Shown here: positions 1-64,000 of the stretch, one piece after another
Position numbering within the stretch: position 1 is the stretch's first letter
How the letters are laid out: each line of letters opens with the position of its first letter
Source: a virus
Lineage: Duplodnaviria > Heunggongvirae > Uroviricota > Caudoviricetes
IMG/VR virus record: IMGVR_UViG_3300020714_000006
Strand: one strand, 5' to 3'
DNA: 64,000 nt
The notes under the pieces: generated by a model
Told to the model about the DNA's origin: nothing
Seen by the model: the letters and a program-made list of their open reading frames with translations, nothing else
Database searches by the model: none
Made by a program: the position numbers and the translations under genes

Positions 1-298
1 GCGACTAGCGTGTTTTCCTAATGCCACCGTTGGAACATAGAAACAAAAGACGCACTTCGAGGTACTGGCCAACCGCCTCTGTAATTAGTGTAACGCTAGG
101 TAATGAAGTCAACTCAGATGAAATTATGTATTTTGCTCCCATTTTGGGGGCAAAAATCCGTAAATCGTAATCTAGATGAATAGTATTAAAAGATAATAAT
201 TATAATATTATTGATAGATAATAGTGGTGAACGTAAGTGAACCACTGGAGAACTTTAGTTCTACTTATTATAATAAATACATTATTAAGAGTAATATT

Positions 299-595
299 AT
301 GAAAATAAATCAAATTATAGAAAATAAATTTAGAGAAAAACCTATTAATATTCATATTGGTGGGTATAATGGTAGACATATACCTGATGAATTAAAGAAA
401 TTCTTTAAAACTCATGTAAAGAAATCTAAAAATGGATCGTTATATGTAAGTGAACATTCTGATTCTTGGTATTTTTATACTTTTGGTGATAATAGTCCTG
501 CACCTGGATTAGTAGGTGGTATTCATGACTTTAAATCTTTTATGAATATTATTAAACCTTATTTTTCTGTACAAAAGATAATTTCTATGAAATAA
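299..595 (+). CDS. hypothetical phage protein (start moved to MKINQIIE)
   Basis: ORF 224..595; ATG at 299 follows a TAAATA late-type motif; MKINQIIE N-terminus resembles other late ORFs in this window. Confidence 0.55.
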   Translation: MKINQIIENKFREKPINIHIGGYNGRHIPDELKKFFKTHVKKSKNGSLYVSEHSDSWYFYTFGDNSPAPGLVGGIHDFKSFMNIIKPYFSVQKIISMK

Positions 596-596
596 T

Positions 597-1046
597 ATGA
601 AAAAAGTAATATTGGTATGTGGTTTACCCGGCACAGGAAAAACTACACTAGCAGAACAAATAACAAACAAACTTACAAATATAGGATATACAGTAAATTG
701 GTATAATGCTGACTTTCTTAGACAAAAATTAGATGATTGGGATTTTTCATATGAAGGAAGATTACGACAAGCTAAACGAATGAAAGAATGTGCTGATAAA
801 CATCTTACTGGATATATTATAATAGATATGGTGGCACCGTTGCCAGAATTTAGAGATGAAATAAACCCAAATATAATAATATGGGTTGATACCATTAACA
901 GTGGTAGATTTGACAATACTAATAAGATGTTTATACCACCTGAGAATTATCATTTTAGAGTTACCGAACAAGATTCTGATATGTGGAGTACAAAAATAGT
1001 AAATGATTTAACTACTAGTTATATAGATTTAATAACAACACTATAA
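597..1046 (+). CDS. P-loop kinase (adenylylsulfate kinase / AAA_33-like)
   Basis: Walker A GLPGTGKTT, NADFLR motif, C-terminal F.PP as in APS-kinase-like phage proteins. Confidence 0.7.
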   Translation: MKKVILVCGLPGTGKTTLAEQITNKLTNIGYTVNWYNADFLRQKLDDWDFSYEGRLRQAKRMKECADKHLTGYIIIDMVAPLPEFRDEINPNIIIWVDTINSGRFDNTNKMFIPPENYHFRVTEQDSDMWSTKIVNDLTTSYIDLITTL

Positions 1047-1050
1047 TATA

Positions 1051-1079
1051 TTGACATATATCAAAAATTAATATATAAT
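1051..1079 (+). promoter_or_regulatory. sigma70-type promoter for dam
   Basis: TTGACA-17 nt-TATAAT. Confidence 0.75.
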
Positions 1080-1110
1080 ATTAATAATAGAAACATATTA
1101 AGGATACTAT

Positions 1111-1920
1111 ATGCAAAAACCATTTTTAAAATGGGCTGGTGGAAAAACTCGTTTATGTGAAAAAATTAATACGGTACTACCATCTGGAAATAGATTAGTA
1201 GAACCTTTTGTTGGATCTGGTGCAGTATTTATGAATACTGAATTTGATGATTATCTGTTAGCAGATACCAACAATGATATTATAAATCTATATAAACATC
1301 TACAAACAGAAGGTCAACAATTTATAGATTATTGTAAAACTTTCTTTATATCATCTAATAATACACAAGATGAATATTTAAAAAATAGAGTGGTGTTTAA
1401 TACCACATTGGATATACGTTTAAAATCTGCATTGTTTCTTTATCTTAATAGACATTGTTTTAATGGATTATGCAGATACAATAAAAAAGGTGGATTTAAT
1501 GTTCCATTTGGTAAATATGATAAACCATATTTTCCAGAAAATGAAATGAAGGCATTTTATGAAAAATCTAAAACAGCAACATTTATTAATGCAGATTTTA
1601 GAGTTACCATGAAAAATCCTGTTTATGGTGATGTTTACTATTGTGACCCACCATATGTGCCACTTACTGATACTGCATACTTTACATCGTATACGGTTGG
1701 TGGGTTTAACATACAAGACCAAGAAGAGTTACGAGATTTGGCAATATCACTACGCGAACAAGATGTTCCCGTATTAATATCAAATCATAGTACTGATTGG
1801 ACTTTAGAGAATTACTCCGAAGCTATGATCTTTGAATTTGATGTTCAAAGATCTATTTCATCTAAGGGTAATAACCGAATAAAAGCCAAAGAACTATTGG
1901 CTTTGTATAAAAAACTATAA
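1111..1920 (+). CDS. dam: DNA adenine methyltransferase (Dam family)
   Basis: KWAGGK, EPFVGSGAV, DPPY motifs. Confidence 0.95.
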   Translation: MQKPFLKWAGGKTRLCEKINTVLPSGNRLVEPFVGSGAVFMNTEFDDYLLADTNNDIINLYKHLQTEGQQFIDYCKTFFISSNNTQDEYLKNRVVFNTTLDIRLKSALFLYLNRHCFNGLCRYNKKGGFNVPFGKYDKPYFPENEMKAFYEKSKTATFINADFRVTMKNPVYGDVYYCDPPYVPLTDTAYFTSYTVGGFNIQDQEELRDLAISLREQDVPVLISNHSTDWTLENYSEAMIFEFDVQRSISSKGNNRIKAKELLALYKKL

Positions 1921-2026
1921 TTATTTAAGAAATAGTGTAAAATACACCTATTATAGCTATCTTTTTTGCGTATTTACTAAATAAAAATACTATCTAAAAG
2001 ATAGCTAAACTTTTTTAAAATAGTGC

Positions 2027-2055
2027 TTGACACAAAGTATAAATAAGAGTATAAT
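2027..2055 (+). promoter_or_regulatory. sigma70 promoter of the tRNA-array leader
   Basis: TTGACA(2027-2032)-17 nt-TATAAT(2050-2055); TATAAATA late-type motif embedded in the spacer. Confidence 0.8.
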
Positions 2056-2103
2056 ACATATCAACAGTTGGGGTCAACTGTTTATAAAAGGAATTTTGAT
2101 ACA

Positions 2104-2232
2104 ATGAAAACACAATTACATCAACAGCTAAAACCTTATACAACTATGGGCATTTGTTCGCCTGTATGGTTTGGTTTATCTATTGATCTTAATAGTGCAC
2201 CGGAGTATCGTAAGGGTTCTTTGAAGACATAA
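2104..2232 (+). CDS. putative leader peptide, 42 aa, contains all 20 amino acids
   Basis: AAGGA upstream; MKTQLHQQLKPYTTMGICSPVWFGLSIDLNSAPEYRKGSLKT*; last codons overlap the antiterminator strand. Confidence 0.65.
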   Translation: MKTQLHQQLKPYTTMGICSPVWFGLSIDLNSAPEYRKGSLKT

Positions 2233-2300
2233 TTTATAAAGTTTAAGTTAGTTGTTCAAAGAACCCTGAAAGTGAAAACTCTCAGGGTTTTCTGGTTTTT
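2213..2300 (+). terminator. mutually exclusive antiterminator/terminator (attenuator)
   Basis: AGGGTTCTTTGAA(2213-2225) pairs perfectly with TTCAAAGAACCCT(2255-2267); alternatively GAACCCTGA-a-AGT-GAAA-ACT-c-TCAGGGTTT hairpin followed by a T-rich run. Confidence 0.7.
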
Positions 2301-2449
2301 AGACTCCTTAAAAAAGTAGTTGACAAACACACAAACAGTGATATAAAATGGTACACCTGATGAACCCAAAACACACTATAAACGTTTAAAAAACAGGGGG
2401 TTCTGGAGATAATATCAATAGACATACTATCGATGGGATAGTAATATTA

Positions 2450-2540
2450 AACCATATATTATGAAAGGATGAATTAACATCCCCTGTTATTGTAGTCGAG
2501 ATATGCAATAATGTGGCTAGTGTCATAGTAATGTGTGGTT
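2450..2540 (+). ncRNA. structured spacer RNA with long terminal stem
   Basis: AACCATATATT/AATGTGTGGTT closing stem with internal hairpins GGATG/CATCC and TTATTGTA/TGCAATAA. Confidence 0.4.
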
Positions 2541-2543
2541 CAA

Positions 2544-2646
2544 TATTAAAACATACTTAAGGCTAATAATATGCCTTGTTGGGAGAACAGCTCAATGCAT
2601 AGCACTCTGAGTGGACGGTTCAAGTCCGTTATAGTATGTTTTAATA
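2544..2646 (+). ncRNA. long-stem RNA containing a tRNA-like T-arm
   Basis: 14-bp TATTAAAACATACT/AGTATGTTTTAATA stem; internal GACGG-TTCAAGT-CCGTT T-arm mimic. Confidence 0.5.
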
Positions 2647-2647
2647 T

Positions 2648-2696
2648 ACATTCTTCACTGACTACGAATCAGTTAAAATGCATAGCAGGAGAGTGT
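2648..2696 (+). ncRNA. small RNA displaying an Arg(ACG) anticodon stem-loop
   Basis: ACATTCTTC/GGAGAGTGT closing stem; ACTGA-CTACGAA-TCAGT 5-bp stem with 7-nt loop. Confidence 0.5.
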
Positions 2697-2706
2697 TATA
2701 AAAATT

Positions 2707-2800
2707 GGGTTCCTTTCCCGCCAGATGACTGTAAATCATCCGTCTAAAAAACGGTGGGGTAGTATTAGGACAGGGTGTGCAAGTCGCCAGGAACCCACCA
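2707..2800 (+). tRNA. atypical tRNA-Tyr(GTA)-like RNA lacking a canonical D-arm
   Basis: GGGTTCC/GGAACCC acceptor + ACCA; GATGA-CTGTAAA-TCATC anticodon arm; deviant T-arm. Confidence 0.6.
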
Positions 2801-2805
2801 AATTT

Positions 2806-2858
2806 TAGGATGCCTACAGCAATCACTTTCTTCTCATAAAAGGCAAAAGTGCATCCTG
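2806..2858 (+). ncRNA. CAGCAA-stem small RNA copy 1 (Met CAT anticodon-loop cargo)
   Basis: TAGGATGC-cta-CAGCAA...GCATCCTG; TCTT-CTCATAA-AAGG inside. Confidence 0.7.
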
Positions 2859-2867
2859 TAAATTATT

Positions 2868-2942
2868 GCTTCGTTCAGATATTGGTTATTCTGCTCGGCT
2901 GTCTACTGAGATAAAGGGGTTCGATTCCCCTACGAGGCGCCA
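2868..2942 (+). tRNA. tRNA-Asp(GTC)
   Basis: cloverleaf, CTCGG-CTGTCTA-CTGAG, GGTTCGATTCC, CCA. Confidence 0.85.
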
Positions 2943-3011
2943 AATTAATACTTGACAATAATTTTATTGTAAGTATAATAGAACTTGAACTTAATAGTTC
3001 AATACGGCAAA

Positions 3012-3205
3012 GTAAAGTGTCGTGGGATGGTAAAAGCTGGATACATGTCTATGACTGTAAGTCAATTATGTACAATTAATGCCCAATAAAATATCAGGTA
3101 CACCTGAGGCGGTGATTGTAATAAGATTGACGAAGGTAAGCTTACATACTGGAATTGATCACCAGGAACGTTTGCAATAGAATGTTGGAACGCCAGCAAC
3201 TTTAC
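3012..3205 (+). ncRNA. unidentified ~195-nt structured RNA
   Basis: upstream TTGACA/TATAAT promoter (2952-2979); GTAAAGT/ACTTTAC closing stem; several internal stems; no ORF in the track. Confidence 0.45.
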
Positions 3206-3280
3206 ACAATTTTTTAAATTATGAAGTAATTTGTTGATACCTAAGCGGCGTGAATGCGAATTACTTCATTCTTAAGTTTT

Positions 3281-3355
3281 GTCCCTATCGTCTAGCGGTT
3301 AGGATATTGGATTTTCACTCCAATAACACGGGTTCAAATCCCGTTAGGGACTCCA
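3281..3355 (+). tRNA. tRNA-Glu(TTC)
   Basis: GTCCCTA/TAGGGAC acceptor, TTGGA-TTTTCAC-TCCAA, GGTTCAAATCC, CCA. Confidence 0.9.
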
Positions 3356-3371
3356 ATTTAATGCCTATTTT

Positions 3372-3445
3372 CGGGAATTAACTCAGTCTGATAGAGTGCA
3401 CCGTTTGGGGCGGTGAAGCCACTGGTTTGAATCCAGTATTCCCGA
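3372..3445 (+). tRNA. tRNA-Pro(TGG)-like, no CCA, embedded in an extended stem
   Basis: CACCG-TTTGGGG-CGGTG; D-loop lacks GG, T-loop TTTGAAT; flanks 3360-3371 and 3445-3456 are complementary. Confidence 0.65.
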
Positions 3446-3538
3446 AAATAGGCATTATGATAGCATAATAGTAGCACCAATTTTAATTTAGGAAACAATT
3501 ATGAAACGAAAACAAAATAAAGAAACTGACAAACTATT

Positions 3539-3615
3539 GGAACCGTAGCTCAATTGGATAGAGCAATCGCCTTTTAAGCGATAGGTTATGGGATCATGCC
3601 CCATCGGTTCCACCA
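3539..3615 (+). tRNA. tRNA-Lys(TTT)
   Basis: GGAACCG/CGGTTCC, ATCGC-CTTTTAA-GCGAT, atypical T-loop ATCATGC, CCA. Confidence 0.85.
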
Positions 3616-3682
3616 TATATTAAAACACATTGAAAATATAACATGATTTGCTGAAATTCCAAGCCAGTGTGTTTTAATATAT

Positions 3683-4449
3683 GGTAATATAGCATAATGG
3701 TAGTGCTTTTTTCAAAAAAACATAAATACTAGAAGGAGATGCACTACCAAATGTTAATATGTAAATTTTGTAATAAAGAATGTAAGAACAATAATTCATT
3801 GATTAACCATGAAAGATTGTGTAAGAAAAACCCTGACAGACAAAAAAGTCCGTTTGAGAGTAAAGAGTTTCAAAGTAAAAGAAAAAAATCAAATCAGTAT
3901 ATCAAAGGTACAGCCCAACCTCGTAGCAAAGAATCTTTAACTAAACAAAAAGTTAAATCAGATTTATATTGGACTGCTGAAAAACGAGCAGAGTGGTCTT
4001 TGCATATGAAGATTCAAGCACAGAAGAATATAGAAAATCATCCTGAATCTTATTCATATAAGAATTTTTGCGGTAGAGCTAAAAAATCTCTATACAAAGA
4101 CGAGTGGATGCATAGTAGTTGGGAACTCATCGTTGCGATATGGTTAGATAAACAACATATCAAGTGGACAAAACGGGTAAGATATTTTGATTATGAATGG
4201 AACGGAGGAGTACACAAGTATTTCCCGGACTTTTACTTAGAAGAGTTAGATATTTATATTGAGGTCAAAGGATATGAAACTGAAAGAGATACGCAAAAAT
4301 GGAAAAGTGTTGATAACTTAATTATTTTAAAAGATAAAGAAATTAAAGCAATAAAAGAAGATAGATTTACATTTAGTCAGATACTTTAAGAGTAAGAGGA
4401 ATCTTTCATACGGCGTAAAGTGAAAGTTCAACTCTTTCTATTACCTCCA
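3683..4449 (+). pseudogene. tRNA(CAT) gene interrupted by an endonuclease ORF (5' part 3683-3706, 3' part 4405-4449)
   Basis: GGTAATA + D-arm before the ORF; TTCATAC loop, GAAAG-TTCAACT-CTTTC T-arm and TATTACC-T-CCA after it; acceptor strands are complementary. Confidence 0.7.
3739..4389 (+). CDS. free-standing PD-(D/E)XK (TnsA-like) putative homing endonuclease with N-terminal Zn finger
   Basis: CKFC...HERLC; SSWE...YFPDFY...YIEVKG. Confidence 0.75.
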   Translation: MHYQMLICKFCNKECKNNNSLINHERLCKKNPDRQKSPFESKEFQSKRKKSNQYIKGTAQPRSKESLTKQKVKSDLYWTAEKRAEWSLHMKIQAQKNIENHPESYSYKNFCGRAKKSLYKDEWMHSSWELIVAIWLDKQHIKWTKRVRYFDYEWNGGVHKYFPDFYLEELDIYIEVKGYETERDTQKWKSVDNLIILKDKEIKAIKEDRFTFSQIL

Positions 4450-4456
4450 AACTTAC

Positions 4457-4530
4457 ACCCGATTAGTTCAAAGGTAGAACATAGTCCTGATAAGACTAAA
4501 ACGGTGGATCGATACCACCATCGGGTACCA
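4457..4530 (+). tRNA. tRNA-Ile(GAT)
   Basis: ACCCGAT/ATCGGGT, TAGTC-CTGATAA-GACTA, CCA. Confidence 0.85.
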
Positions 4531-4538
4531 ATTTTAAT

Positions 4539-4616
4539 GCCTCCTTATCCCAACTTGGTAGAGGAAGTGGACTTAGAATCCGTTTAGTCTCAGTTCGAAT
4601 CTGAGAGGAGGTACCA
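4539..4616 (+). tRNA. tRNA-Leu(TAG), short variable loop
   Basis: GCCTCCT/AGGAGGT, GTGGA-CTTAGAA-TCCGT, TTCGAAT, CCA. Confidence 0.85.
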
Positions 4617-4634
4617 ATTTATAGGAGAATTATA

Positions 4635-4820
4635 ATGAAAGATAAATTAACGGATTTAGAACCCATCGAATTTTGGATGGAAAAATATAATAAATTACTT
4701 GCTCCTGCAAGAATGAATAAAGTCAGATTAGACTTTAATGAAACAAAAAAAACGTTGGCAAAGCTATCATCAGCTATTGACAACTATTTACGATTTGATA
4801 ATTTGGAAAAAATGAAATGA
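4635..4820 (+). CDS. hypothetical protein
   Basis: ORF with AGGAG RBS, coupled to next gene. Confidence 0.55.
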   Translation: MKDKLTDLEPIEFWMEKYNKLLAPARMNKVRLDFNETKKTLAKLSSAIDNYLRFDNLEKMK

Positions 4821-5188
4821 GGGCATACTTTTTAACGAATATGTACTTGAGTTCAATACAAAATGGTATACAAGCATTACATTGTTTACAAGAAATAAAC
4901 AATAATTACACTAATAACCATATGCTTCACGATTGGGCAGTAAACCATAAAACTACATTTGTTTTGAACGGTGGTACTAGTCAACAAATGACTAATATAC
5001 TAAAATTGTTTGATCATGGCAGTAATCCATATCCTTGGTCGTATTTTAGAGAGGAATCATTAGAAGATACACTAACATGTGTTGGTATAATTGTTCCAGT
5101 ATCTATATATGGAACTAGAAGAAGCGATTATGGTAGTTTTGACCATGAATTGTCTGAATTATTGACTTCAAAAAGATTTGCAAAGTGA
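4817..5188 (+). CDS. peptidyl-tRNA hydrolase 2-like phage protein
   Basis: GIQALH...W...KTTFVLNGG...FREESL..TLTCVGI pattern recalls the PTH2 fold. Confidence 0.5.
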   Translation: MRAYFLTNMYLSSIQNGIQALHCLQEINNNYTNNHMLHDWAVNHKTTFVLNGGTSQQMTNILKLFDHGSNPYPWSYFREESLEDTLTCVGIIVPVSIYGTRRSDYGSFDHELSELLTSKRFAK

Positions 5189-5224
5189 TTTGACATATAG
5201 TAAAAAATACTATATAATACTGAT

Positions 5225-5935
5225 ATGAAATTTAAAGTAATCAATTTATTAAGAACACCTGAACGACTGACATTGTTTAAAAAGAATAATCCATCGTTTA
5301 AATTTGAAAGATTTAATGCAATAGATGGTCAACAAGTATCTCGTGATGTATTAGTGCAAAATACTTTGGCTACACTGCCAGTATCAGAAAGATATACAGA
5401 TGGTGCAGTTGGTGTTGCACTTTCACATCTAGAATTATGGAAAGACTGTGTTAAATTAAACATTCCAATGACAATTTTGGAAGATGATGCTTATCTAGTA
5501 CCAAATTTCAATGAATTAGTGGTAGAATACAGTAATAAACTTGAAAATTGGGATTTTATATTCTGGGGAATGAATTTAGATCAAAAAATTATACTAGAAT
5601 TAAGTCCTGGTATAGCGTTAGCTGAAATAAATTATCAACATGAATATGTATTGCATAATATAGAAAACATTACTAAACAAACTGATATTATACCGCAATT
5701 CTTTAGATGTTATTGGGGAGTTGGGTTAGTTTGTTATAGTATTACACCTAGAATAGCAAAGTATTTAATAGAAAATATTTTTCCATTACATGACTACGAT
5801 ACCAATCGTGGACCAAATGGTGGTATTGATAATTCTATTATTGAAGAATTACCAAATATGATTGCATATGCTTGTATGCCACCTATAGCGCTAACAAAAA
5901 ATGATAGATATAATTCAACAGTTCAAGAAAACTAG
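5225..5935 (+). CDS. glycosyltransferase family 25
   Basis: VINL.R..ER, F.AIDG, SHLELW, ILEDD motifs. Confidence 0.85.
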   Translation: MKFKVINLLRTPERLTLFKKNNPSFKFERFNAIDGQQVSRDVLVQNTLATLPVSERYTDGAVGVALSHLELWKDCVKLNIPMTILEDDAYLVPNFNELVVEYSNKLENWDFIFWGMNLDQKIILELSPGIALAEINYQHEYVLHNIENITKQTDIIPQFFRCYWGVGLVCYSITPRIAKYLIENIFPLHDYDTNRGPNGGIDNSIIEELPNMIAYACMPPIALTKNDRYNSTVQEN

Positions 5936-5975
5936 TTGACAAAAGCAGTAAACATTGATATAATATAACAACAAT

Positions 5976-6050
5976 TGGGGTATGGTGTAATGAATAGCAC
6001 AACAGATTTTGATTCTGTCGGTCTAAGTTTGATTCTTAGTACCCCTACCA
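5976..6050 (+). tRNA. tRNA-Gln(TTG)
   Basis: TGGGGTA start, ACAGA-TTTTGAT-TCTGT, CCA; upstream sigma70 promoter. Confidence 0.8.
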
Positions 6051-6070
6051 ATTCTATAATAGAGATAAAA

Positions 6071-6409
6071 ATGACAGATATATTAACTACAGTAGTAAAT
6101 TCAGTTGGAAACTATCGTAATCATAAAACTGAAACATTAAAAGATACACCAGTATATTTAAAATCATATGTTGAACAATATTTTGAAAAAGCTGATAAAC
6201 ACTTTGAGAGATTAATGGATATATGTATTAATGTACCAGAATGTTTTACTATTGCAAGTATTGATATAACTAATGTGGTATTAAAAAATAATGAAGTTAG
6301 CTACTCATTACAATTAACACCAGAACTAACTGATATACAAATTTCAGAATCTGAATTTGTTATTCAATTATTCAAACGCATTCGTTTAGCTAAAACTAAA
6401 CAAATATAA
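6071..6409 (+). CDS. hypothetical protein (start corrected past tRNA-Gln)
   Basis: in-frame ATG at 6071 after GAGA. Confidence 0.55.
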   Translation: MTDILTTVVNSVGNYRNHKTETLKDTPVYLKSYVEQYFEKADKHFERLMDICINVPECFTIASIDITNVVLKNNEVSYSLQLTPELTDIQISESEFVIQLFKRIRLAKTKQI

Positions 6410-6432
6410 AAATTAACTTAAGGAAATAATAA

Positions 6433-6702
6433 ATGAAATTAACAGGTATTTTATTAGTAGCATTAGTTGCTATTACAGGATGTGCAACTAACTCTGATAT
6501 AACTAAATTACAAAGTCAGATTGATACAATTAAATCAGATGCTGCAACAGTTTCTGCTGATGCAAGTGCCGCTAAAGTATCAGCTGATAAAGCTTTTACG
6601 TCTGCTAGTAATGCATTAGCAGCTGCACAAAAAGCTGAAGCTGCAATTACTATTACTGGTAATAAACTAGACAGATTGTTTACACAATTACAGTATAAAT
6701 AA
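6433..6702 (+). CDS. Lpp/OprI-family alanine-zipper outer-membrane lipoprotein
   Basis: lipobox ITGC, Ala-rich coiled coil, C-terminal YK. Confidence 0.75.
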   Translation: MKLTGILLVALVAITGCATNSDITKLQSQIDTIKSDAATVSADASAAKVSADKAFTSASNALAAAQKAEAAITITGNKLDRLFTQLQYK

Positions 6703-6820
6703 ACAAATTTGTTCCTTTGGTATACTAGGGAATACAATTATTGTATTCCCAGCCTTATAGAGATACCTTAACAATAGATTACATAGTAATACATATACTA
6801 TTGAGGAACAAAATAATTAT

Positions 6821-6908
6821 GGAAGTGTAGTCAAGTGGTTTACGACAACTGATTTGAAATCAGTCGATCCGAGAGGGTCCGTGGGTTCGAATCCTACCAC
6901 TTCCGCCA
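6821..6908 (+). tRNA. tRNA-Ser(TGA)
   Basis: GGAAGTG/CACTTCC, ACTGA-TTTGAAA-TCAGT, long variable arm, GCCA. Confidence 0.9.
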
Positions 6909-7093
6909 ATATTAAAGACTAAATAATAATATACACATCATTTAAGGGGTATATTATGAAAGAACTTGGCTTAATAATATTAGCAATATTAGTTTTTATG
7001 TACGTGAACATGGAGATTTCATCAATGAATCCGTGTTCTAATTTTTCTCACAATCCTAGTGAATGTAATTCTGATAGGATGTGAACAATTTAA

Positions 7094-7167
7094 AGCCAGG
7101 TGATGAAATGGTATCATGACGTGCTCCAAACGCGTTTTTGGGGGTTCAAATCCCTCCCTCGCTGCCA
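7094..7167 (+). tRNA. tRNA-Trp(CCA)
   Basis: ACGTG-CTCCAAA-CGCGT, GGTTCAAATCC, GCCA; one acceptor mismatch. Confidence 0.8.
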
Positions 7168-7186
7168 AATTTTGATAAGTAATAGT

Positions 7187-7636
7187 ATGCTTAGAATATA
7201 CAATGATTCAACAGATACAACAGTTTCAGATTTTAAAGACATAACTTGTAAATTAGACGAAATTGGAGTTTTATATAAAAATACCTTTTCAACTTCAACA
7301 ACATTGGATACAATTGATTATATAAAATATGAATATTCTGTCCCATACTATGATGTAGTATTTTTAAATAATAAAACTATAAATTATAACAAAATTAGAA
7401 AAGAATTTATTCGAGAACATACTCATACTGATTTTGAAATGAGATTTATAACTCATGGTACTGCTACATTTTATATTAAAGATAGCAGTACCATTTATGA
7501 AATAACTGTAAACACTGGTGATCTAATAAGTATACCAGCTAATATGAAACATTGGTTTGATGCTGGTGAAACTCCAGATCTTTCAGCAATACGGTTTTTT
7601 ACAGATACAAATGGTTGGATTGCAAATTATACTTGA
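7187..7636 (+). CDS. mtnD: acireductone dioxygenase (cupin)
   Basis: EHTHTDFEMRF, GDLISIPANMKHWFD, AIRFF....GW; start corrected past tRNA-Trp. Confidence 0.8.
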   Translation: MLRIYNDSTDTTVSDFKDITCKLDEIGVLYKNTFSTSTTLDTIDYIKYEYSVPYYDVVFLNNKTINYNKIRKEFIREHTHTDFEMRFITHGTATFYIKDSSTIYEITVNTGDLISIPANMKHWFDAGETPDLSAIRFFTDTNGWIANYT

Positions 7637-7835
7637 CAGCCATTGAAAAACGATATATAATATACACTTACTCACAACTTATCTAGGATACAAAATGAAA
7701 AAAAGTTTTACTTATAACGGCATTATTTGCTTCTAATGTTCATGCTTCTGAGTTAGAATCTAAAATAAGGGTGATTGACCAATTTGTAAAAAAATTCAAT
7801 TACGCAGTTGAAACTAAAGACTATGCTGATGCATG

Positions 7836-8135
7836 TCAATTTTCACGAATACTTGAACGTGATTTTAAAGATTTTGCTACTTTTTCTTTTTGAATATCTG
7901 ATACTATACGTTTTTTATTATTATGTGAAGCAGCACAAGAATGATTACAAAATTTAGGTTGTTTACCTAATAATTCTTTATTACAATGTAAACAATATTT
8001 TATATTTTTTGGTTTTAATCTTCGATTGATGAATGTTAAGCACCCATTAGATGGACCATGCATTCTTTTATGACCAGATAATGATTGTATAGATGGAAAA
8101 GTCTTGTGACACATGTCACAAGTATAAATATTCAT
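7836..8135 (-). CDS. C2H2 zinc-finger protein, probably a truncated homing endonuclease
   Basis: CDMC...HKRMH, CLHC...KFCNHSC; preceded by the shared endonuclease leader; no nuclease domain. Confidence 0.55.
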   Translation of the reverse strand: MNIYTCDMCHKTFPSIQSLSGHKRMHGPSNGCLTFINRRLKPKNIKYCLHCNKELLGKQPKFCNHSCAASHNNKKRIVSDIQKEKVAKSLKSRSSIREN

Positions 8136-8265
8136 GTTGATACTCCTTGATAGTATTAAAGTAGTTGGGAACTCCAATTCCGCGAACTACCCCTTTATTT
8201 ATCAAAAAATAAATATTGACAAAACATTTTAATATGTTATAATATACAAAAATAAGAGGAAAAAC

Positions 8266-8445
8266 ATGGCTGGTAAAGGCAGTAGACAAAGACCTACAGA
8301 TATGAAAAAATATGCTGATAATTGGGATGCAATCTTTGGTAAAAAAGAAAAGGTTGACACAGAAGTATTAGATGTGTATAATGAAGAAAGATTAGTTTCT
8401 AAATTTGATAAAGAAAGTAATAAACCACTTGACAACAACAACTAA
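8266..8445 (+). CDS. small phage protein (MAGKGSRQRP...WDAIF)
   Basis: GAGGA RBS and sigma70 promoter; 59 aa, below the ORF-track cutoff. Confidence 0.55.
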   Translation: MAGKGSRQRPTDMKKYADNWDAIFGKKEKVDTEVLDVYNEERLVSKFDKESNKPLDNNN

Positions 8446-8457
8446 ATAGGATATAAT

Positions 8458-8640
8458 ATGTCTATACAAAGTAAATCTAGTAGACCTAGAAAAGCACCTA
8501 ATTTAACTCGTAATGGTAAAATTAGATTTCTTGGATTTTCATTAGCTAAATTACAAGAATTGGTTGAAAAATCAAGTAGACCTAAAGATAAAAGTAAATA
8601 TAACAATCGTATTAAAATTTTAACTAAAAGAGGCTTATAA
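8458..8640 (+). CDS. small basic hypothetical protein
   Basis: ORF track; coupled to next ORF. Confidence 0.5.
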   Translation: MSIQSKSSRPRKAPNLTRNGKIRFLGFSLAKLQELVEKSSRPKDKSKYNNRIKILTKRGL

Positions 8641-8792
8641 TGGCAACAACAGCAGAAGTTAAACGATGTGGATGTACTGGTACACCGGCAGCTAAGTTTC
8701 AAGATGAAACATATGGTAAAGGTATGCGAGTATGTAATGAAGATCAGAAAAAAGGTTATACCTGCACTGTTTGTGGTGCAAAAGTAAAGTAA
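8640..8792 (+). CDS. small Cys-rich (Zn-ribbon-like) protein
   Basis: MATTAEVKRCGC...FQDETYGKGMRVCN...CTVCG; GAGG RBS. Confidence 0.55.
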   Translation: MATTAEVKRCGCTGTPAAKFQDETYGKGMRVCNEDQKKGYTCTVCGAKVK

Positions 8793-8799
8793 GAATAAT

Positions 8800-8879
8800 G
8801 CTAGGTTCGCATAGTGGCAATTGCAACGGTTTTGTAAGCCGTCGGGAAACCTACATCGGTTCGAGTCCGATACCTAGCT
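8800..8879 (+). tRNA. tRNA-Thr(TGT) with long variable arm
   Basis: GCTAGGT/ACCTAGC, ACGGT-TTTGTAA-GCCGT, GGTTCGAGTCC; CCA not directly encoded. Confidence 0.8.
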
Positions 8880-8986
8880 AACCATCTCTAGTATAAATAT
8901 GTATTATGGGACAGCCTAGATCCTCTAGAACTGGGTTTTGAATTATTCGAAGTAATTCAATTACCATAATTATTTATCAAAAACAC

Positions 8987-9015
8987 TTGACAAATAAATA
9001 AAAATACTGTATAAT
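8987..9015 (+). promoter_or_regulatory. sigma70 promoter upstream of CAGCAA RNA copy 2
   Basis: TTGACA-17 nt-TATAAT. Confidence 0.75.
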
Positions 9016-9033
9016 ACACAGAATAAATAATTT

Positions 9034-9087
9034 TAGGATGTTTTCAGCAATTAAAACAATTTCATTGGCGAAAATAAACACATCCTG
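9034..9087 (+). ncRNA. CAGCAA-stem small RNA copy 2
   Basis: TAGGATGT-ttt-CAGCAA...ACATCCTG; inner TTTC-ATTGGC-GAAA hairpin. Confidence 0.7.
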
Positions 9088-9110
9088 TTATAAACAACAA
9101 TGAGAACCAC

Positions 9111-9296
9111 ATGCAAATTTATATTCCAAAAGACAAACAAAAACTTACATTTATGGGTGAACTAATTGACAGGTATAGTAATTTACATAAACAGTATAAA
9201 ATAGAACAAAATGAAGTTACCAGAACGATAATATCAGCCGAAATTATACACATTTCCAATCAAATTGCATCTGGTATGTATGATGAAACAGAATAG
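9111..9296 (+). CDS. hypothetical protein between two identical RNA repeats
   Basis: ORF track. Confidence 0.45.
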   Translation: MQIYIPKDKQKLTFMGELIDRYSNLHKQYKIEQNEVTRTIISAEIIHISNQIASGMYDETE

Positions 9297-9321
9297 ATAA
9301 TATATCTGGTATAATTAGTTT

Positions 9322-9375
9322 TAGGATGTTTTCAGCAATTAAAACAATTTCATTGGCGAAAATAAACACATCCTG
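9322..9375 (+). ncRNA. CAGCAA-stem small RNA copy 3 (identical to copy 2)
   Basis: exact direct repeat of 9034-9087. Confidence 0.7.
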
Positions 9376-9384
9376 TTAAATATT

Positions 9385-9458
9385 GCGGTCTTGGTATATT
9401 GCTCGTGCCATGCCTTTCCACGGCATAGAAAGGGGTTGGATTCCCCTAGACCGCTCCA
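9385..9458 (+). tRNA. tRNA-Gly(TCC)
   Basis: GCGGTCT/AGACCGC, ATGCC-TTTCCAC-GGCAT, TCCA; deviant D and T loops. Confidence 0.8.
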
Positions 9459-9473
9459 ATTTATAAAGGCTAT

Positions 9474-10040
9474 ATGACATTACAAGAAATGTTAAACAAA
9501 ACTTATGTACGTCAGCGATCATTTGAAATAATGATTGAACACTTGGATACAATTAACAATCCATTAATTGTTGAAACTGGATGTGCTAGACAAGAAGATA
9601 ACTTTGCTGGTGATGGAATGAGTACCTTGATATTTGATAGATATATTAACGATAAAGGTGGAGAATTCCATTCAGTTGATATAAATCCTTCTAATATCAA
9701 ATTTGCTAAAAGCAAAGTTAGTAATAAAAGCAATTTACATGTAAGTGATAGTGTATCTTGGTTATGGGAATTTAACAAAACTGGTAAACAAATAGATCTA
9801 TTATATTTAGACAGTTTTGATTTTGATAGAAATAACCCTTATCCAAGTTGTATACACCATTTAAAAGAATTAACTGCTATTATAGGTAGTTTAGGTGAAA
9901 CCACAGTAATTGCGGTAGATGATAACTTTGGGCAAGGTGCTTCTCGCATTGGTAAAGGCCAATTAGTTGAAGAATTTATGAAATCAACAGGTAGAAATCT
10001 TCTTTTATATGAAGGATACCAATTACTGTGGAAATGGTAA
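9474..10040 (+). CDS. class I SAM-dependent methyltransferase-like protein
   Basis: IVETG, SVDIN, IDLLYLDS, IAVDD motifs. Confidence 0.65.
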   Translation: MTLQEMLNKTYVRQRSFEIMIEHLDTINNPLIVETGCARQEDNFAGDGMSTLIFDRYINDKGGEFHSVDINPSNIKFAKSKVSNKSNLHVSDSVSWLWEFNKTGKQIDLLYLDSFDFDRNNPYPSCIHHLKELTAIIGSLGETTVIAVDDNFGQGASRIGKGQLVEEFMKSTGRNLLLYEGYQLLWKW

Positions 10041-10050
10041 TATAAACAAT

Positions 10051-10124
10051 CGCAGGTTATTTTAATGGTAGAATTCTGGGCTCATAACCCAGAGATGATA
10101 GTTCGACTCTATCACCTGCTTCCA
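10051..10124 (+). tRNA. initiator tRNA-fMet(CAT)
   Basis: C1 unpaired, three G-C pairs in CTGGG-CTCATAA-CCCAG, CCA. Confidence 0.85.
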
Positions 10125-10128
10125 ATTT

Positions 10129-10244
10129 TAGGATACATTCAGCAATACAACTTTGACAAGCAGATGGTCATTGGTTCAAATCCAATATGTTAGTAATAAC
10201 ATTAGCTCAGCTGGTAGAGCATCCGCCATAAAAAACGTATCCTG
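10129..10244 (+). ncRNA. CAGCAA-stem small RNA copy 4 with a circularly permuted tRNA-like domain (YrlA/Y RNA-like)
   Basis: TAGGATAC..CAGCAA...GTATCCTG enclosing T-arm, loop-closed acceptor stem, then D-arm. Confidence 0.75.
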
Positions 10245-10265
10245 TTAAAATTAAAAGAGGTAATA

Positions 10266-10538
10266 ATGACACAAGTAACAGCAAGACATATTTTAGTTCA
10301 ATCTCTTTCAGAAGCAGAAATCTTACATAAACAACTTATTGAAGGTTCAGATTTTGGAATGTTGGCTAGAACACATAGTAAATGTCCAAGTGGACAAAAT
10401 GGTGGTAATTTAGGTACATTTGGTCGTGGTCAAATGGTACCACCATTTGAAAATGCAACATTTGATTTAGATGTTGGCGGGTTAAGTGAACCAGTCCAAA
10501 CATCATTTGGATATCACATTATCAATAGAACAGCATAG
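10266..10538 (+). CDS. ppiC: parvulin-type peptidyl-prolyl isomerase
   Basis: ARHILV, SKCPSG..GG.LG.F..GQMVPPFE, FGYHII. Confidence 0.92.
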   Translation: MTQVTARHILVQSLSEAEILHKQLIEGSDFGMLARTHSKCPSGQNGGNLGTFGRGQMVPPFENATFDLDVGGLSEPVQTSFGYHIINRTA

Positions 10539-10546
10539 GAATAATA

Positions 10547-10834
10547 ATGAATTTTCAAGTATTATATGATCGTGTAGTAGTAAAGAAAACAGTAGATACT
10601 AAAGTTAGTGCATCTGGAATTATTATTGCTGCTGATTCAAAAGAAAGAACAATTACTAGCGAAGTTGTTGCAGTTGGTGATGGAAAACAGTATGAAAATG
10701 GTAATGTTATACCAACTACTGTTAAAGTAGGTGAACGAGTAATGTATTTAAAAGATACTGGCATTGATATTAAAATTGATGGCGTTGACTATCTTATATT
10801 GCATGAAAGTGAAATTCTTGGTATCATAGAATAA
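10547..10834 (+). CDS. groES: co-chaperonin GroES
   Basis: LYDRVVV, SGIII, VVAVGDG, ESEILGI. Confidence 0.9.
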   Translation: MNFQVLYDRVVVKKTVDTKVSASGIIIAADSKERTITSEVVAVGDGKQYENGNVIPTTVKVGERVMYLKDTGIDIKIDGVDYLILHESEILGIIE

Positions 10835-10841
10835 ATTATAC

Positions 10842-10916
10842 GCTGAAGTGACAGAACGGCTATGTAGCGGTCCGCAAAACCGTTTAATGTGGGTTCGAAT
10901 CCCATCTTTAGCTCCA
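10842..10916 (+). tRNA. tRNA-Cys(GCA)
   Basis: GCTGAAG/CTTTAGC, GCGGT-CCGCAAA-ACCGT (C33), TCCA. Confidence 0.85.
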
Positions 10917-10937
10917 TTTTTAATAGTTAAATTTAAA

Positions 10938-11028
10938 TGAATAGTTTCAGCAAACAATATTGCGACTAATAATCGCTCCAGAGATACTTCATTGCTGTTA
11001 GAAGTAAAATGACGGCAACAGCTATTCA
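10938..11028 (+). ncRNA. CAGCAA-stem small RNA copy 5
   Basis: TGAATAG-ttt-CAGCAA...CTATTCA; GCGA-CTAATAA-TCGC hairpin; potential pseudoknot. Confidence 0.65.
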
Positions 11029-11033
11029 GTTTT

Positions 11034-11082
11034 TAGGTTCCATTCAGCATATACTTTCACTGCAAATGAAAAACGGAACCTG
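11034..11082 (+). ncRNA. CAGCA-stem small RNA copy 6 (Cys GCA anticodon-loop cargo)
   Basis: TAGGTTCC-att-CAGCAT...GGAACCTG; TTTCA-CTGCAAA-TGAAA. Confidence 0.7.
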
Positions 11083-11092
11083 TTATTACATT

Positions 11093-11194
11093 TAGGCTAG
11101 ATACAGCAACCCATACAACTTATAATGTTAGACTGGTATATCCGGTCACACTGGAAGGAAGAACCAGTATAAAAACTCAACAAACACTAGCCTG
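11093..11194 (+). ncRNA. CAGCAA-stem small RNA copy 7
   Basis: TAGGCTAG-ata-CAGCAA...CTAGCCTG; inner hairpins GACTGG/CCGGTC and ACTGG/CCAGT. Confidence 0.7.
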
Positions 11195-11216
11195 TTTCCC
11201 CATCCACCTTACATTA

Positions 11217-11441
11217 ATGGACCTTATAATGTCTTTAGAATTGATTGACCAACTTGTAAAAGAAACTGTTGACGTCGCAAATTATCTAGATTACGCAGTT
11301 GATATCGATGAAGAACTGATGTTACTTGCAATTAAGAATAATCAAGAACTTATCGATGAATTAAATAACCTACCACATCGTGAATATAAAGAAATTGTTG
11401 AAATTGTTTTAGATAAAGCATATGACAATTTTTATGCATAA
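11217..11441 (+). CDS. acidic hypothetical protein
   Basis: ORF track. Confidence 0.45.
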   Translation: MDLIMSLELIDQLVKETVDVANYLDYAVDIDEELMLLAIKNNQELIDELNNLPHREYKEIVEIVLDKAYDNFYA

Positions 11442-11482
11442 TATAAGTTGACAAAAAAATTAAATCTGTTATAATACATCTA

Positions 11483-11518
11483 TAGTTTAGAAACAGCAAA
11501 CAATAACACACTAACCTG
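11483..11518 (+). promoter_or_regulatory. CAGCAA-stem copy 8 forming the 5' UTR of the TROVE/DUF2828 gene
   Basis: TAGTTTAG-aaa-CAGCAA...CTAACCTG just after promoter TTGACA(11448)/TATAAT(11470) and abutting the GAGAG RBS. Confidence 0.6.
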
Positions 11519-11530
11519 AGAGATAATAAA

Positions 11531-11998
11531 ATGACTACAAAATTAAATACAAACAAAACAGTCACTAGTAATGGCATGAAATGTAATAATGATACAGGTG
11601 ATGCAGTTGTTTCATTATTCTTTAAAATAGGTGCAAGTCGTGGTAAAGATATAATTCCAGCATTTACTGATGCATATTACCAAAATAAAGAACTAGCGTT
11701 ACGAGTTGCATTATGGTCACGTGATGTGCGTGGTGGTTCTGGCGAACGAAAATTGTTCAGAGATATTCTAACACATTTAGAAACTATTGATATTGATGCT
11801 GCTAAAGCTTTAATTGATAAAACAGTTGAGATAGGAAGATGGGATGACCTATTGGTGTTCAAAAAACCAGAACTACAACAAGTGGCTTTCTCTAAAATAA
11901 AAAGCACACTTGAGGCAGGATTGAACGCTAAAAGTTTATTAAAAAAAATCGATTCTCTTACGGAAGAAGAATGTCAAAAAATCATTGACAAGTTTTAA
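11531..11998 (+). CDS. TROVE/DUF2828 (Ro60-related) protein, N-terminal fragment
   Basis: T.NG, LFFKIGASRG, RDVRGGSGER, GRWDDLL motifs. Confidence 0.8.
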   Translation: MTTKLNTNKTVTSNGMKCNNDTGDAVVSLFFKIGASRGKDIIPAFTDAYYQNKELALRVALWSRDVRGGSGERKLFRDILTHLETIDIDAAKALIDKTVEIGRWDDLLVFKKPELQQVAFSKIKSTLEAGLNAKSLLKKIDSLTEEECQKIIDKF

Positions 11999-12695
11999 TA
12001 TGTTTAGAAAAATTCCCAGGATCAAATTGGCGTTTGCAATATATACAACACCTATATGATATATCTACGGGAATTTTTCTCTTTTTACCTAGTAATTTGT
12101 TTTTTTCTCTAGTAATACGTCGTTTTTCCTCTATTATTTGGTTTTCAATATCAGATCTATTTTTTGCAATATTACGAACTGAATTAGATATTTTTTGTAT
12201 AATTTCTTTAGAACGATTTTTATTTGCATCTGAAATTTTTTTAGATCTTATTTTTTTAGTTTCTTCGGTCATATTTGCATGACCACATTTAGCACCAATT
12301 GAAATGTTTAATATAACCTGTTGATGCTCAATCAATGACCGATTGTTTTTTCTATCTATACATTTTTGGATAGATTCTTTAGTTGGGATAAATTTGGTAG
12401 CAGAGAATCTTTTATTTAACCAAAAATCTCTGAACTTCCATAATCTAGAAAGTATTTTACCTTCCCAGATAATTGCATCTTGTTTAGATTTAAACGTTTT
12501 TCTAATCAATATTATATCTGGTTCTCCATGATTTTTTCTAAAATCTTTCACTATTGTTGAACTTGTAAAATAAGAATTCCACAAGTCTGCTGGTTGACAA
12601 TTATTTGCATATCGAACACCATAATACCATTTATTATGGGTAGTCCAACCAATTAAATAAGTAAACGGGATTGTTTTTGATTGATAAATAGACAT
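11982..12695 (-). CDS. putative homing endonuclease (GIY-YIG-related, YYGVR type)
   Basis: PFTYLIGW...WYYGVRYA...YFTSS; basic repeats; C-terminal CxxC. Confidence 0.7.
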   Translation of the reverse strand: MSIYQSKTIPFTYLIGWTTHNKWYYGVRYANNCQPADLWNSYFTSSTIVKDFRKNHGEPDIILIRKTFKSKQDAIIWEGKILSRLWKFRDFWLNKRFSATKFIPTKESIQKCIDRKNNRSLIEHQQVILNISIGAKCGHANMTEETKKIRSKKISDANKNRSKEIIQKISNSVRNIAKNRSDIENQIIEEKRRITREKNKLLGKKRKIPVDISYRCCIYCKRQFDPGNFSKHIKTCQ

Positions 12696-12837
12696 GTTGA
12701 TACTCCTTCATAGTATTAAAGTAGATGGGAACGGCTAATTCCGCGATCTACACTTATTTATCTTTTTTGCTTGACATTTCTTCTCACCTATTGTATAATA
12801 CAATTTTATATTAACAAATAACCTGACAGGTACAATC

Positions 12838-13911
12838 ATGACAGCAAAAGAAGAATTAAAACAAAAATTACAATCACAGCTATTTGATGCAAACACAGCT
12901 GCAAAATGGATGCCTAGAGAAAAATCATCGAAGCGAAATATCGCCAGAGACTTAATTAAATTCTTTGGATGGTCTCCAAAATTTTATCGTAAAACTTTAG
13001 TTTCATTAACTTCAGTCGTTGAAACACAAATGTGTGCAAATGATTGGGATAATATTAACTTTAGTCATGTACCATCATTGGCTAGTTCACGATACAAAAA
13101 AGCATTTAATAGACATACTACTAAATTTGCTGACTATGTTGAATCTTTAATTAAAGGTGATACATCAGTTAAGGTAAATGCCGGTGCAGTATTTCCATAT
13201 GATGTTTTAAAAGGTATCGGTGGATACGGATTTAAAGCAGAAACGGACCATATCATTGCACAATGGAATGCATTACCAAATTTTGTCGGCGATGCTAATA
13301 TTTTACCATTAGTTGATGTTAGCGGATCTATGAGTTGCCCAGCAGGTGGATATAACTCTAAAAGTTCAGTTACTTGTATGGACGTTGCGGTATCATTGGG
13401 ATTATACTTAGCAGACAAAAATGCTGGTAAATTTAAAGATACATTTATCACATTTAGTGAAAAACCAGAGTTATTAACACTTCAAGGCAATATTGTTAAT
13501 AAAGCTTCACAAATGATAGGATCACACTGGGGTATGAGCACTGATTTACATGCTGCATTTGATTTAATATTGAAAATGGCAGTTAAATTAAATATACCAC
13601 AAGCAGAAATGCCAGAAATGTTATTGATAATGTCAGACATGCAATTTAACTGTTGCAGAAACTATGATGATAGTGCAATTCAAATGATAGAACGAAAATA
13701 TTCTACTGCTGGATATGTTGTACCAAAGGTTGTATTTTGGAATATCAATGCATCAGATAATGTTCCAGTAACTGCTGATAAATCAGGTGCTGCATTGGTA
13801 TCTGGATTTAGTCCAGCTATTGTAAAAGCATTATTAGCTGCTGATATGAGTGATTTCACACCATATGGCATTATGATGTCAACGATAACTAACCCAAGAT
13901 ATGACGTATGA
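12838..13911 (+). CDS. TROVE/DUF2828 protein, C-terminal fragment with vWA domain
   Basis: AAKWMPRE, VVETQMC, DVSGSM MIDAS, SDMQF, VFWN, VSGFS; own promoter at 12771-12800. Confidence 0.85.
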   Translation: MTAKEELKQKLQSQLFDANTAAKWMPREKSSKRNIARDLIKFFGWSPKFYRKTLVSLTSVVETQMCANDWDNINFSHVPSLASSRYKKAFNRHTTKFADYVESLIKGDTSVKVNAGAVFPYDVLKGIGGYGFKAETDHIIAQWNALPNFVGDANILPLVDVSGSMSCPAGGYNSKSSVTCMDVAVSLGLYLADKNAGKFKDTFITFSEKPELLTLQGNIVNKASQMIGSHWGMSTDLHAAFDLILKMAVKLNIPQAEMPEMLLIMSDMQFNCCRNYDDSAIQMIERKYSTAGYVVPKVVFWNINASDNVPVTADKSGAALVSGFSPAIVKALLAADMSDFTPYGIMMSTITNPRYDV

Positions 13912-14096
13912 ACTATATTGACAAAACCATAGGTAGAATTAATGGTGTTTTGTTGGAACAAGGGTATGGATTATCCCAATCAGAATTAAAAGACATTGGC
14001 TACATTGTAGCCAATGCAATAATGTCTGGTATAATTGATACTTCTATTATTGAAGATACTGAACAATGGTTGACTAACAATCAGGATACAAAATGA
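13908..14096 (+). CDS. hypothetical protein
   Basis: ATGA overlap with upstream gene. Confidence 0.5.
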   Translation: MNYIDKTIGRINGVLLEQGYGLSQSELKDIGYIVANAIMSGIIDTSIIEDTEQWLTNNQDTK

Positions 14097-14386
14097 CACA
14101 TAATATTAAGAAAATATGGTATTTTATTATATGGCTTATCGCTGATATTCGTAAAAATATAAGTTTTTGGCCAGTATATCTAACACTTGTTGGTATATCT
14201 ATTCCTTCAATGATGATGACTGATAAAGAAACTAGTAAACTCATAGCAGGTTGTATACTTCTGTCAATACTATTAATATCATTTTTATATATGATTTTGT
14301 GGTGTATAATAAACCCAATAAAATACAAATACGAACAATATAAGCAAGAACAGCGCGATTTATTAAAAACTATCAAAGGTGATTAG
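14093..14386 (+). CDS. hypothetical membrane protein
   Basis: two hydrophobic segments. Confidence 0.55.
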   Translation: MTHNIKKIWYFIIWLIADIRKNISFWPVYLTLVGISIPSMMMTDKETSKLIAGCILLSILLISFLYMILWCIINPIKYKYEQYKQEQRDLLKTIKGD

Positions 14387-14501
14387 CCAAAATACTTATT
14401 TGTGCATTTTTCAAAATGCCATCGTTGCATATTTAATCTATTAGAACTGGAAGCACTACAAAATGGACAATAAATTATTGGTTTTGGTAGTGTGACCGGT
14501 T

Positions 14502-15101
14502 TTATATAATTTGGATTTTTTTACAATTTTCAAAATGCCATCTTTTAGCATTAGATGCTCCCACAACTTCCAATAAACAATATGGACAACATAATGTTTT
14601 CGCAGGTTTTGGTATTCCTTTCAAAGCTGTGGAAATTTTTAATTTAGCTTCATCTGTTACTATTCCACGTTTCCCCTTTCTTACATTTTGTCTTCCTTTT
14701 GATGAGTTACTTATCTTTTCTCTTGTTTCAACTGACATTGTTTTTCCTCTATGTTTTAATCCGCATTTTGCTGAACTTTCTGGAGTGCAGTGAAACTTAC
14801 CTCCACTATTTGATAAATTTAACCATTTTGGATTTTTTGCAGCATTTATTTTTGTTAAAAATTTATGTTCATAATTACATGCGTCGGTGGCAGATAAAAA
14901 CGTTTTTCTTATTTCGTATAAAAATACATCAGTTCCATGCAAATTAATTAAATTTTTAATGATAGATGAAGATGTGAAGTATGTTGTCCATAATTGAGAT
15001 GGGTGGCAGTTTTTTGCGTATCGAACACCGTAATATTTCTGCCCAGTTATTGTAAATGTAATACAATAAGTAAATGGTGTATAAATAGTATTGCTGGTCA
15101 T
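14502..15101 (-). CDS. putative homing endonuclease (YYGVR type, NUMOD3-like repeats)
   Basis: PFTYCI...KYYGVRYA...YFTSS; C-terminal CPYC..RWHFENC. Confidence 0.7.
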   Translation of the reverse strand: MTSNTIYTPFTYCITFTITGQKYYGVRYAKNCHPSQLWTTYFTSSSIIKNLINLHGTDVFLYEIRKTFLSATDACNYEHKFLTKINAAKNPKWLNLSNSGGKFHCTPESSAKCGLKHRGKTMSVETREKISNSSKGRQNVRKGKRGIVTDEAKLKISTALKGIPKPAKTLCCPYCLLEVVGASNAKRWHFENCKKIQII

Positions 15102-15384
15102 ATTAGTTCCTGTAATTAATGTAAGAATGATTAGAGTTAGTGAGACGGCAATCTGCGACTAACACCTTATAATGTATTTATATAAAATTCAATAAAACTT
15201 ATAAACAAAGTCCGCAATGACAACTTCTGTTGTCAAATCAAATTCAATCCCACGTTTTTTAGCAGAACTCTTTAATCTATTAATAATTTGTTTATATTCT
15301 GGTCCATTCATACAATTATTTATTGACATTTATAGTTTGATGTTATATAATTTAATTTTACTAACACATAACATAGAGATTAAC

Positions 15385-15750
15385 ATGGATAACAACAAAA
15401 TTAAAGAAATACACAGTAAAATTGAAAAATATAAACAACATATGGCTACACTACGACGTCTTAAACAAGATTTAATAGATGAAAACAACTTAGCTGAGCT
15501 TGAAAAGTGTAAAAGTAAAATTTTGCAAGTTCAAGGTAAGTTAAATGAGCTAATTGAAACATATAAGTTGCCAATGGTGTCAGAACATGCTATAATACGA
15601 TACTTAGAACGAGTTAAAGGTATTGATATTAATGAAATTAAGAATGAGATACTAACTGATAACGTAAAAACTATGATGGAGTTTTCAAATAACAAACATA
15701 TTACTGTAAAACGTGGTGATCATACTCTAGTGATAGAAAAAACACTGTAG
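15385..15750 (+). CDS. hypothetical coiled-coil protein (start corrected)
   Basis: ATG 15385 after GAGA and a sigma70 promoter; VSEHAIIRYLERV motif. Confidence 0.55.
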   Translation: MDNNKIKEIHSKIEKYKQHMATLRRLKQDLIDENNLAELEKCKSKILQVQGKLNELIETYKLPMVSEHAIIRYLERVKGIDINEIKNEILTDNVKTMMEFSNNKHITVKRGDHTLVIEKTL

Positions 15751-15778
15751 TAACAGTAATACCAGCTTAGGGACATAT

Positions 15779-16030
15779 ATGACTAGTGTAATAATAGAAT
15801 TTGATAAATTAAAACCACCAAAATTTTGGATTAATATTCAAAATTATATAGAAAATAAACATCCAGATAATTATGATATGTATAAAATGCTTCTTACAGC
15901 TGAATTAAGACGATATGATGGTCTACTAAACCCATTATTTGCATCTAATTACAATATGAACACTTTATATTTTAATAATAAACGTGGATATGATGCATTT
16001 GTTACTAAATGGAGTACACATAAACGATGA
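15779..16030 (+). CDS. hypothetical protein
   Basis: ORF track. Confidence 0.5.
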   Translation: MTSVIIEFDKLKPPKFWINIQNYIENKHPDNYDMYKMLLTAELRRYDGLLNPLFASNYNMNTLYFNNKRGYDAFVTKWSTHKR

Positions 16031-16566
16031 AAACTTGGATAGGCAGTGATTTCCATTTTGGACATAAGAAAATTATGACTTTTTGTCCTAATACACGTGT
16101 ATATGATGACGTAACTCATATGAATGAATCAATGGTAGTAGACTGGAATACCATGGTTGACCCAGAAGACCTTGTATATATGTTGGGAGATATTGCTTTT
16201 CTATCAGTTGCACAGGCAGTTGGCTATATTTCACGATTAAATGGACGAAAAATACTAATAATTGGTAATCACGATCACATTTTATTAACACATCAACAAT
16301 TTCGTGATTGTTTTGAAGAAATACACCAATATTTGGAAATAAAATATAATGGTAGAGATATTGTTATGTTTCATTACCCTATATGTGAATGGGCTAAAAT
16401 GCATTATGGTAGTGTTCATTTCTATGGTCATTTACATGATAAGGTAAGTGGATTAGAACAGTACCGTGCACGAAATGTTGGTATGGATACAACTGGTAGT
16501 ATTTTAACACTTCTCGATGATGCAATTAATGATGCATTGTCAGGACAAATTAAACAACATCATTAA
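16027..16566 (+). CDS. calcineurin-like metallophosphoesterase
   Basis: SDFHFGH, LGD, GNHD, HYP, GHLH. Confidence 0.9.
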   Translation: MKTWIGSDFHFGHKKIMTFCPNTRVYDDVTHMNESMVVDWNTMVDPEDLVYMLGDIAFLSVAQAVGYISRLNGRKILIIGNHDHILLTHQQFRDCFEEIHQYLEIKYNGRDIVMFHYPICEWAKMHYGSVHFYGHLHDKVSGLEQYRARNVGMDTTGSILTLLDDAINDALSGQIKQHH

Positions 16567-16583
16567 ATTAACAGGAAAAAACA

Positions 16584-16793
16584 ATGAAAAATTTATATGA
16601 GGTAGCATTTATTAAAATAATATCAATCATAGCAGCCGCATTTCTACTTAGCTTGGTGATGTCATATCCATTGATGTTATTATGGAATGGCTGCTTAGTA
16701 CCAGCGTTTTCTTTACTTAGTGAAGTTTCTTGGTTGCAAATGTGGGGTATTACATTTCTAATTCAATCATTGTGTAAAACTAGCAACAAATAG
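16584..16793 (+). CDS. small membrane protein
   Basis: hydrophobic, LLWN...WLQMWGI. Confidence 0.55.
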   Translation: MKNLYEVAFIKIISIIAAAFLLSLVMSYPLMLLWNGCLVPAFSLLSEVSWLQMWGITFLIQSLCKTSNK

Positions 16794-16801
16794 GAAATAA
16801 A

Positions 16802-17683
16802 ATGGATCGAAATTTATTAAAACAATTTGTAATAGATAATCCAAATTTAGTAACTATGAAAGAATCATCATATCCAGGTGTTTATGTCTTAAAATACAAG
16901 AAAAAAGTATTTTATGACAATTTATGGAATGAATATTTAGAAGAATGCCGTGGAACATTAGTTGATGATGATTTCAACATTGTTTCATATCCATTCACTA
17001 AAATTTATAATTATGGGGTTGAATCAAAGTCGCCTGTATTAGAACCAGATACTATTGTTGATGCATATCGTAAAATTAATGGATTTATGGTATCTGTAAC
17101 TTGGTATAATGATGATATATTAGTATCAACTACTGGAACTACAGATTCTGATTTTGTCACAATGGCGCGTGAAATAATTGAACCAACAATAGAAAAATAT
17201 CGTGAAACTTGTAAAATGCTTCCAGAATATACTTTTATATTTGAATGTGTTCATAGAAATGATCCACATATTATTCCAGAACACGAAGGAATGTATTTTC
17301 TTGGGTGTCGAATTAAATTATATGGTTCAAAAATTGAAAGACCAGTCAATATTGACTTTGGATGTTTTGATGTTGAAAAAACTAGTTGCACCATTACTGA
17401 ATTATTGAATACAATTAAAACTGTTAAACATGAAGGTTTTGTATTCTATACAAGTGATGGAATAAGTGCCAAAATCAAAAGTCCTTATTATTTGGTTAAA
17501 AAGTTTGTAGCTCGTAATAAGAATACAACTAAGCTAATGGCACATAATGTAAAAGAAAAAGTTGATGAAGAATATTATCCATTAATTGACCATATTCAAT
17601 CAAATATTGAAGAATTTACATTATTAGATGAGCAATCCCGCTTAGAATTGGTTAGAAACTTCTTAGAATACTATGAAAATTAA
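16802..17683 (+). CDS. RNA ligase, T4 Rnl1-like
   Basis: ECRG...YPFTKIYNYG, motif I KING, TFIFE, EGFV, KIKS. Confidence 0.8.
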   Translation: MDRNLLKQFVIDNPNLVTMKESSYPGVYVLKYKKKVFYDNLWNEYLEECRGTLVDDDFNIVSYPFTKIYNYGVESKSPVLEPDTIVDAYRKINGFMVSVTWYNDDILVSTTGTTDSDFVTMAREIIEPTIEKYRETCKMLPEYTFIFECVHRNDPHIIPEHEGMYFLGCRIKLYGSKIERPVNIDFGCFDVEKTSCTITELLNTIKTVKHEGFVFYTSDGISAKIKSPYYLVKKFVARNKNTTKLMAHNVKEKVDEEYYPLIDHIQSNIEEFTLLDEQSRLELVRNFLEYYEN

Positions 17684-17915
17684 TATTGTATTAAAATGGG
17701 TTGCATGTGCAGTAACATTAGTTGCTGCACTTCTTACCAGCTTTCAAATATATCCTTTAAACATATATATGTTAAATGCTGGTTCATTCTTATATATGAT
17801 ATGGAGTATACGGGTTAAAGAACTTAATTTGGTTCTTGTGAATGCCGGATTATTAATAATTTATTTTATCGGCGCATTAAAAAGCTTCTTGACTTTATCT
17901 ATAAATGCTATATAA
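17673..17915 (+). CDS. small membrane protein
   Basis: three hydrophobic segments. Confidence 0.55.
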   Translation: MKINIVLKWVACAVTLVAALLTSFQIYPLNIYMLNAGSFLYMIWSIRVKELNLVLVNAGLLIIYFIGALKSFLTLSINAI

Positions 17916-17930
17916 TATAAATGAATCAAT

Positions 17931-18461
17931 ATGACAAAAATATTAACTATAAGCCCAGAAAAAGGGTCATTTATAAAAACTAACAGGATAAAACAATTAA
18001 TGGAAGAAGGAAAAGATCCCAATGAAGATGAATATCTTAATTCAATTTTAAGCTTGGAACAACAAAAGATTGAAAGAGAAAATGATGTAGAATGGCAAAA
18101 AAATAATTTAGAATATGACTTGCGTTCAACTGAATGGATCATTGACAAAGTAAAAAAATCTGATACATATGCACAAAATTTATATGCTGCATTATGCAAT
18201 AATGAATTTATTCAACCAGATAATACTTGGGATATTCTTAAAGAACAATATTGGGGTTGCAGTTGGCGATATGCCGGTGGAATAATTTCAGATATTCAAG
18301 AAAAAGGTGATTATATTGATTGGTATTGTTCTGGATTTAGATCAGACACTGCATTTGTTAATGGATTTGTTAGTGAAAGTATAATTACTGAAGAAGTTAA
18401 AAATGATCTTAAAAAAATAGGATGGGTAGTAATACCAAATAAAGATAATGACAGTATATAA
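17931..18461 (+). CDS. hypothetical phage protein
   Basis: YAQNLYAALCNN, SWRYAGG, DYIDWYCSG. Confidence 0.6.
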   Translation: MTKILTISPEKGSFIKTNRIKQLMEEGKDPNEDEYLNSILSLEQQKIERENDVEWQKNNLEYDLRSTEWIIDKVKKSDTYAQNLYAALCNNEFIQPDNTWDILKEQYWGCSWRYAGGIISDIQEKGDYIDWYCSGFRSDTAFVNGFVSESIITEEVKNDLKKIGWVVIPNKDNDSI

Positions 18462-18615
18462 AGTAGAAGATATCTTCACTGATATACCAGATGACCCTGA
18501 TAATATTCTGATGAAGATACCAGAGGAAATCTGTAAACAACTTGGATTAAACCCAGGTGATAACGTAACAATTAAATTGGAGGATGGTGGATTAATAATC
18601 CAGAAAAATGAGTAA
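18448..18615 (+). CDS. AbrB/MazE/SpoVT-like small DNA-binding protein
   Basis: hand-translated 55 aa: MKIPEEICKQLGLNPGDNVTIKLEDGGLII. Confidence 0.6.
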   Translation: MTVYKVEDIFTDIPDDPDNILMKIPEEICKQLGLNPGDNVTIKLEDGGLIIQKNE

Positions 18616-18826
18616 ATCAGATATGATAGAAATGACCGGAAAGGTCAATGATGTATTACCAGGTAATATGTTTAAGGTACAAGTAGAAAATACTGACCAT
18701 ATATTATTATGCTACTTAGGTGGTAAACTAAAACAGCATAAAATACGTGTTATACAAGGTGATTCAGTTAAAGTTGAAGTAAGCCCGTATGATTTAACAC
18801 GTGGTCGAGTAACATATAGGTTATAA
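18608..18826 (+). CDS. infA: translation initiation factor IF-1
   Basis: MSKSDMIEM.G.V...LP..MF.V, GD.V.VEVSPYDLTRGRVTYR. Confidence 0.92.
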   Translation: MSKSDMIEMTGKVNDVLPGNMFKVQVENTDHILLCYLGGKLKQHKIRVIQGDSVKVEVSPYDLTRGRVTYRL

Positions 18827-18827
18827 T

Positions 18828-19667
18828 ATGAAAATTACTGTAATAAGTGATTTACATCTTGAATTTAGTACACTTAAAATAGAAAACAGTCAAGAAGCAG
18901 ATGTATTAATACTTTCTGGTGATATTCTTATGGCTGAAATTTTACATGAATACCCTGTAACTTTAACAGAACTTTCTCTTAATGCAATTAGACATTCTAA
19001 AGCTATTAAATTTAGAGAATTCTTACAATCATGCTCTGACAAATTTAAAAATGTAGTGTATGTAGCAGGAAACCATGAATTTTATAGTGGCAAATTTTAT
19101 TCTGGATTGGATTATTTAAAAGAAGAATGTTTAAAATATCCAAACATACATTTCTTAGAAAATAAATCAGTTATTATAGATGATGTTATATTTATAGGGG
19201 CGACATTATGGACAGATTGTCACAAAGAAGATCCACTTACCATGTACCATTTACCATATCTAATGAATGACTACGTTACTATAAAAAATGATAATGCTGA
19301 TTATAGAAAATTAAGAATATCTGATACAATCAATCGTCATAAAAATTCTTTAGCTTATATAGAAAATGCTGTAAAAAATGCGCCATCTGATAAAAAAGTA
19401 GTAGTGGTAACACATCATTCACCAAGTTATTTAAGTATAAGTGAGAAATATAAAAAAGATCATGAAATGAATGGTGGATACCATAGTGATTTATCTAGCT
19501 TTATTTTGGATAATCCAAACATCTTACTATGGACTTTTGGTCATACCCATGAAGTATTAGATTATAAAATAGGAACTACCCGACTAGTATGTAATCCTCG
19601 TGGGTATGAAGGTGATTCATACAATGAACGTACAGGTTGGAATCCTAATCTTTTACTGGAGATATAA
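18828..19667 (+). CDS. metallophosphoesterase
   Basis: SDLHLE, GD, GNHE, THH.P, GHTH, NPRGY. Confidence 0.88.
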   Translation: MKITVISDLHLEFSTLKIENSQEADVLILSGDILMAEILHEYPVTLTELSLNAIRHSKAIKFREFLQSCSDKFKNVVYVAGNHEFYSGKFYSGLDYLKEECLKYPNIHFLENKSVIIDDVIFIGATLWTDCHKEDPLTMYHLPYLMNDYVTIKNDNADYRKLRISDTINRHKNSLAYIENAVKNAPSDKKVVVVTHHSPSYLSISEKYKKDHEMNGGYHSDLSSFILDNPNILLWTFGHTHEVLDYKIGTTRLVCNPRGYEGDSYNERTGWNPNLLLEI

Positions 19668-19906
19668 ATGACTAACGAACTCAGTATAAGTAACATGATA
19701 CGACAAACAGCATTTGATACTGCAGATTTTTATGCAAAAGTCGCCGACCATATTGAACAGTTAGAAGAAACTATTGAAGTTCTTAAACACAAAATAGACG
19801 AACAAAATAAATTATTGAATGCAGAAGTAGATGATTTAAAATAATCATTGACAACTCACACAATATAAACTATAATACACACAACTTAAACACAAGAGGA
19901 AATAAA

Positions 19907-20491
19907 ATGCCAGCATTGATACCAATGGTAGTTGAACAAGAAGCACGCGGTGAACGTTCTTATGACATCTATAGTCGATTATTAAAAGATCGAATTATTA
20001 TGTTAGATACAGATGTAAATGAACATTCAGCAAGTATTATAGTTGCGCAGTTGTTATTCTTAGAAAGTCAATCTAATGATGAGATTCAATTCTATATTAA
20101 TAGCCCAGGTGGCAGCGTGACAAGTGGGTTAGGTATTCTAGACACGATGGATTTCATAAAACCGGATATTTGTACTATAGTGATAGGAACTGCCTGTTCT
20201 ATGGGTTCATTGCTAGCTAGTTCTGGAACACCTGGGAAGCGTTTTATTCTTCCTAGATCGAGCCATATGATACATTCAGTTTCAGGAGGGTCGCGTGGAA
20301 CTGTATGGGATGCTGAAATTCAAATGGAAGAAATGGTGAGATTAAATAATCTTTTAACTGAAATTTATGCTAAAAATACTGGAAAAACAGTTGAAGAATT
20401 GAAACAGGCAATGGCTAGAGATAATTATATGGATGCCAACTCCTCAGTTGCATTTGGGTTAGCTGACAAGGTATTGACATCCAGAATTTAA
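19907..20491 (+). CDS. clpP: ATP-dependent Clp protease proteolytic subunit
   Basis: [28 protein letters not shown]. Confidence 0.95.
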
Positions 20492-21455
20492 CACTATTAT
20501 TTAATTTACATTTTGGCCCATGATATCTTCTATAAGTATTATGGGTCACTTGTTTATTACATAATTCACAAACCCTACCTTCTATAAATCCTTCTATTGG
20601 TACAACACTCTGAATAGTATTCACACCGTCAGTATACCATTTAGGTTTATTATATCTACCAGGCCAAAAACCCAATGGGATATCATCATTAGTTTTGACC
20701 ATTTTATTAATACTTCCATTTGTATACCATTTAAATGAATTATACGTTCTCTTATTTTTTAATATACCGCTACCATATGAATGCCCATTAAACCACCCAT
20801 CTGGACATTCGAAACTTAAAATAGAATCAGTACCGTTCGTATACCATCTTTTTCCATGAATATATACTTTTTTCAGTGTATCACTTATTTTTTTATTTGT
20901 TTCTGAACTGGATGGTAATCTTCCTGGTTTAAATCCTTGTGGGATGTTAGTGGGTAATACTAATCGTTGATGTATTCCATCATTACACCATATGTATCCT
21001 TTTACAGTTTTTGTTTGTTTTGGGAATGGATTAAATAATCTACCATCTATAAATCCATTTGGACAGATGTGACAATGACGTTCTTCTTTACCATTATTAA
21101 ACCATCTTTTATTTTTATTAATTTCTCGCACCCGTGCTATACCTTCAACGGTGCTCTTAAACCGCTTTTTATTATTATTAGATACATGTTTATTTAATAA
21201 AAGAGGATCACCCCAATTTTCAAGAATTGTTGAGTTTTCATAATCATATGATTCTTCTGGGTTCTTGGATTTAAACAAAATTTCTATATTATATTCATGA
21301 ATATTTGATTTATTTATATACGAAGAAGAAGTAAAATAATGTATACCTATATCATCTTCAGGGTGAATTTTTAATGCAATATTGGCATATCTATATCCAA
21401 TATAAAATTTGTTAGATTTTTGGTGTGTCAATCTATACACGTATGATAAATACAT
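20415..21455 (-). CDS. GIY-YIG-type putative homing endonuclease with repeated WYTNG motifs
   Basis: YVYRL...FYIGYR...YFTSS; repeats of W(Y/F)xxG...P.GF..GR; start set by the shared leader. Confidence 0.7.
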
Positions 21456-21673
21456 AGCTGTGACTCCGACAAGTTGTAGAGTAGTTGGGAACCCCACGTT
21501 CCGTGAACTACATCTTTATTTATCAAAAATCATATAATTTCGATTGACAAAATAAATTATATCTAGTATAATATGATTTTTAATCAAATTGGAACGAATT
21601 ATGAATATATCAATATCTAATATCTCAAATAGGGATACAACATCATTAAAAATAGTTAAAAAGAGGGTATAAT

Positions 21674-21832
21674 ATGTTGTTGTTTTTATGGTTTGCACTA
21701 TGTATTGCTGTTGCAGTAGGTGCTAATAATAGAGGTCGGAATGGCCTTGGTTGGTTTGTTCTTGGTTTAATATTTTCACCGGTGATTGCTGGTATATTTT
21801 TAATGATACTAGGTGTATCAAAAGAGAATTGA
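21674..21832 (+). CDS. small two-TM membrane protein
   Basis: MLLFLWFALCIAVAVGANNRGRNGLGWFVLGLIFSPVIAGIFLMILG; GAGGG RBS; TGATG coupling to ligase. Confidence 0.55.
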   Translation: MLLFLWFALCIAVAVGANNRGRNGLGWFVLGLIFSPVIAGIFLMILGVSKEN

Positions 21833-23145
21833 TGAAAGAACCTTGGGAAGTTATATCTTTACTAGAAGCAGACAATAGTAGATTAGCAAAAAAAAGTATT
21901 ATCTGCACAGAAATAATATCATCAAATGATATATTTTTTAATGGATGTAAACTAGCATTAGATGCTATGATTACATTTGGTATTAAAAAAGTTCCTGAAA
22001 AAACTGAAGATACTGGACCTGGGTTATCGTGGGACGATTTCTTAAATGTTGCTAATACATTTATTAATCGTTCCTGTACTGGCAATGCTTCTAAAGATGC
22101 AGTAATTCAACTAATGGAAACTGCAACACAAGAACAATGGAATAAGTGGTATCGTAGAATACTTATTAAGGATCTGCGATGTGGAGTTAGTATAAAAACA
22201 CTAAACAACACAACTAAAAAGTATCCACAATACCAAGTTCCTGTGTTTACTTGCCAACTTGCACAAGATAGTATAAAATATGAGTCTAAAGTATGTGGAA
22301 AAAAACTTATTGATATCAAAATGGATGGGGTTCGTGTTATTACTATCGTTTATCCTACTGGTAAGGTTAATCATTTTAGTAGAAATGGTAAAGAATTGTT
22401 CAATTTTGAACATATAAAACAACAATTTTCTTTTGCAGCTTCTAAATTTACAGAACCAATGGTATTTGATGGTGAAGTAATGAGTTCATCTTTTCAAGAT
22501 ATGATGAAACAACTGTATAGAAAAGAGAATGTTTTAACAAACGATGCAGTTCTGTATTTATTTGATATGCTTACCTTAGCAGACTTTGAAAAAGGTATTT
22601 GTAAAATACCACAAGAAAAACGTTCTGAAAATCTAACAAATTGGTTTCAAGATAAGTTATTTTTGCAAATGTTAAATGTGCGAGTGATTAAACAAGAATT
22701 AGTTGACTTAGATACAAACGAAGGATATAGTAGATTACTTGAAATTAATAAAACTGCAATTGATGGTGGGTATGAAGGGATAATGATAAAAGATCCATTG
22801 GCACCATATGAATGCAAGAGAACATTTTCATGGCTCAAACTTAAACCATTTATTGAAATAACTTTGGAGGTAATTGGTGTTTATGAAGGAAAAGACAAAA
22901 ATACAGGGCTACTGGGTGGATTTATCTGTTCAGGAAAAGATGATGGAAGGCAGATTACCGTTAACGTTGGTGGGGGGTTTAATGATAATAATAGATCTAC
23001 TTTTTGGGAATCCCGTAATGAAATTATTGGTCAGCTTGTTGAGGTAAGAGCTGACGGAATAACGCAAAATCAAGATGAGACATACAGTTTGAGGTTTCCA
23101 CGCTTTAAAAGTTTCAGAGGATTTGAACCAGGTGAAAAACTATGA
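21832..23145 (+). CDS. ATP-dependent DNA ligase
   Basis: KMDGVR, FDGE, EGIMIK, WLKLKP, LRFPRF. Confidence 0.93.
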   Translation: MKEPWEVISLLEADNSRLAKKSIICTEIISSNDIFFNGCKLALDAMITFGIKKVPEKTEDTGPGLSWDDFLNVANTFINRSCTGNASKDAVIQLMETATQEQWNKWYRRILIKDLRCGVSIKTLNNTTKKYPQYQVPVFTCQLAQDSIKYESKVCGKKLIDIKMDGVRVITIVYPTGKVNHFSRNGKELFNFEHIKQQFSFAASKFTEPMVFDGEVMSSSFQDMMKQLYRKENVLTNDAVLYLFDMLTLADFEKGICKIPQEKRSENLTNWFQDKLFLQMLNVRVIKQELVDLDTNEGYSRLLEINKTAIDGGYEGIMIKDPLAPYECKRTFSWLKLKPFIEITLEVIGVYEGKDKNTGLLGGFICSGKDDGRQITVNVGGGFNDNNRSTFWESRNEIIGQLVEVRADGITQNQDETYSLRFPRFKSFRGFEPGEKL

Positions 23146-23490
23146 ATGCAAAAGAAAATACATTTAGAGCATTAGAAGGTAAAACATTATTAGTTAAAAG
23201 TTGGAAATGCTCGGTTAAATGGCATAAATGGACAATGTGGATGGAAGCAAAAGAACATACTACAGAGTATTATCGTTCACGTACACAAAAACGATATTGT
23301 ATAAACTGTAATTTACGAGAAGACCTATAATGAATAATGTCGAATGCCCAATATGTGGTGCTAGGATGTTATTGTTTACATCACTCAATGTAAAAATATG
23401 CGTAGATTGTTGTAAAGAATTTGACTGGCAATTAAAACCAAAACAACAACCACTAATAAAATATCAACGATAAATTCAATAAGGACATGG

Positions 23491-23811
23491 ATGTCTATAA
23501 TAAAACCAATCACATCAAAATCAAGAATATTATCTGCACAATTTAGTGTAGAACCAATAATAGATATTGATCCATTGTCAACAGAAATGGCAGATCAAAT
23601 TAGCAAAGAAATCGATAAAGAAATAATATTTGATTTACACAAACTAAATTTAAACTGGCAGTTTGTAGAATTACCGGAATCGTGTATAGAACCCGATGTA
23701 AAAGAATGGTGTGAACAAAATTTAAAAGGAAAATACATCAACCATTATTCAAAATGGCTGATAGAACAACAAGAAGACGCTACTTGGTTTATACTAAGAT
23801 GGGTTAATTAA
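23491..23811 (+). CDS. hypothetical phage protein
   Basis: ORF track; C-terminal DATWFILRW motif. Confidence 0.55.
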   Translation: MSIIKPITSKSRILSAQFSVEPIIDIDPLSTEMADQISKEIDKEIIFDLHKLNLNWQFVELPESCIEPDVKEWCEQNLKGKYINHYSKWLIEQQEDATWFILRWVN

Positions 23812-23859
23812 CAACAATAGGAATACAAATGAATAATACTCGATAATAACTTTATACAA

Positions 23860-24786
23860 TTATTTTAACTTTTTATATTTTCTAGTTATTCGTTTTGGAT
23901 TTTCTTTACATGATTTAACATGTCTAGTGATTCCTGTACCTTGTCCAAACAGTTGATGACAAAATGGACATGATTCTTTTTCAATTAATTTACCTGTTAA
24001 TGGATTCGCAATTTTATTTGGGTTATGCAAACATCTAGATTCGTGTGCCTTTATGTTATTAGTCGCAATATTTGATGAACAAAACTTACAACTAACAATT
24101 GCAGGTTTTGATTTAACTAATGGGGGTTTTTTATTAGGATTGTGAGTACAATAATAGGTTTCGTGAAATACGATACCATTACCAATTGAAAATAATTTAT
24201 TACAGTATTTACATGGAGCCTTTGTAATTTTTTTCCCGGCATATTTATGAATTTTCTTATTAGGGTTGTTAATGCAAAACATTTCATGAAGCAAAATTGC
24301 ACTATTTTTTGCAAAATGTTCTCCGCAAAATTTACATTGTGTTGTTTCATATACTTTTCCAAGCGGTCCCCAATTATTTGCTCCACTGGTTTTATTCATC
24401 AATATTCCAGTATGAATATCAATTCTACCATAATGATTTATTAAAATAATTTCATAATTGGTAGCAGTATCTTTTGTAATATTATCAGAAAAAATTACAA
24501 TTAATGATGGGTCTGGTGTTTTTACATTATTATGTTTTTCAGATGGTCTATTAGATCTTCCTTCTCCAATATAATATAAACTACCAGAGGGGCCGTATTC
24601 ATCATCGTGTTCACGTAAATACCCATATACACAACACCCAGAAAGTTGTTTGATATGTGTTAATAATGTAGGATTTAGATAATTTTTTATATATTCTGGT
24701 AGATTACTTATATCCTCTACAAATAAATTTTGAGGTTGATTGACAGAATCGATTTCATGTGGTAAAATATGTTTACTAAATAACAT
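23860..24786 (-). CDS. GIY-YIG putative homing endonuclease with tandem Zn-finger repeats
   Basis: VYGY...YYIGEG...R; four CxxC...H..C..NP repeats. Confidence 0.7.
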   Translation of the reverse strand: MLFSKHILPHEIDSVNQPQNLFVEDISNLPEYIKNYLNPTLLTHIKQLSGCCVYGYLREHDDEYGPSGSLYYIGEGRSNRPSEKHNNVKTPDPSLIVIFSDNITKDTATNYEIILINHYGRIDIHTGILMNKTSGANNWGPLGKVYETTQCKFCGEHFAKNSAILLHEMFCINNPNKKIHKYAGKKITKAPCKYCNKLFSIGNGIVFHETYYCTHNPNKKPPLVKSKPAIVSCKFCSSNIATNNIKAHESRCLHNPNKIANPLTGKLIEKESCPFCHQLFGQGTGITRHVKSCKENPKRITRKYKKLK

Positions 24787-24876
24787 TGTTGATGCTCCTT
24801 CAAAGCATTAAAGTGGTTGGGAATTGGTAGTTCCGTGAACCACACTTATTTATCTACTTAAACAAAAGGAATACAA

Positions 24877-25248
24877 ATGAACAATTCAATATTTGAAGAT
24901 CAACGTAAGTTTATGCAAGCGAGTGATCAAACAGTTGACAAATACAATGAAGGACAGTATAATCTATACTACAACTTAATTAAAGAAGAAGTGCAAGAAT
25001 TAAAAGAAGCTTTTGAAGCAGACGATAAAGTTGAAGTTCTTGATGCGCTTCTTGATATTATTGTGGTATCCATTGGTATGGCGTATTCTGCTGGTTTTGA
25101 TATTGAAGGTGCGTGGAATGAAGTTATTCGTTCTAATATGAGTAAAGTAGACCCAGAAACTGGTAAAGTATTAAAAAGAGAAGATGGAAAAGTATTAAAA
25201 CCGGCTACCTTTTCAGCACCTAATTTAACCCCATTCTTAGTAAGGTAA
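24877..25248 (+). CDS. MazG-like / PRA-PH nucleoside triphosphate pyrophosphohydrolase
   Basis: LIKEEVQEL, DALLD, SNMSK, DGKVLKP. Confidence 0.8.
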   Translation: MNNSIFEDQRKFMQASDQTVDKYNEGQYNLYYNLIKEEVQELKEAFEADDKVEVLDALLDIIVVSIGMAYSAGFDIEGAWNEVIRSNMSKVDPETGKVLKREDGKVLKPATFSAPNLTPFLVR

Positions 25249-25253
25249 TAAAT

Positions 25254-26099
25254 ATGGCACAATATTCAAGATACTGGTCCTGCTCCAAATTGGCAGATTG
25301 GATACGTGGAACTGAAAAAGGTTCTTCTAAATCTGGTCGTGGATGGTCTGAATGGACAAAGGCATCAAAAGAAAATCATCCCTATAGACATTGGTTAGCA
25401 GAAGACGGATTAGATTATCTTCAGAATTTTGTTTATTGGCCATCTAATAGAATTAATGACATTATATACTATTTCAATAATAGATGGGTTACTAAATCAC
25501 ACGCATTAACAGCCCATCCACGTGATGTTAAACCAGGTGCCTGGTGTGATGTTGGCCGTAGATTTCTTCCTTGCATGTTTAATGAATTAGTTGATTTTGT
25601 TGAAATAGAACAAGCTTGGTCTCAAGTAGTGTGGGATGAAGATGCTAGAAAGAAATTTAAAACACCATGGTGGAGAAAATCGTTCCTTAGACTTCGTACT
25701 TGGCGTTCACCCGAAGCTGGAATGGAATATTTAAATTGGGCATCAACCTTAATAGTGGATGAGACCTGGGGTATAGATAAATCTCATCCAGATTATGGAA
25801 AACTATCACTCCAAGCAGAAAATGCATTAGAAATTAAAGCATTATATCAATGGTGGACTGAAGTATATCTAAATAGACCAGATCCTTATGATATAAGTGG
25901 ATGGAGTGAAATATGTAACAGAACTCGTGCAGATGGTGATATATTATCAATGTTTGACCGTGAAAATACAACACCAGATGAAGTTGCTGAACGAAATGTT
26001 TCTCATACTGAATTAAAACGGATAGAAGAAGAATATGAAAAGGAAGAAGAAGAAATGATGATACGACTAATACGTATTAGAAATAGTTTATGGACATAG
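25254..26099 (+). CDS. hypothetical phage protein (Trp-rich)
   Basis: ORF track. Confidence 0.6.
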   Translation: MAQYSRYWSCSKLADWIRGTEKGSSKSGRGWSEWTKASKENHPYRHWLAEDGLDYLQNFVYWPSNRINDIIYYFNNRWVTKSHALTAHPRDVKPGAWCDVGRRFLPCMFNELVDFVEIEQAWSQVVWDEDARKKFKTPWWRKSFLRLRTWRSPEAGMEYLNWASTLIVDETWGIDKSHPDYGKLSLQAENALEIKALYQWWTEVYLNRPDPYDISGWSEICNRTRADGDILSMFDRENTTPDEVAERNVSHTELKRIEEEYEKEEEEMMIRLIRIRNSLWT

Positions 26100-26272
26100 T
26101 TAGTAATTTTTGTAATAAATGCTGTAATGAGCGTCACTATTCTAATAAATATGATGCTTATTACTGTGAATTATGTAATAAATGGATGGAAGAGAAATGT
26201 GATGATGAAAATTGTGAATTTTGCTCATCGCGTCCAAATAAACCTAGTCAAATGGAACTGAATAATGGCTAA
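26090..26272 (+). CDS. small Cys-rich protein
   Basis: YDAYYC..C..W.E..C....CEFC..RP. Confidence 0.55.
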   Translation: MDIVSNFCNKCCNERHYSNKYDAYYCELCNKWMEEKCDDENCEFCSSRPNKPSQMELNNG

Positions 26273-27482
26273 AATAATCAAAGTTGCTGGATCTTCGGCA
26301 AAACCTAAAAAATCTAAGAAAACTAAAATCACAAGTGCTACTATTAGAGAAAATAGGGGCAAGGATTTAAGTCCAACTTGGGATAATTGTGAACAATTAG
26401 ATGCATTACAATTTCTAAAACACTATCATAGTGCAATGCAATATTATAATGTACAATTCAATGGTAAAGATCTTAAACCGGCAGTTATTAAATGGATGGA
26501 AGCTAATGAATTAGACAAAACTTTAATAATTTCATATAAGAAGACTAAAGACTGGCGTACAAGTAGTACAATGGGTGCTATTGCCAGTTGTTTATTAAGA
26601 GGTATGCCAGAACAACGAGATGATTTTAATAATGGCTCAAATATAAAAGAATGGTTGATAAATTCTATTAATACAACGGTAGAAGCTGGCAAAGCAGACA
26701 TCGAATCTGATGAAGAAACCGATAAAAAGGCAGCTGCTCCTGTTATTAACATTCAAGAACGTGTTCGTGAAGCAACGGTTAGAATGACGGATGAGATAGA
26801 AGATGCTATTGAAGTATGGATAGAAGCACCAGATAAATTTGATCCAAAACAAATTAAGATTCTTAATTTACTTAAAGGAAAAGAAGCAAAACCAGTCCAT
26901 GCTAGGATAATTAAAGAATTTTATTATTCTGGTTTACAGGAAATTACTGAAGTTATTGAAGGTACTGATGAAGATCTGAAAGAAGGATATAGTCACCGTA
27001 ATAAAAAACAACTTAATAATTTATTAGCATTCTATAAAGAAATTGACGCAGCTTGTACCATGTTAATGGAGGAAGCAAAAGTAACTAGGAAACCTAGAGT
27101 TAAAAAATCAGTACCAAAAGATAAAGTAGTTGAAAAACTTAAGTATTTAAAGACTTTTGAACCATTGAAGATAGTATCAATTAATCCAACTGATGTAATT
27201 GGTTCTAATATCCTATGGATATATAATACTAAGACAAGAAAAATCGGTAAATATATAGCAGATGAATTGACAGGACCACTTACGATAAAAGGAACTACTA
27301 TAGTTGGTTTTGATGAGCATAAAAGCGTTCAAAAAACAGTTAGAAAACCGGAAGAGAAGATAATTGAATTTAAAAATTCTGGAAAAATAGCATTAAGAAA
27401 ATTCTTAGAAGATATCAATGCTACTGATACCAAAATGAACGGCAGAATTAATGAAGATACGGTATTATTGAAGGTTGAATAA
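26265..27482 (+). CDS. hypothetical phage protein
   Basis: 405 aa ORF; YNTKTRK, GRINE motifs. Confidence 0.6.
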   Translation: MAKIIKVAGSSAKPKKSKKTKITSATIRENRGKDLSPTWDNCEQLDALQFLKHYHSAMQYYNVQFNGKDLKPAVIKWMEANELDKTLIISYKKTKDWRTSSTMGAIASCLLRGMPEQRDDFNNGSNIKEWLINSINTTVEAGKADIESDEETDKKAAAPVINIQERVREATVRMTDEIEDAIEVWIEAPDKFDPKQIKILNLLKGKEAKPVHARIIKEFYYSGLQEITEVIEGTDEDLKEGYSHRNKKQLNNLLAFYKEIDAACTMLMEEAKVTRKPRVKKSVPKDKVVEKLKYLKTFEPLKIVSINPTDVIGSNILWIYNTKTRKIGKYIADELTGPLTIKGTTIVGFDEHKSVQKTVRKPEEKIIEFKNSGKIALRKFLEDINATDTKMNGRINEDTVLLKVE

Positions 27483-27523
27483 TACAGTAGTATAAAAACA
27501 CCGTATTATATGTAAATACTAAT

Positions 27524-27865
27524 ATGATACGGTTTAATAAATTAATAAACGCACATACTAAAGATATGGATGCAATAAACCAACAAAGACGATATTGGTT
27601 AGTTGCTAGTTCTATCGTATATGTTGCTGTTATAATTTTAATATTTGGATGGGATTGGATCACTAACGTCCATCAAAAATCACTATGGTGGATATTCATC
27701 TCACTATCATTACTAATAAGTATTAATTGGTGGTATTGGACAATGGAAGTCATATCACATTTATTAGTGCATCAACAGAAAGAAGTAGAATTTATTAAAG
27801 AATTATTAAATGATATAAAAGAACTTCAAGACATCATTAAAAATAACATTGACAACCAAGATTAA
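27524..27865 (+). CDS. two-TM membrane protein
   Basis: hydrophobic segments; late-type motif upstream. Confidence 0.55.
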   Translation: MIRFNKLINAHTKDMDAINQQRRYWLVASSIVYVAVIILIFGWDWITNVHQKSLWWIFISLSLLISINWWYWTMEVISHLLVHQQKEVEFIKELLNDIKELQDIIKNNIDNQD

Positions 27866-27907
27866 ATACTATATGATAGTATTTTTTAACTTTTATAAGA
27901 CATAATA

Positions 27908-28936
27908 ATGAATAAAATTGGATTTGCCTGTAAAATTTCTGCTGTTAATGATAAAAATGAAATTGTTTCTATCCCAAAATATAATACAAAAACAACAACT
28001 ATTGCATGGTTGAATAAACAAACTAAAAAAACTGCTGAAACTAAATTGATGTTATTATTACGGCATAATTTAGAAGCAACTTGTAAAGCAGTAGAATATG
28101 TTTCTAAACAAAATCCATCATTGAGACTTTTCAGATTAACGTCTGATATTTTACCAGTCTATACTCATACGGACTGGACATATTTTTATCAATCAGAATC
28201 TATTCAACAACTATTACAGCAAAAATTTGCGGCAATTGGTGATTTAGCAAGACACCACGATGTGCGATTATCTTTTCATCCTGGACAATTTTGTTGTTTA
28301 GCAAGCGATCGACCAGATGTGGTAGAAAATAGTATTGCAGAATTTGAATACCACGCTGATATGGCACGTTGGATGGGATATGGTAAAACCTTCCAAGATA
28401 TGAAAATTAATGTACACATTGCTGGTAAACGTGGTCCTGCAGGAATGCTTGAAGCATATGAAAAATTAAGTGATGTTGCTAAAAACTGTATAACAATTGA
28501 AAATGAGGAAATGACCCATGGACTTGATGCTTGTCTTACTATTGCTGACAGGATTCCTGTCGTTCTCGATATTCACCATCATTTTATCAAAACTGGAGAA
28601 TACATCAACCCCGATGACCCACGGGTTGAAATGGTTATTCAAAGTTGGCGAGGTGTTCGCCCTACTTTACATTATTCTATTAGTAGGGAAGATGTTTTGG
28701 CCAATCATTGCGCCAGCACTAAACCAGATCTTAACTTACTTTTAGAAGCTGGACATTCTAAACAAAAACTTCGCGCACATTCTGATTTCTACTGGAACGA
28801 TGCTGTTAATAACTGGGCATTGACATTCTCAGATAAATTTGATATACTTTGTGAATCAAAAGCCAAAAATTTAGCGAGTTTTAAATTATATGATTATAGA
28901 ACAAGAAAATATCTGGACCAATCAGTGGTTTTATAA
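27908..28936 (+). CDS. uvsE: UV damage endonuclease
   Basis: IGFAC, RLSFHPGQF, IENEE, LDIHH, HSD, ESKAKN. Confidence 0.9.
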   Translation: MNKIGFACKISAVNDKNEIVSIPKYNTKTTTIAWLNKQTKKTAETKLMLLLRHNLEATCKAVEYVSKQNPSLRLFRLTSDILPVYTHTDWTYFYQSESIQQLLQQKFAAIGDLARHHDVRLSFHPGQFCCLASDRPDVVENSIAEFEYHADMARWMGYGKTFQDMKINVHIAGKRGPAGMLEAYEKLSDVAKNCITIENEEMTHGLDACLTIADRIPVVLDIHHHFIKTGEYINPDDPRVEMVIQSWRGVRPTLHYSISREDVLANHCASTKPDLNLLLEAGHSKQKLRAHSDFYWNDAVNNWALTFSDKFDILCESKAKNLASFKLYDYRTRKYLDQSVVL

Positions 28937-29143
28937 TAATGCTAAATGGCAACTAAAATTTGTCTGGTTGCCAGTACGCTGTGATAAATCTAATAGATTA
29001 TTATGGTTTACGTATGCTTATCGTGGTGATATTTCAGTAAATACTTTGGTTGACTCTGGTATGAATAAAGTAACGATACCTGAAACCAGGTGGCTTAGAA
29101 AACAAGAGTATATATTCGGTAAAATAGCAGGAACGATATAATA

Positions 29144-29163
29144 AAGGGGCTTAATGCCCCTTT
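29144..29163. terminator. bidirectional intrinsic terminator
   Basis: AAAGGGGC-TTAAT-GCCCCTTT between convergent genes. Confidence 0.65.
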
Positions 29164-29165
29164 AC

Positions 29166-29435
29166 TTATTTTGCTTTTTTCGGTCTACCACGTTTTTTAG
29201 GAACAAATGATACAACTGTTGGTCCTTTTGCTACTAATTCTTTTTTAGTTCTTTTAGGAACTTTTTTTACAACTTCTTTTATTTCTACAACCTCAGATAT
29301 TTCTGATACTACTTCTTCTTTAATTTCTTTTGGTTTTTTAACACGTTTTACTACTTTCTTTTCAACAACAGCAACTTCTGCTACTACCGCTACTTCTTCT
29401 TTAATTCCAAATAATTTTTTAATAAAATTTAACAT
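29166..29435 (-). CDS. small Lys/Glu/Val-rich basic protein
   Basis: GGAG RBS; KKRGRPKK AT-hook-like tail. Confidence 0.55.
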   Translation of the reverse strand: MLNFIKKLFGIKEEVAVVAEVAVVEKKVVKRVKKPKEIKEEVVSEISEVVEIKEVVKKVPKRTKKELVAKGPTVVSFVPKKRGRPKKAK

Positions 29436-29455
29436 AATTTCTCCTTGTTATGTAT

Positions 29456-29743
29456 TTATAATTGATCAATTGTCTTCATACAACTTACTGGTAAATCCCA
29501 AATATGTTGTTTTTCTAATCCTTTTTCTTGTGCAAATCTTTTTGCATCACAATTTCCACATACATGGTAATAATGATTATTAATTCTGTTTGGATCCATT
29601 TTACCACGTTCTCTTTGAAATAACTCACCACAACAGTCACACATTAACGTAATAATAGTCTTTCGTCTATTATAATTGTGTATAACCCCCAATTTACTAG
29701 TTCTTTCATGAACTGTCATTATATATTCTGATTTAATAAACAT
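29456..29743 (-). CDS. hypothetical Zn-binding protein
   Basis: CDCC...CGNC. Confidence 0.55.
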   Translation of the reverse strand: MFIKSEYIMTVHERTSKLGVIHNYNRRKTIITLMCDCCGELFQRERGKMDPNRINNHYYHVCGNCDAKRFAQEKGLEKQHIWDLPVSCMKTIDQL

Positions 29744-29810
29744 AATACTATTTACATTAAGATTATAAAACCTATTGATAAATACTTAGAAATAACCCAA
29801 CGAGGTATAA

Positions 29811-31522
<1,712 letters not shown>

Positions 31523-31523
<1 letters not shown>

Positions 31524-32440
31524 TGACAAAACAAGTAATTAATATAGGTGTAACAGCAAATGACAGAAGTGGTGACCCGATACGCACAGCTTTTAATAAA
31601 GTAAATCAAAATTTTACCGAACTTTATACATTAACTGGCGGTACTGCTGCTGATTTACAAGAATTAGTACAAGATTACGCTGCCCCTTTATTTACACATA
31701 ATTATCATACTGGTATAACCTTTACATATGATGATATTAATAATAGATTAGTAGCAGTAGTTTCTGATAACGACAGTTCATACGTAACTAGTACTAATTT
31801 AACAACAATTTTAGATTCTTATGCTACGGAAAGTTTTGTAACAACCCAAGGATATATTACATCTAACGGATTACCAAGTCAAACTGGAAATAATGGAAAA
31901 TATTTATCAACTGATGGAAATGGTACATTAACCTGGAAAAATGTAAACAGTTTAAATAACGGGTCTTATGTATTAAATATTGATTCATATGGTAATGTTA
32001 CACTACCAGGGACAACTGTGTTTCCAGGTAATAATTACGGACAGTTTCAAACACCGCCCGCACAAAATACATATGTAACAGAGATAACACCAATTGTTAT
32101 ATTTTCAGGAACAAATAATTTAGTTGAAACCATGAAAGCAACTATTCAAGTTCAAGCAGATGGGGTTGATGTAGGAAATGTTTTTACATATCATTCGCAA
32201 ATTTGTGAAATATTAGTTGTTCGTAAAAGAATATATGATGCAAACATTGATTCTACGTCTTATGCAGTTGAGGCAATGGTATATGGTGTGATTCATACTT
32301 CAACAAATCAATTAGCAACATTTGATGCACACTGGAATCCAACAACAAACAAGATTGAAATTACTATGACTCGCGATCCATCTTATATTGGAGTTAATGC
32401 AAGAGTAATTGCAATAGAATCAGTTAATTTAGCACCTTAA
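31523..32440 (+). CDS. virion tail/baseplate protein
   Basis: same NDRSGDPIRTAF.KVN.NF N-terminal motif. Confidence 0.7.
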
Positions 32441-32450
32441 GGAAATAAAA

Positions 32451-32663
32451 ATGGCAATTAAACCGTTCGCAATACAAGGCGCCGACCTAATACTAGGTGG
32501 CGTAAATTTACAAGCAGGTACAACTGGTGTTGTTATTCCTGGCATTACTCAAGCAACTAGCTATAAAGTAGAAGAAGTTAATACTGTCTGTGTCAAACAT
32601 AAAATTACCGTTGTAAGGTTGACTTGCTATTTGACTTTCACTATAAAAGAAACTGAATCCTAA
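32451..32663 (+). pseudogene. truncated virion-type protein
   Basis: good RBS and N-terminus; runs into the opposite-strand gene near 32580. Confidence 0.45.
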
Positions 32664-32855
32664 TTGTTCAAGTTCCGTTAACACTTGTTTTACTATGATA
32701 GATTCTGCCTTATCTCTATGTTCTATATTTTGGTTGTGAATATGATGTATATGTAGGTTATATTGTTTGTATTCAGATTCTGTTAATAATTTGTAAATCA
32801 TACCAAGACTATCTAGTCCGCCTGAGTACATGGCTAAGATTGTTTGTTGTTCCAT
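32508..32855 (-). pseudogene. truncated PP-loop ATPase (QueC-like) gene
   Basis: YSGGLDS PP-loop; only 115 aa, overlapping the convergent ORF. Confidence 0.55.
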
Positions 32856-33292
32856 ATATAAAATGTATAAACCTCATTAATAGGATGTTCAAATGGGAAA
32901 GGTGTTAGTTCTTCTGCTTTGGGAAAATACACAGCATATTTTGTTGACCAATTTGGGTTAAGAAAAGACCGAGATATAAACCGATCACAGTTAGGTAATA
33001 TTACACTTAGGAGGTTTTCTGTAAATTCTTTTCCAAATGATAACCCACCATCTATAATAATAGTATCCCAATGATTGTTTAATTCAAACCAATCTTTATT
33101 CTGTATTTTAGGATCTGTATACTTTGGTTATAAATCCCATGCTTCTGTTGCAAGTGGTAATAATAAATGTGTACTGCCAAGTAATAAAACGCTACCTATG
33201 CAATATTGTTCAAATACGCGATAATCAGTTTCATCAGGAGCTGCTGGCCATTTTAATGATGTCCAAAATTCTTTATCGGTATGTATGCTCAT
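32834..33292 (-). pseudogene. hypothetical gene with in-frame TAA at 33128-33130
   Basis: MSIHTDKEFW...AWDL*PKYTDPKIQ...YIWNNKQS* reads through in one frame and overlaps the next start. Confidence 0.5.
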
Positions 33293-33347
33293 AACGATAT
33301 TTAGGCTAAATATAGGAACAACATAAAAAAAGAGAGTAATACAAATT

Positions 33348-35657
33348 ATGACAACAATATTATGGACAGAAAATACTGGATATTCTTTAGGAACATTACC
33401 AGAAAGAGCTGCTGTCACAATACAATTACCAGTACCATCTACACCAATTGGTGTTTTATATTCTGTTATATCAGGTGAACTGCCTCCTGGATTGGAGTTA
33501 ATTGGACATACAATAACTGGAAATCCATTCATAGTTGCAACGGCTACTACATTTTCATTTTGTATTAGAGCTACGTATAATAATGAAATATCCGATAGAA
33601 CATTTTTTATTACTATTACTGGCGCAAATCCACCAGAATTTGTAATTCAAGATGCTAATTTAGATATAGGACCAGTTCATCAGTTTTTTGCAATTGATAA
33701 GACATATATTGAATACAAATTAGAAGCTACTGAATTAATACCATCCTTACGCCCAAATTTAACATTTATAATTATTGATGGAATACTACCACCTGGATTA
33801 ACATTAAGTAAAAATGGTGTAATATCAGGAATTGTTGATGAATTGACCGCAATTCCACCAGATAATGCACAAGGAATTTATACTTTTACAGTATCAGTTA
33901 CGGATGGGTTCTTATATACAAATAAACAATATACTATTTATATAGTTGGTCCATCATACTTATCAGCTGATAATATATCAATATTGGATGGTAATCATTT
34001 ATTTACAGCAGATGTAACATCATCACGCCCAATACAGTGGGTAACTTCAGGCAACTTAGGAACATATAAATCAAATAATTATATAACAATCCCTATTGAA
34101 TTAATTGATAATACCAATGTACTATTTAGTATTGATAATAATGATTTATTACTTCTTTCAGAAATTGGACTTAATTTTGATCGGGTAAACGCTACATTAT
34201 ATGGAAATGTACCCTATCAAGAATTTCGTATATACAATTTTACAATAACAGCGACTAGATATAATTACTATACTGGTGAATCATTATCATCTTCTAAAAT
34301 ATTTACACTAGAAATTGCTGGTATAAATAATTATATAACTTGGGATAGTGTTTCAGAATCTGGTGCAGTATTAGTAGCTAAATTAGGATATGAAAATTCT
34401 CATGGATTACCACAACAAGATCAAGTTGCTTCTATAATAATAATGGATGGTGGTTCTGGATATAACATAACACCAAATATAACACTGATTCCAACTGATG
34501 GCGGAACTGATGCATTAGCTTATTGTACTATCAAAAATGGAAGTATATATAGTGTTGATGTCATATACCCAGGTTCAGGATATATTACCCCACCAAACAT
34601 AAACTTATCACATTCTTTGGGTACTATTGATGTTATACAACCATCAACATTATTTGTTTCTGCAACTAGTTCTGTAAAAAATTCAATATTAGAATATTCA
34701 ATAGTTGGTGGTGTATTGCCACCTGGTTTGGCAATGACTGCCGATGGAGAAATAACAGGTAAAGTTGATAAAAATAAACTAACTAGATTTCAAGGAACTC
34801 CATTTGATAATAATGTAACAATTTTTGATAATACAACAACAACGTTTGATGATGTCTTTACATTTACAGTGAAAGCATATAATCAATATGGGGTTAGTTT
34901 TCAATCATTCTCTATAACGATTGATTCTAGAAATATAACAGATTACAGTAATATTATAGTTAAACCAATGCTAATTAGTAAACAACGAGCGGAGTGGAAC
35001 GATTTTATAAATAATACAACAATATTTCCATTAAGCAGTTTATATAGACTTAATGATAATAATTTTGGATTAAATATAGATTTAGAAATGCTAATATTTG
35101 CTGGTATAGAAACCTCTACTATTGAATCTTACGTAAATGCGGCATTATTAAATAATAAGAAAAAAAGATTTTTATTTAATAATATTAAAACATCAATCGC
35201 AATAGATCCAGTGTCAAATCTAGAAATATATGAAGTAGTATATATAGAAATGATTGATCAAGAAGAATTAAATAACAAATATTTACCAAAAAGTTTTAAT
35301 TACAACGGCGTTACCTATAATTCTAATAATGTTGAAAGTTGGCAATTAAATATATCCGAAGCAATAAATTCACATGGACAACAATTAACTAATAACCAAG
35401 AACTATTGACATTATGGATGAGAACATTAACTAAAATGCAAATCCCTGGTTTTGTATTGGGAATACCATTATGTTATTGTAAGGTAGGCACTGCGGCAAG
35501 CATTGTGCTAAATATAAATAATTATATTAATAACAAATCCAACAATTTTAATTTTAATAATATAGATTACACCGTAGATAGATATATTATTGATTCCGTA
35601 TACAATCAAACAGGACCTCAATATATAATTTTTAATAATAATAGGACAACAGTATGA
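33348..35657 (+). CDS. virion structural protein with Ig-like repeats (baseplate wedge-like)
   Basis: repeated G.LPPGL.L...G.I.G and F.FTV.A motifs. Confidence 0.7.
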   Translation: MTTILWTENTGYSLGTLPERAAVTIQLPVPSTPIGVLYSVISGELPPGLELIGHTITGNPFIVATATTFSFCIRATYNNEISDRTFFITITGANPPEFVIQDANLDIGPVHQFFAIDKTYIEYKLEATELIPSLRPNLTFIIIDGILPPGLTLSKNGVISGIVDELTAIPPDNAQGIYTFTVSVTDGFLYTNKQYTIYIVGPSYLSADNISILDGNHLFTADVTSSRPIQWVTSGNLGTYKSNNYITIPIELIDNTNVLFSIDNNDLLLLSEIGLNFDRVNATLYGNVPYQEFRIYNFTITATRYNYYTGESLSSSKIFTLEIAGINNYITWDSVSESGAVLVAKLGYENSHGLPQQDQVASIIIMDGGSGYNITPNITLIPTDGGTDALAYCTIKNGSIYSVDVIYPGSGYITPPNINLSHSLGTIDVIQPSTLFVSATSSVKNSILEYSIVGGVLPPGLAMTADGEITGKVDKNKLTRFQGTPFDNNVTIFDNTTTTFDDVFTFTVKAYNQYGVSFQSFSITIDSRNITDYSNIIVKPMLISKQRAEWNDFINNTTIFPLSSLYRLNDNNFGLNIDLEMLIFAGIETSTIESYVNAALLNNKKKRFLFNNIKTSIAIDPVSNLEIYEVVYIEMIDQEELNNKYLPKSFNYNGVTYNSNNVESWQLNISEAINSHGQQLTNNQELLTLWMRTLTKMQIPGFVLGIPLCYCKVGTAASIVLNINNYINNKSNNFNFNNIDYTVDRYIIDSVYNQTGPQYIIFNNNRTTV

Positions 35658-36100
35658 GTAGTAACATAAATTATACATCAATAGATGAAACATATCCAAT
35701 AGCGGGGACTAATAATAATACACAAGGATTTCGTGATAACTTTACTGCGATAAAAAACGGATTGGCAGAAGCATCTGCTGAAATATCTACATTACAAATA
35801 GAAATTACTAATATAAGTGGTGGTGTAGGTTCAGCTGGGGCATCTGCTACAACTATTGCATCAAGTAGCACAATTGCTCCAACTAACTCTATTACATTTA
35901 TATCTGGAACAAATGCAATTGATACTATTACGGTTCCTAGTCCAATTTCATTAGGTGGTGGATATATTACCTTAATACCAACTGCTGCATTTACTACAAC
36001 AACAGCTGGTAACATTGCACTAGCATCAACTGCCGTTGCATATAAAGCATTAACAATGTTTTATGATGCTGGAACTACCAAATGGTATCCATCTTATTAA
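35654..36100 (+). CDS. virion structural protein
   Basis: IDETYPIAG.NN.QGFRDNF N-terminus. Confidence 0.6.
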   Translation: MSSNINYTSIDETYPIAGTNNNTQGFRDNFTAIKNGLAEASAEISTLQIEITNISGGVGSAGASATTIASSSTIAPTNSITFISGTNAIDTITVPSPISLGGGYITLIPTAAFTTTTAGNIALASTAVAYKALTMFYDAGTTKWYPSY

Positions 36101-36108
36101 GGAAAATT

Positions 36109-36339
36109 ATGCATCCATTAGTTAATAATTTAGATACATTTAAAACAGTTGAAATAGAAGCAAAAATTGCAGAATTATCTAAAAAATATTTCTTGACAAA
36201 TAATCCAGACTTGCAATTTCAAATTGGTAGTGTATTAGAATCATATAAAGCAGAATTGCAACAACGAAGAAGTGATGATTGGAAAAAAGCACAAGAAAAT
36301 CGTGATAAAGGACTTGACAAACTCATCAAAATAGATTAA
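36109..36339 (+). CDS. hypothetical protein
   Basis: AAGGA RBS before ATG 36109. Confidence 0.5.
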   Translation: MHPLVNNLDTFKTVEIEAKIAELSKKYFLTNNPDLQFQIGSVLESYKAELQQRRSDDWKKAQENRDKGLDKLIKID

Positions 36340-36348
36340 AATATAGGA

Positions 36349-36849
36349 ATGAAATTAGATAAATTTGGAAACCCTATATTCAATGAAACAGATGTATTTA
36401 ACTTGTTATATCAAGAAAATACATCTGTCCTACCACAAATAACTGTTGATTATAACAGTGAATTAGCACAATTAGCAAATATTGCTGAAATACAATTTAA
36501 AAATATAGAAAATGATTCTCCTATTGCAGAATGGGATAAACTTAGGCAAAAAACATGGTTCATACCAGATGAATACATATCATTTGATATACAAGCATAC
36601 TGTATTGCCAAATGTATCACAATAGATGAACAAACCCGTGTATTTGAAGAATATAATGAATTTGAAAGATTACATATGATTGATTTATTAAGATGGTGCA
36701 AATATTTTGTTGATACATGTACTAATAATGATATATTATGGGGTGTTGGACGAGGTAGTTCTGTTGCATCATATATATTATACTTAATTGGTGTTCATAG
36801 AATTAACAGTATTAAATATAATTTAGATTGGAAAGAATTTCTAAGATAA
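36349..36849 (+). CDS. stand-alone DnaE (Pol III alpha)-like fragment
   Basis: WGVGRGSSVASYILYLIGVHRI.SIKYNL...EFL. Confidence 0.75.
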   Translation: MKLDKFGNPIFNETDVFNLLYQENTSVLPQITVDYNSELAQLANIAEIQFKNIENDSPIAEWDKLRQKTWFIPDEYISFDIQAYCIAKCITIDEQTRVFEEYNEFERLHMIDLLRWCKYFVDTCTNNDILWGVGRGSSVASYILYLIGVHRINSIKYNLDWKEFLR

Positions 36850-36870
36850 CTACATAAAAGGAGATTAAAC

Positions 36871-37170
36871 ATGACAATATACAGAACCTCACAAGGTAAA
36901 CAAATCGATTTAAACAAGTTGATTAACCAAAATGAATTAACATTAGCAGTTGGGAATAAAAAAGTTAATGCACGCGGCGATTTAATTGGGCCTGGTGGAA
37001 CAATAATTAAGAAAAATGAAGATACTACAAATGGTGTGGTTATACCAGATCAAATAAGAGCTAAACCACCGGTAGAAATGGAAGAACAGCCAATTGTGGA
37101 AGAACAAACAATACCAACTAAAGCTAAATCAAAAAATATAAAAGGAATGGACCCAGAAGGTAACGAATGA
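36871..37170 (+). CDS. hypothetical phage protein
   Basis: AVGN..VNARGD.IGPGG. Confidence 0.55.
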   Translation: MTIYRTSQGKQIDLNKLINQNELTLAVGNKKVNARGDLIGPGGTIIKKNEDTTNGVVIPDQIRAKPPVEMEEQPIVEEQTIPTKAKSKNIKGMDPEGNE

Positions 37171-37556
37171 ATGTAATAAAATGTAATACAGTAACACCGT
37201 TGCATGATGGTGTTATTGTAAGTAATATGAACTTTGACATTCAACAAACTGATAGTGGTATTATAGTTACTAGCGATGATGGTAAAAGTGAAGGTATAAA
37301 ACCCAGATGGGCTAAGGTATATTCGGTTGGTAAAGCCCAAACAACTATAAAAGCTGGTGATTGGATACTAATAGAACATGGTAGATGGACTAGAAGCTTA
37401 AAAGTTCAAGATTCATCTGGATCAATAGTTGAACTTAGGAGAGTAGAAGTAAAATCTATCATTATGATTAATGACGTCTGCCCAAAAGATGTTTATCTAG
37501 GTAAATCCAATAAATCAACAACACAAACTTTTGATTTTTCCAACCCAATGTTTTAA
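37167..37556 (+). CDS. GroES-like co-chaperonin (second copy)
   Basis: PLHDGVIV, SGIIV, VYSVG, GDWILI. Confidence 0.7.
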   Translation: MNVIKCNTVTPLHDGVIVSNMNFDIQQTDSGIIVTSDDGKSEGIKPRWAKVYSVGKAQTTIKAGDWILIEHGRWTRSLKVQDSSGSIVELRRVEVKSIIMINDVCPKDVYLGKSNKSTTQTFDFSNPMF

Positions 37557-37557
37557 T

Positions 37558-38493
37558 ATGAAAAATATAACATTTTTTATGGAACCAGATTGGGCATTTG
37601 GCTCAATACACTACGAATTGTCCAAATATTTATGGACAGAAGGGTATAATTGTTCATTATTGCCTTGGAATAGGTCTTATACATATGAAGAATTTCAGGA
37701 ATTGAATAATCATAACGATTTATGGGTTACTAATCAACATGGGTATAGATTTTTAAAAGGCTGTTATAACATTGACCCGCAAAAGTGTGTAGTAATAGCA
37801 CATGCCAAACTTGACATTGATGAATTAATACAGTATAATGGTATTGATGAATACTCACAGTTTCGCAGATATGGGGTAGTTAGTAATTTCTTAAAAGATT
37901 ACAGCGCGGATGTTGGTATTTCTAGGATTCCAGAAATTTGTCCTTTGGGTATAAATTACCACACATTTAAAAATAAACCAAATAGTTCACTACGAACTAT
38001 TGGATATGCTGGTGCGTATCAAGAACGTGATGCATTGCAAGAACATCCATCAGATAGTTGGGTAGTACAGCTGAAAAATTTAAAACGTGGATATTTAGTA
38101 AAAGAATGTGCCGAAAAAGCTGGGTTAGAATTTAAAATAGCACAACACTATCATAATAGCTTTGTCACAATGAGTGGATTTTATAATTCAGTAGATTGTA
38201 TTATAACCCCAAGTATGAATGAAGGTGCAGGATTGCCAGTATTAGAAGCAGGTGCAGCTGGCAAATTAGTAATAGGAACTCCAGTTGGCCATTGGCATGA
38301 ACTGATTGGTAATAAAGGTGGCATTGAAGTTCCATTCCAAGAAGATGAATTTATTGAAAAAACAGTAGAAATATTAACATATTATAAGAATAATCCTACT
38401 GAATATTATAATAGATGTTTACAAATACAAGAACACGCAAAAACTTATGATTGGTCCAATGTTATACAATATTGGGTCAATCTTTTACAATAA
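37558..38493 (+). CDS. glycosyltransferase (GT-B/GT4-like)
   Basis: PS..EGAGLPVLEAGAAGKLVIGTPVG. Confidence 0.75.
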   Translation: MKNITFFMEPDWAFGSIHYELSKYLWTEGYNCSLLPWNRSYTYEEFQELNNHNDLWVTNQHGYRFLKGCYNIDPQKCVVIAHAKLDIDELIQYNGIDEYSQFRRYGVVSNFLKDYSADVGISRIPEICPLGINYHTFKNKPNSSLRTIGYAGAYQERDALQEHPSDSWVVQLKNLKRGYLVKECAEKAGLEFKIAQHYHNSFVTMSGFYNSVDCIITPSMNEGAGLPVLEAGAAGKLVIGTPVGHWHELIGNKGGIEVPFQEDEFIEKTVEILTYYKNNPTEYYNRCLQIQEHAKTYDWSNVIQYWVNLLQ

Positions 38494-38512
38494 TCAAAAC
38501 TAAGGCAATGGA

Positions 38513-39151
38513 ATGGCAGCAAAAGAATTATGGGTTGATAAGTATAGACCAAAAACATTAGATGGATATGTTTTCAGGGATTCTTTTCAAAAACAACAAA
38601 TTGAAAAATGGATCACAGAAGGCTCAATACCACATTTATTATTAAGTGGTGGGGCTGGGGTTGGTAAAACAACTCTTGCTTACATTTTATTTGAAAAATT
38701 AAATATACACCCACTTGATATAAAAGAATTAAATGCTTCGCGCAATAATTCTGTTGATGACATAAGAGATACAGTAGTAAACTTTACACAAATGATACCA
38801 TTTGGTGAATTTAAGGTTGTATTACTTGATGAATGTCTTGATGAAAATACACCAGTTTCTATTTTACGTAATAACAATCAATTACTTATTCCTATTAAAA
38901 ATTTAAACGATGAAACTGATTTAGTAAAATCTTACAATGTAGAAAATAATAGAATAGAATGGAAACAATTTAAACTGTTTAATAAAGGAATTCAAGAAAC
39001 TCTTGAAATAGAATTTGAAAACAATGAAGTTGTTATATGTACACCGGACCATAAATGGTATGTCGAAGATGAAAATGGTTTGAGTATTGTGATAAAAGCA
39101 TCAGAATTAGAAAAATATGGACATATTTTAACTCCAATTATTTGTTATTAA
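38513..39151 (+). CDS. clamp loader (RFC/gp44-like) N-extein fused to split intein N-part
   Basis: WVDKYRP, GVGKTT, VVLLDE then CLDENT (intein block A) and CTPDHKW (block B). Confidence 0.9.
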   Translation: MAAKELWVDKYRPKTLDGYVFRDSFQKQQIEKWITEGSIPHLLLSGGAGVGKTTLAYILFEKLNIHPLDIKELNASRNNSVDDIRDTVVNFTQMIPFGEFKVVLLDECLDENTPVSILRNNNQLLIPIKNLNDETDLVKSYNVENNRIEWKQFKLFNKGIQETLEIEFENNEVVICTPDHKWYVEDENGLSIVIKASELEKYGHILTPIICY

Positions 39152-39200
39152 TACCATTTCATAATATAAATACTTATATATTCATACACAAGGAGAAATT

Positions 39201-40142
39201 ATGGGTGGTAATACATATAATAGAAAAAATATTAGTGATACTGATTTAATACCCCTAGTCGAGACGGCAATAAATAATCCATTAAAATCAATATTTTCTG
39301 ATAGAGAATTTGAAACTACAAAACAATGGAGGGCAAATGTAGCTCGATATTTAGATGCTGACAGTAGCAACCGATTTTATTTTTTACTAGAAACTACAAT
39401 TAACAAATCATATTGTGCATATTGTAATACTGAATTGACTATACATGAATATAATTTCATACGTGGATTTTCTAAATTTTGTTTAGATTGTAAATCAAAT
39501 GGGATATATCATACTAGTGCATATTTAGGTAAAGACAAATTGCAAGAACGTGGTAAATTAATAACTGAAAAAAAATTAATATTTTATAAAACTGATAAAG
39601 GGCGGGAAACTGCAAAGGTAATTGGTGCTAAAAATTCAATAGCAATGACAGCATACCATAAAACAGAACAGGGTATTATTAGTAAAGAATTGACTAAAAT
39701 TAAACAAAGTAATATAATGAAGGAAAAAATATTATCTGGTAAGTTTACTCCAAATTCAAATAATAGAAATACACATTGGAATTCTTTTTTTAATAATAAA
39801 CCGTACCGTTCATCATGGGAAGCACTTTATCAATATTTTAATCCAGCTGACGAGCATGAATCTCTTAGGATTACATATAGATATAATAATACTGAATATG
39901 TATATATTGTTGATTTTATAAACTATGATACTAAAATAGCAACAGAAGTTAAACCAAAAGAATTATGTAATACTGAAAAATTTATTGCAAAATTTAATGC
40001 ATTATCAAACTGGGGGCTAATTAATGGTTTTACTATTAGAATAGCCGATTTAGATTTTTTAAAATCGCAAGGAATACCAGATAATTTAGAATTATTTGAT
40101 CAATCTACTCAACGAAAGATACGTAAATTATATAATATATGA
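39201..40142 (+). CDS. free-standing PD-(D/E)XK (TnsA-like) endonuclease between intein halves
   Basis: YRSSWE...YIVDF...EVKP. Confidence 0.7.
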   Translation: MGGNTYNRKNISDTDLIPLVETAINNPLKSIFSDREFETTKQWRANVARYLDADSSNRFYFLLETTINKSYCAYCNTELTIHEYNFIRGFSKFCLDCKSNGIYHTSAYLGKDKLQERGKLITEKKLIFYKTDKGRETAKVIGAKNSIAMTAYHKTEQGIISKELTKIKQSNIMKEKILSGKFTPNSNNRNTHWNSFFNNKPYRSSWEALYQYFNPADEHESLRITYRYNNTEYVYIVDFINYDTKIATEVKPKELCNTEKFIAKFNALSNWGLINGFTIRIADLDFLKSQGIPDNLELFDQSTQRKIRKLYNI

Positions 40143-40852
40143 AAAAACTTAAAATTAAATCAATTAAACAATGCGAAAACAAGCAAGTATATGATTTATC
40201 AGTAAATGATAATCATAATTTTTTTATAACTGATGCTGAAATATTAACACACAATTGTGATTACTTGTCATTAAATGCGCAAGCATTATTACGTGGAGTT
40301 ATGGAGGATAATCCAATTGTTAGGTTTATCCTTACTTGTAATTATCCAAATAGAATTATTCCAGCTATTCATAGTAGATGTCAAGGATTTCATGTAGAAA
40401 AAGTTGACCAAAATGAGTTTACTGCCAGAGTAGCAACTATTCTTTTATCAGAAGATATTAATTTTGAATTAGATGTACTTGATACATTAGTAAAAGCAAC
40501 ATATCCTGATTTACGAAAATGTATTAACTTAGTTGAATTGAATAGTTTGAATGGTGAGTTACATACGTTAAACACTGGTGACACCAATGTTGCTGATTAT
40601 AAAATTGAAATGGTACAACTATTTAAATCTGGTAAAATATCTGAAGCACGCAAATTGATATGCAGCCAAGCAAGGCCAGATGAAATGGAAGATATATATC
40701 GGTGGTTATACGATAATGTTGAATTATTTGGCAACGAAAGACAACAAGATGATGCTATATTGGTTATTAAACAAGGTCTTGTAGATCACACAATTTGCGC
40801 CGATAGCGAAATTAACCTTTCCGCTGTTCTTGTAAAACTTAGCCGCCTTTAA
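40139..40852 (+). CDS. split intein C-part (39 aa) fused to clamp loader C-extein
   Basis: VYDLSV..NHNFF....ILTHN/C then DYLS.NAQ.LLR, FILTCNY, IHSRC. Confidence 0.9.
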   Translation: MKKLKIKSIKQCENKQVYDLSVNDNHNFFITDAEILTHNCDYLSLNAQALLRGVMEDNPIVRFILTCNYPNRIIPAIHSRCQGFHVEKVDQNEFTARVATILLSEDINFELDVLDTLVKATYPDLRKCINLVELNSLNGELHTLNTGDTNVADYKIEMVQLFKSGKISEARKLICSQARPDEMEDIYRWLYDNVELFGNERQQDDAILVIKQGLVDHTICADSEINLSAVLVKLSRL

Positions 40853-40905
40853 AAGTAATCTGCTATTATTGTATGTTTGACTAAATAACATAAGGAGATA
40901 AACTT

Positions 40906-41688
40906 ATGTTATGTCAATATGGATGTGGGAATACTGGATTATTTCAGTTCAAAAATAAAAAATGGTGTTGTTCTAATAGGTTTGATAGATGCCCTGCTAT
41001 TATTCAAAAACGAGTAGAGACAAGACGAACCAATGGGTGGAAACATTCCGAAGAATCAAAAGCAAAAATTGGATCAAAATCTCGTGGTAGAATCCTAACC
41101 GAAGAATGGAAACAAAAGATTGGTTCCTCACAAAAAGGAAAATCTAAAGGCCCTAAGTCTGAAAAAAGTAAAAGAAAACAATCTGAGGCAATGAAGGGGA
41201 AACCTGCTTGGAATACAGGACTTACTTCTAAAGATCCTAGAGTAGCATCATACGCTATTAAACAAACAGGGCAAAAGAGAGAAGGTAATTACATATCACC
41301 TACTAAATGGCAAGGAGAAGGAAATCCTTGGTTTGGAAAAAACCGAAGCAAAGAAAATAGTCCTAGATATAATGGTGAAGAGTATAACAGAGCACTTCAA
41401 GATTATAGAAATAAAGTAAGTTGGTTAACAGAACAAACTTACATAAAGTATATCAATATTATTAATCCAGACAATAAACCTAGAACGTTAGCAGGAGTAG
41501 AAAATGGATTTCATTTAGATCATATATATCCTGTATCTAAAGGATTTGATAATAGTGTTCCTCCAGAACTAATGGCAAGTATTGATAATTTAAGACTAAT
41601 GGATTGGAAAGAAAATGTTATTAAGAGTAATATTATCACAGAAGAACTAATTCCAGAATTAATAAAAGAGTATCTAATTACCCTATGA
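40906..41688 (+). CDS. HNH endonuclease with NUMOD3-like repeats
   Basis: KHSEESKAKI, PAWN.G, HLDHIYP...NL......N..K. Confidence 0.7.
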   Translation: MLCQYGCGNTGLFQFKNKKWCCSNRFDRCPAIIQKRVETRRTNGWKHSEESKAKIGSKSRGRILTEEWKQKIGSSQKGKSKGPKSEKSKRKQSEAMKGKPAWNTGLTSKDPRVASYAIKQTGQKREGNYISPTKWQGEGNPWFGKNRSKENSPRYNGEEYNRALQDYRNKVSWLTEQTYIKYINIINPDNKPRTLAGVENGFHLDHIYPVSKGFDNSVPPELMASIDNLRLMDWKENVIKSNIITEELIPELIKEYLITL

Positions 41689-41832
41689 TTAATGCTCATA
41701 AAATTAGCGTTATGTAAAACAGGTAAAATACTTTTCTATTGTCATACCTTAGAAAAGAAAATATATATTGATTGGGATACTATTAACCTATATGGTATCC
41801 CAATCAACTGCAATTCTTAAATAAAAAGCATA

Positions 41833-42552
41833 TCAATCTTCACCATACATTGATAAAATCTCTTTAATTACCGGATGCCGTTCAATATCACCTGTGGTAA
41901 ACTCCATAAGATCAATTAACTTAGGATTTTTATCTTTTAACCTACAAATAAAATCATCCAGACCATTTCCGCCTAACCGATCTGCTTGATTTAGGTCTCC
42001 GGTAACTACCATCTTTGAATTATCACCAAGTCTAGTTAATAACATTTTCATTTGATTTACCGTTGTTCCTTGAATTTCATCGGCAATTATATAAGAATTT
42101 TTAAATGTTCTACCACGCATATATGCTAGTGGGCTTATTTCAATAACTCCTTCTTCTAAATATCTTGATATTTCTTTTTTATGATAATATTCTGAGAAGA
42201 CGTCGAATATAGGTCTAGTCCAAGGTGCCATTTTTTCTTCTAATGTACCTGGTAGAAATCCTAAATCTTCATCAGCACTGACGGCGGGTCTTGTCACAAC
42301 GATTTTTTCAATCTTACCTTCCTGGAATAATTTAATTCCATTCTGAACTGCCAACATAGTTTTCCCTGTCCCAGCTGGACCAATTGCAAATACTATACTT
42401 TTAGACTCATCTTCTAATTTTCTTAAGTAATCTCTTTGGCTTTTATTTCTAGGGGACAGCGTAACAGCTCTACGCTTTTGTGGCATATATGGTTGAAAAT
42501 CTATTATGTTAACTTCTGATGTAAAACGTTTTTTCATTTGTTTTCTACTCAT
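41833..42552 (-). CDS. phoH: PhoH-family ATPase
   Basis: GPAGTGKT, LGFLPG, YMRGRTF, LLTRLG, TGD..Q.D. Confidence 0.93.
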   Translation of the reverse strand: MSRKQMKKRFTSEVNIIDFQPYMPQKRRAVTLSPRNKSQRDYLRKLEDESKSIVFAIGPAGTGKTMLAVQNGIKLFQEGKIEKIVVTRPAVSADEDLGFLPGTLEEKMAPWTRPIFDVFSEYYHKKEISRYLEEGVIEISPLAYMRGRTFKNSYIIADEIQGTTVNQMKMLLTRLGDNSKMVVTGDLNQADRLGGNGLDDFICRLKDKNPKLIDLMEFTTGDIERHPVIKEILSMYGED

Positions 42553-42718
42553 TCAGTATTCTCCTACTTTAATTGAGAAAATAGGACTTGTAGTAACCGC
42601 CATGATAACTACATTGGTCCTACAATAGTATTTACCTTTTTCAATAAAAAGTAAACTTATAATATTAAATTAATAGATAAATACAATTATAGTTACAACT
42701 TATAACACGGAAAAAATA

Positions 42719-43294
42719 ATGAGTACAGATGTATTAGACGTTATAAAAAATATACAAAGTTTATATGAAAACAATTCTAGCTTGGGAATCTTAAAAGATT
42801 TTGAACGAGTATTAGATGAATTAGATTTATATGTATACGATAATTGGATAGATGGTGAATTGGCTTATGGGCCAAAAGTAGATCGTCATTGGATTACTGT
42901 TGGATTCATGTGGGCATTGAAAAAAATGCCAGATCCCGACGGTGGAAAACGATTGATTGATGTTGGCTGCAAAGTACGATACCAAAAATCCCACTTAGTA
43001 GTTCCTAGAGAAATAAAACAACCATCTGATTTACGACCAGGAACTAAAAAAGGAAAATTAGACCACCATCCAATATGGGTAGTTGAAATACAAATGCCAA
43101 AAGAAGTGGCGTTTGATATTTATCGTGGATACATGGATAAAATGAAGTCGGAAAATCAAGAATCAGCTCCAACACAAGGTACGCCGTTACCAGGTGCCGC
43201 ACCAGTTCCAACTCCACCAATGGCTCAACCAGCTGGTGTTCCACCTACAGTCGGTGGCGCTCCTGCAGGTATGCCACCAGCACAGGCAGTTTAA
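42719..43294 (+). CDS. hypothetical phage protein with Pro-rich tail
   Basis: ORF track. Confidence 0.6.
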   Translation: MSTDVLDVIKNIQSLYENNSSLGILKDFERVLDELDLYVYDNWIDGELAYGPKVDRHWITVGFMWALKKMPDPDGGKRLIDVGCKVRYQKSHLVVPREIKQPSDLRPGTKKGKLDHHPIWVVEIQMPKEVAFDIYRGYMDKMKSENQESAPTQGTPLPGAAPVPTPPMAQPAGVPPTVGGAPAGMPPAQAV

Positions 43295-43296
43295 TA

Positions 43297-44031
43297 ATGA
43301 AATATATTACAGAAAGTTTACGAGCAAAAGATCTTCAAAATTTAGTAAAACCAATTTTTCAAGTTGATGCATATAAAAGTAAAATCGGCAATGATGAAAA
43401 CATAGTTGTATTAAGTTTTACCGTAGATCGGGAAGAACCGGCAAAAGATTTAGAGAATTTTATTGAAATGGGATATGACTTTGTTCTTGATGCTGATGTC
43501 AGTCCTGGTGAAACTGACGATGGAGTGTTTACAGTATTTGTTGAATTGGAACGAGGAAGACATGTACCAGAACAAATATTAGAAATATTAAACGGTGTTG
43601 AAAAACTTACCGGTGATTCTGAAATGCGTTTTAGATATTTTAAAAGTTTTAAAAGCCATGATGTAACACTTGAAAATTTAGCAGATATCATACCATTAGA
43701 TATAGAAACATACAATCAAGCAACTGAACTTTATAAAACCGATAATTATCAAGGGTTCTTCGCAAATAGCATAGTCGATGACGTTTCAGTCGCTAATGAA
43801 TCTATAAAATTTAAAAAACAATGGGCTGACCCATTGGAATTCAATATTGTTAATAGTGGTCCAAAATCAGAAATTTACAATTCTATTAATGGCCCAATAA
43901 TGATGGAAAATAAAGACATATCAGAAGTTATGTTTTATACAAAATATATAGGTAATTATAACATTACTAAAATAGGAAATACATTTATATTTGAAAACAG
44001 CGGGTGGGCTGTTGCATTGGAGAAAAAATAA
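43297..44031 (+). CDS. hypothetical phage protein
   Basis: ORF track. Confidence 0.6.
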   Translation: MKYITESLRAKDLQNLVKPIFQVDAYKSKIGNDENIVVLSFTVDREEPAKDLENFIEMGYDFVLDADVSPGETDDGVFTVFVELERGRHVPEQILEILNGVEKLTGDSEMRFRYFKSFKSHDVTLENLADIIPLDIETYNQATELYKTDNYQGFFANSIVDDVSVANESIKFKKQWADPLEFNIVNSGPKSEIYNSINGPIMMENKDISEVMFYTKYIGNYNITKIGNTFIFENSGWAVALEKK

Positions 44032-44657
44032 TGTCGTTTGAATTTGAATTTACAAAAGAAAAATTAGCTAAAATTATACCAGGTAATCCATATATTGATT
44101 ATTGGCATAGTGCATTGGAAATGATACTTCCAGATTATGATATCAATACAATTCCTAGAGTATCAGCTTTCTTAGCACAAACTGCACATGAAAGTGGTGG
44201 GTATAAATTTTTAAAAGAAAACTTAAACTATCGTGCTGTTACGTTAAGAAAAGTTTTTCCAAAATATTTTCCAACAGATGATCTAGCAAACAAATATGCA
44301 CAAAAACCAGAAATGATTGCTAATCGTGTATACGGTGGCAGAATGGGAAATGGAGCTGAATCAACTGGTGATGGTTTTAAGTATTGTGGCCGTGGATTAA
44401 TACAGTTAACTGGTAAATCAAACTACACAAAATTTGCAGAATCAATTGAAACACCATTAGAAGAAATTCCAGAATATCTTGCTACATTTGAAGGTGCTAT
44501 TCAATCAGCATGTTGGTTTTGGGAAGAAAATAACTTGAACCAATGGGCAGATAAAGGTGATATATTAACATTAACAAAACGAATTAATGGTGGTACTATA
44601 GGTCTTAATGATCGTATCAAACACTATGAACATGCAAAACATGTATTAGGAGCATAA
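44031..44657 (+). CDS. endolysin, glycoside hydrolase family 19
   Basis: FLAQTAHES, ENLNY, GRGLIQLTG..NY, INGG..G..DR. Confidence 0.9.
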   Translation: MSFEFEFTKEKLAKIIPGNPYIDYWHSALEMILPDYDINTIPRVSAFLAQTAHESGGYKFLKENLNYRAVTLRKVFPKYFPTDDLANKYAQKPEMIANRVYGGRMGNGAESTGDGFKYCGRGLIQLTGKSNYTKFAESIETPLEEIPEYLATFEGAIQSACWFWEENNLNQWADKGDILTLTKRINGGTIGLNDRIKHYEHAKHVLGA

Positions 44658-44659
44658 AT

Positions 44660-45106
44660 ATGTTTATTTTAGAATTTCTACCAGACAATATAATAATTGC
44701 AATTGTAGGTGGGTGTATTGCAATAGGTATTGTTGGTTTAATTATAGATTATATAATATATAGAATACCTTTTCTACTTCCATTTCGATTTATCATTAAA
44801 TTTATATCTACTATAATATTATTAGTAGGTGTATATTTTGCGGGAGCATATGTAACAGAATTAGTATGGAAAGAGAGAGTTGCTGAAGTTCAAATGAGAG
44901 TGGCTATTGCTGAAGCAAAATCACATGAAGTTAATACAATAATTCAAGAAAAGGTTGTACAAAAAATAAAAGTTGTTGAAAAAAAGGTAATAGTTAATCA
45001 TAATATTATTGAAAAACATAAAGAAATTATTAATGCAGAATGTAAAATACCAGATATCGCATTTAAAATTTACAATATATCTGCATTAGGTGGTGCTTAT
45101 GAATAA
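44660..45106 (+). CDS. putative inner-membrane spanin
   Basis: TM segments plus coiled coil, follows endolysin. Confidence 0.55.
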   Translation: MFILEFLPDNIIIAIVGGCIAIGIVGLIIDYIIYRIPFLLPFRFIIKFISTIILLVGVYFAGAYVTELVWKERVAEVQMRVAIAEAKSHEVNTIIQEKVVQKIKVVEKKVIVNHNIIEKHKEIINAECKIPDIAFKIYNISALGGAYE

Positions 45107-45365
45107 ACTTATAATTATAGGGTTATTACTTTCTGGTTGTAGTCATGTAGTTCCAGTAACTGTGAACTTTCCAGAAGTACCAGATGTTATGATGACCCCA
45201 CCTGAAAAATTAAAATCATTGTCTAGTGATAATAAAAATTTAAGTGATCTTTTAGATAATGCAAACACTAACTACGGAACTTATTACAAAGTTAGTGAAC
45301 AACTACTTGCATGGCAAGAATGGTATAAAAGCCAAAAAGAAATATATAAAAATATTAAGGAGTAG
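45099..45365 (+). CDS. putative outer-membrane spanin lipoprotein
   Basis: lipobox LSGC, Pro-rich segment. Confidence 0.6.
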   Translation: MNKLIIIGLLLSGCSHVVPVTVNFPEVPDVMMTPPEKLKSLSSDNKNLSDLLDNANTNYGTYYKVSEQLLAWQEWYKSQKEIYKNIKE

Positions 45366-45367
45366 AT

Positions 45368-45832
45368 ATGAATAAGAAAAAAGAAACTTGGATAAACACT
45401 GGGTGGAGACCAGCACTAGCTTGGAGTTATGTATTAATTTGTCTATTTGATTTTATCATTGGACCAACTATATATAATGTGTTACAATTTTATAATCCTG
45501 GGCAAGATGTAGGAATGTGGCAAGCAATTACGTTACAAGGTGGTGGGTTATATCATCTTTCAATGGGTGCTATTATTGGTATATCAACACACGGTAGAAC
45601 ACAAGAAAAAATGAAAGGCGCGGATGAGCCATCTATGCCAGCTACACCAAGTTTTGGTGGTGGGATGATGAGTTCATATTCACCAACGCCAACTCCAAGT
45701 GTTGTGCCAACACCGTCATTTGCACCAACATCAAGTTATGCGCAAGCGCCTACATCAGCAGCAACAGCACCAGCCCCTGCGTTTGGTAAATTTGGAGCAG
45801 CACCGGTACAACCAGAACAACCACTATTATAA
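45368..45832 (+). CDS. putative holin
   Basis: WRPALAW, TM segments, GRTQEK. Confidence 0.6.
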   Translation: MNKKKETWINTGWRPALAWSYVLICLFDFIIGPTIYNVLQFYNPGQDVGMWQAITLQGGGLYHLSMGAIIGISTHGRTQEKMKGADEPSMPATPSFGGGMMSSYSPTPTPSVVPTPSFAPTSSYAQAPTSAATAPAPAFGKFGAAPVQPEQPLL

Positions 45833-45841
45833 GGAAAACAT

Positions 45842-46003
45842 ATGAATTTAGTACTAGCATTATTGATATCATTGTCTTTATCAGCACCTGCATTATCTGT
45901 AGCGGCTGATAAAACACCAGCTGTAAAAGTTGAGAAAAAAGTAAAGAAAAAACATAAAAAATATGAAGGAACTAAAATTCCTGAAAAAGTAAATAAAAAA
46001 TAA
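45842..46003 (+). CDS. small exported basic protein
   Basis: AAGGA RBS; signal-peptide-like N-terminus, Lys-rich tail. Confidence 0.45.
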   Translation: MNLVLALLISLSLSAPALSVAADKTPAVKVEKKVKKKHKKYEGTKIPEKVNKK

Positions 46004-46078
46004 GTTTTAATACTTGACAATATGTGGTTAAATATAGTATAATGGCAACATAACTATTTTAACCACAACTTGATTTTA

Positions 46079-46834
46079 TTATGATTTATATTTACAATTA
46101 TCTCCATGCCACCTAATATAATTTCCATCACGTGTATATATCCCACAATGTGGACATAAAATATTTGGTCTGGATTTTAATGTGATTGCAATTTTTTGTC
46201 TAGTTACATCGTTTACAGTATGCCCTAACAGAGATATTGACCGTTTATAATCACAATCTATAGATCTGTTTAATTGTGAAATCCGCATCTTATGTTTTGA
46301 CTCTTCCGAATGCTTCTTACCGGTATTTGCTATACTAATTTTTATTTTAGTGTCATCAGACATTGTTTTTCCAGATTGTGCAATTGAATTTCGTATATTT
46401 TGCTCTACTGTCCGTTTTATTCCAGTTTGTGCAACTCTCATTTTATGAATTGTTTCTTCTGATCTAGTTTTTCCAGTTGTTTTATTAATTCGTTTGATAA
46501 TCGTTTCTTTGCTTTGTTTATATCCAGATATACCATCACCACCATCGGTTCTATTAAGCAAAATACCAGTATTGATGTCCTTTCGTCCATACCATCTAAT
46601 TAATCTACGCTCAATCGCTAGTGCACCAACTTCTGACAAGTTCTTTTCAACTATTACTATGAATGATGCATCTTGGGGAACTGGAATTGATTTATGTTTA
46701 TTCCAAGCTCGATTAAAACACCCTTTTCCAATATAATACGGTGTTCCTGCTTTTGCTGTTGTTGAATTTGTTTTTCGAATATATGCATACACATAAAAAC
46801 GAAATAAATCTGTTGTATTTTGATAAATATTCAT
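46079..46834 (-). CDS. GIY-YIG homing endonuclease with NUMOD3 repeats
   Basis: FYVYAY...PYYIGKG...RAW, NRTDGG, HSEESK. Confidence 0.8.
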
Positions 46835-46979
46835 GCTGGCACTCCTTACAGTGTTAGAGCAATCAGATATTTCTAGTATCGTGGATTGCACTATTATTTA
46901 TTATTTTTATGTAAAAATACTTGACAAATAAATTTTATATTGATATAATAATCATAATTAAAACGTTAACTGGAATATT

Positions 46980-47819
46980 ATGAATTATTATAACATATTA
47001 GAAGTATCAGAAGATGCATCAATCGAAGATATAAAACAATCTTATAGAAAAAAAGCAGCAATTTTTCACCCTGATAAAGCATCTGGTGATGCTGAAAAAT
47101 TTAAAGAAATTCAAAAAGCATATGAAATTCTTAAAGACCCTCAAAAACGAGCAGAATATGATAACCAACAAACATTTGGGTATTCTAATTCTTATACAAC
47201 ACAACATGATTTTACCGATTTTTTCAGTGCAGCTTTTGGAGGATCACATCCATTTGGCGATATATTTGGTCGTGGCAGACAAATGCATAAGAATCGTGAC
47301 TTAAATTTGACTTGCCAAATTTCATTTGCTGATTCATTTACTGGTAAGCAGTTAGAAGCAAGCTATACTTTACCAAGTGGCAAACCACAAACTGTGGTAA
47401 TTGATGTCCCACCAGGTATTGAAAATGGAAATGTTATAAGGTATAATGGACTTGGTGATGATTCAATACCAAGTATACCTAGAGGTGACTTACACGTAAC
47501 GATTGTTATTATTCCTGATAAAAAATTTGACAGACGTGGGAATGATGTGTATACTACTGTTGAAATTAGCCCAATTGAAGCAATGATTGGTTGCACTAAA
47601 ACTGTTACTTCTGTATCTGGTGAAGAAATGATTATAGACATTCGACCAGGTGTTGAAACCGGAACTGAATATGCAAGGGCCAGCTGTGGATTTACAAATA
47701 TACATAATGGGCAGAAAGGTAGATTTGTATCATCTATTAAAATTAAGACACCAATTATAAAAAATGTTGACTTAATTAATAAATTGATACAACTTAATAA
47801 CGAAATTAACAATCTTTAA
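46980..47819 (+). CDS. DnaJ/CbpA-type co-chaperone
   Basis: J domain with HPD, C-terminal DnaJ domains, no Zn finger. Confidence 0.88.
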   Translation: MNYYNILEVSEDASIEDIKQSYRKKAAIFHPDKASGDAEKFKEIQKAYEILKDPQKRAEYDNQQTFGYSNSYTTQHDFTDFFSAAFGGSHPFGDIFGRGRQMHKNRDLNLTCQISFADSFTGKQLEASYTLPSGKPQTVVIDVPPGIENGNVIRYNGLGDDSIPSIPRGDLHVTIVIIPDKKFDRRGNDVYTTVEISPIEAMIGCTKTVTSVSGEEMIIDIRPGVETGTEYARASCGFTNIHNGQKGRFVSSIKIKTPIIKNVDLINKLIQLNNEINNL

Positions 47820-47835
47820 TAACAAAGGAAATAAA

Positions 47836-50118
47836 ATGGTAGAACCAAGCAAAGAATTAGAAGAAGTATTTAGCAACGCGGCTGATGCTGCTAAAAAACT
47901 AAATCATGAATATGTAACAATTGAACACGTATTGTTTTCAATGTTATCAAACCAAAATTTTGTTGATTGTATTAATGGGTTTGGCGCAGATGCATCTAAA
48001 TTACGTAAAACTATTTCTGACCATTTGACAACTAAATGTCAAGATATTACATCAACTGATACTGTTATTCATCCTAAAAAAACAGCATCATTTGAAAGAA
48101 TGATGAATAAAGCATTCACACAAGTTATTTTTAACAATAGACAAATTGTTGAAATTTCCGATGCATTTCTAATGTTGTTAAATGAAAAACGTAGTTGGGC
48201 ATATTTCTATATCACACAAGCAAATATAGAAAAAGAAAAGTTTGCTGATTATTTATCTACAACAATTGAAACAAATGATGCTCCTGCTGATTCACAAGAT
48301 CCACGCTCAGTAAAAGCACTACAATCATACACTACTGATTTAAATGTTCAGGTTAAGAAGAATAAAGTTGATCCTGTTATTGGACGAGTTGATGAATTAG
48401 AAAATATTTCATTGGCACTGGGTCGTCGTAGCAAAAATAATGTTATATTAGTTGGTGATCCAGGTGTAGGTAAAACTGCAATCGCAGAAGGTTTGGCATA
48501 TAACATTGTAAATGGTGCTGTTCCAGATTTCTTAAAAGATTATACTGTATTTAATCTTGATATTTCCGCTATGTTAGCTGGATCAAAATATCGTGGTGAT
48601 TTTGAAGAACGTTTTAAACAAGTATTAAAAGCATTAGAAAAGAAAGGCAAAACTGTTCTATTTATTGACGAAGCACACATGATCAGTGGTGCTGGTGCTG
48701 CCAATAATTCAGCAAATGATTTATCTAATATGATGAAACCAGCGTTAAGTAAAGGTAATATCAAAGTTATTGCTAGTACTACTTGGGAAGAATATCGTAA
48801 ACACTTTGAAAAAGACCGTGCTTTAATGCGTCGTTTCCAAAGAATTACAGTAGATGAACCTACTCAGGAAATGACTTTTAAAATTTTAAAAGGCATTAAA
48901 AAGTATTATGAAAAACATCATGATGTAAAAATTAAAGATGATGCTTTACAAGCTGCTATTAAATTGTCAGTAAAATATCAAGCTGATAAAAAATTGCCAG
49001 ATAAAGCTATTGATTTGATTGATTGTGCTTGTTCACGTTTTAATTTAAAATTAGCTGATACTAGAATCGTATCTGAAAAAGAAATTCAGTTTGAATTGGC
49101 TAAAATGGTTAATCTTCCAGAAGAACAAGTAATGGAAACAGAGAGTAATACACTATCTTCATTACAAGAAAAATTGGAAGAAGAAGTATATGGTCAAGAT
49201 ACTGCATTGACTGAAGTTGTTGATAAAATCTTAGTAGCACAAGCTGGATTAAAACCAGAAAATAAACCTATTGGTTCATTTGTATTTATGGGTCCAACTG
49301 GATGTGGTAAAACTGAAACTGCTAAAGCATTAGCTAAACATTTAGGTTCTACATTAATTAGATTTGATATGTCAGAATATCAAGAGAAACATAGTATCAG
49401 TAAATTGATCGGTAGTCCTCCAGGATATGTTGGATTTGAAGAAAATTCTGGATTATTGATTACGCAAATTCAAGAGCATCCTAATGCAGTATTATTATTG
49501 GATGAGATTGAAAAAGCACATCCAGATGTAATGACAGTGTTATTACAAGTTATGGATAATGGTTTTGTAACTGGTTCCAATGGTAAACGTGCAGATTGTC
49601 GTAACCTAGTGTTGATATTAACAACAAATGCTGGTGCACAAACATCTGAAAAGAATAATATTGGATTTGGTACTCAAGAAAAAGCATATAATGATGTTGA
49701 TTTGAAAAAATTCTTGACACCAGAATTCCGTAATCGTTTAGATGGAATTATTACGTTTAATAAACTTGGTAAAGAAACAATGGTTAAAGTTGTTAATAAA
49801 TTCATCGATGAAGTTCGTGACCAAGTTAAAGAAAAAGCAATTCGTATCAAAGTTACCAAAGAAGCTGTTAATTGGTTAGTTGATAAAGGGTTTGACCCAA
49901 AAATGGGTGCTAGACCATTACATCGAGTAATCGATAAAGAAATTAAACGTGATTTAGCTAAAATGATGCTATTTGGTGAATTGAAAAATGGCGGTATGTT
50001 GACAATTGGTATCGATGATGATAAAATTGTTTTAACTTCAAAGGCTAAAACACCAAAAGTAGCAAAAACTGCACCTAATTTGCCTATTGTAGAAGAAATA
50101 GAAGAAGAATTGGTGTAA
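47836..50118 (+). CDS. clpA: ClpA/ClpB-family AAA+ ATPase
   Basis: GDPGVGKT, GPTGCGKT, LIGSPPGYVG, IGF loop, MGARPL. Confidence 0.88.
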   Translation: MVEPSKELEEVFSNAADAAKKLNHEYVTIEHVLFSMLSNQNFVDCINGFGADASKLRKTISDHLTTKCQDITSTDTVIHPKKTASFERMMNKAFTQVIFNNRQIVEISDAFLMLLNEKRSWAYFYITQANIEKEKFADYLSTTIETNDAPADSQDPRSVKALQSYTTDLNVQVKKNKVDPVIGRVDELENISLALGRRSKNNVILVGDPGVGKTAIAEGLAYNIVNGAVPDFLKDYTVFNLDISAMLAGSKYRGDFEERFKQVLKALEKKGKTVLFIDEAHMISGAGAANNSANDLSNMMKPALSKGNIKVIASTTWEEYRKHFEKDRALMRRFQRITVDEPTQEMTFKILKGIKKYYEKHHDVKIKDDALQAAIKLSVKYQADKKLPDKAIDLIDCACSRFNLKLADTRIVSEKEIQFELAKMVNLPEEQVMETESNTLSSLQEKLEEEVYGQDTALTEVVDKILVAQAGLKPENKPIGSFVFMGPTGCGKTETAKALAKHLGSTLIRFDMSEYQEKHSISKLIGSPPGYVGFEENSGLLITQIQEHPNAVLLLDEIEKAHPDVMTVLLQVMDNGFVTGSNGKRADCRNLVLILTTNAGAQTSEKNNIGFGTQEKAYNDVDLKKFLTPEFRNRLDGIITFNKLGKETMVKVVNKFIDEVRDQVKEKAIRIKVTKEAVNWLVDKGFDPKMGARPLHRVIDKEIKRDLAKMMLFGELKNGGMLTIGIDDDKIVLTSKAKTPKVAKTAPNLPIVEEIEEELV

Positions 50119-50175
50119 AACATAAAATTAAGCCCAGTTAATGGATAAATACATATTATTAACTGGGCTTAAACT

Positions 50176-50550
50176 ATGCGTATTATAGAACTATTAGAAG
50201 GTAAACACTTCGACAATTTACAATTTGTTAAAAAAATCAATGATGACGGAGAAAGTGAAATAGATTTTGACTTGGCCGAAGATTTGATATTTTTCATGCA
50301 TAACAACGATGATGCATATCGTAAACATATGCATAAAAATATTGCAAAATGTATGGAAGCAATTAAAAACAAAAAAACTGTTAAACAAGACATTTTTAAA
50401 CCTGCAATACAAGAATGTTATAAAATGTACTTAAAAGAATTTCCAATTCGTGAATTGCCAGACACATTAGATGAGAAATTATGTAATGAAGTATGTGAAA
50501 AGATGCATGAAGAGGTTTGTAAACATATAAAAGACGGTAAATATGACTAA
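50176..50550 (+). CDS. hypothetical late protein
   Basis: MRIIELLE start after a TAAATA motif inside a hairpin. Confidence 0.55.
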   Translation: MRIIELLEGKHFDNLQFVKKINDDGESEIDFDLAEDLIFFMHNNDDAYRKHMHKNIAKCMEAIKNKKTVKQDIFKPAIQECYKMYLKEFPIRELPDTLDEKLCNEVCEKMHEEVCKHIKDGKYD

Positions 50551-51191
50551 TGAGTGGAAATGCAATTTCAAATGCTAAACCAATAAAACATCAAGATTAT
50601 AAAACTTTATTAAACACATTAAAATCAATATTACCACACGGATTAACATTATATCCATATGGTAGTGCTGGAAAAAAAGATATCAGCGGAGATGCAGACT
50701 TTTTCATCGATGCTGATGATCTTTTATCAATATTCCCATCAAAAGACCTATCAGAAAGTAGAAAAACACTACAACACTACTTTATCTATAAAAATTATGA
50801 ATCAACTCGCACTGGTAATAGTGTTCATGTTGGTATACCAATAAATAACCAAATTGTTCAAGTAGATTTGACAACAATTGAAAATGCTGCTAAAATAGCA
50901 TACTTACATGATCACGTTTATGACAATAACGAGGTAAAAGGTAAGACTATTGTTAGTATCTGGTGTGATTTAGCAAATCTTACATCATCCAACCTAATGA
51001 TTAGCCCTTATAAAGGCTTATTAACTCGTGATACAAAAGAACTCATTACAAACGACCCATATGAGATAGCTAAAATCATTATTGGCCATAATGCCACTGA
51101 ATATGACATGAGATCTCCTAAAAGATTGTTAAATGCAGTGTCAAACGATGATATTAAATTTCAATACATAAAAAATACATATAATATATGA
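50550..51191 (+). CDS. putative nucleotidyltransferase (Pol beta-like motif)
   Basis: GSAGKK..SGDAD...VQVD. Confidence 0.5.
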   Translation: MSGNAISNAKPIKHQDYKTLLNTLKSILPHGLTLYPYGSAGKKDISGDADFFIDADDLLSIFPSKDLSESRKTLQHYFIYKNYESTRTGNSVHVGIPINNQIVQVDLTTIENAAKIAYLHDHVYDNNEVKGKTIVSIWCDLANLTSSNLMISPYKGLLTRDTKELITNDPYEIAKIIIGHNATEYDMRSPKRLLNAVSNDDIKFQYIKNTYNI

Positions 51192-52249
51192 AAAAATTTG
51201 GTAGGGCATTCAATCACTTAGAAGATTTGGTATTCTTCTATGGTTCTGAAGGTGTGCGTGAAGCAATTAAACATATTGAAGAAATATGTGAAGATTCTAG
51301 TTCTGTTAGAATGAAATGGGATGGTGGATTACAAATATACTGGGGACGTGAATATGTTAACGGTCCTTTAATATTAACAGGTCATAATGGCTGGGCACGT
51401 GGCAGTAAATCAACTACTCCTGATGAATTATATGATTTTATAGTAAATCAATCAGGAAAAGACAGAGAAAATGTATCTGAAGAGCGTAAATCGTTTGCTA
51501 ATCATTTTGCAAGTCTATTTCCGCTATTTGATGCAGCCACACCCAGTGATTTTGTTGGTTTTGTGTATGCTGATGCCTTGTATTTGTCTAAACCACCCAT
51601 AGTTGGTGATGAATACAACTTTTATCCCAATCATACTGGTTATATGGTACATAAAGATACTAATTTAGGTAACCGTATTGCTAAATCTGACATATTATTG
51701 GTTGGTCATGCATATTTTGAGGCATTTGGACTTAAAGATGATTATCAGATACCATTAGACAACTTTGATCTATTCAATAATATCGATGAAATAATTATAT
51801 TAAACCCATATTACTCAAAAATAGACGTAAATGTTGATTTAAGAAAAGTAAAACTTATGAATTATCATCATGCAAACTATATAGATAGGTTTATAACCCC
51901 AATTGATGGTGTTAGTGGATTTCGTGATTATATTTACAAATGGGTAAACTACACAATAAAGACACAATCTATTACCTCATTTGACCATTGGGTTAAAAGA
52001 CAAAGTTTTATAAGTGTACACCAACAAAACAAGATACAACAACGAATATTTGATGAACGTAGTGGATATAATGCAATAGTTTCATTAATTTCTCATATAC
52101 GGTTTCTTAAAAATCGCATAATAGACCAACTTGAACAAAATGACTGTGAAGTTAAGGCATATAATCCAGAAGGTTGGGTAAGATATGCAGATGATACCAA
52201 ACAATTTGGAAATATTAAACTTGTACCGAGAGATAAATGGATACCATAG
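51188..52249 (+). CDS. ligase-like nucleotidyltransferase-fold hypothetical protein
   Basis: HLEDL, KWDG (motif I-like), EGWV, KLV.R. Confidence 0.5.
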   Translation: MKKFGRAFNHLEDLVFFYGSEGVREAIKHIEEICEDSSSVRMKWDGGLQIYWGREYVNGPLILTGHNGWARGSKSTTPDELYDFIVNQSGKDRENVSEERKSFANHFASLFPLFDAATPSDFVGFVYADALYLSKPPIVGDEYNFYPNHTGYMVHKDTNLGNRIAKSDILLVGHAYFEAFGLKDDYQIPLDNFDLFNNIDEIIILNPYYSKIDVNVDLRKVKLMNYHHANYIDRFITPIDGVSGFRDYIYKWVNYTIKTQSITSFDHWVKRQSFISVHQQNKIQQRIFDERSGYNAIVSLISHIRFLKNRIIDQLEQNDCEVKAYNPEGWVRYADDTKQFGNIKLVPRDKWIP

Positions 52250-52767
52250 GAATTTCATACGGCAGATTTAACCCACCACATAAAGGGCACGCAGCAGTTT
52301 GGGAACAGGCTGCAAAGTGTGACCAATTTTACATTGGAACTAATCCAAACACAAATGGAAAGAATGATCCAATACCATATGATATTAAAATCCATTTAAT
52401 GGGTTTAATATGTCCAATTATAAAAAATAATATCATTGCAGAACAAAATTTATTCACGTTAGTAACACATATATACAATATACACGGTGAAAATAACGAA
52501 TTACGTGTTTTTACTGACGAGCAATGGTTATTTGATGCATTAATAAAATACAATGGTATCCAAAATACACACGGTTATTATAAATTCAAAAATATCCTTA
52601 ATATTCAAACAGATAGACTATGTTCATCTACATCTTTAAGAAATGCTGTTAAAGAAGGTAATAAATTTTTATTTTATGAAGTATCAGGAATCCCGGAAGA
52701 TACTGAAATAACGATAAATAATAGAATATATAAATTCTTTGATATAATGGAGGAATTTATAATCTAG
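52237..52767 (+). CDS. cytidylyltransferase-like (HxGH) protein
   Basis: GRFNPPHKGH, SSTSLR. Confidence 0.7.
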   Translation: MDTIGISYGRFNPPHKGHAAVWEQAAKCDQFYIGTNPNTNGKNDPIPYDIKIHLMGLICPIIKNNIIAEQNLFTLVTHIYNIHGENNELRVFTDEQWLFDALIKYNGIQNTHGYYKFKNILNIQTDRLCSSTSLRNAVKEGNKFLFYEVSGIPEDTEITINNRIYKFFDIMEEFII

Positions 52768-52781
52768 TTAAGGATAACAAT

Positions 52782-53726
52782 ATGAGTAAAAAAGAAAGTT
52801 TAAATCCAAAAGACCTTTTAGAAGGATTACATAGCATTCTTAAAAATAATGGCGAACGCTTAGATGAGAAAGCAGTTTCTAAAAATCAACAACAATTCAT
52901 GGGAATGGTTCATGCAGCTCAGAAAGGTAAAAAAGCTGCTAGTCCAGAAGTTGCAAAAGTTGCAAAGTCAATGGGTAAGAAAGATGTAACAGATTTTGCC
53001 AAAACTAAACATAAAGGTCTTCCTGAAAAAATTAAAAAAGAAGATATGATAGCAGATGAAGAATTATCAATGTTTTCTAGACATAGTGTAGGTAAACGGT
53101 CTGGTGCAGGTCAAGTAGATAATCCTTGGAATCATTTACACAAAAAAGGTAGAGGTTTCAAAGGTCGTACACGAAAAGGTGTCAAAGAAGAATGTGGTGG
53201 AGTTGGGATTGTTGATAAACAAAATTCAACACACGATGTTGGCCCAGGAACACTTCAAAAGAATCTTTCTGCATTTAGTTTAGAAGAAGCTATGATAGAT
53301 ATGTATAATATTATGATACGTGAAGGAAAGGTTAAACCAGATTATTTATATAAACAACTGATGGAAACAGATATACATGCTAATCCTAATGAAATACCAA
53401 CTGATCAAGTAAAATCGTTCAAAGGTGCAGTTAGTATGCCTGGGATTAGTCAAAACAAATCAAATGGTAATGCATATACACAATATAGATTTGGCATAGC
53501 ATTGGCTGGAGCACCAGATTTTCCAACAAAGGCTGCTGGTGCATTTGCCGGAGATCCATTATTAGCTACATATACTGATGAAGAATTAGAAATGGTAAAT
53601 TGTGCTGCTAAAATGGTTGGAGCTGGTCCAGTAAAAAAATTAGGAAACAATCGTAGTACTGAACTTGATAATACCAATACACAAAGTGTTATTGGTCAAG
53701 CAAAGAAAAACAAATACGGTGTTTAA
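52782..53726 (+). CDS. hypothetical late protein (DUF3008-like segment)
   Basis: KAVSKNQQQFMG...DFAKTKHKGLPEK. Confidence 0.55.
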   Translation: MSKKESLNPKDLLEGLHSILKNNGERLDEKAVSKNQQQFMGMVHAAQKGKKAASPEVAKVAKSMGKKDVTDFAKTKHKGLPEKIKKEDMIADEELSMFSRHSVGKRSGAGQVDNPWNHLHKKGRGFKGRTRKGVKEECGGVGIVDKQNSTHDVGPGTLQKNLSAFSLEEAMIDMYNIMIREGKVKPDYLYKQLMETDIHANPNEIPTDQVKSFKGAVSMPGISQNKSNGNAYTQYRFGIALAGAPDFPTKAAGAFAGDPLLATYTDEELEMVNCAAKMVGAGPVKKLGNNRSTELDNTNTQSVIGQAKKNKYGV

Positions 53727-53727
53727 A

Positions 53728-53982
53728 ATGAAACAGTATCGTATAACAACCGCTGATTTTGCACCTCCAAGTGAAGATGATTGCTATTTAGCTCCAGATG
53801 ATCCTATTCATGAACTTAAAGCAGTTGCACAACTGGGTGGATTAGGTGGTGAAGCAGCATTAGCTCAATATAGACAACTGCAACTACCATCTATTGCTGG
53901 AAGTGATAAAGGTAGAATAGCAAGAGAACAAAATATTAAATCAGGAACACCAGAATGGTTTGAACACTTTTTTACTAAATAA
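53728..53982 (+). CDS. hypothetical protein
   Basis: in-frame ATG 53728; GTPEWF motif. Confidence 0.5.
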   Translation: MKQYRITTADFAPPSEDDCYLAPDDPIHELKAVAQLGGLGGEAALAQYRQLQLPSIAGSDKGRIAREQNIKSGTPEWFEHFFTK

Positions 53983-54042
53983 AGATGCAGATCACGATAC
54001 TGTAATATCTATCTGCTTTAACATCTTTATGGAGATATCAAC

Positions 54043-54765
54043 ATGGATATTTATAATAATTTAGTAAAAGACAAATTTGAACCAACATGGCTATATATTA
54101 AACAACATAATATAACAGGATTAAAATATTTTGGAAGAACTACTAGCAAAGATCCGACAAAATACAAAGGTTCTGGTAAATGGTGGACACGCCATATAAA
54201 AATATATGGTAACGATGTTACTACAATATGGTATCATCTATATACAGAAAAACACGTTATACAAGAAGAAGCAACTGCTTTTTCGGTAAGTCATAATATA
54301 GTAGAATCTAAAGAATGGGCAAATCTAATGATTGAAGATGGTATCAATGGTAGCGTAAAAGGACATTATCGTGGTGAAGTTACTGCTGAAACTAGAAAAA
54401 AACTTTCAGATGCTGCAAAAAGAAGAAAAATAACTTCAATGAGTGGAAAGAAACATTCAGAAGAAACAAAGGAAAAAATTAGACAAGCAATAAAGAACAA
54501 CGGATGTAGATCAGAAATTACAAAATTAAAATTATCGATTGCAAATACTGGTAAGAACTTATCAGAAGAAACTAAGAAGAAAATAAGTCAAGCGTTACAA
54601 GGTAGAAAATGCCCCAAATCAGAAGAACATAGACGTAAAATTTCAGAAACATTAAAACGTAGAAATGCTGATAGAAAAAATGATATTTTTGATGAACCTC
54701 AATCTAATGAAATAAAACATAAAATATTATTAGAAACAAAAATAAATAATGAGAAAAAAATATGA
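54043..54765 (+). CDS. GIY-YIG-type homing endonuclease with NUMOD3 repeats
   Basis: LYIKQH..TGLKYFG.T, YKGSG, HSEETKEKI. Confidence 0.78.
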   Translation: MDIYNNLVKDKFEPTWLYIKQHNITGLKYFGRTTSKDPTKYKGSGKWWTRHIKIYGNDVTTIWYHLYTEKHVIQEEATAFSVSHNIVESKEWANLMIEDGINGSVKGHYRGEVTAETRKKLSDAAKRRKITSMSGKKHSEETKEKIRQAIKNNGCRSEITKLKLSIANTGKNLSEETKKKISQALQGRKCPKSEEHRRKISETLKRRNADRKNDIFDEPQSNEIKHKILLETKINNEKKI

Positions 54766-55052
54766 GAATATCAGAGATTATAAATGAAACAGCAACGGCT
54801 GGGGCAACAAGTTCTGCCAATATTGCATCTGTGCCAAATCCAAATATTAGTCCTGGAAAAGCTAGAGGTAAAAAATCTTATACAGGTTCACCAGGGCAGA
54901 GTGGAACTAAAGCACCACCACAACCAACAATTAAGCAACCAAAAGATAAAAATGGTGTTGCCAAGAATGCATTAGATATAAAACATACTAGTTTGTTTGG
55001 TGCACCAATGGAAGAAGATATAATAAGCAGTCCAATTATCAAAAGAAGATAA
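54762..55052 (+). CDS. hypothetical late protein
   Basis: MRISEIINETATAGATSS. Confidence 0.55.
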   Translation: MRISEIINETATAGATSSANIASVPNPNISPGKARGKKSYTGSPGQSGTKAPPQPTIKQPKDKNGVAKNALDIKHTSLFGAPMEEDIISSPIIKRR

Positions 55053-55074
55053 ATATAGGATAACGGAGTTAGAT

Positions 55075-56490
55075 ATGGAAAACGAAATTCAACCTTTAGA
55101 CCCTCAAAATGAACCATCAATGGATGCAACTAATCAACAAGGATTGTTGCCAAATGGTGAAATCGATCATGAAGGTGCTATGGCAAAAGCTGATCTATTT
55201 AAATTAGGTCAATACAGCTACAAATTATTTAAAAAATTAGAAGATGATGATCAACTAGAATCTTGGGTACAAGCTAAAATTACTAAAGCTGCTGATTATA
55301 TTACTAGCGTATATCACTATATGGAATTTGAAATGAAATTCAGTGAATATGGTAAAAAATTAGATGATAGTGATGTTCTTTCAGAAAGTCAGAAGACAGT
55401 AATGAAAAACAAGCTAATGGAAGCTAAATCTAAAATTAGAGATTTAAAACTTGCTGAAGCTAAAAAAACTAATAAAGACCCAGTTGCTAAGAATCTTAAC
55501 AAATTCAATGTTCCTAAAGTTGAAGATGACAAGAAGAAAAAAGAAAAATCAGGTTATAACAAACATAAAAACAAAGATATGCAGTTAGATGAACTAGGCA
55601 AACAAACTATTAATAATTATACGAAGGGAGCGCTTGATGCTTATTCAACAGCTCTTACTCGTGATGCACAACGAGGAGCAGGTAAAAAGTTTAGAAAAGG
55701 TCCTGATTCTGATAAGGATCTTTCAACAATAAACAAAAGAAAAAAAGGATTGCTTAGAGTAACTGGTGAGCATCCAAATGATATGAAAAATCTTAATGAT
55801 TTGACGACTAATTCATCTGCAATTGCAACAGCCAATAAACAAGATATTCCAAACCTAAATCGCGACATAAAAACGGATAAGGCTAGAATACTGACCAGAT
55901 CAAGAGGAACCAGGGTTTCTGGTGACATGTACGAGGCAGGCACACCAAGTGCTGGATTATCAAAAGCTACAAAATCAGCAGTTGTTAAAAAAGCTGAGAA
56001 AGGCGGCGATATTGGTAAACCAGGTAAAAACTTTGAAAAAGTAGCCAAAAAAGCTGGCGGTGGTGAAAAAGGTAAGAGAATTGCAGCAGCCGCAATGTGG
56101 AAAAACATTAAAGAAAATACTGAAATGGCATTTGGAGAAGGTGTTTACGAAGAAGACCAACAGTTAGATGAATTAAATCTTAATCCATGGTCAAAAACTA
56201 AAGATGAAGAACCAAAACGTAGACATACAAAAAAAAATTACAAGGCAGTTGATGCTAGGTTACAAGCTAAAAAAGAGAAAGCAGCAGAAAAACTCGCCGA
56301 TGCTGATGAAAGAGCATTTACCGATCCTAGCGCTGATGATGAAGTATCAAATCAAGCAAAAAAAATTCAGTCTTATGACAAATTACAAAAACGTGCAGCG
56401 GAACATGCCAAAAAAGCAAAATATGAAGATCTAAATGAATCAGCTGATTTAGAACGTATGAAAGAGTTCTTGACTCGCTTAAACGGATAA
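55075..56490 (+). CDS. hypothetical charged protein, likely virion internal
   Basis: modular, repeated QLDE boundaries. Confidence 0.55.
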   Translation: MENEIQPLDPQNEPSMDATNQQGLLPNGEIDHEGAMAKADLFKLGQYSYKLFKKLEDDDQLESWVQAKITKAADYITSVYHYMEFEMKFSEYGKKLDDSDVLSESQKTVMKNKLMEAKSKIRDLKLAEAKKTNKDPVAKNLNKFNVPKVEDDKKKKEKSGYNKHKNKDMQLDELGKQTINNYTKGALDAYSTALTRDAQRGAGKKFRKGPDSDKDLSTINKRKKGLLRVTGEHPNDMKNLNDLTTNSSAIATANKQDIPNLNRDIKTDKARILTRSRGTRVSGDMYEAGTPSAGLSKATKSAVVKKAEKGGDIGKPGKNFEKVAKKAGGGEKGKRIAAAAMWKNIKENTEMAFGEGVYEEDQQLDELNLNPWSKTKDEEPKRRHTKKNYKAVDARLQAKKEKAAEKLADADERAFTDPSADDEVSNQAKKIQSYDKLQKRAAEHAKKAKYEDLNESADLERMKEFLTRLNG

Positions 56491-56494
56491 GTCT

Positions 56495-57205
56495 ATGGAT
56501 ATGAAAAAAATTTTACAGGCACTAGATGGTGCTTCATCAATGCCTGTAGAAGGTTCAAATGATATGAAGAAATTTATGTCTATAATCAATGAGGGTGCAA
56601 ACCCTCATAAGGTTGCACTTCCTGTACAAATGGCTATGCAACACTATTCTGAACCTGTCATAAAAGAAAAACCTACACCATCACTGTTTAAACAATATTT
56701 TGCAGAAGCAGAAGAATCTATTCAGAAAGAAAAAGTTGAAAAACGTCAACTAATGAACCAATATGCAAAAATAATTGCAGAGAGGGTTCAGATGAAAGAA
56801 AACTTTAATCGTCTTGCTAGTCCAAATCCTGGATTTAAACCAGGTGCTGGGCCTGGATTACAATCTAATTTACCAAATGGTGGACATCTTAGTTTAGACG
56901 AAGAACCATATGAAAATAAACCAGATGTTATTAAATTAGATATTCCATTAATAATTAGATTGTTTGAATATGCACGTGAAGATGCTAAAACAGATATGGA
57001 TTTACATAATGTAACTGAAATGTTAATTCAATTAAGTGAACATGGTGATACATTGACAATGGATAACTATGATCAAATAGTTGGTGAACAAAAACTATTA
57101 CCAGAACCAACAAATGAATCATGTTGGAAAGATTACAAACAAATAGGAATGAAAAAGAAAGGTAACAAAACCGTGCCTAATTGTGTTCCTAAGGGTAAGA
57201 AATGA
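56495..57205 (+). CDS. hypothetical protein, likely virion internal
   Basis: C-terminal CWKDYKQIGMKKK....VPNCVP module. Confidence 0.55.
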   Translation: MDMKKILQALDGASSMPVEGSNDMKKFMSIINEGANPHKVALPVQMAMQHYSEPVIKEKPTPSLFKQYFAEAEESIQKEKVEKRQLMNQYAKIIAERVQMKENFNRLASPNPGFKPGAGPGLQSNLPNGGHLSLDEEPYENKPDVIKLDIPLIIRLFEYAREDAKTDMDLHNVTEMLIQLSEHGDTLTMDNYDQIVGEQKLLPEPTNESCWKDYKQIGMKKKGNKTVPNCVPKGKK

Positions 57206-57921
57206 AACAAACCAATATCTCAAAAGAATTAATTGAAAGTTTTGGTTATGAATATAATCAACAATTAAATGAATTTAGTTTTACAAACGCTGTTACAAAA
57301 TTAGGTCCTATTGCAAATTATGTATATTTGGTGTGGGAAGCATATACGGAAATAACAAAGTTACCACCATCTTTATCAAAAGAACAATGGAACGAGGCGG
57401 CTACTAGAATTATTGCTAGATTAATTACTGATATTGGGGTATTTTGGGTTGGAACTATATTTGGTGCTATCATAGCTGGCGCTGTTACCGGTGGGCCTGG
57501 TGCAATAATAGGTGCATTGGCAGGTGGATTTGCTTCTCAGTATTATATGGGCGATAAAGCAGAAGAAGTAACTTCAAAAATTCTGGATGCAATATATCCA
57601 GGAAATGATGAAACTAACAATACTGAATATGATAGTTCTGAAGAACAACCCGACAATACTGAATATGATAGTTCTGAAGAACAACCTACTGAATGGCCAA
57701 CTACCGATGCAGAAATTAGAGCATTTCAGGAAAAAAATGGACTAACAGTAGATGGATTGATTGGTAAATATACATATAATGCATTAACAACACAAGCCGG
57801 ATTAACTCCACCTCCTGGGTTTAATTTTGTACCTGATAAAGCAATTGCAAATACTGGTCAATCAGTTTCGGAATCAATTGCACAATTACGTGATATCTTA
57901 GCAACAATCGAAAATAGATAA
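57202..57921 (+). CDS. membrane protein with peptidoglycan-binding domain
   Basis: Gly-zipper TM; FQEKNGLTVDGLIG..T. Confidence 0.6.
   Translation: MKQTNISKELIESFGYEYNQQLNEFSFTNAVTKLGPIANYVYLVWEAYTEITKLPPSLSKEQWNEAATRIIARLITDIGVFWVGTIFGAIIAGAVTGGPGAIIGALAGGFASQYYMGDKAEEVTSKILDAIYPGNDETNNTEYDSSEEQPDNTEYDSSEEQPTEWPTTDAEIRAFQEKNGLTVDGLIGKYTYNALTTQAGLTPPPGFNFVPDKAIANTGQSVSESIAQLRDILATIENR
57617..57686 (+). repeat. 36-nt tandem repeat (NTEYDSSEEQP x2)
   Basis: direct sequence duplication in frame. Confidence 0.85.
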
Positions 57922-58026
57922 TATCAATACGTGGTGGATTTATTCCACCACAATCTTTTAATCCTTGACAAATACGTCAAAATATAATATAATATACTTT
58001 TACAACAAACTTAATAAGGAAATAAT

Positions 58027-58281
58027 ATGAGTCGTGCATACGGGCCTGAAGAGGCAAGAAAATTAGAATCATTAATTAAAGAAGGCGGTACAGTAATGCG
58101 TGAAATTGATGATTTACGAGAAAGTTTAAAAGAAACTGTGAAAGCAGTTGCCGAAGAACTGCAAGTAAAACCAGCAGTCATTAATAAAGCTATTAAAATA
58201 GCATATAAAGGTGATTGGTTAAATCACAATGAAGATTGGGAAGAAGTAGAAGCTATTTTAGATATAACTAAAAATATCTAA
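58027..58281 (+). CDS. small dsDNA-binding-like protein (T4 DsbA/GapR-like)
   Basis: helical, LKE.VK..AEEL..KP..INKAIK; sigma70 promoter upstream. Confidence 0.5.
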   Translation: MSRAYGPEEARKLESLIKEGGTVMREIDDLRESLKETVKAVAEELQVKPAVINKAIKIAYKGDWLNHNEDWEEVEAILDITKNI

Positions 58282-58368
58282 CAAATAACTTTATTGGAAA
58301 GGTAGGCAGGGCCATACTCCGCACATTTTGGTAATTATGAGCCGGAAATCATAAATGGAAAATATAAT

Positions 58369-58539
58369 ATGGAAATTAATAACGATGCAGATTTCAAAAT
58401 CTGCAGCGATTGCCCTAGCTTGCATGATTGTGAAGTATATGGTAGTTGTAAAGTAAAAGAAATGATAACACAAGATGTTGAAACATTGACTGCTTGGATA
58501 AACGACCATAAAGTGGATCGTAATCGAGGTGAGTTATGA
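58369..58539 (+). CDS. small four-Cys protein coupled to polB
   Basis: hand-translated 56 aa with CSDC....C.....C; ATGA overlap. Confidence 0.45.
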   Translation: MEINNDADFKICSDCPSLHDCEVYGSCKVKEMITQDVETLTAWINDHKVDRNRGEL

Positions 58540-58925
58540 GTTACGTCGATGCGATCTTTGATCGTGATAGTGATTATATCAAAGTAGTAGAACGAAATAA
58601 ACATGGTAATAGGGAATTTAGAGAGTTCCCAGTTAAACATACCTTTTATTTTGCAGATCAAAAAGGTAAATATCAATCAATTTATGGTACATCAGTTACC
58701 AAAGTTGTTTGTAAGAATACAAGAGACTTTCGTAAAGAAATGTCTGTCAACAACAATAAACAATTATTTGAAGCCGACCTTAATCCAACATTTGTTTGTT
58801 TAAGTGAAAATTATCTTAACCAAGATGCCCCAAAGTTAAATGTAGCTTGGTTTGATATCGAAACTGATATGCAACCATTTGCAGTATCATCACAACATAT
58901 GGTAAAAATAAGAAAAAAACAATAA
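58536..58925 (+). CDS. family B DNA polymerase, N-terminal fragment
   Basis: MSYVDA..., ExoI motif WFDIETD near the C-terminus. Confidence 0.85.
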   Translation: MSYVDAIFDRDSDYIKVVERNKHGNREFREFPVKHTFYFADQKGKYQSIYGTSVTKVVCKNTRDFRKEMSVNNNKQLFEADLNPTFVCLSENYLNQDAPKLNVAWFDIETDMQPFAVSSQHMVKIRKKQ

Positions 58926-58975
58926 TTGTTTGATATTGAAGTAATATTGATAAATAAATTATAGGAGATCTTACT

Positions 58976-59716
58976 ATGAATTATTTAAGAATATATAATG
59001 ATATAATTAATACAGCACAATTACAACAAAGAACTAAAAATATACAGTTAGAAAAACACCATATAATACCACGTAGCTGCGGTGGCAATGATAACGAAAC
59101 AAATACAGTATTATTAACTACTCGTGAACATTTCATATGTCATTTATTACTAGTTAAAATTTATAAAGACACCCCCATATTTTATAAAAAAATGATATAT
59201 GCATTATGGTGGATGTCAAAAACTAGAAATGGATACAATAATTATCGTGTAAATAGCCATACATATGCCGCCGCACGGGTTAATTTTGTTGAACATAATC
59301 CAAATAAATGTCTAGAACGGAAACAAAAGTTTTTAGAAAATCATAAAGCTGGTCTTTACAAATATGATTATAATATAGTAAGTAATTCATTAAAATCTAC
59401 ATTATCTTTGATGTCAACAGAAGAAATAAAATTACGTATGAAAAATTCAGTTCAAAAATGTGATCATATAAAACGTGGTATTTCTATAAAAAAGGGAAAA
59501 AGTTCTACTTTTTTATTGACAACTACTGATAATCAGACAATTGAGTTCACATCTTACGATGACGTAATGTCTATAACTGGATACACATATAGACAATTAA
59601 AGTATAGATTAACTCATTATAATGGTTTATTATCTAATGGATGTGTTGTAACGTGTATTTCAAAATATCGAGGGAACGATGGAAATATTGGAAGAAAGAG
59701 AAATAACAGTATTTGA
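58976..59716 (+). CDS. HNH homing endonuclease
   Basis: EKHHIIPRSCGG....N.V.LT.REHF..H.LL. Confidence 0.85.
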   Translation: MNYLRIYNDIINTAQLQQRTKNIQLEKHHIIPRSCGGNDNETNTVLLTTREHFICHLLLVKIYKDTPIFYKKMIYALWWMSKTRNGYNNYRVNSHTYAAARVNFVEHNPNKCLERKQKFLENHKAGLYKYDYNIVSNSLKSTLSLMSTEEIKLRMKNSVQKCDHIKRGISIKKGKSSTFLLTTTDNQTIEFTSYDDVMSITGYTYRQLKYRLTHYNGLLSNGCVVTCISKYRGNDGNIGRKRNNSI

Positions 59717-62138
59717 ATTAAGTAGAATACAAAATAAAGATGATTATGAAGTATATGATGATATATCAAAACAATGGGTTAGTATATCAGGTAGTCGATA
59801 CTTACAACCAGGTCCTGGATATGCTGCACCAGATGATGCATTTATGCCAATTACTGCGATTGCTGTCCACCTACAATGGTTAGATACATTAATTTGTCTT
59901 GCTGTTCCGCCAAAAACATTAACAATGGCAGAAGCAGAGGAACAAGTTAAAGAATTTCCAAATACATTATTATTTAAAACAGAAGCAGAACTGCTTGATA
60001 CATTCTTAGATTTAATTAAAGATGCTGATGTATTAAGTGGGTGGAACAGTGAAGGGTTTGATATACCATATACTGTAAATCGTGTTACTAAAGTATTGTC
60101 TAAAAATGATACTAGACGGTTTTGTTTATGGGATCAATTTCCAAAACGTAGAGAATACGAAAAATATGGAAAAGATGCTGTAACATATGATTTTGTAGGT
60201 CGTGTTCATATGGATAGTCTTGAATTGTATAGAAAATATACTTATGAAGAAAGACATAGTTACCGATTAGATGCAATTGCTGAATATGAATTAGGTGAGC
60301 ATAAAACTGAATATGAAGGTACCCTTGACCAGTTATATAACAATGATTTTAAAAAATTTATTGAATATAATAGACAAGATACTATGCTACTTGAGAAACT
60401 TGATAGAAAATTAAAGTTTCTAGATTTAGCTAATACATTGGCACATGAAAATACTGTATTATTACAAACTACGATGGGTGCGGTTGCTGTAACAGAACAG
60501 GCAATCATTAATGAAGCCCATCATAGAGGTTTTCAAGTTCCAAATCGTTTAAAAGGTGATAAAAACGAAAGTGAAATGGCCGCCGGTGCATATGTTGCAT
60601 ATCCAAAAGAAGGTGTACACGATTGGATTGGATCATTAGATATTAACTCTTTGTATCCATCTGTTATTCGTGCATTAAACATGGGGCCTGAAACAATTGT
60701 TGGTCAACTACGTCAGGATATGACAACTGCATTCTTGCAAGCTGAAATTGCTAAAGGTAAAAAAATTACTGCTGCATGGGAAGGTATATTTGGTAGTTTA
60801 GAATATACGGCAGTAATGAACAAAGAATTTGGAACACAAATTACTATTGATTGGGAAGATGGTACTAGTGATATTGCAAGTGCTGATAGAATATATCAAA
60901 TAATATTTGAATCAAATCAACCTTGGATGATGAGTGCGAATGGAACTATCTTTACTTATGAAAGAGAAGGTATTATTCCTGGATTATTGAAAAGATGGTA
61001 CGCTGAACGTAAGGATATGCAAAAGAAACTAAAAGAAGCTATTGCTACCGGTGATAAAGAAGCAGAAGAATATTGGGATAAACGACAGTTAGTTAAGAAA
61101 ATTAACCTTAATAGTTTATATGGTGCTATTCTTAACCAGGGATGTAGGTTTTTTGATAAACGAATTGGCCAATCAACTACCTTAACTGGTAGGCAAATTG
61201 CTAAACATATGGCCGGTACTGTTAATGAAATTATAACAGGTGAATATAACCACGTTGGCAAAGCTATTATTTATGGTGATACTGATTCATGTTATTTTTC
61301 AGCTTATTCCACATTAAAAAAAGATATTGATGCTGGACATATACCATGGTCTAAAGAAGATATTTCATCTTTGTATGATCAAATTGGTGAAGATGTTAAC
61401 CAAACATTTGCAAAATTTATGTTAAATTCATTTCATTGCCCATTATCACGTGGCGATGTTATTAAAGCTGGACGTGAAATAGTTGGGGTAAAAGGTTTAT
61501 TTATTACTAAAAAACGTTATGCTGTTCTTGTTTATGATAAAGAAGGTAAACGAAAAGATAAAGATGGTAAACCTGGTGAAATTAAAGCAATGGGATTAGA
61601 TTTAAAAAGATCTGATACCCCAGAATTTATGCAAAATTTCTTAAGTGAAATATTAGAAATGGTATTAACTGGTACTACTGAACAAGAAGTTTTAGATAAG
61701 ATTACTTCTTTTAGAATGTTATTTAAAACAAGACCAGGTTGGGAAAAAGGTAGTCCAAAACGAGCCAATAATGTTACAAAATACCGAGATTTGGAAGAGA
61801 AAAAAGGCAAAGCTAATATGCCAGGGCATGTAAGAGCTAGTATTAATTGGAATGTACTAAAAACACTATTTGGTGACAAATACTCAATGAATATAACAGA
61901 TGGTGCAAAAGTTATTGTGTGCAAACTTAAAGCAAATCCATTAGGATTTACTAGTGTAGCATACCCAGTTGATGAATTGCGATTACCACAATGGTTCAAA
62001 GACTTGCCATTTGAACATTCAGAAATGGAATCTGTAATTATTGATAAGAAAATATCAAATCTAATTGGTGTATTAAAATGGGATTTGTTAAGTACCAATG
62101 AAAAAACATCAGCGGATGATTTGTTTACATTTTATTAA
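59679..62138 (+). CDS. family B DNA polymerase, C-terminal fragment
   Basis: GWNSEGFDIPY, YN..D, DINSLYPS, KINLNSLYG, YGDTDS, KKRY. Confidence 0.95.
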   Translation: MEILEEREITVFELSRIQNKDDYEVYDDISKQWVSISGSRYLQPGPGYAAPDDAFMPITAIAVHLQWLDTLICLAVPPKTLTMAEAEEQVKEFPNTLLFKTEAELLDTFLDLIKDADVLSGWNSEGFDIPYTVNRVTKVLSKNDTRRFCLWDQFPKRREYEKYGKDAVTYDFVGRVHMDSLELYRKYTYEERHSYRLDAIAEYELGEHKTEYEGTLDQLYNNDFKKFIEYNRQDTMLLEKLDRKLKFLDLANTLAHENTVLLQTTMGAVAVTEQAIINEAHHRGFQVPNRLKGDKNESEMAAGAYVAYPKEGVHDWIGSLDINSLYPSVIRALNMGPETIVGQLRQDMTTAFLQAEIAKGKKITAAWEGIFGSLEYTAVMNKEFGTQITIDWEDGTSDIASADRIYQIIFESNQPWMMSANGTIFTYEREGIIPGLLKRWYAERKDMQKKLKEAIATGDKEAEEYWDKRQLVKKINLNSLYGAILNQGCRFFDKRIGQSTTLTGRQIAKHMAGTVNEIITGEYNHVGKAIIYGDTDSCYFSAYSTLKKDIDAGHIPWSKEDISSLYDQIGEDVNQTFAKFMLNSFHCPLSRGDVIKAGREIVGVKGLFITKKRYAVLVYDKEGKRKDKDGKPGEIKAMGLDLKRSDTPEFMQNFLSEILEMVLTGTTEQEVLDKITSFRMLFKTRPGWEKGSPKRANNVTKYRDLEEKKGKANMPGHVRASINWNVLKTLFGDKYSMNITDGAKVIVCKLKANPLGFTSVAYPVDELRLPQWFKDLPFEHSEMESVIIDKKISNLIGVLKWDLLSTNEKTSADDLFTFY

Positions 62139-62195
62139 AAAACTAGTTGACAATAATAATAAAATAAAGTATAATATACAAAAATAAGGAAATAT

Positions 62196-62927
62196 ATGAA
62201 AGATTTTTTACAAGATTTAGTAGCACATACACATTCACTTGGTGTTCTACCAGATATTAGAGTAAAAGTTACTGATGATAACGCATTAATTGATGCACTA
62301 TCAGATGATAGACGTGTTATTTTGCAAGCAGCAACACATTCTGCTATACCTGAATTAACTGGTAATTTTGGAATGACTAATCTGCACAAATTAGATTTGC
62401 ATTTAAAATGTCCAGAATACAGAGATAATGCAATCATAACATTAACTGTTGAACCAAGAGGTGGTGATAATATTCCAACCGGAATTCATTTTCAAAATGA
62501 AAGTGGTGATTACCAAAATGATTTTAGATTTATGAATATAAACTTGTTAGATTTATCTATGAAATCATCTAGTGTTAATATCTCAAATTGGGATATTGAA
62601 TTTCAACCAACACAAGCAAATATCCAACGATTTAAATATCAGGTATCCGCGCATACGGAAGAAACACTGTTTCAGGTATCAACTAAAGATAATAATTTAA
62701 TATTTAGTTTTGGTGATCTTAACACACATGCTGGTAGCTTTGTGTTCCAAACAAACGTTACTGGAACTATTAAAGGTGAGTGGTTATGGCCAAAATCTAC
62801 AATATTAAATGTATTGAACTTAGATGGTGATAAATTTGTAAAAATTACTGATAAAGGTGCATTTCAAATTACAGTCGATAGTGGAATAACATTATATAAT
62901 TATATATTTAAAGCTCACGTAAAATAA
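62196..62927 (+). CDS. sliding clamp (gp45/PCNA-like)
   Basis: 243 aa, follows polB, clamp loader present in window. Confidence 0.6.
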   Translation: MKDFLQDLVAHTHSLGVLPDIRVKVTDDNALIDALSDDRRVILQAATHSAIPELTGNFGMTNLHKLDLHLKCPEYRDNAIITLTVEPRGGDNIPTGIHFQNESGDYQNDFRFMNINLLDLSMKSSSVNISNWDIEFQPTQANIQRFKYQVSAHTEETLFQVSTKDNNLIFSFGDLNTHAGSFVFQTNVTGTIKGEWLWPKSTILNVLNLDGDKFVKITDKGAFQITVDSGITLYNYIFKAHVK

Positions 62928-62936
62928 GGAAATTTT

Positions 62937-63296
62937 ATGACAAACAAAGAAGAATTAGATTTAGAACAATTTGTTGATATGTTTGATACAGCAATGAATT
63001 CTGATAACCCAGCAGTACAAAGATGTTTTAATAATTTATTGATGGTTGTAGCATTAGCACATGCTGAAGACAAAGAAAGACAGATAGGCCCATTTCGTAC
63101 ACTAACAACACATATTAAGCAGCTAACTAATAGAATAGATGATCTTGAACGTGTTATACGTAATATGCAAACAATTGGACCAGCTGGAACACCATACACA
63201 TCAATTAATACTGGTATGCCTCCATCATATGTTAGTTATAGTTATACTGTGCCAAATGGTGGCGCAACATCAATTTCAAATACAAGTATCAATTAA
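62937..63296 (+). CDS. hypothetical protein
   Basis: ORF with RBS. Confidence 0.5.
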   Translation: MTNKEELDLEQFVDMFDTAMNSDNPAVQRCFNNLLMVVALAHAEDKERQIGPFRTLTTHIKQLTNRIDDLERVIRNMQTIGPAGTPYTSINTGMPPSYVSYSYTVPNGGATSISNTSIN

Positions 63297-63349
63297 TTTA
63301 AACCCGCTACAATGTAGCATTACAAACCACAAAAAGAAAGGAAGCTATT

Positions 63350-63610
63350 ATGGCTAAAAATTACAGATCATTTTCATATTTTGAATCACGCCCAGACATC
63401 GTAAAGTTATTTGAAGATCTCGAAGCATTTCATGACTTCTGTCGTATTGAACTTAGAAAGTTTGACCCAGCAGAATTATATCGTAAAGATTCAAAGTCAT
63501 ATGGTGCTTATTTGGCAAGTAAACGCCCAAAGAAACCATATCAAGGAAACAAACCTTGGAATAATAATCCTAATTATACTAATAACAAACCAAAGTTTGT
63601 TAAAAAGTAA
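63350..63610 (+). CDS. hypothetical protein
   Basis: ORF with RBS followed by terminator. Confidence 0.55.
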   Translation: MAKNYRSFSYFESRPDIVKLFEDLEAFHDFCRIELRKFDPAELYRKDSKSYGAYLASKRPKKPYQGNKPWNNNPNYTNNKPKFVKK

Positions 63611-63618
63611 TCTAGTAT

Positions 63619-63644
63619 GGTAGGGAGAAATCCCTACCTTTTTC
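63619..63644 (+). terminator. intrinsic terminator
   Basis: GGTAGGGA-GAAA-TCCCTACC-TTTTT. Confidence 0.75.
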
Positions 63645-63655
63645 AAGGCAGACAC

Positions 63656-64000
63656 ATGACATTATTACCACCCCTTACTATCAGCAATACAACTACAGGA
63701 ACTTCTGCGAATTCCACATGGATTGCTAATCACCCATGGGTTAATGGGAATGTAAATATTGGAGCTTCCCAAAAAATATTTTCAGCTTCAAATGGAAAGG
63801 CAGTTATAGAAATACCAGTCAATCAAGAAACCGTAAAAATTTCTGGTAAATTATTACTAAATGAAGAAGATATTGATGAAAGATTAAAAAGAATCGAAGA
63901 TATGTTGTATATTCCAAGCAGAAATGCTATAATGGAACAGAAGTATGATAAGCTCAAGCAGTTATGGGCAGAATATAATGAAACCCTCTCAGCACTTAAA
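63656..64000 (+). CDS. hypothetical protein, runs off window
   Basis: open frame from ATG 63656 to window end. Confidence 0.45.
   Translation, partial: MTLLPPLTISNTTTGTSANSTWIANHPWVNGNVNIGASQKIFSASNGKAVIEIPVNQETVKISGKLLLNEEDIDERLKRIEDMLYIPSRNAIMEQKYDKLKQLWAEYNETLSALK

Follow-up and report, generated by a model that had tools for sequence, protein, structure and literature searches.

Leader-peptide transcription attenuators include trpL, hisL, pheL, leuL and the multivalent thrL and ilvGMEDA leaders. In these leaders, codons for one to three amino acids stand in runs, and the output consists of biosynthetic enzymes. The E. coli pheM/pheST attenuator senses one charged tRNA and controls a synthetase. 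A separate, old question is whether phages carry tRNA genes for reasons of codon bias or to replace tRNAs that the host has destroyed. The phage locus described here shares with the trp, his and ilv leaders a promoter, a short ORF running over an antiterminator arm, a strand common to two helices and a terminator hairpin (here with an interrupted U-tract), and the position of the ribosome is again predicted to pick the helix. In contrast to those leaders, it contains all 20 amino acids, often once each, its output is tRNA genes, and clustered control codons were not found. The likeness to pheM/pheST is that attenuation would sense charged tRNA and control a part of the translation machinery, whereas the phage switch concerns the whole tRNA set rather than one amino acid and a synthetase. 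Our search, largely confined to the open literature, yielded no paper on a leader-peptide attenuator preceding phage tRNA genes.

The window, i.e., the whole stretch of 64,000 nucleotides that was analysed, is part of a large AT-rich phage (31% GC); the longest contig with the leader peptide measures 292,584 bases. The DNA polymerase of this phage shares 51% identity with its counterpart in Sinorhizobium phage Phosso, 47% with that of Agrobacterium phage Atu_ph07 and 46% with those of several Escherichia jumbo phages. The leader-switch element lies between a Dam methylase gene and an array of tRNAs, small genes and structured RNAs on the plus strand (2706..10916), composed of a Tyr-like non-canonical tRNA and 13 tRNAs called by ARAGORN. 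The latter extend from 2868 to 10916 on the plus strand and comprise Asp, Glu, Pro, Lys, Ile, Leu, Gln, Ser, Trp, Thr, Gly, Met and Cys types; no Ala, Arg, Asn, His, Phe, Val or canonical Tyr tRNA was called in this window. The Tyr(GTA)-like tRNA, at about 2706-2797, was missed by ARAGORN, and the arrays of relatives start with a called tRNA-Tyr. Nine more perfect promoters belong to the array region, between 2952 and 11448.

The predicted switch lies at 2027..2300, with all of its features on the plus strand. The perfect sigma70 promoter of the original prediction is indeed present: P1 (TTGACA-17-TATAAT, 2027..2055) matches the consensus at 12/12 positions and is retained in near relatives. 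At the predicted transcript start stands a 5' hairpin with an 8-bp stem (2063..2082); in one relative, L033, a compensatory exchange has turned an A-U pair of this hairpin into U-A. The proposed ribosome-binding site, AAGGA at 2088..2092, is plausible and is retained in L033, L096, L116 and L124, but at 11 nt before the ATG it is rather far from the start codon. The leader ORF (2104..2232) has 42 codons and encodes MKTQLHQQLKPYTTMGICSPVWFGLSIDLNSAPEYRKGSLKT. It contains all 20 amino acids by codon 36, as had been claimed, with 19 of the 20 present by E34 and the last new one being R36. Inside the ORF, directly before the Trp codon, lies a hairpin (2145..2166) that is a candidate RNA-polymerase pause hairpin.

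Codons 37-41 form the 5' arm of the antiterminator (2213..2225), placing it inside the 3' end of the ORF. This arm is the exact reverse complement of 2255-2267, giving the 13-bp duplex that had been described, with a predicted energy of -18.5 kcal/mol. A perfect inverted repeat of at least 13 bp occurred in only 3 of 2000 shuffles of 2062-2300, and the antiterminator fold has a z-score of -7.2. The 3' arm belongs to a strand (2255..2269) that also provides the 5' arm of an intrinsic terminator-like hairpin (2260..2300, with its interrupted U-tract), so the antiterminator and terminator helices are mutually exclusive. The terminator stem pairs 2260-2269 with 2282-2291 around an inner GAAA loop (-16.7 kcal/mol, z -3.3), which confirms the GAAA-capped hairpin of the original description. 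Past the last G-C pair the tail reads TTTTCTGG, with 5 T of 8, which bears out the earlier caveat that the U-tract is interrupted; this tail would not pass the filter of at least 6 T of 8 used for the family scans. Five IMG/VR relatives have an identical hairpin followed by TTTTTTAG. Also as cautioned, a second promoter, P2 (TTGACA-18-TAAAAT, 2320..2349, 11/12), follows directly after the terminator. It is found at +29 to +32 in 5/5 near relatives, and in the wider family only 6 of 46 representatives have a promoter within 200 nt of the terminator, against a background of 19 in 310 bins.

The all-20 property of this single copy is only suggestive. With the amino-acid usage of the window, the chance of all 20 amino acids is 0.010 for 42 codons and 0.002 for 36, and among the short ATG ORFs of the window (25-60 aa) 4 of 218 contain the complete set. 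The varied synonymous codons and the G/C-ending ones listed in the original prediction are present, but their variety does not exceed chance: the leader uses 30 distinct codons where 28.1 are expected (P 0.22) and 8 G/C-ending codons where 5.6 are expected (P 0.19).

Searches by similarity stayed close to this copy. Protein searches with the leader peptide reached only the near clade (the peptide itself, P0002 and P0003-P0006), the peptide matched no Pfam family, and the leader RNA had no match among Rfam families, T-box and other cis-regulators included, at the gathering threshold or at E values up to 1. A locus search with a two-peptide alignment gave 37 pattern matches, none of which was confirmed. 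GenBank phage searches gave chance-level matches or none, and a match in phage 121Q was rejected as chance-like. The pattern was absent from three cultured phages (121Q, Atu_ph07, Phosso) and from five others (DLP6, BUCT-ZZ01, S13, BF, nt-1), within the reach of exact patterns, which miss other variants. A metagenome scan returned four loci, three of them unrelated repeats and the fourth a near relative (L124).

We scanned viral contigs twice with patterns describing the three RNA arms only, without any ORF or amino-acid criterion; the first pattern yielded 101 loci and the second, which fixed part of the T run, 98. A match was called U-tailed if T filled six or more of the 8 bases past the stem, and a leader was counted if an ORF of 15-80 aa ended within 40 nt of the antiterminator start. 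Leader ORFs accompanied 155 of 157 U-tailed viral matches (57/59 and 98/98 in the two scans). Among loci with at least 1 kb of downstream sequence, 105 of 106 had tRNAs there (34/35 and 71/71); just 80 loci per scan had 3-kb flanks. Viral matches that lacked the U-tail served as a control and had a leader in 1 of 42 cases and tRNAs in 2 of 34. To scan bacterial and archaeal genomes we lengthened the first pattern by two terminal T; of the 103 loci obtained 102 were parsed, and the U-tailed matches had a leader in 5 of 53 cases and tRNAs in 0 of 35. Family members are related, so these counts do not represent independent events. As judged from these sequence comparisons, the pan-amino-acid leader design is a feature of phage tRNA arrays, as far as the scan patterns reach, and dozens of other phage lineages show the same predicted design.

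Leaders of related phages, in which the original prediction proposed to look for continued 20-amino-acid coverage, largely show it. In an alignment of this copy with 47 representatives of 40-58 aa, 34 of the 48 leaders are complete, whereas permuting residues within columns gave a mean of 5.6 and a maximum of 13 in 2000 permutations. The excess persists after clustering, for which leaders under 36 aa were left out. At 60% identity, 38 of 61 clusters have all 20 amino acids, against 2.0 expected from phage usage, 3.1 from pooled leader usage and 8.5 from uniform usage; at 40% identity the figure is 16 of 36, against 1.1-4.9. For unique leaders of at least 40 aa it is 74 of 106. Cysteine illustrates how the set is kept: aligned leaders contain on average 0.98 Cys per peptide, spread over 24 columns, and it is absent from 3 leaders where 18 would be expected to lack it. 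Compared within each amino acid, residues present as a single copy change less readily than those with several copies (stratified odds ratio 0.36; the 35 disjoint pairs were counted both ways, so the chi-square of 17.5 is inflated), and 29 of the 39 single-copy residues that did change occur elsewhere in the partner leader.

Indirect signs of possible translation come from these protected single residues and from the leader ORF as a whole, which has a pN/pS of 0.53 over 40 non-independent pairs and in which 15 of 26 indels are multiples of three, compared with 4 of 38 in the spacer. Not all of the nearest peptides are complete, P0002 having 19 amino acids (without F) and P0006 having 17 (without A, D and W). 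In this copy Cys precedes Trp by four codons and Phe comes after Trp, and most near relatives have Trp-Cys. Taken together, the comparison speaks for selection on completeness and strongly supports the core of the original prediction, a proposed attenuator of phage tRNA genes with a leader selected to carry every amino acid.

The complete set is also tied to the position of the switch. Among complete leaders, 31 of 33 finish the set before the antiterminator codon, compared with 10.6 expected on shuffling, and 23 finish it 2-3 codons before the antiterminator, in part because of a conserved DR..PE motif at that place. The frame in which the antiterminator arm is read varies (26, 17 and 4 of 47 representatives for the three frames), which indicates that the RNA overlap is what is conserved. 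The search patterns imposed a 7-bp switch core. Past this core and a 2-base internal loop, only position 3 is clearly above shuffles, being paired in 27 of 47 representatives (shuffle mean 16, maximum 25); positions 5 and 6 are not. A promoter lies within 200 nt upstream of the leader in 40 of the 43 representatives with enough upstream DNA, and a strict Shine-Dalgarno motif was found in only 13 of 47.

To relate ribosome position to RNA structure, an equilibrium folding model was used. With a ribosome at the stop codon all 47 representatives terminate, and with a ribosome at codon 10, 33-34 of them antiterminate while 13-14 do not favour the antiterminator. For a stall at the last new residue, antitermination was obtained for 26, 11 and 5 of 47 at footprint offsets of +9, +12 and +15, respectively. 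In this copy, with the offset set to +9, the probability of the terminator was at most 0.03 for all tested ribosome positions between codons 10 and 34, 0.73 at codon 35 and 1.0 from codon 36. In naked RNA the antiterminator reached 0.975 in this copy and was favoured in 35 of 47 representatives. Here the phage design departs from the trp, his and ilv leaders, since without translation its antiterminator arm is left uncovered by any helix, and the hairpin before the Trp codon lies outside that arm. Across the family this hairpin has a mean z-score of -1.14 (below -1 in 24 of 46), compared with +0.45 for a control at codons 2-13, and may be a pause site; in this copy its z-score is only -0.3.

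What the leaders cover can be read from those with few amino acids. We collected 15 loci (6 clusters) that use no more than 15 amino acids ahead of the switch and have three or more non-Met tRNA types within 3 kb. In this set, 46 of 48 downstream tRNA types have their amino acid in their own leader, the best result among 720 pairings (mean 32.3), which ties leader content to tRNA content. Exact cognate codons of the downstream tRNAs show no such excess, occurring in 62 of 123 cases where 64.8 are expected, and so it is amino acids rather than anticodons that are covered. We rejected anticodon coverage on this count and on the chance-level codon variety of this copy. Family leaders do contain about 1.2 extra distinct codons each (1429 versus 1371 expected, sd 12), an excess that the pre-Trp hairpin may explain.

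The original prediction held that a lack of any tRNA would be sensed. Coverage at the level of amino acids is borne out as a selected property, but perhaps not every residue is placed to act: in the model, a ribosome at R36, the first Arg, already gives termination of 0.73-1.0 at all four offsets. Arginine is therefore probably not sensed in this copy, its codon coming too late. As to the signal, we infer that tRNA cleavage or decay fits better than amino-acid starvation, for the sole reason that added tRNA would remedy the former.

In the proposed mechanism, host RNA polymerase would start at P1 and a ribosome would follow, perhaps coupled to it through polymerase pausing at the pre-Trp hairpin. 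When charged tRNAs are plentiful, the ribosome would pass codons 34-35 and cover 2213-2225, allowing the terminator to form and transcription to halt near 2295. A ribosome stalled at codons 2-34, or one that never loaded, would leave the arm free for the 13-bp antiterminator, and transcription would read through into the array. P2 and the internal promoters would meanwhile provide basal expression, so that the switch would add tRNA rather than turn it on from zero. Translation of the leader peptide, termination and read-through are predicted for this copy. The earlier proposal of ribosome-mediated attenuation of the phage tRNA array gains support from the family comparison, with the conserved P2 and the nine array promoters suggesting a booster rather than a gate here. 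Overall, this copy probably functions as a pan-amino-acid attenuator that responds to slow decoding and boosts tRNA output, its likely purpose being to refill a tRNA pool depleted by infection or by host defence.

Four other explanations deserve consideration. The family might be a real attenuator of which this copy is a leaky or bypassed member, with P2 and the internal promoters driving the array and a weakened terminator regulating little. The TTTTCTGG tail, set against TTTTTTAG in relatives, would fit this, as would the conservation of P2, the ten other strong promoters in 2320-11475, the loss here of the upstream Arg of the family DR motif and the lack of the element in one syntenic relative. 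However, P1, the Shine-Dalgarno motif, the frame, all 20 amino acids and the 13-bp duplex are intact, and the displacement of Cys and Phe relative to the nearest peptides looks like compensation. The hairpin, at -16.7 kcal/mol, is moreover as stable as the stronger ones of the family (-11.6 to -21.6, computed on a shorter segment), and we consider a leaky copy unlikely. Still less probable is pure luck, i.e., a short ORF that happens to overlap a terminator and to contain all 20 amino acids; a probability of about 0.01 per 42-codon ORF and the complete set in 4 of 218 short ORFs of the window leave room for it in one genome, but the family statistics and both negative controls make it scarcely credible.

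The switch could also read only whether translation is running and coupled, responding to ribosome damage, antibiotics, host shut-off or infection timing, with tRNA or amino-acid supply not being the selected signal. Because the antiterminator arm is unmasked, absence of translation alone would give read-through, and impaired translation is what induces the trn array of Anabaena, according to the part of that report considered here (PMC8421152). General stalling, however, requires no complete amino-acid set, and this explanation accounts neither for the excess of 34 complete leaders over 5.6, nor for the protected single residues, nor for the match between subset leaders and their tRNAs. We hold it to be quite improbable as the selected function, and a response to translation status may be a true side property. 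TnaC and ErmCL are arrest peptides, and in a leader of that kind the conserved W and DR..PE residues would act with a small molecule to stall the ribosome. The Trp does occupy one alignment column in 46 of 48 leaders, and DR is found in about 35-37 of 48. Yet the residues have no fixed spacing (6 to 18 codons from W to DR, 11 to 27 from W to the antiterminator), this copy lacks DR, and the motif is missing from short family members. Since UGG often closes the RNA hairpin, the fixed place of the Trp can be explained otherwise, and arrest appears very improbable. An attenuator that senses nearly all amino acids and boosts tRNA output remains our preferred explanation.

The relative without the element is L008, which is syntenic with the window (Dam 74% identical) and retains the gene order. 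No promoter-leader-terminator arrangement was found after its dam gene or elsewhere in its 56-kb contig, which is 15% complete. In the place of the leader, at about 5914-6111, it has a 65-codon ORF with seemingly all 20 amino acids and neither promoter nor terminator, possibly a decayed or replaced leader. A tRNA with a CTA anticodon, resembling an amber suppressor, is present in L008 at 3441-3517 and in L329-L333, at 3.0-5.0 kb upstream of the terminator.

Several other elements were observed in and around the array. A tRNA-like fold on a 15-bp stem lies at 2543-2650. A structured RNA of 230 nt (2985-3215, -61.7 kcal/mol) lies behind a separate perfect promoter at 2952; an Rfam search with this RNA gave no match, and its 3' part can be recognised in L008. 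A small-RNA scaffold with the closing stem TAGG...CAGCA...CCTG is repeated with varying inserts at 2808-2858, 9036-9087, 9324-9375, 10131-10244, 11036-11082 and 11095-11194. The copies at 9036 and 9324 are identical, and the one at 10131 seemingly has tRNA-like arms in permuted order and matched YrlA below threshold (33.4 bits, E 3e-4). Elements resembling the scaffold are visible in L008 and L033. Beyond the array, a DUF2828/DUF7788 gene (11531-13911), annotated in several phages as 'RNA-binding protein', is broken into two ORFs, between which lies an antisense ORF of 237 aa that seems to encode a homing endonuclease. The gene has a separate perfect promoter at 11448, and its product may be a partner of the scaffold small RNAs. 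Host-like genes also stand amid the array (6433-6702, 7187-7636 and 10266-10834), assigned as alanine-zipper lipoprotein, acireductone dioxygenase, parvulin PPIase and GroES.

A sensor that links tRNA transcription to how every amino acid is decoded speaks for supply on demand in the old debate over phage tRNA genes, which becomes testable with a 300-base reporter, the subset leaders acting as built-in specificity controls. Published work suggests why such a supply would be useful: the tRNA-Lys of phage T5 counters PARIS (PMC11464382), and phage tRNAs counter tRNA-cleaving defence (PMC10264068), which together give a likely reason for tRNA supply on demand, as far as the portions of these papers considered here go. 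The abstract and opening of the former describe no sensor, and the portion of the latter that was covered contains neither 'attenuat' nor 'leader'. A functional parallel is the trn operon of Anabaena PCC 7120, a supernumerary tRNA L-array that, in the part of the report considered, is co-regulated with rtcB RNA repair; its induction is under promoter control (PMC8421152). Direct repeats spanning the -10 box of the promoter are characteristic of this type of array.

Where classical leaders respond to one to three amino acids, the proposed design covers the whole code, which makes it a compact and general sensor of the health of translation. More tentatively, and at somewhat less than even chance in our estimate, many large phages may carry a tRNA-pool surveillance switch of this phage-specific attenuator class, which would detect the destruction of tRNAs by host defence and answer it with replacement tRNAs and RNA-repair partners, the content of the leader evolving to match each tRNA block. 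If this reading were true, phage tRNAs would be an inducible counter-defence and not a supplement for codon bias.
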